Below, piece by piece: positions 1-64,000 of a stretch of 64,000 bases of DNA. The notes beneath the pieces are model-generated. The model worked only from the letters and a program-made list of their open reading frames with translations. It was not told the DNA's origin and did not search any database. Within the stretch, counting starts at the first letter, position 1, and each line of letters opens with the position of its first letter. The translations under genes were made by a program, and so were the position numbers. This stretch comes from Dehalococcoidia bacterium (lineage in GTDB: Bacteria > Chloroflexota > Dehalococcoidia > SM23-28-2 > RBG-16-64-32). The DNA lies in contig CAXXTF010000001.1 of assembly GCA_963665775.2 (NCBI GenBank), positions 224,001 through 288,000 on the forward strand. Reading direction: 5' to 3'.

Positions 1-279
1 TTCGAGAACGGTCTCGTTCCCGTCCTCCTGTCGGAACAGCAGATCGAAGCGATCATGGCCAAGGCGCAGGCCTCCCCGGGATACCGGCTCACCGTAGATC
101 TGGAGCGATGCGAGGTCTGGGACGATTACGGCTTTCGCTCCCCCTTCGTGGTGCACAACGATCCCGGCACTCACAAGTTCCGGCGGTCATGCCTTCTGGG
201 CGGGCTGGACGAGATCGCCCTCACGCTTGAGCATGAGGAGAAGATAAGCGCCTTCGAAGGACAGCGTACTTCTGGCTAA
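1..279 (+). CDS. leuD: 3-isopropylmalate dehydratase small subunit, 5' partial
   Basis: Frame is open from base 1: FENGLVPV...LTVDLE...CLLGGLDEIALTL...I.AFE, a typical LeuD C-terminus. Confidence 0.88.
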   Translation, partial: FENGLVPVLLSEQQIEAIMAKAQASPGYRLTVDLERCEVWDDYGFRSPFVVHNDPGTHKFRRSCLLGGLDEIALTLEHEEKISAFEGQRTSG

Positions 280-298
280 CGCCGGTAGGGATTGAGCC

Positions 299-808
299 AT
301 GCCTTCTGACCCCGTACGCGATGTCTGGAACCGGCTGCGCGGATTGGGGCGCGTCGTGGAGGAGGAGCTGTACGACTTCTCTGAGGAGGATGAGTTGGAG
401 GAGGAGCCGCGCGGCCGTAATACACTCATCGCCCTGCTGAACGCCTTCCTCACCATGTGGAAGGCGAGCCAGGCGAACGTGGCGGAGCGCACCCTGGGCA
501 CCCTAGGCTTCGGCGGCCTTCTCTGGCTCATCGTGGGGGATCGTGGTCTGGGCGCCCGGCGCTTACCCTTGCGCCTGGCCGCCACCACCTTCGCCCTCAT
601 CTGGTTCGTGCCGGGGCTTATCGCCGCTGCCTGGACCCTGGGCGTCAACCTCGGCGTCGAGAACCTGCGACGGGCCCGCACCTGGCCGCTCCTCCTGGTC
701 TTCGCCGCCGGCGGACTCATCACCTTCCGCACCGTCTTCAGCGACCTGGCCCGCCGGCGGCTCCGGCCGCTGCCACGGGCCAAAGACCCACCCGAACCGG
801 CGGCCTAG
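299..808 (+). CDS. hypothetical membrane protein
   Basis: 169-aa ORF with an acidic N-terminus and 3-4 hydrophobic segments. Confidence 0.6.
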   Translation: MPSDPVRDVWNRLRGLGRVVEEELYDFSEEDELEEEPRGRNTLIALLNAFLTMWKASQANVAERTLGTLGFGGLLWLIVGDRGLGARRLPLRLAATTFALIWFVPGLIAAAWTLGVNLGVENLRRARTWPLLLVFAAGGLITFRTVFSDLARRRLRPLPRAKDPPEPAA

Positions 809-887
809 AGATGAGCATCCCCCTCCGATCAACCCATCGCGGAGACGCTCGGCTCGTATGTCCATCATCTTTTGAGGGTTCATCAGG

Positions 888-917
888 TTGATCGCGGCGA
901 ACCGGCACGGATATAAT
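888..917 (+). promoter_or_regulatory. putative sigma70 promoter
   Basis: TTGATC-18 nt-TATAAT upstream of the usp-trkA run. Confidence 0.4.
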
Positions 918-969
918 CATGGATACAACTAGGGACGCGTTCTGAGCATCGAGAGCTGGGACCGGGTAT

Positions 970-1422
970 TTGGAACACAATTCTCTGCAGCTTAAGGAGA
1001 TACTGGTACCAGTAGATGGCTCACGAGCCAGCCTCGATGCATTGGCTCTGGCCTGCGTCCTGGCCAAACGCAACAGGGGTAGGGTGCACGCCGTATATGT
1101 GATCGAGGTGGCGCGGAGGTTGCCCCTGGACGCCGATCTGAGCCCGGAGGCGAAGCGCGGGGAGGAGATCCTCAAAGAGGCCCGGCAGATAGCTGACTCC
1201 CAGGACTCCGACATAGAGGACGATCTGCTGCAGGCTCGAGACGCCGGTCACGCCATCGTCGATGAGGCGATCGAGCGGGCCGTCGACGGGATAATCCTGG
1301 GGACGAACTACAGGCGGCCGCTAGGGGAGTACAAGATTGGCGACGCCGCCCAGTACGTCCTCAAGAACGCGCCCTGCCCGGTCATCGTCTACCGGGCGCC
1401 GGTGGAAGGATCGACCCCGTGA
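970..1422 (+). CDS. universal stress protein (Usp)
   Basis: ILVPVDGS...A and IG..AQYVLKNAPCPVIV motifs; TTG start is uncertain. Confidence 0.88.
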   Translation: MEHNSLQLKEILVPVDGSRASLDALALACVLAKRNRGRVHAVYVIEVARRLPLDADLSPEAKRGEEILKEARQIADSQDSDIEDDLLQARDAGHAIVDEAIERAVDGIILGTNYRRPLGEYKIGDAAQYVLKNAPCPVIVYRAPVEGSTP

Positions 1423-1844
1423 AGGTGGTGATCATGGGCTGTGGCCGCGTGGGCGCCGCCCTGGCGATGTCGTTGGACCAGGAAGGCTACGACGTCACGG
1501 TCCTGGATGTAAACCCGAACGCCTTCCGCCGGCTGCCGCCGCAGTACAAGGGGCATCGGGAGGTCGGGAACGGGATCGACCAAGATGTGCTGGCCCGCAT
1601 CGGTGTGGGGGAGGCGGACTCCTTCGTCGCGGTGACGCAGGGCGACAACCGCAACGTGATGGCAGCCCAGATGGCGAAACACCTGTTCGGGGTGCCGCGG
1701 GCGGTCTGCCGGATCTACGACCCGATCCGGGAAGAGATATATCACAAGTTAGGTCTGGAGACTATCAGCCCAACCCTGGTGGGGGCCAGCCTCCTGAAGG
1801 ATCTGCTGGAGAGGGAGCCCGTAGCCCGGAGAGGTGAACGGTAG
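1419..1844 (+). CDS. TrkA-family K+ uptake protein (TrkA_N domain only)
   Basis: VVIMGCGRVG Rossmann motif and VAVTQGDNRN; overlaps the usp stop codon. Confidence 0.88.
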   Translation: MKVVIMGCGRVGAALAMSLDQEGYDVTVLDVNPNAFRRLPPQYKGHREVGNGIDQDVLARIGVGEADSFVAVTQGDNRNVMAAQMAKHLFGVPRAVCRIYDPIREEIYHKLGLETISPTLVGASLLKDLLEREPVARRGER

Positions 1845-1845
1845 C

Positions 1846-2550
1846 ATGTATATCATCGTCATAGGCGCGGGAAAGGTCGGCTACTACCTGGCCAAGGAGC
1901 TCGTGGAGGAGGAGCACGAGGTGCTCGTCATCGAGAAAGACGGCGCCAAGTGCGACCTGATCGCCGAGGAGCTGGGGGATATAGTGCTGCCGGGGGACGG
2001 CTGCGAGGCGGCCACCATGGAGACGGCCGGCTTCGGCCGCGCCGATATGGTTATCGCGGTTACGGGAGATGACGAGGACAACCTAGTGGTCTGCCAGGTA
2101 GCGAAGGCGAACTTCAACGTGCCGCGCACCGTGGCCCGTATCAACAACCCGAAGAACGAGGAGATCTTCAAGCGGCTGGGGATCGACACGACGGTCAGCG
2201 CTACGGCGGCCATCCTGGCCCACATCGAGCAGGAGCTACCAACGCACCCGCTGATTCCGCTGCTAACCCTGAAGGGCGGCAGCCTGGAGATCGTGGAGGT
2301 CAAGGTGCCGGGCAGCGCGGCCGTAGTGGGTAAGCCGATCAGCGACATCTCACTGCCCCAGCAATCCCTCATCGTCCTGATCGTCGATCAGGACGGAACG
2401 CCGCGGGTGCCCAGCAGCGACGCGGTGATCAGAGCCGGGGACGAGGTGGTGGCGGTGGCCCGGACAGAGGCGGAGGACGCCCTGCGGACGGTGCTGGCGG
2501 CGCCAGCAGCGGGATCATCCTACGGCCCCATCGGCACACCCCGGCAATGA
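1846..2550 (+). CDS. trkA: TrkA-family K+ uptake protein (TrkA_N + TrkA_C)
   Basis: IIVIGAGKVG and AVTGDDEDNL motifs plus a C-terminal RCK_C domain. Confidence 0.88.
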   Translation: MYIIVIGAGKVGYYLAKELVEEEHEVLVIEKDGAKCDLIAEELGDIVLPGDGCEAATMETAGFGRADMVIAVTGDDEDNLVVCQVAKANFNVPRTVARINNPKNEEIFKRLGIDTTVSATAAILAHIEQELPTHPLIPLLTLKGGSLEIVEVKVPGSAAVVGKPISDISLPQQSLIVLIVDQDGTPRVPSSDAVIRAGDEVVAVARTEAEDALRTVLAAPAAGSSYGPIGTPRQ

Positions 2551-3389
2551 CACGCCGTCTGGCCTTCCTGGGGCCGCACGGAACCTTCGCTGAGGAGGCT
2601 GCCCTCCAGTACGACCCCCAGGCCGAACTACTTCCCCTGGCCAGCATCTCGGCAGTAGCGGGCGCGCTGGCGGCGAGCCTGGCCGACGAGGGCGTTGTCC
2701 CCATCGAGAACAGCCTGGAGGGGTCGGTTACGGAGACGCTGGACACCCTCATCCACCCCGACTTGTCGGGGCCGCTGGCGGTGCGGAACGAGGTTGTGCT
2801 GCCCATCGAGCACTATCTACTAGTGAAGCCCGGCCTGACCGCGGACCGGGTGAAGAGGGTATTCTCCCACCCGCAGGCGCTGGCCCAGTGTCGGAGCTTC
2901 GTGGAGCGCCGCTTCCCCGAGGCGACTCTAGAGGCGGCCCTTTCCACGGCCGCAGCGGTGGAGGAGATCATGGCCAGAGAGGACGCTGCGGCCATAGGGA
3001 ACCGGCGGGCGGCAGAGCTGTACGGAGCGGAGGCGCTGGCGCAGGGGATTCAGGACCGAAGCCCCAACGTGACCCGCTTCGTGGTGCTAGCAGGGGAAGA
3101 TCATCAACCCACTGGGGACGATAAGACCTCTCTAGCCTTCGCCTTTGCGGTAGAGGACCGGCCGGGGCTGCTGGTGGCCACCCTGAACGAGTTCTCGCGG
3201 CGCTCCATCAATCTCTCAAAGATAGAATCGCGGCCCAGCAAGGAGCGGCTGGGGACGTACATCTTCCTGGTAGACGTGGCCGGTCACCGGACTGACGAGC
3301 CTCTGGCCGAGGCGCTGGAGCGCGTGCGGGAGAAGTGCTCCTTCTTCCGCGTGCTGGGGTCGTACCCACGCTACCGGGAGGCGGCGTAA
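2547..3389 (+). CDS. pheA: prephenate dehydratase
   Basis: FLGPHGTF, VPIENSLEG, SHPQALAQC, NVTRF and INLSKIESRP motifs. Confidence 0.95.
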   Translation: MTRRLAFLGPHGTFAEEAALQYDPQAELLPLASISAVAGALAASLADEGVVPIENSLEGSVTETLDTLIHPDLSGPLAVRNEVVLPIEHYLLVKPGLTADRVKRVFSHPQALAQCRSFVERRFPEATLEAALSTAAAVEEIMAREDAAAIGNRRAAELYGAEALAQGIQDRSPNVTRFVVLAGEDHQPTGDDKTSLAFAFAVEDRPGLLVATLNEFSRRSINLSKIESRPSKERLGTYIFLVDVAGHRTDEPLAEALERVREKCSFFRVLGSYPRYREAA

Positions 3390-3398
3390 GAGCGAGCG

Positions 3399-4214
3399 TT
3401 GCCGGAGATTCCGGATCTGGAGGGCTACCGGGCGTACTTCAACCGCCGACTACCCGGCCTGAAGGTGGAGGCCGCTGAGGTGACCATACCCATCGTCGTT
3501 CGAGCGCCGAGGGAGGAGTTCGCCGCCAGGCTCAGCGGCAACCGCCTGGGCCAAGTGGAGCGGCTGGGCAAGTACCTGCTCTTCCCCTTCCAGAGCGGCG
3601 ACTGGCTGATCGTACACGCCATGCTCACGGGCCGCTTCCAGTACTGCAACCCGAAGGAGAGGAGACGGAAGAAGACGGCCTTCGTCCTGGGCCTGGAAAC
3701 CGGAATGGAGCTGCGCTACTGCGATGATCGGCTGATGGGGAAGGCGTACCTGGCCCGCCAGGAGGAGTTCGGTCAGAAGGTGCCGCGCTGGCTGGAGATG
3801 GGGCCGGACGCCATGAGCGCGAAGCTCTCCCAGGACGGGTTCGTGGAGCGGCTGCGGACGCGTCGCGGTCAGATCAAGAACGTGCTGACGACAGAGCAGT
3901 GCCTGGCCGGCATCGGCAATGCCTACTCGGACGAGGTGCTGTGGGAGGCGGGGATCCACCCCTACCGAAAGCGGACGGAGCTGTCGGCGGAGGCGCTGGC
4001 GGGACTGTACCGAGCCGTGCATGCCGTGATGGAGTGGGCGACGCCGATCGTGGCGGAGCGGATGGAGAACGAGGGGCTACCGTCGGGCCATTACCAAGAC
4101 CACCTGCGGGTGCATCGCCAGGGCGGACAGCCGTGCCCCTGCTGCGGCACCAGGATAACGGAGATCGCGGCGGGGCAACGGATCACGAACTTCTGCCGCA
4201 GCTGTCAGAGGTAG
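3399..4214 (+). CDS. Fpg/Nei-family DNA glycosylase
   Basis: N-terminal MPEIPD, GIGNAYSDE H2TH motif, C-terminal C4 zinc finger. Confidence 0.92.
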   Translation: MPEIPDLEGYRAYFNRRLPGLKVEAAEVTIPIVVRAPREEFAARLSGNRLGQVERLGKYLLFPFQSGDWLIVHAMLTGRFQYCNPKERRRKKTAFVLGLETGMELRYCDDRLMGKAYLARQEEFGQKVPRWLEMGPDAMSAKLSQDGFVERLRTRRGQIKNVLTTEQCLAGIGNAYSDEVLWEAGIHPYRKRTELSAEALAGLYRAVHAVMEWATPIVAERMENEGLPSGHYQDHLRVHRQGGQPCPCCGTRITEIAAGQRITNFCRSCQR

Positions 4215-4272
4215 CGGCCAGCCCAGGCTAAGCGACGCTCAGAGCATCGCCAGCGCCAGCTGTCCAGCCTCC

Positions 4273-4803
4273 TTAGGTGAAGTCGCCGTCGGCTTCCCAG
4301 CCGGGGACGAACTTCCGCCACTCCTCCTGCTGCTCCAGATACGGGTAGAAGGTGTGGAAGAAGCTGGAGCGAGGCCGGACGGGCTGGCGCTCGAGATGCA
4401 TGCGAGCCTCCGCAGGTGTCCGGCCGGCCTTGCGGTGATTGCAGAGCTTGCAGGCCGCGACGACGTTCTCCCAATCGTGGGTGCCGCCGCGGTGGCGCGG
4501 CAGCACGTGGTCCAGAGTCAGATCCCTGGTCTCCTTGCCGCAGTATTGGCAGGTAAAGCGATCGCGTAGAAACAGCTCACGGCGGGTAAGGCGCCCCTGA
4601 GGCCGCGGGCGGCGGATGAGGTAGATGAGGCGAATGACGGAGGGGATCTCGAACAGGGCGGAGGGGGTGTGAAGGTAGCCGCGGCCGTTCTCTATGATCT
4701 CCGCCTTACCGCGGTCGACAAGGACGAACGCCCGCCGAACGTTGCACACATTCAGCGGTTCGTAGTTTTGGTTGAGCACCAATACAGGAGAAGCTGTTCC
4801 CAT
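4273..4803 (-). CDS. HNH endonuclease
   Basis: VLVLNQNYEPL, RDRFTCQYCG, TLDHVLP and CKLCNHRK; start placed at ATG 4803. Confidence 0.9.
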   Translation of the reverse strand: MGTASPVLVLNQNYEPLNVCNVRRAFVLVDRGKAEIIENGRGYLHTPSALFEIPSVIRLIYLIRRPRPQGRLTRRELFLRDRFTCQYCGKETRDLTLDHVLPRHRGGTHDWENVVAACKLCNHRKAGRTPAEARMHLERQPVRPRSSFFHTFYPYLEQQEEWRKFVPGWEADGDFT

Positions 4804-4864
4804 CGCCCAGTTACCACCGAGGCCAATAGTAGCAGAGCGGGCTAGCCCGGGCAATTCCGGCCGG

Positions 4865-5368
4865 TCAGGGAGACAGGAACTGGTCGACCCGGTCACCGAT
4901 CTCGCCGGGAAGGAGGCGGAGGATGAAGTCCACATCGTCCAGGAAAACGGAGGCGAGCCCGGAACCATCGATAGCGTCGTCCAGGCCCAGCTGTGGGTAG
5001 GCGGCGAAGACGATCAGCAGGATTTGCGCGACGAGAAGGCCCTTTAAGAGGCCGAAGAAGGCGCCGCCAAACTGGTCGGCCCAGCCCAGCATGAGAAGCG
5101 AGGCGGTCCGTTTCAGGACGTAGGCAGTGACCTGTCCCAGGAGAAAGACAGCCCCAAACAGCACAAGGAAGGAAACGGCCAGGGCGGCCTCGTCGCTGTC
5201 GATGAACACGAGGACGTCGGTGGCCAGGTTGCGATACAACTGGCCCGCCACCACGATCCCGATCACGACAGCGACGAGGGTGATGATCTCCCGGATCAGC
5301 CCCGCGCTATAGGAGCTGTAGGTGAAGCCCAGAACGACGACGATGATGACGATATCGAGCCAGTTCAT
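4865..5368 (-). CDS. cvpA: CvpA-family (colicin V production) membrane protein
   Basis: MNWLDIVI...GLIRE and D...GAFFGLLKG. Confidence 0.88.
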   Translation of the reverse strand: MNWLDIVIIVVVLGFTYSSYSAGLIREIITLVAVVIGIVVAGQLYRNLATDVLVFIDSDEAALAVSFLVLFGAVFLLGQVTAYVLKRTASLLMLGWADQFGGAFFGLLKGLLVAQILLIVFAAYPQLGLDDAIDGSGLASVFLDDVDFILRLLPGEIGDRVDQFLSP

Positions 5369-5558
5369 GTATCACGCAACTGCAGGCCAAGTGAACCGCG
5401 GCTATATTACTCCGGAAGGGGCAAGGATGACCAGTCCGTTCGGGGCGCCCGGCCATTATCCGGGCCGGCCCCTGCGTTTACGCCAACAGACGGCCGGTGG
5501 TAAAATACGGGCCTGCCTGGTTTGGAGACGAGCAAGGGCATCCTGAGCCGTTCGACTG

Positions 5559-5624
5559 TGTCATTCTGAGCGGAGCGAAAAATCTCACATCGGCGGTCAG
5601 ACCCCCACTTCGCTCAGGGTGACA
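5559..5624. repeat. REP-like palindromic element
   Basis: TGTCATTCTGAGCGGAGCG...CACTTCGCTCAGGGTGACA imperfect inverted repeat in an intergenic region. Confidence 0.65.
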
Positions 5625-5725
5625 GCCGCTCAAGCTGACAGAATTGGGCGCTGTCAATCGAATCGGACAGGGATCGGCAGGTCAAAGAGAAGAAGGAACG
5701 AGGCAGAGGGAACAGGAGGCCGAAG

Positions 5726-6496
5726 ATCGACGAGGCGAAGTTGCGAGCGCTGCTGGAGTCCCTCCGCCAGGGCGCCCTGTCAGTGGACGAGGCGCTGAGC
5801 CGGCTGAGCCACCTTCCCTATGAGGAGCTAGGATTCGCCGAGGTGGACCATCACCGTGCCCTGCGCACGGGCTTCCCTGAGGTCGTGCTGGCAGAAGGAA
5901 AGACCACGGAGCAGGTGACGGCCATCGCCGAGCGGCTGGCGGCTCATCAAGACCGGCTCCTCATCACCAGGGCTGACGCTGACTGCTATCGGGCAGTCAA
6001 GGAACGGGTGCCGGACGCCATCTACCACACCTCGGCCAGGGCGGTGACGATGGACCGTAGCGGGCAACGGCATCGGCCGGGGGTGGCCATCCTCTGTGCG
6101 GGCACCTCAGACCTGCCGGTAGCGGAGGAAGCGGCGGTGACGGCCGAGCTTATGGGCAGCGAGGCGGACCGCCTGTACGACGTCGGCGTGGCCGGCATAC
6201 ACCGGCTGCTGGACAAGATGGAGCGGATAAGGACGGCCAAAGCGTTGGTCGTGGTGGCGGGCATGGAGGGAGCGCTCCCCAGCGTAGTGGCCGGGCTGGT
6301 CGCCGCCCCGATCATCGCCGTTCCGACCTCGGTGGGATACGGGGCGAGCTTCCACGGATTGGCGCCCCTCCTGACGATGCTAAACAGCTGCGCCGCCGGA
6401 GTGGCGGTGGTCAACATCGACAACGGTTTCGGGGCCGGCTACCTGGCGGCGGTGATCAACCGGCAATCGTGGGCCTCGGAAGGGCCACCGGAGTAG
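5726..6496 (+). CDS. larB: nickel pincer cofactor biosynthesis protein LarB
   Basis: DHHRALRTGFPE, AGTSDLPVAEEA, DVGVAGIHRL and VNIDNGFGA; start is ATC 5726 (after AGGAGG) or TTG 5741. Confidence 0.92.
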   Translation: MDEAKLRALLESLRQGALSVDEALSRLSHLPYEELGFAEVDHHRALRTGFPEVVLAEGKTTEQVTAIAERLAAHQDRLLITRADADCYRAVKERVPDAIYHTSARAVTMDRSGQRHRPGVAILCAGTSDLPVAEEAAVTAELMGSEADRLYDVGVAGIHRLLDKMERIRTAKALVVVAGMEGALPSVVAGLVAAPIIAVPTSVGYGASFHGLAPLLTMLNSCAAGVAVVNIDNGFGAGYLAAVINRQSWASEGPPE

Positions 6497-6571
6497 GCAT
6501 GAGGACGCCGGAGGTTTGCCGCTGGTAGATCGAGCATTCGGTCTCCCACGTACATCGGCCTGCGATCAACC

Positions 6572-7786
6572 ATGACGCGCATCGCATACCTGGACTGCTT
6601 CTCGGGAGTGAGCGGCGACATGCTGCTGGGCGCGCTGCTGGACGCCGGGCTGCCCCTGGAGGAGCTGCGCGGCGAGCTGGCGAAGCTGCCGCTGGACGGA
6701 TACGGCCTGAGTTCGCGCCCGGTGCAGCGGGCCGGTTTGGCCGCCACGCAGGCTATGGTAGAGGTGCGAGAGGAGCAACCGCCGCGCACCCTGAGAGACG
6801 TCCTCGACCTGATCGAAGGGGCGTCCCTACCGGCGTCGGACCGTGAGCAGGCGACAGCGGTGTTCCAGCGGCTGGCGGAAGCGGAGGCGACCGTGCACGG
6901 CGAGACGGTGGAGACGGTGCACCTTCACGACGTGGGGGCCGTGGACGCCGTTGTGGATGTCATGGGAACGGTGATCGGACTGCGGCTGCTGGGGGTGGAG
7001 CAGGTATACGCCTCGGCGCTGCCGCTGGGGAAGGGGGAGGTGGAAGGGCGGCACGGTAGGCTGCCCCTGCCGGCCCCGGCAACGCTGGAGCTGCTGGCGC
7101 GGGCCGGGGCGCCGCTCGCCGCCGCCGCGGGCGAACCGGCGGGCGAGCTGGTGACGCCGACCGGCGCCGCCATCGTGACGACGCTGGCCCGGTTCGAGCG
7201 GCCAGAGATGACCCTGGAGCGGATCGGCTACGGGGCCGGTTCGCGGGACCCGGAGGGCCGTCCCAACGTGCTCAGGCTGTGGCTGGGCGAGGGTGTCCAT
7301 TCGGCTGCGCTCAGGACAGGCCCTTCGGCCCCAAAACCGATGCTGCTCATCGAGACGAACATCGACGACATGACGGCCGAGATGCTGGCCTACGTTCAAG
7401 AGAAGCTGATGGCGTCCGGGGCGGCCGACGCCTGGTTCACGTCCATCCAGATGAAGAAGGGCCGCCCGGGGGTGATGCTCTCCGTCATCTGCAGCGAGGC
7501 GGTGGAGGAGACGATGGCGCGCCTGCTGCTGCGGGAGACCTCGACCCTGGGGGTGCGCGTGCGCGCCGTGCACCGATGGGAAGCGGAGCGGGAGGCGCTG
7601 GCGTTCGAGTCGTCCCTGGGACCGGCGGCGGCCAAGGTGAAACGGCTGCCGGGGGAGCCGCCGCGCCTGGCTCCGGAATACGAGGCGTGCCGGGGGCTGG
7701 CGGAGCGCTCAGGGCTGCCGCTGGCGGAGGTGTACCGTATCGTGCAGGCGGAGGGAGAGGCGGAACTGGACCGGCGGTCTCACTAG
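6572..7786 (+). CDS. larC: nickel insertion protein LarC
   Basis: YLDCFSGVSGDMLLGAL, HLHDVGAVD, ELVTPTGAA, ETNIDD and MKKGRPG. Confidence 0.93.
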   Translation: MTRIAYLDCFSGVSGDMLLGALLDAGLPLEELRGELAKLPLDGYGLSSRPVQRAGLAATQAMVEVREEQPPRTLRDVLDLIEGASLPASDREQATAVFQRLAEAEATVHGETVETVHLHDVGAVDAVVDVMGTVIGLRLLGVEQVYASALPLGKGEVEGRHGRLPLPAPATLELLARAGAPLAAAAGEPAGELVTPTGAAIVTTLARFERPEMTLERIGYGAGSRDPEGRPNVLRLWLGEGVHSAALRTGPSAPKPMLLIETNIDDMTAEMLAYVQEKLMASGAADAWFTSIQMKKGRPGVMLSVICSEAVEETMARLLLRETSTLGVRVRAVHRWEAEREALAFESSLGPAAAKVKRLPGEPPRLAPEYEACRGLAERSGLPLAEVYRIVQAEGEAELDRRSH

Positions 7787-7862
7787 CACGCCGCCCGACT
7801 GCCCCAGCGATGCCGTCCTCGTCGTTAGGGGGCGCGGCAGAGGGCTAGGAGCTTGATACGCG

Positions 7863-8741
7863 TCACGCCTTCGGTTCGTCCCCCGCCTTGCCGCCGGCGC
7901 CGCCGTCGCCACCCAACATTCTGGTGAAGGGGCGGATGAGGTTAGTGAACTCCATGGGGAAGATCCACTTGGTGGAGGGGCTCTCCCCTACGTCCTTCAG
8001 GGTCTCCAGGTACTGGAGGCTCAGGGTGTTCTGGTCCACGCCGCGGGCGACCTCGTTGATCTTGTTGAGGGCGGTGCTGAAGCCCTCCGCCCGGAGGATC
8101 TCGGCCTGGCGGTTCCCCTCAGCGCGGAGGATATCGGCCTGCCTCTCGCCTTCCGCCTCGAGGATGGCGGCCTGCTTCTGCCCCTCGGCTACCGTGATGT
8201 TCGCCTCCTTCTGACCGTCGGCCTCGGTGACCTGGGCGCGTCGGTTACGCTCGGCGGACATCTGGCGGCTCATCGCCTCCTGGATATCGCGTGGCGGCTG
8301 GATCTCGCGGATCTCCACTGCTGTCACCTTGACGCCCCAGCGGTCGGTCACCTCATCCAGCTTCTCCTGCATGGTCTGGTTGATCTGGTCGCGCTTGGCC
8401 AGGACGTCGTCCAGGGTGATGTCGCCGACCACGGCGCGGAGGTTGGTGATGGCCATGCCGCGGGCGGCCAGCATGTAGTTCTCCACCTTGAGGACGCTGG
8501 CCTCAGGGTCGACGACTTTCATGTAGACGAGCATGTCCACGGAGACGGGGGCGTTATCCTTGGTGATGCAGGTCTGGGGAGGCACGTCCAGGACGTCCTC
8601 TCGCAGGTCGACCACAATCACCTGGTCGATGATGGGGAAAAGAGGGAAGACCAAGCCGGGTCCCTTCAAGCCCATGAAGCGGCCGAAGCGCAAGTGGACG
8701 AGGCGCCTATACTCGGGGACAACGCTGAGGAAGAAGGGCAT
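7863..8741 (-). CDS. SPFH/band 7 (QmcA-like) protein
   Basis: ITKDNAPVSVD, WGVKVTAVEIRE and QMSAERNRRA...AEG repeats. Confidence 0.9.
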   Translation of the reverse strand: MPFFLSVVPEYRRLVHLRFGRFMGLKGPGLVFPLFPIIDQVIVVDLREDVLDVPPQTCITKDNAPVSVDMLVYMKVVDPEASVLKVENYMLAARGMAITNLRAVVGDITLDDVLAKRDQINQTMQEKLDEVTDRWGVKVTAVEIREIQPPRDIQEAMSRQMSAERNRRAQVTEADGQKEANITVAEGQKQAAILEAEGERQADILRAEGNRQAEILRAEGFSTALNKINEVARGVDQNTLSLQYLETLKDVGESPSTKWIFPMEFTNLIRPFTRMLGGDGGAGGKAGDEPKA

Positions 8742-8821
8742 TGGGGGTCTCCTTTCGAAACGGTCAGGCCGGATGTGGGCTCATTATAGCGCTAACGGAC
8801 AGGCGGCGTTTATACCGACCG

Positions 8822-9535
8822 CTAAGCCGTATCGAAGCCCAGGCCGCGCTCCTTGAGGCTGACGAAGCCCTGGCGGGCGATTACCACATGGTCCAGGACG
8901 TCGATGCCGAGGAGAGCGCCGGCCTCGACCATCTGTTTGGTGATGGCGACGTCGTCAGCGCTCGGGGTCGGGTCACCGGAAGGGTGGTTGTGGACGACGA
9001 TGACAGCGGGGCAGCCCTCCCGAACGGCGTCCCGAAGGAGCTCGCCTACGCGGACGACGGCGCTGTTGACGTTGCCCTTGTACACCTCCGGGATGGCCAG
9101 AACCTGGTTGCGGGTGTTGAGGAGGATAACCCGCAGGTGCTCCTGTTCCAGAAGGGCCATCTCCGCCATAAGGAGGTTGTTGACGTCCTGGGGAGAACGC
9201 ACGGTGGCGCGCTCGTTAGGCTGAGTGGAAACGAGCCGTTTGCCCAGCTCCAGAGCGGCCAGGAGTTGGGCGGCCTTCGCTTCCCCCACGGCGTGCTCAG
9301 CGCAAAGCTCGCCGAAGGAGGCGCGGGCCAGGCCGGGCAACCCCTCGAAGCGGATCAGAATGCGCGTGGCCAGCGCCAGAACGTTCTCGCCGGTGCTGCC
9401 GGTGCGGAGGAGGATGGCCAGGAGCTCCGCGTTAGAGAGCGAGGAGGCACCGCGGAGGCGCAGCCGCTCCCGAGGCCGCTCATCGGAGAGCATATCACGG
9501 ATGAGGGGGCGATAATCGAGGTTGGCTTCTGGCAT
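8822..9535 (-). CDS. radC: RadC-family JAB domain protein
   Basis: ERPRERL...[28 protein letters not shown] and LDHVVI. Confidence 0.95.
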
Positions 9536-9649
9536 CGGCGGACCTCAGGCGGGAGACGCAGTGAGTTTAGCGCGAGCGGGCCGGGCGAGTAAAGGGTCAG
9601 GCGGCTCCTTCGCCCGATTCGTCGGCAGGAATCTCCCCAGCTTTAGGGC

Positions 9650-9678
9650 TTGCTTTCGGTTATCCGCCCAGGTATAAT
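9650..9678 (+). promoter_or_regulatory. putative sigma70 promoter
   Basis: TTGCTT-17 nt-TATAAT, about 370 nt upstream of the next CDS. Confidence 0.55.
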
Positions 9679-10045
9679 TCCCGTCGCGTAAAGGTTATGT
9701 ACGCTAATAATACACTGACGAACACCGAGTTCGTCTGGAGGCGAGACAGGCTGACAGGGTGACTGAGCGACAACAAGGCCGTACCGATGGTGGCTGTGCC
9801 TAAGTTCCGTTCTTCGGAGCATCTGCTGCAATCACTGACCCTAGTGGTGATACTGTCTGGCTGAGCGGGGCGAGCGGTCATCTTCCCCCGTCAGCCACAA
9901 CCCCAGACACCCATCACAGCGAGAAGAAGCCCGGGCTGGTCGCCCCTTCTCCGCCGCGCATCCGAGCCGGCCAGCGCTTAGGTTTATCCGCCGGCTGAGG
10001 CGGGTAGCGGCAGAGCTATCACCAGCATCGAGCTTCTGAGGAGGG

Positions 10046-10594
10046 ATGATCATGGCGACCAACACGCCGGAGGAGATGCTCCAGGAGGCACGCAAGCTCA
10101 TAGGCTGGGAAACTGAGCCCGTGCCCAGCCGCTACCCTGTGGAGTACGACCCCATCCGCCGCTACTGCCACATGGTCGGCGACGACAACCCCCTATTCAT
10201 GGACCCCGAGCACGCGGCGAACGCTCGATACGGCTCCGTCATCGCCCCGCCCTTCTTTATCCGCCAGACCAGCGGGCCCGGCCCCTGGCCGCCGCGGAGC
10301 CAGGAGATACCCACCGCCTCGGGTAGGGTGCTCAGCCCGGGCGACCGCAACATCGTCCTCAACACCGAGTTTGAGTTACTCAAGCCCGTCAAGGTGGGCG
10401 ATCGTATCAGCCAGACCCAGCGGCTCGTCGACGTCTACATCAAGCCCATCCGGCTGGACCCGAAGACCTTCTGGCTGGTGAACGAGACTATCTTCAGGAA
10501 CCAGGACGACGAAGTCGTCGCCACCATGCGCAACACTATGGTGCGCCACCGCACTCCCGAACAGGTCAAAGCGGCCGGAGACGCCGAGGCGTGA
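10046..10594 (+). CDS. MaoC-like hot-dog hydratase subunit A (copy 1)
   Basis: IRRYCHMVGDDNPLF, APP and PVKVGD. Confidence 0.85.
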   Translation: MIMATNTPEEMLQEARKLIGWETEPVPSRYPVEYDPIRRYCHMVGDDNPLFMDPEHAANARYGSVIAPPFFIRQTSGPGPWPPRSQEIPTASGRVLSPGDRNIVLNTEFELLKPVKVGDRISQTQRLVDVYIKPIRLDPKTFWLVNETIFRNQDDEVVATMRNTMVRHRTPEQVKAAGDAEA

Positions 10595-10604
10595 GCCGGA
10601 GAGG

Positions 10605-11075
10605 ATGGATGAAACCATGACTACCGAAGCAAAGCGAGAGCAGCGTTACTGGGACGACGTAAACGAGGGTGACGAGGTGCCCGGCTTCGAGCGACCCGTC
10701 ACGCCCACCCAGATCGCCCTCCAGGTCAGCGGATCACAGGACTTCTACGAAGTCCACCACGACCAGGAGTTCGCCCGCGCCGGCGGCCACCCGGACATCT
10801 TCGTCAACACCGGTTTTACGACGGCCTGCTTCGGCCGGCTCCTTAGCTCCTTCGTCGGCGAAGCGGGGTGGGTCAAGAAGTTTCACATGGAGATGCGACG
10901 CATGAACCACCCCGGCGATGTGATGAAGCTCACCGGTAAGGTGATCCGCAAGTACACCGAGGGAGATGAGCACCTGCTGGAGCTGGAGATCTGGTCGGAG
11001 AACGAGCGGATAGGGGTGACCACGCCCTCCACCGCCACCGTCCTCCTACCCTCTCGCCGGCAGGCCACAAGCTAG
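10605..11075 (+). CDS. MaoC-like hydratase subunit B (copy 1)
   Basis: WDDVNEGDE and SQDFYEVHHDQEFA...GHPDIF with catalytic Asp/His. Confidence 0.85.
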   Translation: MDETMTTEAKREQRYWDDVNEGDEVPGFERPVTPTQIALQVSGSQDFYEVHHDQEFARAGGHPDIFVNTGFTTACFGRLLSSFVGEAGWVKKFHMEMRRMNHPGDVMKLTGKVIRKYTEGDEHLLELEIWSENERIGVTTPSTATVLLPSRRQATS

Positions 11076-11121
11076 CGAAAGAGAACGGATAAGCGGCAAG
11101 GAGATTCAGGGAGAGAGCATC

Positions 11122-11676
11122 ATGGCAGACAAGACCCCCGAAGATATACTGGAAGATGCGCGCAAGTTCATAGGCATCGAATCGCAGACGGTGGCCAGCC
11201 GCTACGCGGTGGAGTACGACCCCATACGGCGCTACTGCCACATGGTGGACGACGACAATCCCCTGTTCCTCGACCCGGAGTACGCTGCCACCACCGAATT
11301 CGGATCGGTCGTAGCGCCTCCCTTCTTTATCCGCCAGACGGCCGGGCCGGGCCCCTGGCCGCCGCGGACGGAGGAGGTTCCCGGCGTCCTGGCGCAGGTA
11401 CCGTCTCCCGGGGACCGTACCATCAACCTCAACACGGAGTTCGAGTGCTACAAGCCGATCAAGGTGGGCGACCGCATCAGCCATAAGCAACGGCTTGTGG
11501 ACATCTACATCAAGGCGATCCGGCTGGATCCCAAGTCCTTCTGGACCGTATATGACACCATCTACACCAATCAGGACGGCGAGGTGGTCCTGGTCATGCG
11601 TAATACCCTGTGCCGCCATCGCACTCCGGAAGAGGTCAAGGCCGCCGGAGATGCTCCAGAGACGAGCAGCAGCTAG
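11122..11676 (+). CDS. MaoC-like hydratase subunit A (copy 2)
   Basis: Close paralog of 10046-10594. Confidence 0.85.
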   Translation: MADKTPEDILEDARKFIGIESQTVASRYAVEYDPIRRYCHMVDDDNPLFLDPEYAATTEFGSVVAPPFFIRQTAGPGPWPPRTEEVPGVLAQVPSPGDRTINLNTEFECYKPIKVGDRISHKQRLVDIYIKAIRLDPKSFWTVYDTIYTNQDGEVVLVMRNTLCRHRTPEEVKAAGDAPETSSS

Positions 11677-11686
11677 CCAAGAGAGG

Positions 11687-12142
11687 GTGGACGAAACCAT
11701 GACTACCGAAGTGAAGCGAGAGCAGCGGTACTGGGACGATGTAAACGAGGGCGATGAGATCCCCGGCTTCGAGCTAGCCATCACCGCCACGCGGATCGCG
11801 CTGCATGTTTCGGGATCGCAGGACTACAACCCGGTGCACCACGACCAAGAGTTCGCCCGCTCCAGCGGCCATCCGGATGTCTTCGTCAACACCGGCTTTA
11901 TGACGGCCAGCTTCGGCCGGCTCCTCAGCTCCTACGTCGGAAACAAGGGATGGATCAAGAAGTTCCATATGGAAATGCGACGCATGAACCACCCCGGCGA
12001 TGTGATGAAGCTCATGGGAAAGGTGGTCCGCAAGTACACCGAAGGGGATGAGCACCTGCTGGAGCTGGAGATCTGGGTGGAGAACCAGCGCATTGGCGTG
12101 ACCACGCCCTCCACCGCCACCGTCCGCCTCCCGTCCCGTTAG
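11687..12142 (+). CDS. MaoC-like hydratase subunit B (copy 2)
   Basis: Close paralog of 10605-11075 with SQDYNPVHHD; start GTG 11687 or ATG 11699. Confidence 0.85.
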   Translation: MDETMTTEVKREQRYWDDVNEGDEIPGFELAITATRIALHVSGSQDYNPVHHDQEFARSSGHPDVFVNTGFMTASFGRLLSSYVGNKGWIKKFHMEMRRMNHPGDVMKLMGKVVRKYTEGDEHLLELEIWVENQRIGVTTPSTATVRLPSR

Positions 12143-12225
12143 CGGAGGCGAACGTGGAGTACGGGATGATAGTTGGCTGCCTGTTGAGACATTCAGCCCT
12201 GGGCTGGCGAAGGAGATAGATAGCA

Positions 12226-13398
12226 GTGGAATTCGGGTGGACCAAGGAAGACGAGGCCTTCAGGGAAGAGGTGCGGGGCTTCATTAAAGAGGTTCTGCCG
12301 GCGGACTGGAGCGGCCTCGGCGGCGAGAGCAGCGAGAACCTGGCCTTCTCCCGCGCGGTCGAGCGCAAGCTGGGGGACCGAAGGTGGTTGGTGCTGGCCT
12401 GGCCCAAGGAGTACGGCGGCCTGGGCGCTACCCACTGGCAGCAGCTCATCTTCAAGGAGGAGGGGAGCTACAACCGGCTGCCGGGGATGGGCAACCTGGG
12501 GATCAACGTCATCGGTCCCAGCATCATGATCTACGGCAACGATGAGCAGAAGGAGAAGTATCTGCCCGGCATCGCCAGCGGGGAGATCCACTTCTGTCAG
12601 ATGTTCACGGAGCCGGGCGCCGGCTCGGACCTGGGCGGCCTCACGACCCGCGCCACCAGGGACGGCGATTTCTACATCATCAACGGCCAGAAGACCTTCA
12701 CCAGCGGCGCCCATCAGGCCGACTACGGCTGGCTGGCGGCGCGCACCGATCCCGACGCCCCCAAGCACAAGGGCGTCAGCACGTTCGTCATCCCCACAGA
12801 CCTCCCCGGGATAACGATCACCCCCCAGATCAACGTCATGGGGGAGCACCACCAGAACCACATCTTCTTCGATAACGTCCGGCTGCCCCGAGAGCAGCTC
12901 GTCGGCGTCGAGAACCGTGGCTTCTACCAGGTGATGACCACCCTCGACTTCGAGCGGTCCGGCGTCGAGCGCTGGGCCGGTGGGAGACGCCTGCTGGACG
13001 ACCTGGTGTCGTACGTGATCAGCGAGCGTGGAAGTAAGGGGGTAGCCGCCCTGCCATCCGGTGTTCGCGACAAGCTGGCCGAGGCCGCGATCACCGCCGA
13101 GGCCGGCCGCTATATCTGCTACCGCATAACCCACATGCAGAGCCAGGGCATGATCCCCAACAAGGAAGCGTCCATGTCGAAGGTGCTTAACGCGCACTTC
13201 TACCAAGGGATAGCGAATCTGGGGGTCAACGTCCTGGGGATGTACGGCCCGCTGCATGGCGATTCCAAATGGGCGAAGCTGCGCGGCCTCTTCGAGTACC
13301 AGATCCTCTCTACCATCCCAACCACTATCTCCGGCGGCAGCGTAGAGATAAACCGCAACATCATCGCCAACCGTGGTCTGGAGCTACCGCGGCAATGA
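12226..13398 (+). CDS. acyl-CoA dehydrogenase
   Basis: FTEPGAGSDL, INGQKTFTSG and ISGGSVEINRNII. Confidence 0.93.
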   Translation: MEFGWTKEDEAFREEVRGFIKEVLPADWSGLGGESSENLAFSRAVERKLGDRRWLVLAWPKEYGGLGATHWQQLIFKEEGSYNRLPGMGNLGINVIGPSIMIYGNDEQKEKYLPGIASGEIHFCQMFTEPGAGSDLGGLTTRATRDGDFYIINGQKTFTSGAHQADYGWLAARTDPDAPKHKGVSTFVIPTDLPGITITPQINVMGEHHQNHIFFDNVRLPREQLVGVENRGFYQVMTTLDFERSGVERWAGGRRLLDDLVSYVISERGSKGVAALPSGVRDKLAEAAITAEAGRYICYRITHMQSQGMIPNKEASMSKVLNAHFYQGIANLGVNVLGMYGPLHGDSKWAKLRGLFEYQILSTIPTTISGGSVEINRNIIANRGLELPRQ

Positions 13399-13438
13399 GC
13401 CGCTCTCTGCCCGGAATGGCGTTACTGAAGGAGGCCGT

Positions 13439-14635
13439 GTGCCGGTACTAGACGGAGTGAAGATACTGGACCTGTCGCAGCATATGCCCGGGCACCACTG
13501 CACGCTGCTTCTCGGCGATATGGGTGCGGACATCCTGAAGATAGAGGCCCCGACGATGCCCAGCAGAGGCGGCCTCTCCGCCCGCCGCGAGGCTCCGCCC
13601 GAAGAACGGAAGCGATCGCAGGCGTACGATGCGCTGGGCCGTAACAAGCGGAGCATCGGCCTTAACCTGAAGGAGGAGCGGGGGAAGGAGATCTTCTATA
13701 AGCTCGCACGGGAAACGGATGTGGTGCTGGAGGGGTTCCGGCCGGGCGTGGTCAAGCGGCTTGGGGTGGACTACGGGACGATATCGAAGCTGAACCCCCG
13801 CCTCGTTTACGCTTCGATAAGCGGCTACGGCCAAGACGGGCCTTACAGCCAGCTGGCCGGGCACGACATCAACTACATCGCCCAGAGCGGCACCCTGAAC
13901 ATCATCGGCCCGGACCGGGATGGGCCGCCCGCCATACCGATGAACTTTCTGGCAGACCTGGCCGGAGGCGGAACTACAGCCGCCCTGGGTATCGTGGCTG
14001 CCCTGTTCCACCGCGAGCAAAGCGGCCGCGGGCAGTTCATCGATATCAGCATGGCCGAGGGCGCCATGCAGCTGACCTCGGCCATGCTGAGCGGCTTCTT
14101 GGGATCCGGGCGGCTGCCGGTCCGGGGCGGGGAATCGTTCAGCGGCAACGTCGTCTACTACAACGTGTATCAATGCAAGGACGACAAGTGGATCAGCATC
14201 GGCTGTATCGAGCCGTATTTCTACGAGAGCTTCTGCCGCGAGCTGGGACGGGAGGACTGGCTCCCCCATCAACACGCGGAGCCGGAGAAGCAGGCCGAAA
14301 TGATCACGGCGGCCCGGGAGATCTTCCGGACGCGCACCCGGGACGAGTGGCACGAAGCCCTCAACCAGCATGACCTGTGCGCCATGCGCATCCTGGATGC
14401 CGCCGAGATAGTGGCGGACCCCCACGTCCGGGCGCGAGAGATGATCATCGAGCTGCAGCACCCGGAGATGGGGCCCGTAAAGCAGATAGGGTCCGCCCTG
14501 AAGTTCTCGGAGGGCCAGTCGCCGTTCCGTTTCTTCGCCCCCGGCAAGGGCCAGAATACCGACGAGGTTCTGGCGGAGTTGGGATACGGCGCGGAGCCGA
14601 TCGCCGCCCTGCGCGCCGACGGCGTGGTGGTCTGA
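13439..14635 (+). CDS. CaiB/BaiF class III CoA-transferase (AMACR-like)
   Basis: LDGVKILDLS, GADILKIE, RNKRSIGLNLK, FRPGV and AGHDINY. Confidence 0.92.
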   Translation: MPVLDGVKILDLSQHMPGHHCTLLLGDMGADILKIEAPTMPSRGGLSARREAPPEERKRSQAYDALGRNKRSIGLNLKEERGKEIFYKLARETDVVLEGFRPGVVKRLGVDYGTISKLNPRLVYASISGYGQDGPYSQLAGHDINYIAQSGTLNIIGPDRDGPPAIPMNFLADLAGGGTTAALGIVAALFHREQSGRGQFIDISMAEGAMQLTSAMLSGFLGSGRLPVRGGESFSGNVVYYNVYQCKDDKWISIGCIEPYFYESFCRELGREDWLPHQHAEPEKQAEMITAAREIFRTRTRDEWHEALNQHDLCAMRILDAAEIVADPHVRAREMIIELQHPEMGPVKQIGSALKFSEGQSPFRFFAPGKGQNTDEVLAELGYGAEPIAALRADGVVV

Positions 14636-14732
14636 TGGCAGGAGTTACCTATTCATAGCGAAAACGGCTAAGCAGAGGACCAGGATCAAACCGTCAAAAG
14701 CGAACAAACCATAGATGGAGGTACACCAGAAA

Positions 14733-15902
14733 ATGGCTTGGGAAGCACGAGATAAGGCCTGTATCGTAGGCATCGGGGAGACGGAATACACCAAATGGGG
14801 AGGGATTAAGGACAGGTCCGAGTTCCAGTTAGCCTGCGAGGCGATCCTCAAAGCCCTGGACGATGCGGGCCTTACCACTGACGAACTGGACGGCTTCTCT
14901 TCCTACTCCAGCGACCGCAACTCTGGCGTCGATCTTGCCGCTGCCCTTGGGGTTCCGCAGCTTCGATTCGCGTCAATCCTGACGATGGGCGGCGGCGGCG
15001 GCGGCGCGGCCGCCATAATGAACGCAGTCCTGGCCGTAACTACCGGGACGGCTAATGTGGTGGCCTGTTACCGTTCTCTCTGCCAGGGGCAGTTCGGCCG
15101 CTTCGGTCAGAGCCGCGCTGCGGGCGCCGTCGCCGGCGGCCCCGCGTTCACAGCCCCCTTTGGCTTGATGAGCCCGCCGGGAAGCTACGGTATACGGGCT
15201 CGCCGCTATATGCATGAGTACGGTATTACCAGCGAGCAGTTCGGTCACATCTCGGTAGCCTCATACAAGCACGCCCAGACCAACCCGCGGGCGGTGATGT
15301 ACGGACGGCCCATCACCCTCAAGGACCATCAGGAATCGCGCATCATCGTCGATCCCCTGCACCTATTCGACTGCTGCCAGGAGAACGACGGCGCTGCCGC
15401 CGTTATCGTCACTTCGGCAGAGCGAGCAAAGAACCTGAAGCAGCGCCCGGTATACATCATGGGCGCCGCCCAGGGCAGCGGCTTCCGCTCCCAGGTGGCT
15501 GCCGGCAACCGTCCCGACTTCGTCTCTTCCACCTTCACCACGGTGGCCAAAGACCTCTATGACCGGGCGGGCGTGGGCCCTAAAGATATCGATGTGGCCC
15601 AGATCTACGAGAACTTCACCCCAATGAGCATGATGTCTATCGAGGAGCACGGGTTCTGCAAGCGGGGTGAGGGTGGCGCCTTCGTCGAGAACGGACGCAT
15701 CGAGTGGCCGGACGGCGAGTTGCCCATCAACACCAGCGGCGGCAACCTGGCCGAGGCCTATATCCACGGCTTCGAGCTCTACACCGAGGGCGCCCGACAG
15801 ATGCGCGGCACCTCCACCTGCCAGGTGGAGAACGCCCAGATCTGCCTCTGCGCCGCCGGTCCCGGTACTGAGTACGCCAGCGACGTGATTCTGCGGCGTT
15901 AG
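14733..15902 (+). CDS. thiolase-fold lipid-transfer protein (Ltp2-like)
   Basis: IVGIGET, DCCQENDGA, YENFT and NTSGGNLAEAYIHG; lacks the N-terminal catalytic Cys. Confidence 0.88.
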   Translation: MAWEARDKACIVGIGETEYTKWGGIKDRSEFQLACEAILKALDDAGLTTDELDGFSSYSSDRNSGVDLAAALGVPQLRFASILTMGGGGGGAAAIMNAVLAVTTGTANVVACYRSLCQGQFGRFGQSRAAGAVAGGPAFTAPFGLMSPPGSYGIRARRYMHEYGITSEQFGHISVASYKHAQTNPRAVMYGRPITLKDHQESRIIVDPLHLFDCCQENDGAAAVIVTSAERAKNLKQRPVYIMGAAQGSGFRSQVAAGNRPDFVSSTFTTVAKDLYDRAGVGPKDIDVAQIYENFTPMSMMSIEEHGFCKRGEGGAFVENGRIEWPDGELPINTSGGNLAEAYIHGFELYTEGARQMRGTSTCQVENAQICLCAAGPGTEYASDVILRR

Positions 15903-15945
15903 CGGTTTACTGATAACGTAATGCGTCATAAGGGAGGATAAACCG

Positions 15946-16368
15946 ATGGCCTATTTCCCCGACGGGATGCCAGTGCCTGACGCCACGATGGACACGCAGG
16001 AGTTCTGGGATCACTGCAAGCAAGAGGAGTTGCGCATCCAGCGCTGCAACCGCTGCTGGACGTACCGCTTCCCACCGTCACCCGTCTGCCACAACTGCCA
16101 CTCCTTCGAGTATGAGTGGGTGAAATCGCGCGGTGAGGCCCGCGTCTATAGCTACGTCATCGTGCATCATCCCCCGCACCCGGCCGTGCGTGAGGTAGTG
16201 CCCTACAACGTAGCGATAATCGAGCTGGACGACTGTGGGCAGACAAGGTTCACGAGTAACATCGTGGACTGCCCCAACGAAGAGGTGAAGGTTGGCTTGC
16301 CCGTGGAGCTGGTCTGGGAATCAGCAAGTCCCGAGATCAACCTGTACCGCTTCCGCCCCCGTAAGTAG
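15946..16368 (+). CDS. DUF35 Zn-ribbon/OB-fold protein
   Basis: FW...LRIQRCNRC...PP.PVCHNC and VKVGLPVE. Confidence 0.9.
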   Translation: MAYFPDGMPVPDATMDTQEFWDHCKQEELRIQRCNRCWTYRFPPSPVCHNCHSFEYEWVKSRGEARVYSYVIVHHPPHPAVREVVPYNVAIIELDDCGQTRFTSNIVDCPNEEVKVGLPVELVWESASPEINLYRFRPRK

Positions 16369-16405
16369 CATCTAGGCCGGTCAGCTGCCCTGCCGCGCCA
16401 GCCGG

Positions 16406-17833
16406 TCAGGCGCCTCCCGGCGAGAGCGGGGCAGCTACCGACGGCAGCCGCCGGTGCCACCGGGTCGCCTGCTCGTAAGCGCGAGCGACCCGCAGCACCG
16501 CTCCCTCCTCGAACCAGCGGCCCACCAGCTGCAATCCCACCGGGAGACCGGCCCTCGTGAAGCCACACGGCACCGAGACGGCGGGCAGACCGGCCACATT
16601 GAAGGGATTGGTGAGGCGCACCAGCGCCATCGTGGTCCGCAGATCGCTCGCCTCGATAGGGGGCGCCGGGATGGCCGTCGTCGGCGTGGCCAGGATATCG
16701 ATCTTCCGAAACAGCCCCGTCCGCCACTCCTGCACGATGCGCTCGCGCAGCCGCTGAGCCTGCTCGTAGCTCGCGGCTGATGACGCTCGCCCCATCTCCA
16801 GCCGCTGCCGCACATCGTCGCCGTAGTCCTGGGGACGCTCCTCCAGCCAGGCCTGGTGATAGGCGAACGCCTCCGGAAGCATAATATCTCTCGCCGCCGC
16901 CGGCATCTCGGAGATGTGGGGCAACGAGACTTCCTCCACCTCCGCCCCCAGCTCCGCCAGCACGCGTAGGGCTTCCTGTACCGCCGCCAGCACCTCTCCA
17001 TCTGCATCCTCGAAGAAGGGCCGGCGGGGCAGCCCCACTCGCGTCCCATCCAGCCCTCGATCCCGCCGCAGCTCCCGGCGGTAGTCCGGCACGGGCTCAT
17101 CGAGGGACGAATCGTCCTTGGGGTCCCTCCCGGCGATGGCGGCCAGGACGATAGCGGCATCCTCTACGGTGCGGGTCAAAGGCCCCACGTGATCCAGAGA
17201 CGAGCTCAACGGTACTACGCCCCAGCGGCTCACCCGGCCATACGTCGGCTTAAACCCCACGATGCCGCACAGGGCCGCCGGGATGCGGACAGAGCCACCG
17301 GTATCGGTCCCCAGGGCGGCGAAGCACTCGCCTGAGGCCACGGCGACCGCCGAGCCGGAGCTGGAGCCACCCGCGATACGGCTAGTATCCCAGGGGTTGC
17401 GGGCCGGGCCGTAGTGCGGATTCACCCCCGTGGCGCCAAAGGCGAACTCGTGCAGGTTCAGCTTGCCGAGAACCACCGCCCCGGCCGCCCGCAGCCGCGC
17501 CGTCGCCTCGGCGTCCTCTCCGGGCACACGGTCGGCCATGATCCTGGAGCCGGCCGTTGTGCGCACCCCCTTTGTGGCGAACATATCTTTAAGGGCCACC
17601 GGTACACCGTGCAGAGGCCCCCTGTAGCGTCCCCGGGCGATCTCCTGGGCCGCCCGTCGCGCCTCCTCTAGCGCCTCTTTCCGGGTCACCGTAATGAAAG
17701 CGTTCAGCGCGGCGTCCACCCGATCGATGCGCTCCAGACAGGCCTCCGTCAGCTCCAGCGGCGACAGCTCCCGGCGGCGGATCATCTCCCCCGCCCGGGC
17801 CAGGGAGAGCTGGGTCAGCTCGGCACCGCTCAT
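16406..17833 (-). CDS. amidase (GatA-like amidase signature family)
   Basis: GPLHGVPVALKD, GGSSSGSA and GTDTGGSVRIPA. Confidence 0.93.
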   Translation of the reverse strand: MSGAELTQLSLARAGEMIRRRELSPLELTEACLERIDRVDAALNAFITVTRKEALEEARRAAQEIARGRYRGPLHGVPVALKDMFATKGVRTTAGSRIMADRVPGEDAEATARLRAAGAVVLGKLNLHEFAFGATGVNPHYGPARNPWDTSRIAGGSSSGSAVAVASGECFAALGTDTGGSVRIPAALCGIVGFKPTYGRVSRWGVVPLSSSLDHVGPLTRTVEDAAIVLAAIAGRDPKDDSSLDEPVPDYRRELRRDRGLDGTRVGLPRRPFFEDADGEVLAAVQEALRVLAELGAEVEEVSLPHISEMPAAARDIMLPEAFAYHQAWLEERPQDYGDDVRQRLEMGRASSAASYEQAQRLRERIVQEWRTGLFRKIDILATPTTAIPAPPIEASDLRTTMALVRLTNPFNVAGLPAVSVPCGFTRAGLPVGLQLVGRWFEEGAVLRVARAYEQATRWHRRLPSVAAPLSPGGA

Positions 17834-17955
17834 CGCGCAGGCACCCTCCTTCTTGACACCCGTCACAGGCGTTTTGGCTAATGCCACTCTAGCAACGGGC
17901 CGGCGGGTGTCAAGAAGGGGCCCCCAGCCACCTGACTGATTACCTGAATATACAC

Positions 17956-17984
17956 TTGACAACGACGCTCCAACCCGCTAGCTT
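17956..17984 (+). promoter_or_regulatory. putative sigma70 promoter
   Basis: TTGACA-17 nt-TAGCTT followed by a TAAGGAGG RBS. Confidence 0.5.
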
Positions 17985-18011
17985 TCAGGGTGATTCATAA
18001 GGAGGATTCGT

Positions 18012-18593
18012 ATGCCGACAGAGGAAATGGTGGCCCGGCTCAGGCGGGCCCTCTCCCTGGACCAGTCAGCCTTCGAGGAGGTGCGGGACGACGCCTCCTT
18101 CACGGCCTTTGTCGCCGGGCTAGCAGCGGTAGTGATCCTAGTAGCAGGGCTGGGCGCCTGGCTCTATGGCGAAGTGGTCCAGGACTTCACGTCGGACGGT
18201 TACTTCGTCGACACGGTGATCCTGGGTTCCATATTCACGATCTTCCTCTGGCTCGCCGGCGTGGCCGTGATCTACACCGTCCTTACCCGGTTCTACGACG
18301 AGACGATGCGCCCTGATGCCCTGTTCAGGGTCTGCGCTGTGGGGTTTCTGCCCTTCGTGATTGGCGCCCTCGTCTTCATACCGGAGATCGGCTTCGGGTT
18401 CGGTTTCCTGTCCGCCGCCTTCGTGTTCTACCTGACCGTCTTCGGATTGGGCGCGGCCTTCTCCGTCAGCCCGATGCACGCCGTCGTGGCCACCGCGGCC
18501 GGCTTCGCCGTATTGGGAATGATTCTACCCCTGATAACCGGATTCGACAACAGCTATGTCACGGGCATCTTCGTATACAGCCTGTTAGACTGA
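18012..18593 (+). CDS. YIP1-like multi-pass membrane protein
   Basis: Strong RBS, about 5 TM segments, RAL.LD..AFEEV N-terminus. Confidence 0.65.
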   Translation: MPTEEMVARLRRALSLDQSAFEEVRDDASFTAFVAGLAAVVILVAGLGAWLYGEVVQDFTSDGYFVDTVILGSIFTIFLWLAGVAVIYTVLTRFYDETMRPDALFRVCAVGFLPFVIGALVFIPEIGFGFGFLSAAFVFYLTVFGLGAAFSVSPMHAVVATAAGFAVLGMILPLITGFDNSYVTGIFVYSLLD

Positions 18594-18653
18594 TCCAGAC
18601 CGGACCTGAGCTGCCTCGCCGGGCGCGCCCGGGATCCCTGGCCGTCAGGTCTC

Positions 18654-19052
18654 CTAGCCCGCCCTGATCTCCTCCTCGCTCACCGCGCCGTCCAGGATGC
18701 GGAAGGCCCTGACAATAGGCCTCTCCGCGTCCTGAAGCGATATCAGGACGTAATACGCCTCCGGCCAGAAGGCCAGCCTTACGTCCGTCGACGAGGGGTA
18801 CGCCTCGCTGGCGGTGTGGGAGTGGTAGATGACCAGGAACTCCCAGTCGTTCTCCTCGCACTCGCGGTAGATGCGGAACAGGTCCTCGGTATCGACGTTA
18901 TAGCGGAACGGGCTGGCCTCGGCATTCCGCGCCTGGAACAGCTTCGTCGCCAGACCGTCCTTGCCGGCGATAATGCCACAGCACTCGTTGGGCGCTTCTG
19001 CCTGCGCCTGGGCGGCAATGTCGTCGATGATCTGCTTGGGAAGCGTCAGCAT
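18654..19052 (-). CDS. mec: JAB/M67 metallopeptidase (Mec-like sulfur-carrier peptidase)
   Basis: PNECCG and YHSHTASEAYPSSTD JAMM motif; lies next to cysM and a sulfur carrier. Confidence 0.88.
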   Translation of the reverse strand: MLTLPKQIIDDIAAQAQAEAPNECCGIIAGKDGLATKLFQARNAEASPFRYNVDTEDLFRIYRECEENDWEFLVIYHSHTASEAYPSSTDVRLAFWPEAYYVLISLQDAERPIVRAFRILDGAVSEEEIRAG

Positions 19053-19155
19053 GGCGTTATCGCCGCCTCAGCCGTTCCAGATACGGCAGACCGGTATCCT
19101 GACACCCTGACGTCTGCTTCGCCTCCACAGCGGATACGAGGGTGCGGCCACTCAC

Positions 19156-20097
19156 CTACCACCAGATCTTCTCCTCCACGCCGGCAGACTTCATCTCCTC
19201 GTATTCCTTCGTCCACAAGCTGGTCGAGAGATACTTCCAGCCCCCATCCGCCAACAGCACAACGATGTTCCCGCGCTCCATTCGCTCCGCCACCCGGAGG
19301 GCAGTACGAACGGCCGCGCCGGAGGAGATGCCGGCGAAGATCGCCTCCTTCTCCATCAGCTCCTTCACCACAGCGAAGGAGGACTGGGAGTCCACAACTA
19401 TGCGCCCGTCCAGCACCGACTCGTCCAGGATGGGCGGAATGAACCCATCCTCCAGACTACGCAGCCCCTGCACCAGATCCCCCGGGTGAGGAACGGCGGC
19501 GATGATCTTCACGTTCGGGAGCCGCTCTTTCAGGTAGCGACCGACGCCGGTAAGGGTGCCGCCGGTGCCCAGCCCAGCCACGAAGGCGTCTACCTGCGAC
19601 AGCTCCCGCAATATCTCCGGGCCGGTCGTCTCGTAGTGGGACCGGGGGTTATTCTCGTTGCCATACTGGTACGGCATGTAGTAACGCTCAGGCTCCTCGG
19701 CCGCCATTCGCTGGGCCAGGAAGATAGCGTCGTTAGTGCTCCGCGCCCCTTTCGCGTACACCACATCGGCGCCGAAGGCGCGCAGCAGCTGCTCCCGCTC
19801 CGGCGTCAGGATATCCGGCAGAACGCAGAGGAGCCGGTACCCCTTGACCCGCGCCACCATGGCCAGGCTGATGCCGGTGTTACCACTCGTCGGTTCCAGG
19901 ATCGTCTTGTCGGGGGTCAGCTCGCCGCTCTCCTCCGCGGCCCGAAGCATGTAGAGGGCGATCCGATCCTTCAGGCTGCCGGTGGGGTTGTGACCCTCCA
20001 GCTTGCCGTAGATGTTAACCTCCGGCTTCGGGCTCATCCGCTGCAAACGCACGAGCGGCGTGTTACCGATGGCGTCCAGGATGGAGTCGTAGGGCAC
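19156..20097 (-). CDS. cysM: PLP-dependent cysteine synthase, CysM type (sulfur-carrier dependent)
   Basis: [24 protein letters not shown] and DGGWKYLST...WW tail resembling actinobacterial CysM. Confidence 0.85.
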   Translation of the reverse strand: MPYDSILDAIGNTPLVRLQRMSPKPEVNIYGKLEGHNPTGSLKDRIALYMLRAAEESGELTPDKTILEPTSGNTGISLAMVARVKGYRLLCVLPDILTPEREQLLRAFGADVVYAKGARSTNDAIFLAQRMAAEEPERYYMPYQYGNENNPRSHYETTGPEILRELSQVDAFVAGLGTGGTLTGVGRYLKERLPNVKIIAAVPHPGDLVQGLRSLEDGFIPPILDESVLDGRIVVDSQSSFAVVKELMEKEAIFAGISSGAAVRTALRVAERMERGNIVVLLADGGWKYLSTSLWTKEYEEMKSAGVEEKIWW

Positions 20098-20116
20098 GGC
20101 TATACGATCATAGCGG

Positions 20117-20395
20117 TCAGCGGCGCCCGCCCGCCAGCGCCGGCAGGATGGAGAGCACGTCGCCCTCGCTCAGGGGTGTATCCATCTGGCGCAGGAAGCG
20201 GATGTCCTCATCGTTCAGGTAGATGTTCACGAAGCGATGGATATGGCCGTTGCTCTCCAGCTTCTCCTTGAACCCCGGGTAGCTGCTCTCCAGGTTATCC
20301 AACAGCTCGCGAACCGTTGAGCCCTCGATCTGGACGGAGCGCTGGCCGTTCACCAGGTCCCGGAGGTTTGCCGTTATCTGCACCTTTACTGTCAT
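20117..20395 (-). CDS. MoaD/ThiS/CysO-family sulfur carrier
   Basis: RFVNIYLNDEDIRF...LPALAGGRR. Confidence 0.9.
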   Translation of the reverse strand: MTVKVQITANLRDLVNGQRSVQIEGSTVRELLDNLESSYPGFKEKLESNGHIHRFVNIYLNDEDIRFLRQMDTPLSEGDVLSILPALAGGRR

Positions 20396-20406
20396 TCCAT
20401 CCCCTC

Positions 20407-21498
20407 CTAGGCGCCGTCATGGGCGGGGAAGGGCGCCCCGCAGAACCCCTCATAATCGATCAGCTTATCTATAGTAGGATCGTCGCCACACAGCGGGCAC
20501 TTGGGATCCCGCCGCAGATTCACCACTCGAAACTCCATAGTCAGCGCGTCGAACAGGAGTAGGCGGCCGGCCAGGGAGTCGCCGATGTCCAGGATCAGCT
20601 TCAGCACCTCGATGGCCTGAACGGAGCCGATGACGCCGGTGAGGGCCCCTAGGACACCGGCCTCAGCGCAGCTGGGCACCAGCCCCGGCGGCGGCGGGGA
20701 GGGAAACAGACAGCGATAGCAGCCCGTTTCGGGCGTGTACACCATCGCCTGTCCATCGAAGAGCAGGATGCTGCCGTCCACCAACGGCTTACCGGCTAGG
20801 TAAGAGGCATCGTTCACCAGGTAGCGGGTCGTGAAGTTATCGGCACCATTCACTATGATGTCGTACTGGGGAATGATCTCCATGGCATTGTCGGAGGTCA
20901 GAGGGGTGTTATGGACCACCACGTTCACCTCCGGGTTGTAGGCGTTGAGGGTGTCCTTGGCCGACTCGGTCTTAAGGCGCCCCACATCGCTATTCCGGTG
21001 GAGGAGCTGGCGCTGCAGGTTGGACAGGTCTACTACGTCGAAGTCCACGACGCCGATAGTGCCCACGCCGGCGAGGGCCACGTAGAGCGCCACCGGCCCA
21101 CCCAGGCCGCCGGCCCCCACGACCAGTACCTTGGCGGCCATCAACTTCCGCTGGCCCACCGGACCCACCTGAGGCATGATGATATGCCTGGAGTACCGCT
21201 CCACTTGCTCGGGTGTCAGCACCTGCCCCCCGGCTATCGCCGGGATCACGGCCAGCTCGTCCCCATCCTTGACCGGGGTCTGCTTACCCTGTAGGGAATG
21301 CACCTCCTGCTTGTTCAAATAGATGCTGATGTGCGCGGGGATCTCTTCCATCTCGTCGTAAACCATGTTCCGCAGGGGCGGATACTGGCTCGCCAGACTC
21401 TCCAGCACCTCGGCCACGGTTCCTCCCTCGGCCCGAACGTATACCTGGTTTCCGGCGAAGCGCCGGAACGGCGTCGGAATATACACCATGATCGACAT
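20407..21498 (-). CDS. moeB: ThiS/MoaD-MoeB fusion adenylyltransferase
   Basis: N-terminal ubiquitin-like domain ending IPAIAGG, then RYSRH, GAGGLG, SNLQRQ, CYRC and CPLC. Confidence 0.9.
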   Translation of the reverse strand: MSIMVYIPTPFRRFAGNQVYVRAEGGTVAEVLESLASQYPPLRNMVYDEMEEIPAHISIYLNKQEVHSLQGKQTPVKDGDELAVIPAIAGGQVLTPEQVERYSRHIIMPQVGPVGQRKLMAAKVLVVGAGGLGGPVALYVALAGVGTIGVVDFDVVDLSNLQRQLLHRNSDVGRLKTESAKDTLNAYNPEVNVVVHNTPLTSDNAMEIIPQYDIIVNGADNFTTRYLVNDASYLAGKPLVDGSILLFDGQAMVYTPETGCYRCLFPSPPPPGLVPSCAEAGVLGALTGVIGSVQAIEVLKLILDIGDSLAGRLLLFDALTMEFRVVNLRRDPKCPLCGDDPTIDKLIDYEGFCGAPFPAHDGA

Positions 21499-21522
21499 GC
21501 CGCCACTCCTCTCAGCCAAAAT

Positions 21523-22446
21523 CTACGCCTCCATTGTCAGATAGCGTTCGCCTGTGTCAGGCAGCATGGTGACTATCCGCTTCCCCTCGCCCAGCTTCTT
21601 GGCCACCTTAAGTGCGGCGAAGACGTTGGCCCCAGCGGATATCCCCGCCAGCAACCCTTCCTCCCGCGTAAGCCGCCTGGCCATCTCTATCGCTTCCTCA
21701 TCACGCACGGATATGATCTCATCTAGGAGCTCCTGGTTGAGGATGCTCGGGACGAAGCTGGCACCGATGCCCTGGATGGCGTGCACCCCAGCCCGTCCCC
21801 CCTGAAGCACGGGCGACTTGGCAGGCTCTACCGCGACGATACGAACGTCCGCGTTCAGCTGCTTCAACACCTCGCCCACGCCGGTGATGGTGCCGCCGGT
21901 GCCGACCCCGGCCACGAAGGCGTCCACCTTACCCCCGGTGGCCTTCACGATCTCCTGGGCCGTGGTGCGGCGGTGGATCTCCGGGTTGGCCGGATTCTCG
22001 AACTGCTGCGGCATGAAGTAACTTGAGTCGCCATTGACAAGCTCCTGGGCGGCGTAGACGGCACCCGTCATGCCCTCGATTGCAGGGGTCAGTATCACCT
22101 CGACGCCGTAGCGGCTCAGCAGGTCCCGCCGGGCCAGGCTCATGTCCTCCGGCATGGTCACGATAAGGCGATACCCCTTTACGGCGGCCACCATCGCCAG
22201 GCCGATCCCCGTGTTGCCGCTGGTGGGCTCCACGATGGTATCGCCCGGATTGAGGCGGCCTTCCTTCTCGGCCGTCTCAATCATGCTCAGCGCTATGCGA
22301 TCCTTAACGCTGCCGGCCGGATTGAACGACTCCACCTTCGCCACCACCTCAGCCCATCCGGGCTGCACCACGCGGCTCAGCCGGACCATAGGCGTGTCGC
22401 CCACCAGATTCAGCACTGAGTTCGCGATCTTCTCATCTTTGGGCAT
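21523..22446 (-). CDS. cysK: cysteine synthase A
   Basis: [32 protein letters not shown] and PDTGERYL. Confidence 0.93.
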
Positions 22447-22454
22447 CGTTTCCC

Positions 22455-22898
22455 CTAGATTACGTAGCGGCTGCCCCGAGACTCTAGCGCCCGGTCCCGC
22501 TCCGCCATCTCACCGATGGTGGCGCTGTCCAGCACCTTCAGAATAGCCGCCTGGACATCCTTCCACATCTCCCTCTGGGCACAACCGCCGCGTCTTGAAC
22601 AAACGCTGGCATCATCCAGACATTCGACGGGCATAATAGAGCCCTCCAGCGCCATGATCACCTCACTGGCTCGCAGCCCCTGCGGGTCGCGCACCAGGGC
22701 GTGGCCGCCCTGAGGACCGCGCACGCTGCGGATGAAGCCGGCCCGGCGCAGGTTCGTGAGCAGCTGCTCAAGATACGACTCCGGGATGTTCTGGCAGCTG
22801 GCGATCTCGCTGCTCTGTATCGGCCGCACCTCCCCAAAGTGATGCGCCAGCTCGATGAGAGCACGAATACCGTAGTCACCTTTGGTAGAGATTCTCAT
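22455..22898 (-). CDS. Rrf2-family regulator (CymR/IscR-like, 3 Cys)
   Basis: [24 protein letters not shown] and C..C..C. Confidence 0.92.
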
Positions 22899-22918
22899 GG
22901 CGAGATGAACCCGGGACG

Positions 22919-22943
22919 AAAGTAGAGTAAACCCATCAACAAT
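22919..22943. promoter_or_regulatory. putative Rrf2 operator
   Basis: AAAGTAGAGTAAACCCATCAACAAT resembles an IscR type-1 box; a related motif lies at 28059-28090. Confidence 0.4.
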
Positions 22944-22974
22944 GCTAGCATAGGCCCCTCTGTCCGTCTACACG

Positions 22975-24150
22975 TCACCATAAAAGTAGCGCCCCCGGCA
23001 CCAAGAAGATGGCCCCCAGGAACAGCGCGAACCCCCGCCGACTATGCGTCACGCGGGTGGCCACGGCCAGCATCGCTCGGGAGTACGGACGATAGGCCAG
23101 GAGGAGCACGGCCAGGGAGACGCCGAGACCGACGGCCACCTGGGTAAAGACGATGGTAAAGGCCCGAGGATCGTCCAGCAGTAGCGCCGCCACCATGGTA
23201 TCCACCCAGGTGGCGATGTTAGCACCCATAACGTAGGGGATGATTCCGTCTCGCCGTATGTACCCCTTGAGGGATAGGGGGATCAGCAGCGTCAGGGAGA
23301 TGGAGACCGAGAGGGTCATAGCGGTGACGAGGGCGCCCAACAGGAACATGGCCAGGGGATGGTGCACCAGCTCCTTGATGCGCTCCACCCGCAGGCTTGG
23401 CTGCTCAAGGTTGGGCAACGCCCGGTCGAACACGGTGAAGCTGGCTAGGAGCAGACCAACCCCCAGAGCGAATACGAGCAGCAACCGGTGAAGGTGGTCT
23501 ACAGCGAAGTCCACCACCGGGTCGTAGGCGACACCTACGAAGGAGGTGACGGCGCCCGGCGCGGACAGCTGGACGCCATCGAACCATCCAGAGCGCAGGA
23601 CCAGAATACCGATGGGTAGCACCGGCAGCCACAGGGTAAAGGCGGTGAGCACAGCCACCACACCGATGTACAGGCCGTCCGCCGTGTGGCGGTGCACCAC
23701 GTACAGCACGAATCCTATGAACAGGACGATAAAAGACGCGCCCAGACGGGAGCCGTTGATCATCGCGAATGCTTCGATGTCGGAGATCGTGCCCCCGACG
23801 AATAGGCTGAGGGCGATGGCGGCCACCGGCGATCCGCTCATGACGGCGTAGGCACCCGTCCAACCGAATCCCAGCAGGTTCAGTGTCCCGTCGGCGGAGA
23901 CAGCGCTGAGGACCGGCTTCACGCCGGCAGCGCTGCGCTTCAACAGCTCCAGGGCCAGCACGAACAGGAATAGACCGCTCAATGCGTACCCTATCCTGAT
24001 CGCCGGGGCGACCCACACCGTTCCCCACCCTAACGGCCGGAGAGCGGGCGCCATCTCCCCTGCGGCGCGCGCCAACGTCCCGCTGGCCACTTCGTCCGGC
24101 GATCCCGACTGAGGGTTTATCGCTTCTCTCGGCACTCCCTCAGACCGCAT
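22975..24150 (-). CDS. Na+/Pi-cotransporter-like membrane protein
   Basis: [26 protein letters not shown] and [10 protein letters not shown] repeats; start is uncertain. Confidence 0.7.
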
Positions 24151-25327
24151 AGTGGGGGGTTGTTTTCTCCTGCGTCGCCGCGATGAGCACTTCGGCCACC
24201 TCTGGACGCGTAAACTCCAGCGGCGGCGTCAGCCCGCCCTGTAGCATCTCCCTCACCTGGGTACCGGAGAGGTTCAGCCGATCCTCCTGGTTGTGGGGGC
24301 AGGTCTTGGCGCTGGCCATCTCGCCGCACTTCTTGCAGAAGAAGGTGTGGTCGAAGAACATGGGCGTGATCCCCAGATCAGCCGATGTGAACTCATCGAA
24401 GATGCGCTGGGCGTCGTAGGTGCCGTAGTACTGGCCTACGCCGGCGTGGTCCCGCCCCACGATGAAGTGGGAGCAGCCGAAATTCTTCCGCACCAGCGCG
24501 TGGAATACCGCCTCCCGCGGACCGGCGTAGCGCATGGCGGCCGGGTTCACGGCCAGGACCACCCGATCGTGCGGGTAGTAGTTCTGGATGAGCACCTCAT
24601 AGCAGCGCATGCGTACCCCGGCGGGGATATCGCCGGCCTTCGTCTCTCCCACCAGGGGATGCAACAGCAGGCCGTCTACCATCTCCATGGCGCACTTCTG
24701 GATGTACTCGTGAGCCCGATGCACGGGGTTACGGGTCTGAAAGCCGACCACCGTCCGCCAGCCCCGCTCCAGGAATGCCGCCCGTGTGCGGGAGGGCGTC
24801 AACCGATACTCGAGGAAATCATCGTACCCGGGCAAGGCCAGAGCGCGCAGCCGCCCCCCCAGCAGGACGTCCCCCTGCGCATAGAGCGCCGCTACGCCTG
24901 GGTGCGCTTCCTCCTCCGTCCGATACACCTGGCTGGCCTCCCGGCGCTTGTCGTAGCCGAACTTCTGGGCCAACTCCAGCACGGCCATTACCATGCCCGT
25001 TTCGTCCGCCAGGGATATCTCCTGCCCCTCCCGCAGCCCTGAGGCCTCATCCTGAGATACCGCCAGGGTGATGGGCATGGGCCACACGAGCCCGGAGTCC
25101 AACCGCATCTCCGCCACCACACCGGTATAGTCGGCCTCCGTCATGAACCCGTCCAGGGGACTGTAGCCCCCTGTCACCAACAGCTCCACGTCCGATAGTG
25201 CCCGCGCCGACAGCCGGATGGCGGGAAGAGTGGCCGCCCGCTCCCGCAGAGCCTCTCTTTCCGGCTCAGCGACCAACAAATCCACCAGCTGCCCCCCGTG
25301 CGGCGGAACAGTCTCTTCCAGCGTCAT
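24140..25327 (-). CDS. sat: sulfate adenylyltransferase
   Basis: [24 protein letters not shown] and FIVGRDHAG. Confidence 0.96.
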
Positions 25328-25424
25328 CCTCAATCTACCTCTTAAACTTGCCGTTTCTAATACAGGGCCACAGGCGGCGGCCCGTGGCCCTGTATTGGTT
25401 CTTTCGGTGACCGTCTACGGTCGC

Positions 25425-26150
25425 CTAGTGGTGCAGTCCACACTCCTTGCTATCAGGCAGCTCCCACCACCAACGACCGGCGCGAATATCCTCGCCCGGC
25501 TCAATGGCCCGCGTGCAGGGCGCGCAGCCGATGCTGGGGAAGCCCTGGTCGTGCAGGCGGTTGTAGGGGACATCGTTGGTCCGGATGTACTCCCACACCT
25601 GCTCGTTGCTCCAATCGACAAGCGGGTTCACCTTCGCCAGCCCGTTACCCTCGTCCCACTCCACTGCGCCCGTATCGCCGCGGGTGGCCGCCTGGTCTCG
25701 ACGCAGGCCGGTCATCCAGGCTTTGTGCCCGGACAAGGCGCGCCGCAGCGGCTCCACCTTGCGGACGGCGCAGCACTCACGACGATTCTCGACGCTCTCC
25801 CGGAAAGAGTAGAACCCCTTCTCCCGCTCCAGCTTCTCCACCGCCGCTCGCTCCGGGAACATGGACACCAGCTCGATCCCGTAGCGGGTGCGGACCCCCT
25901 CCATCACCTCGTACGTCTCGTCGTTCAGGCGGCCGGTGTCCAGGGTGAACGTCGATATCTGCGGCGCCACCTTGGCGATCATGTCGATGACCACCACATC
26001 CTCGGCACCGAAGCTGCTGGCGAACTTCATCTCCGACCCGAAGGTCTCGGCCGCCCAGCGGATGATCTCTTCCGGCGCCTTGCCAGCGAACCGCTCGTTT
26101 ATCGCCTTCAGCTGCCCCGCCGTATAGGCTGCTGTCTCAGCCTGAGTCAC
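25425..26150 (-). CDS. cysH: APS/PAPS reductase ([4Fe-4S] APS-reductase type)
   Basis: CCAVRKVEPL, SIGCAPCT and ECGLH. Confidence 0.95.
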   Translation of the reverse strand: MTQAETAAYTAGQLKAINERFAGKAPEEIIRWAAETFGSEMKFASSFGAEDVVVIDMIAKVAPQISTFTLDTGRLNDETYEVMEGVRTRYGIELVSMFPERAAVEKLEREKGFYSFRESVENRRECCAVRKVEPLRRALSGHKAWMTGLRRDQAATRGDTGAVEWDEGNGLAKVNPLVDWSNEQVWEYIRTNDVPYNRLHDQGFPSIGCAPCTRAIEPGEDIRAGRWWWELPDSKECGLHH

Positions 26151-26193
26151 TTCTGCCTACCTCCTGCTATTACTGGTCTCCAAAACACTCTAT

Positions 26194-28020
26194 CTATACC
26201 GAGCATTCACCCTCGCCGCGGACGACCTCGAACATCTCGTCCTTGCCCCAATCCATGTACACATCGATCTCCTCGTGGACGGGGCCAACATCCTTAAACT
26301 CGGTAAGCAGCGGATCGAAGCTCTTGGGCCCTACCCGATCCACGAAATCGAGGAAGGGCTCCCCATCCTGTCGCTCATCGAGGTAGACCTGAATGATCTT
26401 TCGCACCGCTTGGGGCGCCCTCTTGGCGGGCACCCGGGTGACTCTGGTGCCGAACTTGCCGCCACCGATGTAGTTGCCGCCGCCCAGGAAGATGTCGTAG
26501 CAAGGAATCTCCGCCAAACCCGACTTAACCGATGCCCCCTGCAGCCCGATGGCCGCCAGGTGGTGGTGGCCACAGCCGTTGGGGCAGCCGCTGACCTTGA
26601 TGGTGATCTCCTGCACCAGCGGATCGTCGATTCCCCAATCGAGGACCGCCTCTCGCAGGGCCTTGCCGATCCCCGGAGAGGAGGTGATGCCCATCTTGCA
26701 GGAGTCGGTGCCCGGGCAGGCCACGGTATCGGCGATGAGCCCGGCGTCCGGCGCTCCCAGCTCCAGGGCTCCGAGTTCGGCGTGCAGGGCTGGCAGGGCC
26801 TCCTCCCTCACCCAGCGCAGCACCAGGTTCTGGTTCGGCTGCGTGCGGGCGGTGCCGCCGGCGTAGCGTCGCATCAGGTCCCCCAGCCCACGGAACTGCT
26901 CCGGCGAGAGGTTGCCTTGGAGGACGGTGACGGTGACCGCCACGTAGCCCGGCTGCCGTTGGGACACCACGTTTGTGCGCTGCCACCGTTCGAACTCCGG
27001 CGATGGCGCGTGACCGTTCTTGGGCGGCTCGCCGACGGTGGGGCCCTCGGCGGAAAGCTGAGTCAGGGCCTCCATGTCCAGCGGCTCCCACGCCCACGGC
27101 GCATCCAGCTCCTCCTCCACCTGCCGCTTGAACTCCTCAACCCCGAGCTTCTTGACCAGGAACTTGACCCGCGCCTTGTTCAGGTTCTTGCGCAGGAGGT
27201 TGGGGAGACCGCCCTCCTTGTCGAACACCCGGAGCATCGCTTCCGCCACCCGGATGTACTGGCCCTTCTCCACGGGCACAAAGTCGTAGATCACGTCGGC
27301 CGCGCGGACCATAGTGGACGTGCCGCCGCCGCACCGGATCTCGAACCCGAGGATCTCCTGCCCGTCCTCCGACCGCTGAACCTTGGCTAGGAACCCCAGG
27401 TCGTGGAAGGGCGTTCCCGCGCAGTCGCTCGGGCAGGAGGAGAAAGCGGTCTTCCACTTCCGGGGCAGGTTCTGAGAGATGGGGCTCCGCATCACAGCGC
27501 GGGCGAAAGCCGCCGCGTATGGCGTCGCGTCGAACGTCTCATCGGGGCAGACGCCCGCGTAGGGGCATCCCGTAACGTTACGCACCGCATGGCCGCAGGC
27601 TTCACGAGTAGTGATACCGGCGTCCTGTAGCAGGCGCAGGACATCCGCGGCCTTATCCAGGTTCACGAAGTGGAACTGGATATTCTCGCGGGTGGTGATG
27701 TGGCCTCGGCGCATCCCCGTGTATTTCTCGGCGATCTCCGCCAGCACGTCCATCTGGTCGGCCGAGACGCCGCCGAAGGGCAGCTTCACCCGTATCATCT
27801 GCTGGTCGGCCTGCCGCTGGCCGTAGACGCCCTGCCGCAGCCGGAGGGGTGTGAACTCGTCTCCCAGCCCCTCTTCATCCTGTCGGAAGCGGCGGGCCTC
27901 CCGCGCGATGTTATCGATCTCCTCGTCTATGGTGACGAAGACGTGGCCCGGCTTAAGGTCAGCCGGCACCGCGGGATGACCTTTTCGATCCCCCCCATAA
28001 ATCCTTTCCTCAACCTGCAT
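26194..28020 (-). CDS. sir: ferredoxin-dependent sulfite (nitrite) reductase, siroheme
   Basis: GVYGQRQ, HITTRENIQ, LPRKWK, CPGTDSC and SGCPNGC. Confidence 0.9.
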   Translation of the reverse strand: MQVEERIYGGDRKGHPAVPADLKPGHVFVTIDEEIDNIAREARRFRQDEEGLGDEFTPLRLRQGVYGQRQADQQMIRVKLPFGGVSADQMDVLAEIAEKYTGMRRGHITTRENIQFHFVNLDKAADVLRLLQDAGITTREACGHAVRNVTGCPYAGVCPDETFDATPYAAAFARAVMRSPISQNLPRKWKTAFSSCPSDCAGTPFHDLGFLAKVQRSEDGQEILGFEIRCGGGTSTMVRAADVIYDFVPVEKGQYIRVAEAMLRVFDKEGGLPNLLRKNLNKARVKFLVKKLGVEEFKRQVEEELDAPWAWEPLDMEALTQLSAEGPTVGEPPKNGHAPSPEFERWQRTNVVSQRQPGYVAVTVTVLQGNLSPEQFRGLGDLMRRYAGGTARTQPNQNLVLRWVREEALPALHAELGALELGAPDAGLIADTVACPGTDSCKMGITSSPGIGKALREAVLDWGIDDPLVQEITIKVSGCPNGCGHHHLAAIGLQGASVKSGLAEIPCYDIFLGGGNYIGGGKFGTRVTRVPAKRAPQAVRKIIQVYLDERQDGEPFLDFVDRVGPKSFDPLLTEFKDVGPVHEEIDVYMDWGKDEMFEVVRGEGECSV

Positions 28021-28213
28021 CACTTCCCCCGATCTAGACTTAGAGCGCCGCGTTCGACAAAGTCGAGTATGTCAATGTGATAAATCAACAATATATCTGA
28101 CGGCGGCACATGTCAAGCGTAATACCCAGACAGAAGAGGGAGGAAAGCCTACCCGTGAAGGAGGCCCGGCGGCGGCGGCCCGCACCAACGCTCCGGGCTG
28201 CTCCAGGGGCTCG

Positions 28214-28489
28214 CTAACCGCCCGCCACGGCGGGAACGATGCTAACCTCGTCACCGGAGCTCAGGGCCGTGTGCATCCCATCCTGGAAGCGCACGTCCTC
28301 CCCGTTCACGTATACGTTCAGGAACCGCCGCAGCTCCCCCGTCTCGTCCAGGAGCCGCTCCTTAAGCCCTGGGAACTGCTGATCCAGGGCCTCGATGCAG
28401 GCCCTGAGGGTGCCACCGTCGCTGGACACCACGTCTTGCTCGTCGGTCAGCTTGCGCAGGGGCGTCGGAATTCGCACAGTAACACTCAT
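28214..28489 (-). CDS. MoaD/ThiS-family sulfur carrier
   Basis: VRIPTPLR...VPAVAGG C-terminus. Confidence 0.92.
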   Translation of the reverse strand: MSVTVRIPTPLRKLTDEQDVVSSDGGTLRACIEALDQQFPGLKERLLDETGELRRFLNVYVNGEDVRFQDGMHTALSSGDEVSIVPAVAGG

Positions 28490-28501
28490 TCTCAGTCTCC
28501 T

Positions 28502-28744
28502 CTACCCCTCCACGATGTCTCCGGGCACCGGGTCTACCCGCACCCCCTGCTCCTGCACCCAGCTAACCCCCTGCTCGATCTCAGCCATCTCCCCCTCCAG
28601 CTCCAGGACTACCCAGCCCCGATCTTCCGTCACCTCCGCGCGGCGGATATTGGTCACCAGGTTGAACTCCCGGCCCAATTTCCAGATCACCGGCACCTTG
28701 ATGAGCCCGGCCGGGAAGGTGAACTTCATTCGTTGCGTAGCCAT
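28502..28744 (-). CDS. NIL-domain protein
   Basis: PVIW.L...FNLVTNIRRA.V...GWVVLELEG. Confidence 0.85.
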   Translation of the reverse strand: MATQRMKFTFPAGLIKVPVIWKLGREFNLVTNIRRAEVTEDRGWVVLELEGEMAEIEQGVSWVQEQGVRVDPVPGDIVEG

Positions 28745-28758
28745 CTCGTCCTCGATCT

Positions 28759-30015
28759 TTAGCCGTTTCGACTGGTTGGCAGCGCTCCCACGCGCTCCGT
28801 CAGCGCCTGCTCAAAGGAGGCCATGGTTGGCCTCACCGCGAGGGGCGGCTCTAAGTGCGGGGCCACCGCCTCCTGCGTCTTGAGACCGGCGCCAGTAATA
28901 AAGACTACCACCACCTCCTCAGGATCGATACGCCCCCCCTGGACTAATCTCCTGAGCCCGGCCACAACCACCCCTCCCGCCGTCTCCGCGAACACCCCCT
29001 CCGTCTCTGCCAGTAGCTTCATCCCCTCGATCACCTCATCATCGCTGACCGCGGCGACGGCGCCCCCGGTCTCCTGGAGAACCTTGAGGGCGTAGTAGCC
29101 ATCCGCCGGGTTGCCGATGGCCAGGGACTTGGCGATGGTGTTAGGCTTCTGAGGGCGTACGTCGAAGCTCTCCCGCTCCCAGGCCTCGGCGATGGGCGAG
29201 CAGCCCTGCGCCTGAGCCCCGCTCATACGGGTCTCCCGCCAGTCGATGAGCCCCAACCAGGCCAGCTCCTTGATCCCCTTATGGATCTTGGTGAAGAGCG
29301 ATCCGCTGGCCATGGGGACAAGGCAATGATCCGGGGCCCGCCAGCCCAGCTGCTCGCACACCTCGAAGGCCAGGGTCTTGCTCCCCTCCGCGTAGTAGGG
29401 GCGCACGTTGATGTTTACGAAGGCCCAGGGATACTTGTCCGACAGCTCGCTGCACAGCCGGTTAACCTCGTCATAGTTTCCGTCCACCGCCACCAGAGTC
29501 GGCCCGTAGACGGCCGAGCCCACCACCTTCCCCTGCTCCAGATCCGAGGGTATGAAGACGATGGCCTTCATGCCGGCTCGGGCGGCGTGAGCGGAGACGC
29601 TGTTGGCCAGATTCCCCGTCGAGGCGCAGGCCAGAGTGTCGAACTCGAACTCGCGCGCCACGCTACTGGCCACGGAGACCACCCGGTCTTTGAAGGACCA
29701 GGTGGGGTTCATACAGTCGTTCTTGATGTAGAGGTTGTCAAGCCCCAGCAGGCGCCCCAGGTTGTTGGCGCGCAGCAGCGGGGTGAACCCCGTGCCTATG
29801 TCCACCGCCGTCTCCGCCCGGCAGGGGAGAAGGTCGGCATAGCGCCAGATGGTGGGCGGCCCCCGCCTAATTCGTTCCCGGCTTAACGTCCGCCTCAGCG
29901 CCTCGTAGTCGTAGAAGACCTCCAGGGGCCCGAAACAGAACTCGCAAACGTGCGCCGGCTCCAGCGGGTATACCCGCCCGCATTCCTTACATGTTAGGTT
30001 CTTGGCAAAAGACAT
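28759..30015 (-). CDS. thrC: threonine synthase-like PLP enzyme
   Basis: N-terminal CxxC/CxxC, NPTWSFKDR, ASTGN and EGSKT; may be a homocysteine-forming paralog. Confidence 0.85.
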   Translation of the reverse strand: MSFAKNLTCKECGRVYPLEPAHVCEFCFGPLEVFYDYEALRRTLSRERIRRGPPTIWRYADLLPCRAETAVDIGTGFTPLLRANNLGRLLGLDNLYIKNDCMNPTWSFKDRVVSVASSVAREFEFDTLACASTGNLANSVSAHAARAGMKAIVFIPSDLEQGKVVGSAVYGPTLVAVDGNYDEVNRLCSELSDKYPWAFVNINVRPYYAEGSKTLAFEVCEQLGWRAPDHCLVPMASGSLFTKIHKGIKELAWLGLIDWRETRMSGAQAQGCSPIAEAWERESFDVRPQKPNTIAKSLAIGNPADGYYALKVLQETGGAVAAVSDDEVIEGMKLLAETEGVFAETAGGVVVAGLRRLVQGGRIDPEEVVVVFITGAGLKTQEAVAPHLEPPLAVRPTMASFEQALTERVGALPTSRNG

Positions 30016-30050
30016 GGCGGCGATCCTCCCTCACCACAACAGCCGACCCG

Positions 30051-30119
30051 CTAACACTGGCCTCCCCTCCCCGGCCGGGCCGGAGCGGAGGCCAGTGTCA
30101 TCGCCATCCGTGTGTCCAT
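30051..30119 (-). CDS. candidate 22-aa leader peptide MDTRMAMTLASAPARPGRGGQC
   Basis: ATG...TAG with AGGAGAGG upstream; overlaps a perfect 12-bp hairpin at 30054-30098. Confidence 0.3.
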   Translation of the reverse strand: MDTRMAMTLASAPARPGRGGQC

Positions 30120-30159
30120 ACCGAACTGATCCTCTCCTGAACCTTTCGATCCCACTAAG

Positions 30160-30190
30160 AAGACCTCTTCCAGCGATGAGAAGAGGTCTG
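30160..30190 (-). terminator. riboswitch expression-platform hairpin
   Basis: AGACCTCTTC...GAAGAGGTCT followed by TCTT. Confidence 0.65.
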
Positions 30191-30196
30191 TAACCT

Positions 30197-30333
30197 CCCC
30201 TTATCGATCCCGATCTGCTGATCGGGACGGCATTGGCACCGTGCTGGGGCGCGCCGCACTCTCGTCTTCAGCGCATCCACGGCTGGTTGCCGGGCTTCAT
30301 AGGGCCGTACCCTCCACCTGTCTGGATAAGAGG
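30197..30333 (-). ncRNA. SAM-I riboswitch
   Basis: CTCTTATCCAGA, GGTGGAGGG...GGCCCTATGAAGCCCGGCAACC, GGTGCCAA and GATAAGGG conserved blocks upstream of sulfur genes. Confidence 0.95.
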
Positions 30334-30358
30334 TCCTTTTATTCGGTTGTGTGATGGG

Positions 30359-30388
30359 ATGCTAGCATAGATACAAAAACCGTGTCAA
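30359..30388 (-). promoter_or_regulatory. putative sigma70 promoter
   Basis: TTGACA-18 nt-TAGCAT with a TG extension, upstream of the riboswitch. Confidence 0.5.
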
Positions 30389-30416
30389 CGCGACCCCAAC
30401 CGGGCTCGCCGCCCCT

Positions 30417-30656
30417 CTAGACCGCAGCCGATAGAGCCTTCTGTAGCAGCTCCTCATCCAGAGGGGCCGCCGCTACCTCCTCCCCCACCGCCACCACCAC
30501 CGGCACCCGCGCCCAGTAGCGCTCGTACAGCGCCGGATCGGACTCTATATCCACAATCTCGATCTCCAAGAGAAGCGTCTTCCCCAACCGGCGCAACATC
30601 TCCTCTGCCTGGTCACACAGGCCACATTCAGACTTGCTATAGAGCGTTACATTCAA
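30417..30656 (-). CDS. glutaredoxin-like protein (DUF836 type)
   Basis: LYSKSECGLCD, VDIESDPAL.ERY and VPVV. Confidence 0.85.
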   Translation of the reverse strand: MNVTLYSKSECGLCDQAEEMLRRLGKTLLLEIEIVDIESDPALYERYWARVPVVVAVGEEVAAAPLDEELLQKALSAAV

Positions 30657-31534
30657 CCCGTCGGCCGCTCCTCTGGCCCCTTCTCTCGGGTTTGCCGCCT
30701 CCTCTCGGATCGGGTTTGGCGCTGCTCCGGCGGCGGCGTCCGCAAGAAGTAGATCATACCCGCCAGCCCCAGCGGCATGGTCACTATCGCTATGATCTGA
30801 GCGGTGCGCAGCCCCGCCAGCACGATATCGTCCAGACGCAGGAAGCTCACCAGCACCCGTAGGAGCCCGTACAGGAACACCCAGGCGAAGAAGGTGACCC
30901 CGGCCCGGTTCACCCTATAGTAGACGAAAACCAGCAGGGCGAAGATCAGCAGATCGCCGATGAGCTCGTAGGCCACCGCCGGGTGCTGCGCCAACGCCTG
31001 CGGGCCGAACCGAATGAAGCTGGGATTATTCAGGTCCGTGTAGACCACACCCCAGGGCAGGCCCGTGGTGCTGGCGAAGTGCTCGCCGTTGACGATGTCG
31101 CCGATTCGCCCGACGGCCATCCCGATGATCCCGCCCATCGCCCCTATGTCCGCCACCCGCGGGATGTTGGGCACCTTTCTGATTACGGCGTACAGCCAGG
31201 CGCCTACGGTCCCCCCCACGAGAGCTCCGTAGATCGATATCCCTCCGGCGTTCAGGTTAAAGATCTCCGCTGGATCATCGCGGAAGCTGTCCAGATGCTC
31301 CAGCACAAACAGCCCACGGGCGCCGATAATACCGCCGACGACGAGAGCCAGCGCCAGATTATAGATGGTGTCTTCCTCAAACGCGGCCCGGCGAGCGAAC
31401 CAGGCTGCGGTCCCCACGCCAAGGAGCACCCCCGCGGCCGTAAACAGCCCATGCCAGGAGATCTCTAGCCCGACCAGCTCGAACAGGTTCGGGTCCAGAC
31501 CAATCTTGATGGTTAGCAGCAGCGTGTCAATCAT
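30653..31534 (-). CDS. lgt: prolipoprotein diacylglyceryl transferase
   Basis: GGIIGAR, GGISIYG, GRIGDIVNGE and HPAVAYE. Confidence 0.92.
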   Translation of the reverse strand: MIDTLLLTIKIGLDPNLFELVGLEISWHGLFTAAGVLLGVGTAAWFARRAAFEEDTIYNLALALVVGGIIGARGLFVLEHLDSFRDDPAEIFNLNAGGISIYGALVGGTVGAWLYAVIRKVPNIPRVADIGAMGGIIGMAVGRIGDIVNGEHFASTTGLPWGVVYTDLNNPSFIRFGPQALAQHPAVAYELIGDLLIFALLVFVYYRVNRAGVTFFAWVFLYGLLRVLVSFLRLDDIVLAGLRTAQIIAIVTMPLGLAGMIYFLRTPPPEQRQTRSERRRQTREKGPEERPTG

Positions 31535-31573
31535 CGTCTTCCGTCACGATCGTATCTCAGGCACGATCGTATC

Positions 31574-32359
31574 TCAGGGCGTCGAAAACGCCCGCTCTAG
31601 GAGGGCTCGCACCTGCGCCGGGGGCAGTCCCTTACCCAGGTAGGACTCGTCTACCCTTATCTCGAAATGGAGATGCATCTCGGTTCCTGGTTCGGTTAGC
31701 GCCTCCGGCGTCCCCGAATCGCCAACGTAGCCCACGACCTGTCCCACCGGAACCGTCATCCCCTCACCAACCCCAGGCGCTATCTCGCCCAGGTGAGCGT
31801 ACCGCGTTACGATCCCGCCTCCATGATCGATCCAGACCTGGCGGCCACGGAAGCGGTCCAGGGCCGCCGCGTCAGTATAGCCCTGGGTCTTCGAGCGGGT
31901 CAACAACTCGTCCAGCTCTTCCGCCGTCATCTCCTCGAATCCCCAGTCTGCCCGGACGACCTCCCCAGCCTCGACCGCCAGCACCGGTGTCCCCTCCCCG
32001 ATGGCCGCGCAGGACAGGCCCGGGTAGAAGTCCACCCCCTCATGGATGCCCGCCCGATACACCCGAGGCGCGTTGGGCATCAGGTTTTCGTTGGCGGGGA
32101 GGCAGACCCCCTCGATGGGGTAGACCAGGCCCGACACGGTGGATCTTATCGGCGTGCGCTCTCCTACAGCGGGAGTGGGCGAAGGCGTTGCCACAGCGGT
32201 AGGCGATACAGCAGAAGTCATCGTTGGCTCCGGCTCCGCCGACGGGGTAGGCGTGGAGACCGTGGCGGAAGAGCCGGTACAGGCGCCCATAAGGAACACC
32301 GCCGCCACTACCGTGGCCGTCGCTAGCGTCGCCGTCCTCTGCCCCACCGTTAAGCGCAC
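31574..32359 (-). CDS. M23 peptidase lipoprotein
   Basis: Lipobox MGAC, P/T-rich linker, HEGVD, YAHL and HLHFE. Confidence 0.85.
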   Translation of the reverse strand: MRLTVGQRTATLATATVVAAVFLMGACTGSSATVSTPTPSAEPEPTMTSAVSPTAVATPSPTPAVGERTPIRSTVSGLVYPIEGVCLPANENLMPNAPRVYRAGIHEGVDFYPGLSCAAIGEGTPVLAVEAGEVVRADWGFEEMTAEELDELLTRSKTQGYTDAAALDRFRGRQVWIDHGGGIVTRYAHLGEIAPGVGEGMTVPVGQVVGYVGDSGTPEALTEPGTEMHLHFEIRVDESYLGKGLPPAQVRALLERAFSTP

Positions 32360-32363
32360 CCGC

Positions 32364-32573
32364 TTACTTCTTGACCGGGTACCCTTCTTCCTCCATCGCC
32401 TCCTCGACCGCTTCCATCTGCACCGCGGATGGGTCGTACTCCAACGTCACCTGCTTACTGTCCGGGTTCCCCTCAAGGAATTGCACGCTCGGCAACTTCG
32501 TCACGGCCTTGCGGATACTGGCGATACAGTGGTCGCAGGTGATGTCAGGGGCCTCCAGGGTCACTCTGTTCAT
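32364..32573 (-). CDS. copZ: copper chaperone CopZ (HMA domain)
   Basis: ITCDHC motif, 69 aa. Confidence 0.88.
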   Translation of the reverse strand: MNRVTLEAPDITCDHCIASIRKAVTKLPSVQFLEGNPDSKQVTLEYDPSAVQMEAVEEAMEEEGYPVKK

Positions 32574-32585
32574 AGAACCAACCTC

Positions 32586-33335
32586 CTACTCGATGATACT
32601 GTGGTGGGTGGCCAGGCGCACGGCCTCAGCGTGGGCCGCTTCCTCCACCCTGTCGTCCAGCTTGCTTAAGGTCACATCCGGATGGCGGCGACGCAGCGCC
32701 GTCTCTATGAGATGGTCAGCGAAGAGCGGGTTCTTCGGCAGTAGCGAGCCGTGCAGGTACGTCCCGTAGGCGTTGCGGTACACTGCCCCCTCGCCGCCGT
32801 CCTCGCCGTTGTTCCCGAAACCGGCGATCACCCGGCCCAGGGGCTCCATCCCCTCGCCTAGATGGGTGCGGCCACCGTGGTTCTCGAATCCAGCCAGGGT
32901 ACTACCCCGCCACTCCACCACCACGTTGCCGATGAACCGCCGCGCCCGCGGCCCGGGGTGCGCCGTCCACAGGTCGAACACGCCGACGCCCGGCAGCTCC
33001 TCACCCTCGCCCGTGCGGTAGAAGCGGCCCATCAGCTGATAGCCGCCGCACACCGCCAGCAGCGCCGCGCCCTCTTCGATCGCCTCCCGCAGGGCCTCGC
33101 CCTTCCCAGCCACCAGGTCTTCGGCCACCCGCCGCTGCTCCCTGTCCTGCGCCCCACCGATGAAGGCCAGATCGAATCGCTTCGCCGCCAGCTTGTCGCC
33201 CAGCTCCAACTCTTCCACCTCGAAACCGATGTCCCTCTGCTGACAGCGGCGCTGCAGGCACATGATGTTGCCTCGATCGCCGTAGATGTTCATCAGTTTC
33301 GGATAGAGATGGGCCAGCCGCAGTTTGATCTCCAC
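32586..33335 (-). CDS. gatD: glutamine amidotransferase GatD (CobQ-like)
   Basis: LYP.LMNIYGDRGN, VCGGYQL, GFENHGG and TYLHGSLLPKNP. Confidence 0.9.
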   Translation of the reverse strand: MEIKLRLAHLYPKLMNIYGDRGNIMCLQRRCQQRDIGFEVEELELGDKLAAKRFDLAFIGGAQDREQRRVAEDLVAGKGEALREAIEEGAALLAVCGGYQLMGRFYRTGEGEELPGVGVFDLWTAHPGPRARRFIGNVVVEWRGSTLAGFENHGGRTHLGEGMEPLGRVIAGFGNNGEDGGEGAVYRNAYGTYLHGSLLPKNPLFADHLIETALRRRHPDVTLSKLDDRVEEAAHAEAVRLATHHSIIE

Positions 33336-33336
33336 C

Positions 33337-34725
33337 TCAGTCCTCCTGCCAGAGGGCGGACCGCCCGCCCCAGCGAGCCAGCAGCCCGCGCAACTCCAGC
33401 ATGGCTGTGTAGGTCGGGATCACGTACAGAGTGGCCTCCCCCGGCGTCTCCCTCAGCGCCTGCTGCAGGGCCTGAGAGGCGTCCGGCTCCACCCGCGATA
33501 AGGAGTCCATCCCCGCGTACTTGAGGCGCAGCGCCATGTCCCAGGCGCGAGTGCCGGAGACGGTGAGCGAGCGGGTGACTCCGGCCAGGAGCTCGAAATC
33601 TACGTCCCATATCCAGGAAACGTCCCGGCCGTCGGCGATGTTGTCGTTCAGGAAGAGGAGCAAGTCCTTCTGCGAGCCGTCAGCGGTGATCGTTCGCAAC
33701 ACCTGATTCAGCCCGGCCGGGTTCTTGGCCAGGATCACCTGCACCTGCCGCCCCTCCACTGTCAGCCGCTCCTGCCGCCCGAAGCCAGCCGTAAACGACC
33801 CCATCCCCTTATCGATCTGCTCCGCCTTCACTCCCAGGGCCACGGCCGCTGCCGCTGCCGCCAGGGCGTTGTAGGCATTATACAGCCCCATCAGGGGCAG
33901 GCTGGCCGCCACTTCCCCCTCTGGCAACGATAGCGCCACGTTCAAGCCCTCTAGCCCGCTCTCCAGCCGCCGGCAGGCCACAGCCAGCGCCGGTCGCGAT
34001 GCCCCGCAGTCCTGGCATCGCCAGTGCCCCAGGTGTCCATAGAAGACCGCAGCATAGGATAGCTCGGCCCCGCAGGCGGAACACCAGCGCGCGTCGGCCG
34101 CGTGCTCGAGCCGCTCGAGGCGGCAGGAGACGTCCTCCAATCCGTAGAACAGGACATCCCCCTTCGCCGCCTCAGCCAGGGACGCGACCGAAGGGTCGTC
34201 GGCGTTGAGGACCAGCGTCGCCGTCTCCGGCAGGGCCTGGACCACCTCGCGCCAGAGGGAGGCCACGTGCTCCACCTCACCGTAGCGGTCCAGCTGATCC
34301 CGGAACAGGTTCGTGAAGAGCACCGCCCGCGGACGCAGGGCGGCCACCGCCTGCGGCAGCGTCGCCTCGTCCACCTCGAACAGCCCCAGGCGTCGCCGTC
34401 GCGCTGTGAACCCGCCGGTTAGCTGCGCCGACTGGACCAGGGCGGCGGCGATTCCCCGCATCAGGTTGGAGCCGGCACGGTTGGCCACCGGCTTCATCCC
34501 GGCAGCCTGGACTATGCTCCGCAGCAGCCGCGCCGTCGTCGTCTTGCCGTTGGTCCCGGTGACGAGGAGGCTACCCTGCCCCAGCCCCCGTGACATCCCG
34601 GACACGATCCCCGGATCGATGCGCTCTGCCACCAGGCCGGGCAGCGCGGTGCCGCCCCCGAGATGCAGCCGCCGACTGAGGGCGGCCGCCCCCTTGGCGA
34701 CGGTTATGGCGGCGATGCGTCTCAT
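33337..34725 (-). CDS. murT: MurT ligase (Mur ligase + DUF1727)
   Basis: GGGTALPG, TGTNGKTTT, NLFRDQLDRYGE, C4 zinc finger, DGRDVSWIWD and PTYTAML. Confidence 0.92.
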   Translation of the reverse strand: MRRIAAITVAKGAAALSRRLHLGGGTALPGLVAERIDPGIVSGMSRGLGQGSLLVTGTNGKTTTARLLRSIVQAAGMKPVANRAGSNLMRGIAAALVQSAQLTGGFTARRRRLGLFEVDEATLPQAVAALRPRAVLFTNLFRDQLDRYGEVEHVASLWREVVQALPETATLVLNADDPSVASLAEAAKGDVLFYGLEDVSCRLERLEHAADARWCSACGAELSYAAVFYGHLGHWRCQDCGASRPALAVACRRLESGLEGLNVALSLPEGEVAASLPLMGLYNAYNALAAAAAAVALGVKAEQIDKGMGSFTAGFGRQERLTVEGRQVQVILAKNPAGLNQVLRTITADGSQKDLLLFLNDNIADGRDVSWIWDVDFELLAGVTRSLTVSGTRAWDMALRLKYAGMDSLSRVEPDASQALQQALRETPGEATLYVIPTYTAMLELRGLLARWGGRSALWQED

Positions 34726-34747
34726 CCTTCGCTAGTCTACGCCCTTC

Positions 34748-34969
34748 TTATCCCGCTAGCCGCTTGCGCAGCCACGGCGTCACGGTGGGCATCAGGATGA
34801 TCATGCTGAGCAGGAACACCCAGCCCGCTCCGCCCACGCGGGCCACCCACGAGTAGTCGCCCGTCAGAATCGTCACCAGGAAGAAGGCCAGCGCCGCCGC
34901 CAACGACAACGTCGTGTAGACGAGCGCCGCCAGCCGACCGGAACCGGAATCCTTCGCCCGGAACCTCAT
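34748..34969 (-). CDS. small 2-TM membrane protein
   Basis: ATGA overlap with the copA stop codon; two hydrophobic helices. Confidence 0.65.
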
Positions 34970-37560
34970 CGCCCCACCTCCAGGGCTGGCTCCCACTCTC
35001 GCCGCGCCGCCTCCGGCCGGGCTGCCGGCGGACCCCGCTTCACCGGCGGCTTGTAGCCCCGCATGCGCAGGCTGTTCATCGTCACGGAGAAGGAGCTCGT
35101 GGCCATCAGCAGGGCCGCCAGCTCCGGGCTCACAATCTGGGCGACGAAGGGGTAGAGGACGCCGGCCGCCAGGGGGATAGCCACCGTGTTGTACCCGAAG
35201 GCCCAGAACAGGTTCTGCCTCACCAGCCGCATGGTGGCCTTACCCACCTGGACAGCCGCCACCACGTCCAGGATGTCGTCCCGGATGAGGACCACGTTCC
35301 CCGTCTCCTTGGCGACATCGGCGCCGGAGCCGATGGCGATCCCCACGTCCGCCTGGGCCAGGGCCGGAGCGTCGTTGATGCCGTCGCCAACCATGGCCAC
35401 CACCTTCCCCTCCTCCTGAAGCTCCACCACCCGAGCCGCCTTCTCCTGTGGCAAGACCTCTGCCAGCACCCGGTCGATCCCCAGCTGGCGACCGATCGCC
35501 TGGGCCGTACGACGATTATCGCCCGTGATCATCGCCACCTCCAGGCCCAACCGTTTCAGCTCGCTAACCGCCCGCGGAGATGTCTCCTTAATGGTATCGG
35601 CCACGGCCACCAGGCCTCTGGCCCGGCCCTCCATGGCCACGAACATCACCGTCTTCCCCTCCGCTTCCAGCCGCTCGGCCTCCGCCGAGAGGCCGTCCAC
35701 GACCACCTGCCGGTCGGCCATCAGCTTACGCTTCCCCAGGAGCACCATGGCCCCGTCCAGCCTCGCTTCCACGCCGTGGCCCGGGATCGCCTGGAACCCC
35801 TCCGGCTCCCCGATGTCGATGCCGCGCTCCTGAGCGCCCCGCATAATCGCTTCACCAAGCGGATGCTCCGAGTTCTTTTCGGCCGCCGCCGCCAAGCGCA
35901 GAACCTCGTTGGGAGGGCCCGCCCGAGCCAATACGTCGGTAACCGCGGGCTGGCCCTTAGTGAGGGTGCCGGTCTTGTCCAGCACCACCACCTGCACCTT
36001 GGCCGTAGCCTCCATGGCGTCGGCGCCCTTAAACAGGATGCCGTACTCAGCCGCCTTGCCCGTCCCGGCCATCATCGCTGACGGTGTGGCAAGCCCCAGG
36101 GCGCAGGGGCAGGAGATTATCAGCACCGTCACCGAGATCAACAAGGCCAAGCCGAAGACCTCCATCTCCGCCAGCCGGTAAGGGGTCAGGATCAGGCGGC
36201 TATCCGGGGTGAACCAGAGGTCGAAGCCCACGAAGAACCAGAAGAGGAACACCGCTACGGCCAGCAGATGCACAGCCAGGATGAAGTGACCGGCTACCCT
36301 GTCGGCCAGGGCCTGGATCGGCGCCTTGGTGGTCTGCGCCTCCTCCACCAGCTTGATGATCTGCGACAGCGCCGTCTCCGCGCCGACCCGCGTCGACCGG
36401 AACCGGAAGGCGCCCGTCTTGTTCAGAGTGCCGCCGATCACCTCATCGCCGGCCCGCTTCTCCACCGGGATGCTCTCCCCCGTGACCATCGACTCATCTA
36501 CGGCGGAGTAGCCATCGAGCACCATACCATCGACCGGCACGCTCTCGCCCGGACGCACCAGGCAGACTTCGCTTAGCTCCACCTCGTCGGCTGGGACATC
36601 CACCTCCTGCCCATCGCGGATCACCCGCGCCCGCTTGGGCTGCAGCTTCATCAGCTTACAGATCGCCTCCGAGGTACGGCCGCGGGTGACCGCCTCCAGG
36701 TAGCGCCCCAGAACGATAAACGCCGTCAGCAGGGCCGCCGCCTCGTAGAAGACGACCTTATCGCCGCCGAAGCCGGCGCTCGGCCAGAAGGTATTGATTA
36801 CGGCGATGAGATAGGCGGCGCCGATACCGGTGGCGTACAGCAGGTTCATATCGGTAACGCCGCGGCGCAGCCCGTTCCAGGAGTTGATAAAGAACTGCCG
36901 TCCCGGGCCCACCACGATAGGCGTGGTCAGGGCAAACAGCCACAGCTTCTCCCCCATGAAGGTGGGTACGATGTCATCCAATATCCACTGCTCCCGGAAC
37001 ATCCCCAGCATCACTAGGGCGCCCAGGGGCCAGGCCAGCAGCATGTAGCGCAGCTGCCGCCGGATCTCCTGCTGCCGCAACTGCCGCTCCCTGTCCAGGG
37101 CGTCCTCGCCCTCGCCCTTCTCCGTCACCTCGTACCCCAGGCTGCGGACCGTCTTCTTGATGGTCGCCGCCGAGACCAGGGCGTCGGAGAACTCCACCGC
37201 CACCGTGTCCGTGGCCAGGTTCACCGCCACAGAGGTGATCCCGGGCAGGCTCCCCAGGGCCTTCCTGAGCCCCTCTTCGCCCTGGCTACCAGTCATCCCC
37301 AGCACCAGCAGCGGCAGCCGCGTCCAGGGCACCTCGTAGCCGATCTCTTCGATGACCTGCTGCATCTCCGGCAGGGAGCAGGACTGCGAGTCGAACACCA
37401 CACCCGCCTTCCCGGCGGCCAGGGAGACCGTCGCCTCCTGCACGCCGGGCAGGCGCTTCAGGGCCTTCTCCACCTTGTTGACGCAGGCGGCGCAGGTCAT
37501 CCCCGCCACGGGCAGCATGATCTCCTCTATCTTCTGTATATCCTTCTCCTCTGCCTTCAT
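34966..37560 (-). CDS. copA: P1B-type copper-exporting ATPase
   Basis: [35 protein letters not shown] and YN; second HMA domain lacks cysteines. Confidence 0.95.
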
Positions 37561-37573
37561 TCCGTTACCTTCT

Positions 37574-37785
37574 CTAGTGCGTCAGCCCCCGCTCGGCGTC
37601 CTTGCGGTACAGGACACCTACCAGCCGCCCCTCAGAGGTCGTAACCAAGATTCTACCCACTCTCCGCCTTCGCACGTGCTCCGTCATCGCTTCCAGTGGG
37701 ATGTCCGGCCGGATCGTGGTGGGGCCAGACTCCATAACCGATTCGACCGTGGCTTCGGGGTCGGCGTTTAACGCCTCCTTCCCGT
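37574..37785 (-). pseudogene. CBS-domain protein C-terminal remnant
   Basis: Translated by hand: ...[60 protein letters not shown]. Confidence 0.6.
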
Positions 37786-37789
37786 CGCG

Positions 37790-38056
37790 TCACCGGTTCG
37801 CCAGATCGTACAGCTCCAGCAGCTCGCTGATCACTTGCTCCTCGCGGCCGTCCCGGACACCCTGGACGACGCAGTTATGCAGGTGCCCGTCCAGCATCAG
37901 CGATTCCGTCTTCTCGATGGCGCGGCGCACGGCGAAGGTCTGCTTGAGGATGTCGGGACAGTACTTGTCCTCCTCGATCATCCCCCGAACCCCCTTCAGG
38001 TGCCCCTCGATGTAGTTCAGCCGCTTCAGCGCTTCCTGTCGCACGTTATCCTGCAT
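37790..38056 (-). CDS. csoR: CsoR copper-sensing repressor
   Basis: KRLNYIEGHL.G..MIEEDKYC and HLHNCV. Confidence 0.9.
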   Translation of the reverse strand: MQDNVRQEALKRLNYIEGHLKGVRGMIEEDKYCPDILKQTFAVRRAIEKTESLMLDGHLHNCVVQGVRDGREEQVISELLELYDLANR

Positions 38057-38076
38057 GATACCTCTCCCTAAACCCA

Positions 38077-38095
38077 TACCCCCTGGGAGGGGGTT
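38077..38095. promoter_or_regulatory. putative CsoR operator
   Basis: ACCCCC-TGGGA-GGGGGT C/G-tract palindrome just upstream of csoR. Confidence 0.55.
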
Positions 38096-38165
38096 TGCCA
38101 AATACAATCTACCACCCCTGAGGTGGTTCGTCAAGGGGGTCTAGGCTAGCGGCTGCGGCGCCGGC

Positions 38166-38513
38166 TTACGGATGCCGGAGAGGGTCCGTCCTCGAGTCGG
38201 GGCGGGAGCCGATGCGCTCCAGGAAGACGTCCATGACCCCGCCGCAGATCTTGTCTTCGCCGTCAATGGGGTTCGTAAGATCGACGTGCACGAGGCGGGG
38301 CTGACCGTCCTTCATGACCTCGCGCGCCTCGGACCAGACTTCGGCCTCGCCGCAGCCGCCGCCGATCGTGCCGGACATGGAGCCATCGAGACGAACGAGC
38401 ATACGGGCGCCGGCACGACGCGGCGTAGAGCCGCGGGTGGCGGCCACCGTGGCCAGAACGACGGGGACGCCGTCCTTCAGGGACTGCTCTATCTCCTGGA
38501 ACACCTCGTTCAT
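38166..38513 (-). CDS. XdhC/CoxI N-terminal domain protein
   Basis: ATV..TRGSTPR..GA.M, GTIGGGC.E and ICGG.MDVF. Confidence 0.88.
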   Translation of the reverse strand: MNEVFQEIEQSLKDGVPVVLATVAATRGSTPRRAGARMLVRLDGSMSGTIGGGCGEAEVWSEAREVMKDGQPRLVHVDLTNPIDGEDKICGGVMDVFLERIGSRPDSRTDPLRHP

Positions 38514-38842
38514 ATCTGCGCCAATCGCTCTCGCCTGCCGGATCAGGACGTTCGGCGAACCGATCACCTACAGTTCTATGGTAGACGAAGCCGGCGAGGA
38601 TGGCAACGGCGCTGCGTCAGGGCAGGCCGGAGCCTCACTCCTCCTCGGCACGCCACATGAAGAGGAAGTAGTACAGGAGACCGGCCCCACCACCACCGAC
38701 GAGAGGCCCAGAGACTCCGCTGAGAGCTCGAACTGAGCCACGAGTGCTCCTCTCTAGCTTTTCAGGCCGTCACGTGCGCGAAAAGCCTATCTGGCAACGG
38801 CCAAGATGTCAATACGCCCCCTATGGAGGCGAACGGTTGGGA

Positions 38843-39709
38843 TCACTCCTGGGACGTCGGGCGGCGCTCCTCGGACGCGACGCCTCGGCGCACACCCTTA
38901 ATCTCGCGCATGGGGCGGCCGCTGGCCCCGCGCCGCACCTGGATCACCTCGGCCATGATAGAGACGGCGATCTCCTCCGGAGTCTCGGCGCCGATGTGCA
39001 GGCCGATGGGGGTATGGACGCGGGCCACGGCCTCCGGGTCGGCGCCGTCGTCGATGAGGTGCTTGAGAACCGCGCTCACCCGCCGTCGCGAGCCGATCAT
39101 CCCCACGTAGGCCGCCGTCGAGTCCACCACCTGGCGCAGGCTGGCCTCGTCGTGCTTGTGGCCGCGGGTGACGCAGACGATATAGGTGTTGGCATCGATG
39201 GAGAACTCCCGCAGCGTCTCCACGAAGTCGCCACAGATGACCCGATCGGCCTCGGGAAAGCGCTCGGCGTTTGCGTAGTCGGCGCGGTCGTCCACAACGG
39301 CCACCGAGAAGCCACAGAGGTTACCGATGGTGGCCAGGGCCTTGCCGATATGGCCGCCGCCGACGACCAGGAGGGTGGCCGCCCGCTCATGCACCTCCAG
39401 CATAACCTGATAGGAGGGCCGACCCCCGGCCTCCTGGCGGCTGAGGCTGGCGCCGTCCAGAGCGAAAAACAGGGACTGGACGCCGTGGCGCCGGAAAGCG
39501 TCGGCTGCCTCTGCCTGGACGGCGGCCTGCATCGGCCCGTCATCCAGGGCACCCAGGGTGAAGCCGTCGGATCGCAGCAGAAGCTTGGCGCCCACGGCGA
39601 CCGATGCCTCCGGCGGCGCCGCGATGACCGTGGCCACCAGCACCGGCGGCCCACCCTCTAGGGCTGCCACCACCTCTGCCGCGATGCGGGCCGTAAGGTT
39701 ATCGCTCAT
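38843..39709 (-). CDS. XdhC-family protein with Rossmann domain
   Basis: VGGGHIG, TRGHKHD, YVGMIGSRRR and PIGL.IGAETPEEIA. Confidence 0.9.
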   Translation of the reverse strand: MSDNLTARIAAEVVAALEGGPPVLVATVIAAPPEASVAVGAKLLLRSDGFTLGALDDGPMQAAVQAEAADAFRRHGVQSLFFALDGASLSRQEAGGRPSYQVMLEVHERAATLLVVGGGHIGKALATIGNLCGFSVAVVDDRADYANAERFPEADRVICGDFVETLREFSIDANTYIVCVTRGHKHDEASLRQVVDSTAAYVGMIGSRRRVSAVLKHLIDDGADPEAVARVHTPIGLHIGAETPEEIAVSIMAEVIQVRRGASGRPMREIKGVRRGVASEERRPTSQE

Positions 39710-40785
39710 ACGTGGAAAAGGAAATGAAGGATGTCGCCATCCTGGACAGCGTACCCCTTCCCCTCAGTACGCAGAAGACCATGCTTCCTCACCTCGGCCA
39801 GGGAGCCCAGCTCCAGGAGCTTATCCCAGGTGATGACCTCGGCCCGGATGAACCCTCGCTCCATATCGGTGTGAATGCGGCCGGCGGCCTGCAGGGCGCT
39901 GACACCGGTGGGGATGGGCCAGGCGCGGCACTCCTCCCCTACAGAGGTGTAGAAGGTGACCAGATCCAGGAGGTCCTGCGCTAGACGTAGGACGCGCCAG
40001 GTGGGGGTGTCCCCGGCCTCCATCTCGCGACGAAACTCAGCCCCTTCCTCGGGCGAAAGCTGCAACAGCTCCTCCTCCAGCCGGGCGCTCATAGCGCCAA
40101 CGGAGGTCCGGCTGGCGCCGTAACGCCCCAGGTACTCCCCCTCAACGGCGCCGGCGTTGGCCGCCTTGGCCTCATCGATGTTCAGGAGGATGAGCATCGG
40201 CTTCAGGGAGAGGAGCCCATAGTTGGCCAGGGCCTTGAGCTCATCGGGGCCCAGCACCTGATTGCGCAGCGGCAGGTCCGACTCCAGGTACTGCCGCACC
40301 CGCTGCAGCAGGAGCTGCTCCCGCTCTCCGGCCTCGCGGTCTCCCGGCCGTGCCGAGCGGAAGGTAATGTCCATCTTCTCCAACCGCCGCTCCACGATAC
40401 CCAGGTCGTTCAGCATCAGGTCGCCCTCGAAGGCCTCGATATCGCGATGGGCGTCGACGCTGCCCCGGGGATGCGGCACATCGTCGCGGTGGAAGGCCCG
40501 CACGACATGGATGAGGAGATCTGCCCTGCTCAGGGATTCGGCAGCCTCGCCAGCCGGTCCCGCTCCTGGCTGGAAGAGGGGCGGCAGATCGTGCAGATGC
40601 ACCTCGATGGGGGTGACCTTCTTGGCTGAAACCAGAGCGGCCAGCTTCTCTAACCGCTCATCGGGGATCCTGACGACGCCGATGTGCTCCTGGCGAGCGC
40701 TCCCGCCACCCGTGTGGCCGGCGGTGAGAGCCGAAAAAACGGTGGTCTTGCCGCTCAGCGGCTGCCCGACGATAGCGAGCTCCAC
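39706..40785 (-). CDS. ychF: YchF/Obg-family ATPase
   Basis: IVGQPLSGKTT, AAGRIHTDMERGFIRAEV and EGK.Y.VQDGD. Confidence 0.88.
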   Translation of the reverse strand: MELAIVGQPLSGKTTVFSALTAGHTGGGSARQEHIGVVRIPDERLEKLAALVSAKKVTPIEVHLHDLPPLFQPGAGPAGEAAESLSRADLLIHVVRAFHRDDVPHPRGSVDAHRDIEAFEGDLMLNDLGIVERRLEKMDITFRSARPGDREAGEREQLLLQRVRQYLESDLPLRNQVLGPDELKALANYGLLSLKPMLILLNIDEAKAANAGAVEGEYLGRYGASRTSVGAMSARLEEELLQLSPEEGAEFRREMEAGDTPTWRVLRLAQDLLDLVTFYTSVGEECRAWPIPTGVSALQAAGRIHTDMERGFIRAEVITWDKLLELGSLAEVRKHGLLRTEGKGYAVQDGDILHFLFHV

Positions 40786-40942
40786 AGCACCTCCTTATCC
40801 GCCCAGGGCCAGGGTAAGAGCAACGGGGTCAGGGGTCAAGGACACGCCCAGAAACTCCTGTCCAACCCCCTGTTGGTCGCTAACCTCAATAAAGTTTCGC
40901 CGACCCCTTGACAAACGGCAGCTAGCTTCTTATCAGCCAGGC

Positions 40943-41170
40943 ATGAAAAGAAAAGCGGGCACCCTCCTACCGATCGAGCTGTCCATCCTGGAAGCGGGCA
41001 TCGACCAGCACATGCACCAGCGCTATGAGTACGACGGCGATGACTATGTACAAATCAAGTACGATGGCATTGGGGCAGGGAGCGCGCCCGTCACACCGGC
41101 TGGCCCCGCGGCGCCGGTACCGCCTAGCGCGTCCGCGGGTCCAAGGCGTCCCGCAGCCCGTCGCCGATGA
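40943..41170 (+). pseudogene. probable truncated PadR-like regulator N-terminus
   Basis: MKRKAGTLLPIELSILEAGID follows a TTGACA, then the frame runs into unrelated sequence antisense to oppC. Confidence 0.35.
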
Positions 41171-42038
41171 AGGTAAACGCCATCATGGTAACGGCGATCG
41201 CCACGGCCGGGTAGACCACCAGCATCGGGGTGGCGAATACCGCCCGATAGCCGGAGTCCACCATCCCGCCCCAGGTGGCCGTCGGCGGCGCGATGCCGAC
41301 GCCGATGAAGCTGAGGGCGCTCTCCGCGAAGATGGCCAGAGGCACCCCGAAGGTGAGCACCACGATGAGCGGCCCCATGCTGTTGGGCAGCATATGTACC
41401 AGCGTGACGCGAGTGCCGCCGGCCCCTACCGCTCTGGCCGCCGCGACGTACTCCCGCTCCTTGAGGGAAAGCATCTGTCCCCGCACCAGCCGCGCCACCG
41501 TCACCCAGCCAACGAGCGAGATGGCGAGGATAATCACCATCAGACTCCCACCGGGCACCTCGACGTCCTCCAGCACTTGCCTCAGCAGAATGATCGCCAG
41601 CAGGTCCGGGAAGGCGTAAGTCAGGTCTGTGAAGCGCATCAGCAGATTGTCGACCAGGCGACCGCCCATGGCCGCCGCCGCCCCGATGGGCAGCGCTATG
41701 AAGAGAATCGCGACCTGGCTGAGGATGCCGACCGACAGCGAGACGCGGGCGCCGTGGATCAGCCGACTCAGCACATCGCGGCAGGTGCCGTCCGTGCCCA
41801 GCAGGTGCTCAGCGCTGGGACCGCGAAGGGCTCCCGTCGCGCAGTCCTGAGCGTTCGGGTCGTGGGGCGCCACAACATCCGCAAAGACCGCCACCAGCAC
41901 CAGGCTCGCCACGACAATGAGGCCCAGCATGGCCAGCCGGTTCCTTAGCATTCGGCGTAGCGCCTGCCTCCAGAGGGAGCGAGCCTCCTCCGCGGGCTCC
42001 AGCCAGCCCGCCCTGGCCGTCTGTGTGATCCCTGCCAT
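41124..42038 (-). CDS. oppC: oligopeptide ABC permease OppC
   Basis: HLLGTD...RD..SRLIHGAR.SL, EYVAAARAVG and GDGLRDALDPR. Confidence 0.92.
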   Translation of the reverse strand: MAGITQTARAGWLEPAEEARSLWRQALRRMLRNRLAMLGLIVVASLVLVAVFADVVAPHDPNAQDCATGALRGPSAEHLLGTDGTCRDVLSRLIHGARVSLSVGILSQVAILFIALPIGAAAAMGGRLVDNLLMRFTDLTYAFPDLLAIILLRQVLEDVEVPGGSLMVIILAISLVGWVTVARLVRGQMLSLKEREYVAAARAVGAGGTRVTLVHMLPNSMGPLIVVLTFGVPLAIFAESALSFIGVGIAPPTATWGGMVDSGYRAVFATPMLVVYPAVAIAVTMMAFTFIGDGLRDALDPRTR

Positions 42039-42041
42039 ACC

Positions 42042-42989
42042 CTATGTCCTGATCCGCGGATCGACCACGGAGTACATCATGTCCACCATCAGATTCGCCA
42101 CCACTATCACCGCAGCGTAGAAGAGCGTCACCCCCATGATCACCCCATAGTCTCGCTGGAAGACCGAAGTGACAAACTGCTTACCGATCCCCGGGATCCC
42201 GAATACGGTCTCGACGATGAACGATCCGGTCACCAGGCTGGCCGCCAGCGGCCCCGCCACGGTCAGGATCGGGATCGAGGCGTTCCGGGCAACGTGGCGC
42301 ATGAGAATCGACCGCTCCCGTAGCCCTTTCGCCTCAGCCGTGCGCACATAGTCCTGCTGGAGCACCTCCACCACGGCCGCTCGCGTGACTCGAGCCAGAT
42401 AGGCGGCTGGCAGCATCCCCAGGGTGATGGTAGGCAAGATCGCCTGCCTGGGGTCGGGCAAGAGCCACCACTTCTGCTCCCAGCCGAACACCGGAAGCCA
42501 TCCCAACTGCACGCCGAACACCACGATAAGCAGGATCCCTAGCACAAAGCTGGGAGTGCTGGCGCCCAACGTGGCGAAGGTCACGGACAGGTAGTCCACG
42601 AGGGTGTTCTGTTTCAGGGCAGCCAAGACGCCCAGGGAGACCCCCACCACCACCGCGAACACCAGGGCGAACAGCCCCAGGACGGCCGTTACCCCCAGAC
42701 CATCCACGATAATGCCGGACACGGAACGACCCTGTAGCTGAAAGGAGATGCCCAGATCGCCCTGGATGGCGTTCCCGCTAAAGGTGAGGAACTGCCGCCA
42801 GAGGGGTTCATCCAGGCCGTACTTAGCGTCCAGCTGCCGCTCCAGCGTGCTGGAAACGGGCCGTCCACTGGAATCCCACGGGCCTCCCGGCACCGCGTGC
42901 ATAAGCAAGAAGGTGACGACGGCTACGAAAAACAGAACCGGCGCCAGCCAGAGCAGCCGCCGGAGAACGAATGCCATCATAGCGAGCAT
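42042..42989 (-). CDS. oppB: oligopeptide ABC permease OppB
   Basis: VPGGPW, YGLDEPLW.Q, QDYVRTA.AKGL and DPRIR. Confidence 0.92.
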   Translation of the reverse strand: MLAMMAFVLRRLLWLAPVLFFVAVVTFLLMHAVPGGPWDSSGRPVSSTLERQLDAKYGLDEPLWRQFLTFSGNAIQGDLGISFQLQGRSVSGIIVDGLGVTAVLGLFALVFAVVVGVSLGVLAALKQNTLVDYLSVTFATLGASTPSFVLGILLIVVFGVQLGWLPVFGWEQKWWLLPDPRQAILPTITLGMLPAAYLARVTRAAVVEVLQQDYVRTAEAKGLRERSILMRHVARNASIPILTVAGPLAASLVTGSFIVETVFGIPGIGKQFVTSVFQRDYGVIMGVTLFYAAVIVVANLMVDMMYSVVDPRIRT

Positions 42990-43030
42990 GGGCAGGGGGC
43001 TGCCTTAGGCAACCCCCTGCCCCGCCGTCC

Positions 43031-44739
43031 CTATCGCTCGATTATCGCGGTCTGCCAGTAGAAGAAGTCACCAGGAATACCGTCGGCACCGGTCATCAGC
43101 AGGTCCTGGACGTAGGGCTTGACCAGCCAAGCCGTCTCGTCATTGAACAGCGCACACAGGGCGACGTCCTCGTCGATGAGGACCCCCTCAGCCCGCTGCC
43201 AGAGCCTCACCGCCTCCTGGGGATCGTCCGCGGCCAGGGCGGACTCCACGGCGGCATCGTACTCGGGGTTGCTGTAACCGCCGGTGTTCAGAGCGCCATC
43301 CTCCGTCCAGAGGAGAAGCCAGTTCTGGGGATGGTGGTAGTCCTGGGTGAAGCCGATGAAGGTAAGGTCATAGTCGCCACCGAAGAACGCCTCGAAAAAG
43401 GCCGCTCCATCCAGGGGCTCAAGGTCAACGCTTAGGCCCAGGTTCTGCTTCCACTGGCCCTGTAGAAACTCCGCCCGGGTGGGGTTAGGGTCAGTGTTGA
43501 AGTAGGTCAGTTCGACGGAGGAGGTGAAGTCGGCAGGCGGCTTGGGGTCAGAACCCGATACCTGCACCGAGTCGGGATCGAACACCAGCCCCTGTCCCCG
43601 CTCAGCATCGTAGTAGGGGAGAAGGCCGGGCGGGAGCCAGGCGGTAGTAGGATTACCAAGACCCTGCTGTACTTCGTTCACGAGGGTCTCACGATCGATT
43701 GCCTGACAGACACTCTCCCGGGCGTTGAGCGTATCGAATGGTGGGTGGGTCTGGTTGAACACAATGGCGACCGTAGTGGCCTGGGCCACCCGCCGCAATT
43801 CCGGGTCGTCAGACAGTCCCCGAAGACTGGCCAGGGGCACCGGAGCCATATCCAGCCCGCCACTCTGGTAGGCGGCATAGGCTGTATTCTCATCCTGGAT
43901 GATCGAAAAGACGATGCGCTCCAGGGTCGGACGCATATCCTGGTCCCAGAAGTTAGGGTTCCGCTCCAGGACGATGCGTTCGCCGTGATCCCAGGCCGCC
44001 AATCGGAAGGGTCCACTGGCCACCAGGTTGCCGGCTTCCGTCCAAACAGTGTTGGCGATGTCACCATGGCTCTCGATGACGTCCTGACGGAGGGCGGCAG
44101 TGGGCCAGAGGGACATTTGAAGGTTGAAGGTCGGTGTCGGCTGGATGAGCGTTACCTGAAGGGTGTGATCGTCCAGGGCACGGACGGCCAGGGCCTGGCG
44201 CAACGACTCGATCGTCCCCTCGTCCGCGTCGACAGCCTGGGAAAGCTCAGCCCCACCCTCGACGATGGTGGTGTAGTAGGTGTTGCCGTAGTAGGAGCCA
44301 ATACTGGGGTCCATGAGCCGCTGGAGGCCGTAGACGAAGTCCTTGGCCTGGATCGGCCGCCCGTCCTCCCAGACGGCATCCTCGCGCAGCTTGCGCGCAG
44401 CTTGAAGGTATAGGTAAGACCGTCCCCGCTGATGCCACCGTTCTCCCGGTTGGGGACCTCCACGGCCACATATGGATAGAGCTCATTTACAGTGGGATCG
44501 AAGCGGAGAAGCGTGGCAAAGATGTTCTTGGCCACCATCGCCTCCTCAGGGAAGGCGGCGAGGCTCGGATCGATGTAGTCGGGCTCGGCGCCTAGGGCCA
44601 CGCGCAGGGTCTGGTCTTCGGCCAGCCGGCCGAAGGATCCGCCATCCCCATCTTGCCCACAAGCAATCGCAGCAACAAGGGCGGCCAGAGCCACCAGAGC
44701 GATCGGCCAGAAACGCCATCTGTTAGGTAACAATCTCAT
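43031..44739 (-). pseudogene. oppA: oligopeptide-binding lipoprotein OppA, frameshifted
   Basis: Lipobox AIAC; TYTFKLR-EDAVWEDGRPI is split by an 11-bp duplication CGCGCAGCTTG x2 at 44383-44404. Confidence 0.85.
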
Positions 44740-44856
44740 TGCGCGCCATCCCCTTAACCTACTTACCTGCGGCAGGACACATCTTGTCCCACCTAAATAA
44801 AAAGATGGTCTGCGCGGGTTTGTGTTACATGTTCTGGCCGGAACTTTTGAGAAATC

Positions 44857-45414
44857 TCAGGAGAACGATGGATAATTAGATGAGTGATCGGGCGGGCCTA
44901 GCCGCCGTATCCGCGGCAGGAACAGCTCTCCTAGAGTGATCACCAAGCCGGCGGCGATGACCAGATCGCCAACGCTGAAGGCGTTGATCGAAGTTGGGTT
45001 TTTCCAAACCAGCGTATCGGTGAGAAACCAGAGGCGGGTGTCCTCTCGGGCCAAGAGGACATCTTTAGATTGCGGCACCCACTCACCTAGGGCTAGACCT
45101 TCTGACGGCCGGCCGATCCGCTCCAGGGTGTCGGGGCTCACGGGCATCAAGCCGCCATTGCTGGCGATAGCGACGAAGTTCAACAGCAGGCCCACGCCGA
45201 TGATCATGAGCCCCGGTCGCCGCAGGTTGGCCAAGACGAACACCAGCAGCAAGGGATAGGAAGAGACAAGCAGAACCCGCCGCGGGATATCGCTGAAGCC
45301 CAGCGGGCCAAAGATGGCGAGCAACTGCAGGGCAAGGGCCAAAAAAGCCAGTGGCCCGAGGCGGATCACCACCTTCGGGAACCACAAGCGCACGCCGAAC
45401 CTAAGACAGCGCAA
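44857..45414 (-). CDS. DUF5317-like membrane protein
   Basis: ALALQ, SY..LL.F..AN...PG..IIG.G..LN..AI..NGG.MPV, TRLWFL.D and FSVGD..I..G; start is uncertain. Confidence 0.8.
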   Translation of the reverse strand: MRCLRFGVRLWFPKVVIRLGPLAFLALALQLLAIFGPLGFSDIPRRVLLVSSYPLLLVFVLANLRRPGLMIIGVGLLLNFVAIASNGGLMPVSPDTLERIGRPSEGLALGEWVPQSKDVLLAREDTRLWFLTDTLVWKNPTSINAFSVGDLVIAAGLVITLGELFLPRIRRLGPPDHSSNYPSFS

Positions 45415-45479
45415 ACCGGGGAGGCGAAACCCCTCCGCGCAAGCCGGGACGGCCTATTCTGTTGTGGGCGATCGAACTC

Positions 45480-45569
45480 CTATCCTCGCCAGAGCGGTGC
45501 CGCAGCGGCGGCGACGAGGGCGCCGATCACTAGAAGCGAGTAGGCCATATAAGTAAGTCGTGCCTTCAT
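45480..45569 (-). CDS. 29-aa signal-peptide-like small protein MKARLTYMAYSLLVIGALVAAAAAPLWRG
   Basis: ATG 45569, TAG 45480, GAGGGAGGGG RBS and own promoter; below the ORF-track length cutoff. Confidence 0.72.
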   Translation of the reverse strand: MKARLTYMAYSLLVIGALVAAAAAPLWRG

Positions 45570-45613
45570 GATACCCCTCCCTCTCGGTATTACCCGAGTC
45601 AATGTAACCTATT

Positions 45614-45641
45614 AGTATACCAATTGCTAAAGGGATGTCAA
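45614..45641 (-). promoter_or_regulatory. near-consensus sigma70 promoter
   Basis: TTGACA-16 nt-TATACT with an extended TG and AT-rich upstream DNA. Confidence 0.7.
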
Positions 45642-45779
45642 GGGATAAATATAAGGATTTCGAAAAAAAAGCCCGTAAAGGACTTTTGCGAGCTATTATC
45701 GTCAACCGAAGCTATTACGGTCAACTGGAGGCGCCATCCGCTTCCCCTCGGGCTAGTATCCCCGGCGTCCCTCCCCAGA

Positions 45780-46073
45780 TCAGCTGTCAGCGCACCAGAT
45801 GGCCACCATCGGTTCGCCATCGGGGCTTTCGGCCGGCACGTATCGCACCATGTGCAGGTCCGCCCCGCTGCAACCGCCAACGTAAATGGCGTACTCCACC
45901 GTCACATCCGAGGTGCTGCCCGGCCAGGGCCATGAACACTCATCTTCAGACACGGCACAGCTAGTGACGGCCGAAGGAGGGCTCTCCGCGTCCGCAGACC
46001 GCGACCCGATGCTCTGACCGGCCACCAGGGCGAACAGCAGCATCGCCAACAACGCGAAAAAGCCTAATCGCAT
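45780..46073 (-). CDS. hypothetical secreted protein (4 Cys), possibly truncated
   Basis: GGGGAG RBS and N-terminal signal peptide MRLGFFALLAMLLFALVAG...ADA. Confidence 0.55.
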   Translation of the reverse strand: MRLGFFALLAMLLFALVAGQSIGSRSADAESPPSAVTSCAVSEDECSWPWPGSTSDVTVEYAIYVGGCSGADLHMVRYVPAESPDGEPMVAIWCADS

Positions 46074-46142
46074 TGTCTCCCCTAGAATAGAGGACTTTGG
46101 CCGGCCACAGTGGCCAGCATCAGGGCCAGCATGGTTACCACT

Positions 46143-46171
46143 AAGTTAAGATTCATGAAGTTAAGATTCAT
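46143..46171. repeat. 14-bp perfect direct repeat
   Basis: AAGTTAAGATTCAT-G-AAGTTAAGATTCAT. Confidence 0.85.
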
Positions 46172-46249
46172 ATCGCTCCTCCTCTGCCACCAGTCTCCCA
46201 GAGCCCTCTCGCCAAAATCTCGCCGAAAGACCGAGAGGTGACGCGCGAA

Positions 46250-46286
46250 GGGGAAAAAGGAAGCGGCCCCCTCATCGGGGGCCGCT
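46250..46286 (-). terminator. intrinsic terminator
   Basis: AGCGGCCCCC/GGGGGCCGCT stem followed by TCCTTTTT on the minus strand, after the BTAD gene. Confidence 0.65.
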
Positions 46287-46308
46287 ATCGAGGCTACCGT
46301 CTCTTGCT

Positions 46309-49300
46309 CTAGGCCGGCGATCTACCTCTGCTGATCTGGCGCTGAATCTCGTCGAAGTCCTGAGCTGTTTCCCCGCCGAGGTTTTCGGAGATGATTTGAG
46401 CATAGCGATTGTAGCTGTACTTAGCGGCTTCCAGGTGACCGGACTGAATGTAGTTGGTCATCAGACGATACCAGGCCGCCTCATTCAACTCGTCCACGCC
46501 GAGGATGCGCTGGCAGAGCTCGGCGCTACGCTTGAATTCGCCTGCCTGGCTGTAGGCCGCCGCCAGCGTCGTGAGGAGCCGCATGTACTGCTCCTCTGTC
46601 TGCCAGCGCAGCGTCTCCGCCCACTCCGAGTAGAAGTCCGAGGCGAAGGGACCGTTGTACTGCGCCAGCGCCTTCTCCTGCAAGGCCAACGCCTCTGGGC
46701 CGCCCTTCGGCGCCCTGTCCGCCTGCTGCAACGCCTGCTGAAATGCTGCCACGTCAAAGGGGAAATGCCCCTGGGGATCCAGGATGTACCGTCCTGAGTC
46801 CTTGGCGATGCAGTCAGGATAGAGGGCCTGCCGCAGGCGATAGAGGTTCGAGTGGAAGGCGCTGCCGGTCTTTTCGTCGGGAAGGTCGGGCCAGAGTGCG
46901 GCCACGATCTCATCCTTGCGCAAGGGGCGCCGGTGGCAGAGGAAGAAGAAGAACATCTCCTTGCTCTTCTCGCTGCGCCACTCCAGATCCGTGATCTCTC
47001 GTCCGTCGATCTCCACGCGAAGGTTGCCCAATCCGTACGCCTGTACCGTCGTGCCGGCGGACTCCGGCTGCGCTGTCTCCTGCGAAGCCTCCGCCTGCGC
47101 TCCCGCTGGGGCCCTGATCACCTTCAGCAACTGTCCAAAGTAACCATCGGCTATCTTGTTGGCGGCCGCATACTGAACCAGCAGCGGATTCCGCGCAGCC
47201 TCGACTTTCAGGAAGTGATCGTAGCCCAACCCCTGCACCAGGTTGGCCACAGTCTCCAGGCTCTCCAGGGCCAGCCGCTTGCGCTTAAGCGAGAAGTAGA
47301 CACCGCCCAGATGGAAGTGCGCGGTGGCCAGCTCTCGCTTGGCGTCCGCCTGCTTGAGGAGGCGACTGGTCTCTTCCAGAGACGATACCGCCTCCTTAGG
47401 CTGACCGCGGTCGCGCTGGATGAGGCCCCGCGTTAGAGTGCAAAGGCCCAACTCAAACACGCCCCCCCGCTCTTCCGCCTCAGCGGTGGCCCGATTCGCC
47501 CAAGACTCCCCATCGGTGATATCTCCCATGAGCCGGTATGTATTAGCGATGGCGTCCATAGTATAGATGCGAATGTAGGCCTCGTCCAAGTCGGAACCCC
47601 GTTCCAAGGCGGAGTTGTACAACTCCTGGGCGCCCTGGTACTCGCCCCTGTCCCGGCGGATATCGCCCAGGCAGGTCAGGAGATAGGCCTCTGCCTCCGA
47701 GCGTATCTCCTCCTCCACCTTCTCCAGGGCCTGCCGGAAGACCGCGTCGGCTTGATCGAAGTCACCCTGGAGGTAGTGCAGCATGCCCAGGTTATTCAGA
47801 TTCTGCACTAGCTTCTTGTCGTTGCCCAGCTTGGACCAGCGCTGGCGCGCCCGCATCAGATAGTCCGCTGCCTCCGAAAGCCGGCCCAGGGCTACCAAGG
47901 CAACGCCGATCTGGTCGCTCACGTGGGCAATGTCATAGGACTCGCCCTGAGCCTCGTAGACCTCCAGCGCACCCCTCAGCTCGTTCAGCTCCTTGTCGAA
48001 CTCGCCGCACATTCCGTAGGTGATACCCAACTCCTTGCGGGCCTCAGTCAAGAGAGAGGTAGGTCCATCGTGTTTGAGGAGTAGGGAGCGAGCCCTCGTC
48101 AGCACTTCCTCCGATTCCTTGTAGTCACCCTTGACCCGCAGGCACATTCCCTTCGTGACCAACGCCTCGGCCAGGGAAACCCACTCCTTCTCGGCCTCAA
48201 AGGAGACGATCGCCTCGGCCAGCAATGATAGGGCCCTGTCCATCTGATGCAGATAGTGAAGCATGCGCGCCTTCCACAGAATCAGCTTCGGCTGCGCCGC
48301 CAGCTCCTCCGGCGGGATCGCCTCCAGCCAGCCGGCAAGGGTATCCCACTTCCCCTCTCTGAACAGCTGCCAGCCGACCCGCTCCGTAACTTGCACGATT
48401 CGCTCCCAGGCGCTGGCCTGAAGGTAATGGTACACGGCCTCTTCCCACTCCTCCGCCTTCTCCTGGAGGCCGGCCGCCCTGAGGTTCAAGTCCCGGAAGC
48501 GCTGCGGCTCCTGGGCCCGCAAATGGCTCATGAGGAAGGCCCGTACCAGCTTGTTATAGCGATAGCGCGTCCGACCGTCGTCCTCCTGGACGATGAACAG
48601 ATTCCGCCGCTCCAGGAAGTTGATCGTCTCTTCAGCATCGTCAATCTCGAGCAGTTCATTCATGAATTCCGATTCGACCGTTCTAGGCACCGCGCTGCCC
48701 AACAGGAACTCCCGCACCTCCGACGGCAGCGAGTCAAACTGCTCCACCTTAATGTATGTGGCCAGCGTGTCCGAGCCCCGGAGCTGCTCCGGCGAGATGG
48801 AGGTGCGGGCTAGTCGCACCTTATCCGCCAGGAGAATGAGAGCTGCTGCCCAGCCCTCCGTGACCTCCGCAAGATGCTGACCATCGTCCAGGGAGATTTC
48901 CTTCCCCAGAACCTCTCGGAATAGACGTACGACTTCTTCGCAGCTGAAGGCGAAATCGGAGCTGGCGATCGTGGCCACCTCCTGGCGGGCGGACATCAGA
49001 GGCAGCACCGAAAGCTGGGGCATAGTGCGGGCAGCCAGGATCAGGTGGCAGTTCTCCGGCACCCGGTAGATCCACCCCTCCAGCGCCTGCCGCAGCTCCG
49101 GCGGCGCGCCGTCCAGATAGTGGAAGTCGTCGAGGATCATCAGGTAAGGCTCCCCGACGGCCTGCACAGCCGTGATCAACAGGTCGACCGCCTCTTCCGG
49201 GGATATCGGTTGGCCCTGGCGAAGGGCATGGGCCAGATTCCCTCCGAAGCTGGGGAATTGACGCTGGCCGGAGGCGAGGAGGTAGCGCAGGAAGCTCTCC

Positions 49301-49566
49301 AGATCCTGCTCCCTCTCGTCCAGGGAGTACCAGCAGACGGGAAGATCACAGGACCGGGCGAAGTCTAGGATGAGGGATGTCTTGCCGTATCCAGCGGGGG
49401 CGCTGATGATGGTGACTCGGCGCTCCAGCCCCTGGGCCACCAAGTCGAGCAGGCGCTGGCGGCGGATTATGGGAGGGCGACGGACAGGTAGAGCTACCTT
49501 GGAGGGATAGGGCACCTCCAGGGTCACTGGACCGCTACTATGCTTCTCAATAGTGTCAGCCATCAC
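46309..49566 (-). CDS. MalT-like NTPase-TPR-wHTH-BTAD transcriptional regulator
   Basis: APAGYGKTS Walker A, ILDDFH, TEGWAA, TPR helices, LWPD..FHSNLYRLR and Y.GPF..D.YSEW BTAD. Confidence 0.9.
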   Translation of the reverse strand: MMADTIEKHSSGPVTLEVPYPSKVALPVRRPPIIRRQRLLDLVAQGLERRVTIISAPAGYGKTSLILDFARSCDLPVCWYSLDEREQDLESFLRYLLASGQRQFPSFGGNLAHALRQGQPISPEEAVDLLITAVQAVGEPYLMILDDFHYLDGAPPELRQALEGWIYRVPENCHLILAARTMPQLSVLPLMSARQEVATIASSDFAFSCEEVVRLFREVLGKEISLDDGQHLAEVTEGWAAALILLADKVRLARTSISPEQLRGSDTLATYIKVEQFDSLPSEVREFLLGSAVPRTVESEFMNELLEIDDAEETINFLERRNLFIVQEDDGRTRYRYNKLVRAFLMSHLRAQEPQRFRDLNLRAAGLQEKAEEWEEAVYHYLQASAWERIVQVTERVGWQLFREGKWDTLAGWLEAIPPEELAAQPKLILWKARMLHYLHQMDRALSLLAEAIVSFEAEKEWVSLAEALVTKGMCLRVKGDYKESEEVLTRARSLLLKHDGPTSLLTEARKELGITYGMCGEFDKELNELRGALEVYEAQGESYDIAHVSDQIGVALVALGRLSEAADYLMRARQRWSKLGNDKKLVQNLNNLGMLHYLQGDFDQADAVFRQALEKVEEEIRSEAEAYLLTCLGDIRRDRGEYQGAQELYNSALERGSDLDEAYIRIYTMDAIANTYRLMGDITDGESWANRATAEAEERGGVFELGLCTLTRGLIQRDRGQPKEAVSSLEETSRLLKQADAKRELATAHFHLGGVYFSLKRKRLALESLETVANLVQGLGYDHFLKVEAARNPLLVQYAAANKIADGYFGQLLKVIRAPAGAQAEASQETAQPESAGTTVQAYGLGNLRVEIDGREITDLEWRSEKSKEMFFFFLCHRRPLRKDEIVAALWPDLPDEKTGSAFHSNLYRLRQALYPDCIAKDSGRYILDPQGHFPFDVAAFQQALQQADRAPKGGPEALALQEKALAQYNGPFASDFYSEWAETLRWQTEEQYMRLLTTLAAAYSQAGEFKRSAELCQRILGVDELNEAAWYRLMTNYIQSGHLEAAKYSYNRYAQIISENLGGETAQDFDEIQRQISRGRSPA

Positions 49567-49633
49567 ACCCTGCTGGACGCGGGCATCGCCGATGTTTGGC
49601 GTCCAATGTTAAGACGGGCTGAGCGGCCCGGTG

Positions 49634-51009
49634 TTACTGCCGGCCGGCATGATTAATCTGCACATCTTCCGGCTCGGCTGCCCCGGCACGATCGGGTCGG
49701 GTAGCCTCGACGCATGATTCGGCCGCGTCCGCCGGTGGCGCTGGATATCCCTGCCGGCTCCCGATACGAGAGTTGGTGCCATCATCTTCGGGCGCCGCCA
49801 AGGTCACCCGGTTGCGGCCGTTCAACTTGCTGCGATAGAGAGCCACGTCAGCCTCGTACAGCAGCTGATCGGGTCGCCGACAGGGCTCCGGAAAGGCAGC
49901 CACGCCCAGGCTTATGGTGACCCGCAGCGGCTCTGGCGAATCGCGGAGAGGGCGCTGATCATGGCCTCCACGGCCGCCCGCAGCCGCCCGGCCATGATCA
50001 GCGCCCTCTCCGCATCAGTGTCATGCAGCAGGATAAAGAACTCCTCGCCCCCGAAGCGTCCGGCCACATCGTCACCGCGCAGGGTCCGGCGCAGCACGCC
50101 GCCCACCACCCGCAACACCTCGTCACCGGCCAGATGGCCCAGAGAGTTGTTGACGTTTCGCAGGAGATCCAGATCGGCCATTATTACCGCCGTCGGTCGC
50201 GGCTCCCTCTGCAAGAGGGCGACCTCTTCCCGGAAAGCGTCCAGAGACCTTCGCGCTGTGAGCAGCCCGGTCTTGGCATCGTGGTACGCCTCTTCCTGAA
50301 GCCCGGGCACAAACAGGGCTCGGTAGAAGAGGAAAAGAGGCGCGATGGCCAGGGCGACGAAAGGCGGGGTCACCGTCCACATGACGGCCATGCCGACCCC
50401 CACACAGGCCAGGGAAATATCCGTCCCTACGCTCTGCCAGGCCAGGATACCCGATTCCCTGATCCCTATTCCCCGCGCCAGGCGCAGGACCGTCGCCACC
50501 ATGGCGTGATTCAGGACAGTAAGGGTGGATGCGGTCACTAACGCGGCCCATACCACCTGCCAGGACCCGATCTCGACGCTGTCACCCGCTACGATACGGA
50601 AATTGGCCCAGGCGACCAGGACGTTCAGCAGGTACGTGGCCATGTTGAACGTCTGGATGTACCAGGGGTAGCGATACTTTAGCCACTCCGGCAGCATGGC
50701 CAGCACCACAAGCAAGACCAGCAGCGGCGGCTCCAGGAGCAGAATCGCGGCCAGGAGGAAGGCCGGTGTGGCGTGATACGATTGTCGGTTGGGAGCATCG
50801 ACCATGAAGAGCTGGGCCGCCGCCGTCAGGGGTACCAGCAGCGCGAAGGCCAGCAGCGCCTCCGTATCCGGCAGGCCAGGGCGGTCCCCTATAGAGGGGC
50901 GGACCACTACAAAAAGGATGACAGCGCCCACGGCCAGGGCGTAGATGACCGCCAGGTATATCCGGGCCAACGTCGACAGAGCAAGCGGTGGATTCTCCTC
51001 CGCCGGCAT
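49634..51009 (-). pseudogene. membrane-sensor diguanylate cyclase (GGEEF), frameshifted near the C-terminus
   Basis: About 6-7 TM helices, DAKTGL, GHLAGD and RFGGEEF; VTISLGVA...ADVALY.SK..GRN continues in another frame after about 49950. Confidence 0.85.
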
Positions 51010-51074
51010 CGCGGCCGATGGTTCAGCGGGCGTTTCTGCGGGCAGAGCCTGCTTCCTTACCCCACGGCTTCACC

Positions 51075-52411
51075 TCAGTCGCCCACGAGGACGCTCCGCC
51101 ACAAAACGCTGTCGTAGAGGATTTCGCCTGTCTCCGGGTCGATAAGGTCATTGGGGGTAGCGCCATGGTTGGCCTGACCATGGGTTTTGGCATGGATAGC
51201 GGCAAAAGCATCGACCCGCGGCGCCTGGGAACCGTCCAGTGGCTGGCCCGTCCGCATGAGACGGAACTTGACTTGGTCCGGCGTGAGATCCGGGTCATCC
51301 TCCAGCATGAGAGCGACGACTCCAGAGACGACGGCCGCCGAAGGAGATGTACCGCTCAGGCGCAGGTAGCGGCCATCCACCACGGCCTCCGGCATCGCCC
51401 GCGCTAGGTAGGAGCCACGGCTGGCCAGAGCGGAGAGGATCCCCTGACCCGGGGCAATCACCTCCGGCTTGGCGTAACCGTCCACGGTCCGGCCGCGGCT
51501 GGACCAATCGACCACCGTATCGTCGGCGGTATCGGCAGTGCCGGCGTCATCAAAGGCGCCCACGGTGATGACGTAGGGATCGTTAGCCGGGGCGTGATCC
51601 ACGGCGAACTCCTCATCGCCGTCGTTGCCGGCTGCCACAACGACCACAATGTCGTGGAACCAGGCCTGCTCCACCGCCGCGTCCAGCGGGTCCTGGAGGT
51701 AGCTGTCGGCGACGGAGGAGACGAGGAGTTCGCCACCCGGATGTCGTACTCATCCCGGTGGTCCACCGCCCACTGCAAGGCGGCTACCACGTCGCTGGCC
51801 AGGGCGCGACCCTCGCGGTCGGCCACCTTAAGGCTTAATATCTGGGCCCCGGGGGCTATCCCCGTGTAGGCATCCGCCTCACCGGCGATCCCACCGGCCA
51901 GGCTGCCGCTAAGGTCATTCCCATCCGCGACACCGCTGTCGATAACGGCGACCGTTATGCCCTCGCCGCTGATCCCCTCGTCCCAAGCGGCGACGGCGTT
52001 GACAGCGAACGGGTACGCCACTCCCAGATCAGATGTGCCGTCCTGGTCGTCGTCATTGCCAGACGCCATCATTTCGGCGTCCAGCGACACCACCAGTACG
52101 GCCGGATCGCGGGCCAGCCGGTCGATCTCCGTTGGCGGCAGCGTCGCCGCGAAGCCATCGATCAGCGGCAGCTGCGCCGAGGTCTCGACCGAGCCCGCCA
52201 GTTGGCCGCCCGCCCGGGCGGTCCCCTCCCGCACCCGCACTATCACGGGTACGTCTTCCCCTGGGTGCTGCGCCGTGTAGACGGCCACCCCGAGACGCAC
52301 CCTCTCCTGCGACCCCATATCCGCTTCGCCGAGCCCCATCCAGACCAGGGCAGCCAAGACGGCAAAGGCGGTCAATCCCCGAATCAAGTTGCGCCCAGAC
52401 ATCCTCTTCAT
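51075..52411 (-). pseudogene. secreted S8 subtilase, disrupted
   Basis: Signal peptide, VAVIDSG, VVAAGN and SGTS present; HGTH motif deleted; frameshift near 51725. Confidence 0.85.
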
Positions 52412-52454
52412 GCTCCTGCCCTCACTATCAAGCCATACCCGACCGAATCTTTAC

Positions 52455-54158
52455 CCCGAATCCACCGAAGGACGGCCTTGGGGACAGTCCTTGAAGAAGC
52501 CATCGGGTGCTCCTCTGAATCTGGGATAATGGTTTTGGAACAGAAACCAGCCCGGAAACAAGGAGCACCCAATAGATGCTGCCACAGAACAAACCCGACC
52601 GTATCCGCATCCTCTTTGACGACCATCGCCTGGTGGCCAATGCCGGCCTGCTCCTGCCAGCCACCCTAGCCCGGCACCTGGGCCTGCGGGAACTCGTCGA
52701 CCATCACCTTGACCTCGGCGGAGCGCCGGGACGGGCGAACACTGGGGACAAGATGCTGACGCTGGTCGCTTCCGCGCTGGCAGGCGGCGACTGCATCGAC
52801 GACGCCGATGCGCTGCGCGCTGGTGGGACGGTCGGTGTTCTAGGCTGCGTGGTCAAGGCGCCATCCACCCTGGGGACCTTCCTGCGCAGCTTCCGGTGGG
52901 GGCATGTCCGTCAACTCGACCGCGTGAGCCGCCAGTTGTTGGCCCGGGCCTGGGCCGCTGGGGCCGGACCCGGCGACTCGCCCCTGACCATCGACCTGGA
53001 CTCGACCATCTGCGAAACCTATGGACTGGCCAAGGAGGGAGCGCGCCACCACGGCTATACCGGCGCCCGCGGCTATCACCCGCTGCTGGCCATTGCCGCC
53101 GGCACCGGCGAGGTGCTGATGTCCCGGCTGCGCGAGGGCCGGGCCAACACCGCCCGTGGCGCCGCCCACTTCCTGCGTGAGACGGTGGGGCGGGTGCGCT
53201 ACGGCGGGGCCAGGGGACAACTCACGGTGCGGGCCGACAGCGGCTTCTACGCCCACACTGTCGTTGCCGCCTGCCGGGAAATGGATGTCCGCTTCTCTAT
53301 CACCATCCGCCAGCGCGCCAGCCTGCGGGACCTGATCGAGGCGATACCAGAGGAGGACTGGACTCCCATTCCCTACTGGATGGACGGCGCCGCCGATGTC
53401 GCCGAGACGACTTACACCCCGTTCCAGACCAAGCCGGACGCCGCGCCGGTGCGGCTCATTGTCCGGCGGGTGAAGCCGATGCCCGGTTCCCAGCTCGCCC
53501 TCTTCGCCAGATACAGCTATCACGCCTTCATCACCGACCGCGATGGGGAGACGCTGGAACTGGAGGCCGATCATCGCCGCCACGCCGAGGTCGAGAACGC
53601 CATACGCGACCTCAAGTACGGCGTCGGGCTGAACCACATGCCGTCGGGGCGCTTCGCCGCCAACGGCGCCTGGCTGGCGGTCCAGGTGATGGCGCATAAC
53701 CTGGCCCGCTGGACAGCCCGCATCGGCCTGGGTCAGCAGATCGTGACCACCAAGACCCTCAGGCGGCGGGTCTTCGCTCTCGTGGGACGGATCACCCGCT
53801 CGGCGCGCCGCCTCACTTTGCATCTCCCCCGGCGCTGGCCTTGAGAAACCCAGTTCAGTCGCGCCTTGGCCCGGCTGCAAGCCATTCCATTCCCGGCCTG
53901 ACGGCCAGCCTGCAACTGACCCAACGTCCCCGCAATCTCGCGCCACCCCGGTCGCGAGAGTCCCCTGCTGCGTATCCTCTCGCCATCCCGCGCATCGCAA
54001 CTCCCGCATAGGGCCTTAGGGGCCCTGTGCGGCGACTGAAGACCGTCCGCCGGCCTCCCATCTACCCCAAGACCCCAGGCCATCTCCCCTGTAGCTCCCT
54101 CACCCACCCCCTTCCGCTGTCCTCACGCCGTCCATCCGTGTCCTTCGGTGGATTCGGG
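52455..54158 (+). mobile_element. IS1380-family insertion sequence
   Basis: 19-bp perfect TIRs CCCGAATCCACCGAAGGAC (52455-52473 and 54140-54158) and 5-bp TSD TTTAC. Confidence 0.93.
52576..53901 (+). pseudogene. IS1380 transposase with a late nonsense codon
   Basis: IDLDST, GYHPL, RADSGF and ENAIRDLK; TGA at 53842-53844 interrupts RWP*ETQFSRALARLQAIPFPA*. Confidence 0.8.
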
Positions 54159-54195
54159 TTTACACCAAGCATGGATGCGCGGCGCAACTTATCTC

Positions 54196-55311
54196 TTACG
54201 GCCAACGCGTTGAGGAGCAGTTAAGTGCTGGTTGACAGATAGTTTGCGCCACCCGCGGGTCGAACTGCTGGCCGCCGCAGCGCTCCAGCTCTTGAGTCGC
54301 CATCTGCAGGGAGAGGACGTTGCGGTAGGAGCGGTGGGTGGTCATGGCATCGAAGGCGTCGCTCACCAGGATGATACGGGACCCGATGGGGATATCCTCA
54401 CCCGACAAGCCGTCCGGATAGCCGCCGCCATCGTAATGCTCGTGGTGATGGCCTACTATAGGTGCCGCCGCTGCCAGGGCTGGTATCCGGTTGAGGATGT
54501 CCCTGCCCACCAGCGGGTGATTCCGCACTACCGTCTTCTCTTCCTCGGTGAGGGGACCCCCCTTGAGCAGTATTCGATCGGGCATGGCCAGCTTCCCGAT
54601 GTCGTGCAGGAGAGCGGCCTCCTCGATCAGGTTCTGACGGGCTGGGGAGAGGCCTATCTCCTTCGCCACCCGCTTAGCGTACCAGGCAGCGCGGCTCGTC
54701 TGGCCGGCCAGAGCCCCCGTCTTCCGCTCCAGCGCGGCCACCAGGGCCGTTATGGGATCGCTCACCCTGCGCTTGCGCCTCCAGGCGCTGTCTTCGGCGC
54801 AGACCAGATCACCCCAGTAGCCTACTTTGTTACCGCCCACGGCCTTGGCCCAGTACATCGCCGCCTCCGCACCGTACACCAACTCCGCCTCCGAATGGGC
54901 AGACTCGGGATAGCTGGCCACCCCCAGACTGACCATCGCCTCGCCGATGGGCGTTCGCACGGCGCTCGCCACCTTCGCCCGCAGTTTCTCGGCCAGCAAG
55001 ACGGCGGCCCGCGCCGACACCTCCGGGAGGAGGGACGCCAACATGTCTCCGCCCACTCGATAGGCGGGCCCAGCCCGCGAAGCGATGACGACCCGGAACT
55101 CTTGCAGAACCCTATCGCCTATCTCCCAGCCGATGGAGTCGTTCACGAGCCGGAAGCTGTCCAGCCCGGCAACGATGACGCTTAGCGCGGTGCCTTCCTG
55201 CTCCGCCTGCCTGAAGAAGGCCGCTACCTGCTCACCGAACGCCTGATGGTCATCACCGGCAGAACCCAGGTCCAACGCCGTAGCCGGCAGGTTCACCTCT
55301 AGTGGACTCAT
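54196..55311 (-). CDS. degenerate GGDEF + HD-GYP phosphodiesterase
   Basis: YRVGGDML degenerate site; LLHDIGK, HHEHYDGGGYPDGL, DAFDAMT and QFDP. Confidence 0.88.
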   Translation of the reverse strand: MSPLEVNLPATALDLGSAGDDHQAFGEQVAAFFRQAEQEGTALSVIVAGLDSFRLVNDSIGWEIGDRVLQEFRVVIASRAGPAYRVGGDMLASLLPEVSARAAVLLAEKLRAKVASAVRTPIGEAMVSLGVASYPESAHSEAELVYGAEAAMYWAKAVGGNKVGYWGDLVCAEDSAWRRKRRVSDPITALVAALERKTGALAGQTSRAAWYAKRVAKEIGLSPARQNLIEEAALLHDIGKLAMPDRILLKGGPLTEEEKTVVRNHPLVGRDILNRIPALAAAAPIVGHHHEHYDGGGYPDGLSGEDIPIGSRIILVSDAFDAMTTHRSYRNVLSLQMATQELERCGGQQFDPRVAQTICQPALNCSSTRWP

Positions 55312-55673
55312 GATCCCTCTATCGCCACTTTTCTTCTACACAACGCCACAATGAGAAGGATGCCGGAGTGGCGAAGACGTTACACTGAAAAGACCCCCAG
55401 CGCCCGACAGCCCGTAAGAGGCCAGGACGGCCTCTGGGCAAGACCGTCGGTCTACTGATTTAACGGAATAAGCTGGTGATGGCTGCTGCGAGCAAAGCAG
55501 AAGCTCTTCGCGAGACTGGGCAGGCATGGAGACTTCCTTCTGGCTGCGATGACTCCATGGATTATCGAGGGACCGGAAGAGACGCGCGGCGGCAGCTCTA
55601 AGCCGCAGCCTGGGATGGTGACCACATCCCTGTTCGCCGCTCCCTGGTATACTCTAGTCTGCCTTTCGAAGCC

Positions 55674-56189
55674 ATGGATTTGAAACGCTTTATCCGAGAC
55701 GTGCCGGACTTCCCGGAGCCCGGTGTCCTATTCCGTGATATCACGCCCCTTCTCCAGAACCCAGAGGCGTTCCAGCACGCCATCGGGAAGCTGACGGATC
55801 GGTTCCAGGGCAGAGGCTTGGAGGCCGTCGTGGGCATCGAATCGCGCGGCTTCCTGTTCGCGGCGCCGCTGGCGATTAACCTGGGAGTGCCCCTGGTGCC
55901 TGTGCGCAAGACCGGCAAGCTACCGGCGGCCCACCTGACCGTGGAGTACTCCCTGGAATACGGCACCGGCCAGTTGGAAATCCACAGCGATGCCCTGGAG
56001 AGCGGTGCGGTGGTGATCATCGTTGACGATCTAATTGCGACGGGCGGGTCTGCTTTGGCCGCCGCCAAGCTGGTGGAGTCTCTGGGGGCGGTGGTGCACG
56101 CCTTCGCCTTCCTGGTGGAGCTCGTCGGCCTGGGCGGACGGGAACGGCTACAGGGCTACGAAGTAGTGTCGCTGACGCGCTACCAGTAG
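55674..56189 (+). CDS. apt: adenine phosphoribosyltransferase
   Basis: IRDVPDFP.PGV.FRDITPLL, ESRGF, RKTGKLP and VDDLIATGG. Confidence 0.96.
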   Translation: MDLKRFIRDVPDFPEPGVLFRDITPLLQNPEAFQHAIGKLTDRFQGRGLEAVVGIESRGFLFAAPLAINLGVPLVPVRKTGKLPAAHLTVEYSLEYGTGQLEIHSDALESGAVVIIVDDLIATGGSALAAAKLVESLGAVVHAFAFLVELVGLGGRERLQGYEVVSLTRYQ

Positions 56190-56259
56190 GCCTCGGATGT
56201 CCACAGTGTAATCGGACCCGACCTCGGCGCGGATGGAATCGATGACCTCATCCGAGCCT

Positions 56260-58668
56260 TCAGTCCTCCTTGCAGACGATCACGTTTCTGGCCTTCAGAG
56301 CGTCTATCTGGTCTGGACCGTACCCCAACTCCTCCAGGATCGCCCTGGTGCTGGCCCCCAGCGGCTCCAGTACACCGACCTCGCCCGGCGTCTTTAGCAG
56401 ATCGACATGCATGCCCGTCTGCTGCATACAGTCTACTAAACCCGGATAACTATAGGTGGTGATGTCCTGCTCGTAGCGCCCGTCCCATTCGTCGAGGAGG
56501 AAGTCAGGCCAGGCGCCATTGGCCACGGCGCAGGCCACGTCCCTGGCCTGGAGCAGCTCCTCCCATTCCTGGGCACCCCGCTCCTTGAACAACGGCTCCA
56601 GAAGGGCCAGCAGAGCCTCCTTATGGGCCTTGCGTCCCCCCTTGCTGGAGAAGCGAGGATCGTCGTGCCACTCGGGGTGGCCGACCGCCTCACAGAAGGC
56701 CGACCACTCCTCATCGGTCAGGACGGCCAGGAACACCCAGCCCTCTTTGGCCCGATAGAGGCGATACAGGGGACCCAGGCCGTACTGCCCCTTGTCGGGG
56801 ATAGGCCGCGGCGGCTTGCCCTCGTAGCGCAGGAAGTCGTCTGAGAAGAGGTAGGCCGCACTGCACAGCATGGTGGTCTCCAGGTTCTGGCTGTCGCCAC
56901 TCAGCTCCCGCGCTCGTAGGCCTAGCAGAAGCGCCACCGTCACCCCCAGGAGGCCACCGTGGTCACTGGTCCGCTTATCCTGAGGGGGGTTCCCTTCGCC
57001 CGCCTGAAGGACCTCCCCGCCGGCCATGGCCGAGATTACCCCATCGAAGGCGGGCCGACGGGCATCGGGGCCGCTGGAGCCGAAGGAGGCGGAATTCAGG
57101 TACACCAGCCGCGGGTTGATCTTCCGAAGGGTTTCGTAATCTATGGCTAGCCGCTCCGGCACCCCGGGCCGGAAGTTATGGATAAAGATGTCGGCACCAG
57201 CCACGAGCTGGCGCAGGATCTCCATGCCCTCGGACGTCTTCAGGTCGATGGAGATCCGCTCCTTCCCCCGATTCACCCGCAAGAAGAGCTCACCAATGTG
57301 AGCAGCAAAGGGGTCGCCCTCCAGGGTCTCTACCTTGATGACCCGGGCCCCCAGGTCTCTTAGGATGGCGGGGCCACCGGGCGCCGCCGCCCACGTGGCT
57401 AGGTCGAGGATGGTGACTCCGTTCAAGGCCCCCTGGGGCAAGGCCGGCGCTGGGGAGACCCGGGCAGGCTTAGCGACGGGAGCGGGCGCACCCTTCACTC
57501 TGGCCAGTACCTCCCCGGTGTGCTGCCCCAGCAGGGGCGCCGGGCCCGGAAATTGCCATTCTCGCCCCACAAACTTCACCAGGGGACCTACCTGCTTCAT
57601 CCTCCCCACCATCGGGTCGTCCACCTCGATAACGTGGCCGTTGTGCAGTATTTGCGGGTAGTCCATAAGCTCCTGGGTGGTCATGATGACCCCGCAGGCC
57701 GCGTCCTGCTCATTCAATATCCTCATCCACTCGTCCCGAGACTTGGTCCTGTAGGCGGCATCTATCAAGGAATTGAGATAGGCTGCGTCTTCGGGAGAAA
57801 GCCGGGTACCGCGCCCCTGAAAGCGGGGGTCGGTGAAATACTCCTGGATGCCCAGGGCCCGCATCATATTCTCAACGATGCGCCCTGCGCTGTGGGAATG
57901 GATCCACTTGCCGTCGGCGCATTCGCCAATCCGAGTCGCGCCGCTGTTGCGGGGGTCCCTTCCCGCAATAGAGGTCAGGGACTTGTAGAGTTCTGGTGTT
58001 TCGCACCGAAATCCGCCGTATGAGAAGACGTATAGTGCCTGTACCATCGTGGACTCGACCTTCTGGCCCACCCCGGTCTTCTCTTTCAGGTGAAGGGCAG
58101 CCAGGATGCCGACGAGCCCCTGGATCGCCGACCCGAAGCTGCACTTGAACACGGCATCGTAGTGGAGCTCATCGCCCCGATAACCGTTCTGGATGACGTG
58201 CTGGCCACACTTGGCCGAAACGATCCCCTCGTACCCCTTATAGTGGCGGTACTTGCCCTTCTGACCAAAGGCCGAAATCGAAAGGTAGATGAGGCCCAGG
58301 TTCACCTGAGCTAGCCCCTCGTAGCCGAGGCCCAACCGCTCGGCTACCCCTGGCCGGAAGTTCTCTATGACTACGTCGCTCTCTCTGGCCAGGGCCTGGG
58401 CCGCCTGGCGGCCCTCCTCCGTCTTCAGGTCCAGGATGACGCTCTTCTTCCCCCGGTTCCACTGGAGGAAAGCAGGCAGATGTCGAAACGCCTCCCCCGC
58501 AGGGGGCTCCACCTTAATGACTTCGGCCCCGTAGTCGGCCAGGATCATGCCGGGGATGGCCCCGTATCCCTGGCCGAGGTCCAGGACTCTCAGGCCGTCA
58601 CAAGCTATAACCGTCACGGCATCCTCCAGCATCGCCCCCAACGTAGGAGCGCAGATGTCAGAATACAA
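56260..58668 (-). CDS. tandem-fused class III CoA-transferase
   Basis: Two CaiB repeats (GAEVIKVE/NRGKKS/NFRPGV and GARVIKVE/NRGKER/NFRPGV); start is uncertain. Confidence 0.88.
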   Translation of the reverse strand: MYSDICAPTLGAMLEDAVTVIACDGLRVLDLGQGYGAIPGMILADYGAEVIKVEPPAGEAFRHLPAFLQWNRGKKSVILDLKTEEGRQAAQALARESDVVIENFRPGVAERLGLGYEGLAQVNLGLIYLSISAFGQKGKYRHYKGYEGIVSAKCGQHVIQNGYRGDELHYDAVFKCSFGSAIQGLVGILAALHLKEKTGVGQKVESTMVQALYVFSYGGFRCETPELYKSLTSIAGRDPRNSGATRIGECADGKWIHSHSAGRIVENMMRALGIQEYFTDPRFQGRGTRLSPEDAAYLNSLIDAAYRTKSRDEWMRILNEQDAACGVIMTTQELMDYPQILHNGHVIEVDDPMVGRMKQVGPLVKFVGREWQFPGPAPLLGQHTGEVLARVKGAPAPVAKPARVSPAPALPQGALNGVTILDLATWAAAPGGPAILRDLGARVIKVETLEGDPFAAHIGELFLRVNRGKERISIDLKTSEGMEILRQLVAGADIFIHNFRPGVPERLAIDYETLRKINPRLVYLNSASFGSSGPDARRPAFDGVISAMAGGEVLQAGEGNPPQDKRTSDHGGLLGVTVALLLGLRARELSGDSQNLETTMLCSAAYLFSDDFLRYEGKPPRPIPDKGQYGLGPLYRLYRAKEGWVFLAVLTDEEWSAFCEAVGHPEWHDDPRFSSKGGRKAHKEALLALLEPLFKERGAQEWEELLQARDVACAVANGAWPDFLLDEWDGRYEQDITTYSYPGLVDCMQQTGMHVDLLKTPGEVGVLEPLGASTRAILEELGYGPDQIDALKARNVIVCKED

Positions 58669-58909
58669 GAGCCGGAAGTCATCTTCAACGTTTGTGATGT
58701 TTAAGGAGGGCCTTGCTGAAGCGGCTTTCTGGATGTAACAGAAAGCGTCCCCATTCGGTCTCGGCAGGTGAGAGGGGTAGGAATGCCCGCTACAAGATTC
58801 TTCAGAATTTTGGCGTTTGGTGCTTGCCGGCGCTATCTCAGATCCAGACCGACACCGGTACGCTCTAGGGTGGCGACCTGAGGCAAGCGACTAGGGTACA
58901 ATCGACGGC

Positions 58910-59856
58910 ATGGAGAATGACCCGCCTCCTGCCGAGGCAGTGCCCAAGAACGGCGTCACCTACTTCATCCGCCATCTCACTGAGGTCGCACAGATTCTGC
59001 CCCGGCTGGAGAAAGACCGCCTTTTCTGCGTCTACGCCATCTGCCAACTTGAGCCTGAGCGGTTTCCCCACACTAGGTGGTACGTCGCGGAGGGCGAAGC
59101 TGGTGAGGCGCTGGTCATGCACGGCACGGGCAGCTTGAGGAGCAGTCTATACGGCTATGGCGCGGACCTCTTCTGCATGGGAGACCCAGGCGCGTTAGAC
59201 GTCGTGTTGTCGCTCCATCCGGGCCCGCGCTATGTGTCCCGATTGTGGGCTCAGGTCGAGCATGGCCCAATTCTGAGGCGTCGCTTCCGCCTAGTTGATG
59301 ACTACCCGATGGCCCTTAATCGATCCGGCAGTGAGGAGGAAGGGCCGGTCGAGCCACCGGTCCAACGACTTACGGGAGATGACATTGGGGAGGTCAACCG
59401 TCTGTACCGGGCCTGTGGCGGCTCGCTAGGGCGTTATCGCAGGGAGCTAATAGAACGCGGACTCTGGTACGGGATTTATGAGGATGGGCACATAGTTGCC
59501 CTCAATTCTGCAGATGCCAACTCGCCCACGCATGGAATGTTGCTGCACGGCCGAACCCTAGTGCACCCCAAGTACAGGGGCGGCACTATTTGGACCTCCT
59601 GCGCACTGCTCGACTACGAGACACGTCAAAGACATACCCCCTGCACGTGGGCACACAGGATACCAGGAACGAAGGTGTGCAGCGGGTGCTTGCGCGCAGA
59701 GGCAAAATCTCAACAGGGGTTGGGCAAGTCCTGGAGACGCGGGCCTACCGTCGCGACCCAGTGGGCCTGGCCAGCCTCATCCGGCGGGTGCTGGCACGGC
59801 GGCGGGCGATGAGAGCTCAGGGCAGTGGATCTTCACCCGACGAACAGGAGAGTTAG
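58910..59856 (+). pseudogene. GNAT-family acetyltransferase, frameshifted
   Basis: VHPKYRG motif is followed by a missing G in the run at 59577-59580; continues as RHYLDLLR... to TAG 59856. Confidence 0.65.
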
Positions 59857-59924
59857 AGCCGATAACTTCGGTTGACGAAGTTGGAAGTCCGCAGAACCGC
59901 CGCCCTATTTGTCAGCCTTGAGGG

Positions 59925-60322
59925 GTGACGATGGCCAAGTCCTCGATTGAGAAGGCCATCGAGCAGTACGGACGGGATATAGACGAGCTTCCGACGTTCC
60001 TGGCTCGGAAGGACACCGATAAAGTCGGTTTCGTGACCCTGAAACACCACAACGAGGGAGCGGCTGAAGTGCTTGTGATGACCGTATCACCTGATCTGCA
60101 CCGTCAGGGGGTCGGTCAGCACACTCTGCGTCGGGCGGAGCAGTGGCTGAATGAGTCTGGCACCCGATACCTCCAAGTCAAGATCCTTGGCCCTTCCCAT
60201 CCGGACGAGAACTACGCGAAGACGCGGGAGTTCTATTCGGCGATGGGTTCTGGCCACTGGAAGAGCTGAAGGCACTATGGGGCGAGTCCAATCCGGCTAT
60301 AGTGATGGTCAAGGCCTTGTAG
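59925..60322 (+). pseudogene. GNAT acetyltransferase, N-terminally truncated and frameshifted
   Basis: HRQGVG and YLQVK.LGPS..DENYAKTR.FY; frameshift near 60246 before FWPLEEL..LW..SNP. Confidence 0.7.
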
Positions 60323-60360
60323 TGAGTTCACTTTTGATATCTCTGACCGCTACGGTATAG

Positions 60361-60891
60361 ATGATGCAGGAGAAAGGCGATCAAGAATCCTGGATACACC
60401 CTGAGGTCGAGTTACGGACGTCTCCTATTCACGGGCGAGGGATGTTCGCTAAGTCTCCACTGAAGACCTACGAGGTGGTTGTCGTCTGGGCCCGCAGTTT
60501 CGTGACGCGTGAGGCTGCCCAGCGAGCAAGGGCTCAAGGAAAGATCGTCATGCAGCTCGACGATGACCTCTATAGCATTGAAGAACGGGGCACCGACGAC
60601 ACCTACTTCATGAACCACTCGTGCGATCCCAGTGTCTGGATGGTAGACGCAGTGACCTTGGTCGCCCACCGTGATATCCTGCCTGGCGAGGAGTTGACCG
60701 TCGACTACGCCCTTTTCGAAGCGGATGAGAGTTTCGTCGCCGCTTGGGAGTGTAGCTGCCGCTCAGCAAAATGCCGTAGCCTGGTTACGGGCATAGACTG
60801 GACGCATCCAGAGCTCCAAGTGCGGTATCAAGGTCATTTCTCGCCCCTGATCAATAAGCGGATAGCGGACCTGAATTCCGGCAGCAGGTGA
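60361..60891 (+). CDS. SET-domain protein
   Basis: SPIHGRGMFA, MNHSCDP, GEELTVDY and post-SET CSCRSAKCR. Confidence 0.92.
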   Translation: MMQEKGDQESWIHPEVELRTSPIHGRGMFAKSPLKTYEVVVVWARSFVTREAAQRARAQGKIVMQLDDDLYSIEERGTDDTYFMNHSCDPSVWMVDAVTLVAHRDILPGEELTVDYALFEADESFVAAWECSCRSAKCRSLVTGIDWTHPELQVRYQGHFSPLINKRIADLNSGSR

Positions 60892-61077
60892 CCGAATCGC
60901 CACGGGGATAACGATGAAGCCGAGGACAACCTCAACCCTCCTGCAGAAGGACGCCACAGAGGCACTGGACGCCCTGCTCAGGACCTAATCGTCTCCGGGT
61001 TGCCGCCAACGTTGCCGTCAAACGGCCTCGCCCGCACCGGCTGACCCATGTCGAAGCAGGATTTCAGATACAAAAAC

Positions 61078-61152
61078 TGGAGCCACCGGGGAGATTCGAA
61101 CTCCCGACCTGCGGTTTACGAAACCGCTGCTCTACCGCTGAGCTACAGTGGC
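61078..61152 (-). tRNA. tRNA-Thr(CGT)
   Basis: GCCACTG TAGCTCAGCGGTAGAGC AGCGGT TTCGTAA ACCGC AGGTC GGGAG TTCGAAT CTCCC CGGTGGC TCCA cloverleaf with encoded CCA. Confidence 0.96.
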
Positions 61153-61244
61153 CTCTGCGCTATTTTAGATACAAAATGTGGACTATGGCTAGCGTCCCTG
61201 TTCTTTCGCCGGCCAGGTTGACCCCAATTCTGACCCCAACCCGC

Positions 61245-62381
61245 TCACGATTGCGGCCACAGGGCCACTGCTACCTTGCCAGCGGCTTCCTTCTGTATGT
61301 CCAGGGCCACATGGGCATAGATGTTCATGGTGGTGCTGATCTGGGCGTGTCCAAGTATCTCCATTGCCACTCTCGCCGGTACGCCCTGGGCTGCCATTAG
61401 GGAGGCGCTTGCGTGGCGCAGATCATGGTAGCGCATTCCAGGAACGGCTGCCACCTCCAACAGCTTGCGGAATCGCCGGCTGACGTGGAAGCCCGCTAGG
61501 GGACAGCCTCTTTCGTCGGTGAACACGAGGTCGCCCCAGGCGTCGCCTTCCCAGGCCGGACCGATCCTCAGGCGTTCCTCCGTCTGGCGGCTCCGGTGCT
61601 GCCTGAGAGACGCAGCCACGGGCGCGGGCAGGGCCACTGTACGGCGGGAACGCGCCGTCTTGGGTTCAAAGAACTCGTACCTACCGTTGACCCGCTGTAT
61701 TGTTCGCTGAACGGTTAGCTTGCCACCCTCCAGGTCCACGTCGCCCCACCTTAAGCCCAGGGCCTCGCTCTGCCGCAGCCCACAGGCCAGGGCCACCGTG
61801 AAAAGTCCTTCCAGGCGATCGCCCATGACAGCAGCCAGTATGCGACGGGCGTCCTCGGATGTAAGGGCCAGAACCTCACGCTCTGGCACATGAGGCGCAT
61901 CTGCCAGACTTGCCACGTTCCGGCCCACCAGGCCAAGGCGCATGGCATGGTTGAGGGCGTTGCGTAGGACTGCCCGGCTGTGAGCCACGGTGCGCGGGGA
62001 GACTCCCTTGCTGGACACGGTGCTTAGCATCGCTTCCACTTGCTGGGGGGTGAGCCGGGCTAGGCGGATACGTCCTATCTCTGGCACTATGTGGAGCCGC
62101 GTGATCTCATGATAGCGCCGGAAGGTCTTGGGCCTCACCTTGTGGACCGCGCTATCCCTCAACCACGCTTCCAAGAAAGCGCCGATTGTCTGGCGCTCGC
62201 CGGACGCGGGTAGCCCCTCGGCAATGGCCCTCTGAGCCTGGAGTAGCCTCTGGCCGGCTTCTCGGCGCGTCTTGGCAAACAGAGACTTGCGTTTACCTCC
62301 GGGGAGCGAAATCCGCGCTTCCCAGCGGCCATCCGCTCGCTTGCGTAGGTTGCCTTCCGAGTTGCCTCGCCTATTTGCCAT
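61245..62381 (-). CDS. tyrosine integrase
   Basis: RRGN.EG..RKRADGRWEA arm domain; GLRQSE, PKT, HDLRH, LGH and Y catalytic set. Confidence 0.95.
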   Translation of the reverse strand: MANRRGNSEGNLRKRADGRWEARISLPGGKRKSLFAKTRREAGQRLLQAQRAIAEGLPASGERQTIGAFLEAWLRDSAVHKVRPKTFRRYHEITRLHIVPEIGRIRLARLTPQQVEAMLSTVSSKGVSPRTVAHSRAVLRNALNHAMRLGLVGRNVASLADAPHVPEREVLALTSEDARRILAAVMGDRLEGLFTVALACGLRQSEALGLRWGDVDLEGGKLTVQRTIQRVNGRYEFFEPKTARSRRTVALPAPVAASLRQHRSRQTEERLRIGPAWEGDAWGDLVFTDERGCPLAGFHVSRRFRKLLEVAAVPGMRYHDLRHASASLMAAQGVPARVAMEILGHAQISTTMNIYAHVALDIQKEAAGKVAVALWPQS

Positions 62382-63306
62382 CACGGTCCTCCGCTTCGGG
62401 CTCCTTAGACGCCTGCTCGCTTAGCTTGAGGCCCTGCAGGGCTCTACTGATCCATAGATCATCCAGCCCTTGTTTGGCTGCTACCTGGGGGTCTCTTAGG
62501 GCCGCTTCTGCTTCGTCGCACTGCCCGGACAGCGCATTTTCTACGTAGGCCCAAACGTCGCTAGAGGCCTTGTCCAGGATGTTTTGAACCTGCTCCTCGG
62601 CTCTTTCAGCTGGGATACCTTTCTCCCGTGCCTTATCTAGTAATTTGGCCTTAAGGCGATCTCGGCCGGCCTCCACAGCTCTGTCGTGAACACTCTTGAC
62701 ATAGTCGCGGGCCGCAGCGTATATTTCCGGGCGTCCTCGCGTGAGGAGGTGCATCAGGTGCATTGGCGCCACGAGTATGTGCCCAGCCTGAACTGCTTCG
62801 TAGTAGGGGCGCCGCTGCTCCACTCCCCGCCAGGGAGCGAAGGCCAAGAAGGTGTCAAGGTCAGCGGTAGTCTCGCCTCGCTCGGTTCGCACCATGTAGT
62901 TGTGCGCCATCACGTAAACGGCCCACAGATCAAAATCAGGCGCGGCCAGCCTGATTCGCGTGATCCATTCCGCTTCTTTCTCTGTCACGTCACTGCGTCG
63001 CCCCTCCGACCGGATAATTAGCTCCGCCAGGACTGAGGGGACAGAGGCGGCTTCAGTGGGTGCGGCCTTGGCTAGGCTCCACGGTTGTGACCGGTCGCGG
63101 GGGAGGCCCTCGTCTATTATGCGCCGGATGTGTCTGGGGTCAGGGGCCGAGAGACCTTGATTTTCTAGCTCGATCTGAATCTCTTCCGGAGACTTCCCAA
63201 GTCGACGTTGCTCTGCGACTACACGCCGAACATCGTCCCCATACTTCCTTGGCGCACCCCGCTTCTTCGGCGTACTCTCCGGTTTCTCAGCCTGTAATTC
63301 TGTCAT
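62371..63306 (-). CDS. hypothetical protein, possible N-terminal HTH
   Basis: 311-aa ORF with an AGGAGG RBS; overlaps the integrase start and is divergent from the xis-like gene. Confidence 0.65.
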   Translation of the reverse strand: MTELQAEKPESTPKKRGAPRKYGDDVRRVVAEQRRLGKSPEEIQIELENQGLSAPDPRHIRRIIDEGLPRDRSQPWSLAKAAPTEAASVPSVLAELIIRSEGRRSDVTEKEAEWITRIRLAAPDFDLWAVYVMAHNYMVRTERGETTADLDTFLAFAPWRGVEQRRPYYEAVQAGHILVAPMHLMHLLTRGRPEIYAAARDYVKSVHDRAVEAGRDRLKAKLLDKAREKGIPAERAEEQVQNILDKASSDVWAYVENALSGQCDEAEAALRDPQVAAKQGLDDLWISRALQGLKLSEQASKEPEAEDRDGK

Positions 63307-63417
63307 TATATCCTCCTTGACGCATTAACAAAGGATCCAATAACCTTTAGCTGTCTAAGAAATTATAGCCGGATATAGGTGGTTAGGTCAAGATCACCCA
63401 AGAACACGGAGGGAGCC

Positions 63418-63618
63418 ATGGATGACAAGCTACTAGTGAACCTGATCCAAGGTGCGAACCGGATTTCAGTGAGCAGAAGCACCCTGTACAAGCTGATCCA
63501 GTCAGGCCAAATCAGGCCGATTCGGATTGGACGATCAGTACGAATATCTGTCGAGGAGCTCGATCGCTTCGTCGAGCAGCTGCAACGGGAGCAGGCGGAA
63601 ATGGATGGTGAACGATGA
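63418..63618 (+). CDS. excisionase-like HTH protein
   Basis: SRSTLYKLIQSGQI....IGRSVRI...EL..F. Confidence 0.85.
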   Translation: MDDKLLVNLIQGANRISVSRSTLYKLIQSGQIRPIRIGRSVRISVEELDRFVEQLQREQAEMDGER

Positions 63619-63992
63619 CGGGGGCCACAAATGCCAACGGCGGGGAACAATCACAAATCACACCCCCTAGGGGTTTGGGAATGAATGAAACATTCCCCGC
63701 CGGGGTTGTGACGGTATCTGGTCTGAAGGTCATAGCTGAGAAGGAGTCCGCTCGGGGATGGACCCTGGATGGGGTGCTGCGCCGAGGGTCACTGGCCATC
63801 CTCGCCGCTCCGCCGAAGACTGGCAAGTCCACATTGGCGCTGGAATTGGCCCTGTCGGTGTTCCAGGGAGTCGACTTCCTGGAGCGGGCAACCAGCCAAG
63901 GCAGGGTGCTCTACATCCAGGCTGAGGACGCCCCCAGCGTTACCTGGGAGAGGCTAGAAAAGATGCTCGGAGAGGAGAAGCAAGATGACTAA
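63615..63992 (+). CDS. RecA-like AAA_25 ATPase, truncated
   Basis: ILAAPPKTGKSTL Walker A and VLYIQAED; stops before Walker B. Confidence 0.65.
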   Translation: MTGATNANGGEQSQITPPRGLGMNETFPAGVVTVSGLKVIAEKESARGWTLDGVLRRGSLAILAAPPKTGKSTLALELALSVFQGVDFLERATSQGRVLYIQAEDAPSVTWERLEKMLGEEKQDD

Positions 63993-64000
63993 TCCGGCGG

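What the first reader, a model, noticed from the sequence alone, without database searches (positions are those of the whole stretch)
44857..45641. Unannotated 29-aa peptide gene with its own promoter, heading a DUF5317-like membrane protein: candidate peptide pheromone and maturase pair
Seen: on the minus strand a near-consensus promoter (TTGACA-16-TATACT) is followed by a GGAGG RBS and the ORF MKARLTYMAYSLLVIGALVAAAAAPLWRG*, then a GGAGG/CCTCC hairpin and a DUF5317-like gene. The ORF is absent from the ORF track. The peptide has a basic N-region, a hydrophobic core, an Ala-rich cleavage-like site and a short Trp-containing tail (PLWRG). Known: AgrD/AgrB and SHP/Phr systems pair a tiny precursor with a membrane processing step, and I know of no established function for DUF5317. 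Inference: DUF5317 matures or exports the peptide and releases a short Trp-containing signal.
Basis: partly seen in the sequence, partly recalled or inferred. Interest (0 to 1): 0.82.

Follow-up and report, generated by a model that had tools for sequence, protein, structure and literature searches.

The report
Conserved mini-peptide gene beside DUF5317
A 29-residue membrane peptide gene is real and sits next to an uncharacterised membrane protein (DUF5317) in most related Chloroflexota loci examined, probably as a peptide-plus-exporter pair tied to cell signalling.

Summary
On the minus strand there is a promoter (TTGACA-16-TATACT), a GGAGG ribosome-binding site, a 29-aa ORF (45569..45480) and a DUF5317 gene (45393..44857). 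Only the GGAGG/CCTCC hairpin is no better than chance and is not conserved.

The ORF is a real gene. A look-alike ORF (basic N-terminus, one transmembrane helix, small-residue junction, short tail) lies upstream of DUF5317 in 79 of 83 distinct Chloroflexota loci. Controls gave 2 of 83 (reverse complement) and 81 of 1660 (shuffles). Median dN/dS is 0.35. No Pfam or NCBIfam family covers it.

The module also includes a SARP-type wHTH-BTAD regulator, here fused to STAND and TPR domains. It lies upstream in 57 of 64 loci and is the only BTAD protein in this genome.

Three results favour a peptide-plus-exporter reading:
- Two loci carry four tandem copies of the peptide gene.
- In other Chloroflexota lineages DUF5317 is fused to an MFS_3 exporter, with the order regulator, peptide, membrane HD-GYP, DUF5317-MFS.
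- One Firmicutes locus has a similar peptide, HD-GYP, DUF5317, GGDEF order.

No cleavage, export or sensing is shown. DUF5317 has no recognisable protease fold. A stable membrane-subunit role remains a strong rival. The pair is not a member of Agr, RRNPP or LspA.

The parts
45691..45725 (-). Two direct repeats GTTGACnnTAATAGCT (45725..45710 and 45706..45691, period 19 nt). Candidate operator. Relatives carry one copy, CTTGAC[CG]ATAAC, about 63 nt before the -35.
   Evidence: Sequence. Alignment of 14 upstream regions with T..C..TAA invariant. The motif TTGAC[CG][AG]TAA[TC] occurs 4 times in the 2.35-Mb genome, 2 of them here. Binding by the regulator is inferred.
45614..45641 (-). Sigma-70-type promoter TTGACA-16-TATACT.
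   Evidence: 11 of 12 consensus positions with an extended -10 TG. CCCTTGACA is invariant in 14 of 14 aligned relatives. Other strains carry TATGCT at the -10 (45616 T>C in runs X7 and X8).
45570..45613 (-). 5' leader with a small stem-loop (CUCGG-loop-CCGAG) and RBS GGAGG (45580..45576).
   Evidence: fold -9.3 kcal/mol, z -1.09, weak. An equivalent ACCC-loop-GGGTAAT element and an AAAGGGGG RBS appear in relatives.
45480..45569 (-). sORF1: 29-aa single-pass mini-protein MKARLTYMAYSLLVIGALVAAAAAPLWRG. It has a basic N-terminus, one TM helix, an Ala-rich junction ending in A-P and a 4-residue tail after the Pro.
45394..45479 (-).
   Evidence: Not better than shuffles. No consensus structure in 12 relatives.
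44857..45393 (-). DUF5317 membrane protein, 178 aa from GTG 45393. It has four TM helices and a roughly 60-residue loop between TM3 and TM4. Conserved motifs are NGGLMPV, [LF]x[ST]D and FS[IV]GDxxIxxG.
   Evidence: PF17248 at E 2.1e-26. Alignment A1 with its invariant residues. AlphaFold2 model with mean pLDDT 85.8.
46309..49566 (-). 1085-aa regulator: AAA_16 (STAND NTPase), MalT-like TPR region, winged-helix DNA-binding part and BTAD (SARP-type C-terminus).
   Evidence: Pfam. The same kind of gene lies upstream in 43 of 45 long upstream ORFs and 57 of 64 loci. It is the only BTAD match in the genome.
46082..46171 (-). sORF2: a second 29-aa hydrophobic mini-ORF MNLNFMNLNLVVTMLALMLATVAGQSPLF with RBS GAGGAGGAG. 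It resembles the signal peptide of the next gene.
   Evidence: Relatives carry M[RK]L.LLV.M.AL.LA.VAGQS.FI in one or two copies in 12 loci.
45780..46073 (-). 97-aa secreted protein with a signal peptide, four invariant Cys, a DLH..RY motif and a W-C end. No known family.
   Evidence: no Pfam; no NCBIfam; alignment of 9.
43031..44739 (-). Opp-type peptide-binding lipoprotein (SBP_bac_5), split into two frames around 44152..44314.
   Evidence: Contigs of two other runs carry one extra T after 44282. An SBP_bac_5 gene is the downstream neighbour in 12 of 65 loci.
41124..42989 (-). Two OppB/OppC-type ABC permease genes (42989..42042 and 42038..41124).
49912..51009 (-). GGDEF-domain protein directly upstream of the regulator. 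A GGDEF plus HD-GYP protein lies at 55311..54196.
   Evidence: The link to the module is inferred from the HD-GYP and GGDEF neighbours of DUF5317 elsewhere.

Best explanation
sORF1 is a real gene for a mini-protein that looks like a signal peptide with almost no cargo. It has a basic N-terminus (inside), one transmembrane helix, a small-residue junction (AAAAP here; GAGAP or AGGAS elsewhere) at the outer membrane face, and a tail of 3-11 residues outside. It is made from a strong promoter and RBS, together with the 4-TM protein DUF5317.

Most likely mechanism, inferred and not shown: the peptide is a precursor or cargo, and DUF5317 is its dedicated membrane partner. DUF5317 would recognise the junction at the outer leaflet and release or export the peptide or its C-terminal tail. 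In some lineages it would do this together with a fused MFS_3 exporter.

The product would then act as a cue. In this lineage it would be read by the adjacent STAND-TPR-SARP regulator, possibly after uptake by the neighbouring Opp-type transporter. In other lineages it would be read by a membrane HD-GYP c-di-GMP phosphodiesterase.

Shown: the gene is real, it is under selection, it is paired with DUF5317, the module is conserved, and the fusions and tandem copies exist.

Inferred: topology, cleavage or export, signalling, and the identity of the receptor.

The 0.42 applies to the mechanism. That sORF1 is a functional gene coupled to DUF5317 I put at about 0.95.
For: 1. Recurrence. All 28 of the 30 relative loci that had upstream DNA showed the ORF by eye. 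With a fixed rule, 79 of 83 distinct upstream regions showed it. Two of the 4 misses (L004, L016) have the ORF just under the hydrophobicity cut-off. L083 and L106 have none. Controls: reverse complement 2 of 83, shuffles 81 of 1660. A stricter motif rule gave 58 of 83, against 0 of 83 and 0 of 1660.

2. Selection. For 12 ungapped 29-aa members (66 pairs), mean pS is 0.62 and mean pN 0.31. Median dN/dS is 0.35 over 55 pairs. Entropy at codon positions 1, 2 and 3 is 0.86, 0.57 and 1.33. The +2 frame control gave dN/dS 2.4.

3. One-to-one-to-one. The genome has one sORF1 (E 3.5e-13; next best hit E 1 among 53182 small ORFs), one DUF5317 and one BTAD protein.

4. Conservation profile. The junction is the least variable part. 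A-P is invariant in the 32 Anaerolineae-type sequences. The alanine before the junction Pro is the only invariant column in the 22 window-type sequences. Tails are more variable.

5. Topology. The segment N-terminal of the helix is net positive in 22 of 22 and 31 of 32 sequences. The DUF5317 motifs NGGLMPV and FSxGD sit at the ends of TM3 and TM4 flanking the extramembrane loop.

6. Dosage. There are four tandem peptide genes in Ornatilinea apprima (L061/L133) and in L079. The peptide gene has a strong RBS. No clear RBS precedes DUF5317.

7. Rosetta stone. Seven database proteins and many phylum hits in 610-760-aa frames are DUF5317 fused to an MFS_3 'secretion effector' transporter. In 12 of 15 such loci with at least 3 kb upstream, plus L187 by eye, a peptide MK.RL...ALAGGAS[LF][KR]G[FW] lies between a SARP regulator and a membrane HD-GYP gene.

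8. Regulator linkage. 43 of 45 long upstream ORFs carry BTAD. 57 of 64 loci have one upstream. BTAD at E<=1e-10 is found in 25 of 26 DUF5317-positive relatives against 2 of 15 DUF5317-negative ones. These relatives are kin and not independent.

9. One Firmicutes locus (Subdoligranulum, L131) has the order MKKILFALASLCSLVLASGAFFCVR, membrane HD-GYP, DUF5317, GGDEF. That peptide was the only regex hit on the + strand of 8.3 kb.
Against: - No protease or transporter fold is recognisable in DUF5317. The PDB sequence profile search gave 0 hits. Foldseek gave nothing at E<=1e-3. VIA-align gave only generic helical bundles with Z<=8.6.
- The LspA resemblance is weak: hhalign probability 33%, 46 columns. 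The first catalytic Asp motif of LspA (GNxxDR) has no counterpart.
- Within the fusion lineages the tail is nearly constant (LKGF, FKGW). This fits a structural contact better than a diversifying pheromone.
- No fused peptide-DUF5317 form and no peptide longer than 98 aa was seen among the best 150 of 459 hits. That is neutral between the two readings.
- Opp adjacency is limited to 12 of 65 loci, all close relatives.
- The cross-phylum case rests on one species.
- L175 (2.7 kb, another lineage) showed no such ORF.
Confidence: 0.42

Rival explanations
1. Stable subunit. sORF1 is an uncleaved single-pass partner that packs against the four helices of DUF5317 to form a five-helix membrane unit. 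That unit would be a sensor or adaptor for membrane HD-GYP or GGDEF enzymes, or an accessory of the MFS transporter. No peptide is released.
For: - Strict co-location and 1:1 copy number in this genome.
- The tail motif is conserved within lineages (ALAGGAS[LF][KR]G[FW]; x-x-x-G-x-[FI]-G-[GH] in Anaerolineae).
- DUF5317 has no catalytic fold match.
- DUF5317 neighbours c-di-GMP enzymes in three contexts.
Against: - Four tandem identical-tail copies in two loci, and a much stronger RBS on the peptide gene than on DUF5317, argue for excess peptide over partner.
- The best-conserved part is the junction at the membrane edge, not a helix face.
- No natural fusion of the peptide to DUF5317 was seen among the best 150 of 459 relatives, all 36-98 aa.
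- In fusion loci the peptide gene is separated from DUF5317 by the HD-GYP gene.
Confidence: 0.33
2. Small membrane-active peptide (leaderless bacteriocin or toxin-like), with DUF5317 as the immunity protein and MFS as the exporter.
For: The peptides are small and hydrophobic, sometimes in tandem copies. A membrane protein is encoded next to them. Exporter fusions exist.
Against: - The module is held in one copy per genome, with conserved order and a dedicated regulator, across several classes of a phylum. This is unlike patchy, mobile bacteriocin loci.
- The peptide is a plain TM helix with a basic N-terminus, not an amphipathic cationic peptide.
- PADLOC found nothing except a generic TPR hit on the regulator.
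Confidence: 0.07
3. Leader ORF. Translation of sORF1 only tunes expression of DUF5317 (attenuation through the spacer hairpin). The peptide itself has no function.
For: The ORF sits upstream in the same transcript, and a hairpin can be drawn in the spacer.
Against: - The amino-acid sequence is under purifying selection (dN/dS 0.35), and its pattern is kept across classes while the DNA diverges.
- The hairpin is no better than shuffles and is not conserved.
- In fusion loci another gene lies between the peptide and DUF5317.
Confidence: 0.03
4. Chance ORF in an AT-poor intergenic region.
For: Short hydrophobic ORFs arise by chance in 81 of 1660 shuffles.
Against: 79 of 83 loci against 2 of 83 on the opposite strand. 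Also the codon-position pattern, the conserved strong RBS, and 459 representative clusters for the sister type.
Confidence: 0.01

Closest known systems
AgrD/AgrB (staphylococcal autoinducing peptide precursor and its membrane endopeptidase)
   Same: A tiny precursor gene is co-transcribed with a small polytopic membrane protein proposed to process or export it. A regulator is encoded alongside.
   Different: DUF5317 gives no AgrB (or any other) Pfam match besides PF17248, and the peptide gives none. The window peptide has no Cys for a thiolactone. It is a plain TM helix with a 4-5-residue tail, not an amphipathic leader, core and charged tail. The gene order is reversed. There is no AgrC/AgrA two-component pair.
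RRNPP systems (Phr/Rap, PapR/PlcR, NprX/NprR) and SHP/Rgg
   Same: A TPR-containing cytoplasmic regulator lies next to a small secreted-peptide gene whose C-terminal few residues would be the active part. An Opp-type peptide importer is adjacent here. SHPs are likewise about 20-35 aa with a basic N-terminus and a hydrophobic body (recalled knowledge).
   Different: The receptor is a 1085-aa STAND NTPase with MalT-like TPR and SARP wHTH-BTAD domains, not an RRNPP or Rgg family protein. The peptide has no pro-region. A dedicated DUF5317 partner has no RRNPP counterpart. The phylum is Chloroflexota. A search for 'RRNPP' plus 'Chloroflexi' listed 1 paper; its title (an Rgg regulator of Streptococcus parauberis) and the start of its abstract looked unrelated, and I did not open it.
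Enterococcal sex pheromones cut from lipoprotein signal peptides (signal peptidase II, Eep, PptAB)
   Same: The functional peptide derives from a signal-peptide-like sequence. The DUF5317 motif FS[IV]GDxxIxxG at the start of TM4 resembles FN[VI]ADxxIxxG of LspA. Both are 4-TM proteins. N-in/C-in is my inference for DUF5317 and recalled knowledge for LspA. The junction L-G-A-G-A-P resembles a lipobox without Cys.
   Different: hhalign gives only probability 33% over 46 columns. DUF5317 gives no match to Peptidase_A8. The GNxxDR Asp is absent. The genome has a bona fide LspA elsewhere. The pheromone pathway itself is recalled, not tested.
Peptidase-containing ABC transporters (PCATs) for double-glycine leader peptides
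   Same: A small accessory domain is fused to an exporter in some lineages and free-standing in others, encoded beside small precursor peptides, sometimes in several copies.
   Different: The transporter is MFS_3, not ABC. The DUF5317 part is a 4-TM membrane domain, not a cytoplasmic C39 peptidase. The conserved site follows the hydrophobic helix instead of a GG leader end. This is an analogy of architecture only.
Small single-pass subunits of membrane complexes (KdpF, CydX, AcrZ type)
   Same: A 25-50-aa single TM helix is encoded first in the operon of its membrane partner.
   Different: No family match. Tandem multi-copy genes exist. Conservation peaks at the post-helix junction. Comparison with these proteins is from recalled knowledge.

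Membership tests
DUF5317 (PF17248) | Match to the Pfam model above its gathering score | tested here: met
   E 2.1e-26, 93.2 bits against a cut-off of 25, residues 15-160.
AgrB/AgrD | Membrane partner belongs to the AgrB family | tested here: not met
   The Pfam scan at E<=0.1 returned only PF17248 for the membrane protein.
AgrB/AgrD | Precursor with an AgrD family match and a Cys for the thiolactone ring | tested here: not met
   No Pfam or NCBIfam match for the peptide. There is no Cys in the window peptide or in the 19 tails parsed from the 22 window-type sequences.
RRNPP quorum sensing | Receptor is a TPR protein of the Rap, Rgg, NprR, PlcR or PrgX families next to the peptide gene | tested here: not met
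   The adjacent regulator has TPR repeats, but in an AAA_16 + TPR_MalT + BTAD architecture. No RRNPP family appears among the 23 Pfam matches.
RRNPP quorum sensing | Peptide is secreted, trimmed to a C-terminal oligopeptide and re-imported by Opp | not testable with these tools
   The sequence is compatible (signal-peptide-like, short tail). An Opp-type SBP and permeases are adjacent here, but in only 12 of 65 loci.
Signal peptidase II (Peptidase_A8, LspA) | Match to PF01252 | tested here: not met
   No hit at E<=0.1. The genome's true LspA is at C1:621957-622355.
Signal peptidase II (Peptidase_A8, LspA) | Two catalytic Asp motifs: GNxxDR at the end of TM3 and FNxAD at the start of TM4 | tested here: inconclusive
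   FS[IV]GD aligns with FNVAD, and [LF]x[ST]D aligns with VTDF (hhalign probability 33%, E 4.5e-4). The TM3 end reads NGGLMP, without an Asp.
Signal peptidase II (Peptidase_A8, LspA) | Shared fold | tested here: inconclusive
   LspA is not among the listed Foldseek or VIA-align rows. A missing row does not exclude the fold.
SARP/BTAD regulators (neighbour gene) | Winged-helix DNA-binding part followed by a BTAD domain | tested here: met
   BTAD at E 6.2e-18, residues 937-1078. Trans_reg_C was found in a homologous regulator of a fusion locus. In the window protein the wHTH is inferred from alignment A2.
Anti-phage defence systems (PADLOC) | Any component matches a defence model | tested here: not met
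   Only a generic TPR model on the regulator (E 6.7e-6). Nothing for the other four proteins scanned: the peptide, DUF5317, the Cys protein and the GGDEF protein.

The most novel reading that the evidence does not exclude
The small peptide, DUF5317 and a c-di-GMP enzyme or SARP regulator form an ancient peptide-signalling pathway that crosses phyla (Chloroflexota and at least some Firmicutes). DUF5317 is a new family of membrane peptidase/export factor, remotely related to signal peptidase II. It works on 'cargo-less signal peptides' and releases a short peptide cue that sets c-di-GMP levels or transcription. The second mini-ORF (sORF2), a signal-peptide-only copy of the neighbouring secreted protein, would be a further substrate of the same logic.
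Probability: 0.2. Interest if true: 0.9.

Novelty: new variant of a known kind. Interest (0 to 1): 0.78.

Why it matters
- It gives DUF5317, a family with no paper found in the held library (0 hits for 'DUF5317' and 'PF17248'), a concrete and testable partner and context.
- It defines a large, unnamed family of 24-50-aa membrane peptides. The sister type has 459 representative clusters, and every source-given name among the 120 hits listed reads 'hypothetical protein'. Standard gene callers miss the shortest members.
- Chloroflexota have no described peptide signalling that I could find (listings only). A module tying a secreted or membrane mini-peptide to a STAND-TPR-SARP regulator and to c-di-GMP enzymes would open that question.
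- A cultured strain, Ornatilinea apprima, carries four tandem copies and could be used for experiments.

Tried and rejected
- **Rfam.** An E-value search of 44000..47000 gave 0 matches, so no known riboswitch or leader is present.
- **Spacer hairpin as attenuator or terminator.** Rejected.
- **Fold of DUF5317.** Foldseek gave nothing at E<=1e-3. VIA-align wide gave only generic bundles. The PDB sequence profile search gave 0 hits.
- **ESM Atlas.** Closed for new sequences.
- **Earlier findings tool.** Closed.
- **Expression.** No RNA holder was listed among 22 runs, so there is no evidence either way.
- **Contigs of four runs.** They show 15 variable positions in 1901 nt, none inside sORF1. 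With 90 nt that is not significant.
- **Other phyla.**
  - The metagenome scan with the Subdoligranulum protein returned 40 near-identical loci and two distant fragments: L175 has no peptide ORF, and L176 has no upstream DNA.
  - The phylum of the 'Acidobacteria' MAG had DUF5317 in 0 of 250 other genomes, so that contig is probably mis-binned.
  - Viral contigs gave none.
  - The cross-phylum claim therefore rests on one species.
- **PF14407** (Frankia_peptide) was not found in the window's genome.
- **Defence-system reading.** Rejected.
- **Regulon search.** The operator-like motif is not spread over the genome.
- **Literature.** The searches were 'DUF5317' (0), 'Franean1_4349' (0), 'PF17248' (0), 'RRNPP'+'Chloroflexi' (1; judged unrelated from its title and the start of its abstract, not opened), SARP/TPR/Chloroflexi/'small peptide' (5) and 'quorum sensing'+'Dehalococcoidia'+'peptide' (7). 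For the last two I saw the listing, titles and abstract starts only, and none bears on this module. No paper was read in full. Supplements were not consulted.
- **Unpublished genome.** The phylum tally (90 of 301) includes one unpublished genome (G223) among the positives. No other claim rests on it.
Full report
**What is there.** On the minus strand of 44857..45641 I confirm the following:
- A promoter, TTGACA (45641..45636), 16 nt, TATACT (45619..45614). It matches 11 of 12 consensus positions.
- A GGAGG ribosome-binding site (45580..45576).
- A 29-codon ORF (45569..45480) encoding MKARLTYMAYSLLVIGALVAAAAAPLWRG.
- An 86-nt spacer.
- A gene that matches PF17248 (DUF5317) at E 2.1e-26.

Homologues align from residue 9 of the longest frame, so the DUF5317 start is probably GTG 45393. 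Rfam finds nothing in 44000..47000.

The full spacer gives z +1.17. Twelve relatives share no consensus pair. I drop it.

**Is the small ORF a gene?** The window comes from an uncultured member of the Chloroflexota, class Dehalococcoidia, judging by the titles of the closest loci.
- DUF5317 is present in 26 of 41 related genomes. In all 28 of the 30 loci that had upstream DNA, a 24-32-aa hydrophobic ORF with an AAAGGGGG-type RBS lies 45-100 nt before DUF5317.
- I added 80 loci from public genomes: Dehalococcoidia, Anaerolineae, Caldilineae and others. I then applied a fixed rule: an ORF of 18-50 aa with a 15-residue window of hydropathy at least 2.0 and at most 22 residues after it. 79 of 83 distinct upstream regions qualify. 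Controls gave 2 of 83 reverse complements and 81 of 1660 shuffles.
- Two of the four misses (L004, L016) carry the ORF just under the threshold. L083 and L106 have none.
- A stricter motif rule gave 58 of 83, against 0 of 83 and 0 of 1660.
- Twelve ungapped 29-aa members give mean pS 0.62 and mean pN 0.31. Median dN/dS is 0.35. Entropy at the third codon position is 1.33, against 0.86 and 0.57 at the first two. The +2 frame gives dN/dS 2.4.
- The genome holds exactly one copy.
- No Pfam or NCBIfam model matches any member tried.
- A profile of the longer Anaerolineae type finds 296 clusters by the word-indexed search; every source-given name among the 120 hits listed reads 'hypothetical protein' and none has a Pfam domain. 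It finds 459 representative clusters in the exhaustive search. The best 150 of these are 36-98 aa and matched at their C-terminal end.

**Anatomy of the peptide family.** All members have the same plan:
- A short basic N-terminus, net positive in 22 of 22 and 31 of 32 sequences.
- One hydrophobic helix.
- A small-residue junction, which is the least variable part. It reads AAAAP, SSVAP or AVAP in the window's relatives, GAGAP in Anaerolineae (A-P invariant in 32 of 32) and AGGAS in the fusion lineages.
- A short tail. From the Pro it is 4-5 residues in 18 of the 19 window-type tails that my rule parsed from the 22 rows (for example PLWRG, PFIR, PWMFP). In Anaerolineae it is mostly about 8-9 residues from the Pro (for example EDSGGFFH), with Cys in 7 of 32.

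By the positive-inside rule, the N-terminus is inside and the tail outside. This is an inference.

**DUF5317.**
- The AlphaFold2 model (mean pLDDT 85.8) has four TM helices (13-28, 36-55, 60-78, 141-164) and a roughly 60-residue loop with short strands between TM3 and TM4.
- Invariant residues in 22 sequences are Q23, F52, N56, G68, N72, G80-G81-L82-M83, K110, S140, G142, D143 and G149. N79, P84 and D126 are nearly invariant.
- The motifs NGGLMPV (end of TM3) and FS[IV]GD (start of TM4) flank the loop. By inferred topology they lie at the same outer membrane face as the peptide junction.
- No solved structure or sequence relative was found.
- I noticed that FS[IV]GDxxIxxG resembles the FNVADxxIxxG catalytic motif of signal peptidase II. 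I tested this with 20 LspA sequences from the same genomes. hhalign aligns exactly that region (46 columns) but at probability 33%, E 4.5e-4. The GNxxDR aspartate has no counterpart. This is a lead, not membership.

**The wider module.**
- The gene upstream (49566..46309) is a 1085-aa AAA_16 + MalT-like TPR + wHTH + BTAD regulator.
- Of 45 long same-strand upstream ORFs that I selected, 43 carry BTAD and 44 carry TPR.
- By tblastn, 57 of 64 loci with at least 1.5 kb upstream have such a regulator.
- It is the only BTAD protein in this 91%-complete genome.
- Among relatives, BTAD at E<=1e-10 occurs in 25 of 26 DUF5317-positive genomes and 2 of 15 DUF5317-negative genomes. These genomes are kin and not independent.
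- The promoter region is strikingly conserved. It has an invariant CCCTTGACA, a palindrome TCCCAAT-N3-ATTGGGA in the spacer of several relatives, a CTTGAC[CG]ATAAC element about 63 nt upstream (duplicated in the window at 45725..45691), and a 5' stem-loop.
- Downstream neighbours in 65 loci are HD-GYP (14), SBP_bac_5 (12), GAF (8), an NHLP-clan 'Frankia_peptide' ORF (7) and fumarase (6).
- In the window the downstream genes are an Opp-type binding protein (frameshifted) and two permeases. A GGDEF gene lies just upstream of the regulator.

**Results that bear on mechanism.**
1. Ornatilinea apprima (L061/L133) and L079 carry four tandem copies of the peptide gene with identical tails.
2. Seven database proteins of about 700 aa are DUF5317 (residues about 26-175) fused to an MFS_3/MFS_1 transporter. 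In a sample of 301 Chloroflexota genomes, DUF5317 occurs in 90, many in 610-760-aa frames (this tally includes one unpublished genome, G223).
3. I fetched 17 such loci. The order is SARP regulator, mini-ORF MK.RL...ALAGGAS[LF][KR]G[FW], membrane HD-GYP of 470-514 aa, then DUF5317-MFS. The mini-ORF is present in 12 of 15 loci with at least 3 kb upstream by regex, plus L187 by eye.
4. A Subdoligranulum variabile replicon (Firmicutes) has MKKILFALASLCSLVLASGAFFCVR, then membrane HD-GYP, DUF5317 and GGDEF. That ORF was the only regex hit on the + strand of 8.3 kb. Its RBS is weak, and the 40 metagenome copies are the same species, so this is one observation.

**Reading.** The tandem copies, the strong peptide RBS against the weak one for DUF5317, the junction-centred conservation and the exporter fusions fit a cargo or precursor with a dedicated membrane release/export factor. 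This is the logic of AgrD/AgrB or of peptidase-containing exporters, built from unrelated parts.

The TPR regulator and the Opp genes recall RRNPP circuits. The HD-GYP and GGDEF neighbours suggest the output is c-di-GMP in other lineages.

Against this reading:
- There is no catalytic fold.
- Tails are conserved within lineages.
- A stable five-helix complex would explain the co-location equally well.

I put the precursor/export mechanism at 0.42, the subunit model at 0.33, and bacteriocin/immunity, leader ORF and chance at 0.07, 0.03 and 0.01. The rest stays open.

**What could not be done.** Complex prediction, the protein atlas, the earlier-findings tool and a second fold were unavailable. 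No RNA run holds the locus. Non-Chloroflexota genomes were out of reach beyond one plasmid record.

Noticed in passing
window 46082..46171 (-): A second 29-aa hydrophobic mini-ORF (MNLNFMNLNLVVTMLALMLATVAGQSPLF) with RBS GAGGAGGAG ends 9 nt before the next gene. It resembles that gene's signal peptide (..ALVAGQS..). Twelve related loci carry M[RK]L.LLV.M.AL.LA.VAGQS.FI, in one or two tandem copies. It looks like a conserved 'signal-peptide-only' minigene.
   Followed up: partly
window 45780..46073 (-): A 97-aa secreted protein with four invariant Cys, DLH..RY and a W-C end is conserved between the regulator and sORF1 in the window's relatives. It has no Pfam or NCBIfam family.
   Followed up: partly
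window 44152..44314 (-), within 43031..44739: The Opp-type SBP_bac_5 gene is split into two overlapping frames. Contigs of two other runs (X7, X8) carry one extra T after 44282. The break is therefore either strain-specific or an assembly error.
   Followed up: partly
window 51075..52411 (-), 52576..53844 (+), 54196..55311 (-): A subtilase (Peptidase_S8) is split into two ORFs. Next to it lie a DDE transposase and a GGDEF plus HD-GYP protein. The transposase may have separated c-di-GMP genes from the module.
   Followed up: no
L061/L133 (Ornatilinea apprima, L133 796..1416) and L079: Four tandem copies of the mini-peptide gene sit upstream of DUF5317, with identical tails (..AAGAPFCVGGVGG; ..SAGAPGASGW).
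   Followed up: yes
L057, L065, L079, L087, L094, L097, L098, L102, L133 (downstream of DUF5317): ORFs of about 100 aa matching PF14407 'Frankia_peptide' (7 of 65 downstream neighbours). The one member scanned against NCBIfam (L057) weakly matched the Os1348 NHLP-clan model, below its cut-off. These are RiPP-precursor-like proteins and follow DUF5317 in Anaerolineae. They were not found in the window's genome.
   Followed up: partly
Alignment A6 (upstream regions of 14 loci); window 45620..45635: A palindrome TCCCAAT-N3-ATTGGGA lies between the -35 and -10 in several relatives (degenerate in the window). It is a possible repressor site inside an otherwise near-consensus promoter.
   Followed up: no
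L038 / G042: A MAG labelled Acidobacteria carries a Chloroflexota-like DUF5317 contig. None of 250 other genomes of its phylum has DUF5317, so the contig is probably mis-binned.
   Followed up: yes
L028 1522..2187: One DUF5317 homologue has a C-terminal Cys-rich extension (CCSNCGW...CGNCE) that looks like a zinc ribbon.
   Followed up: no
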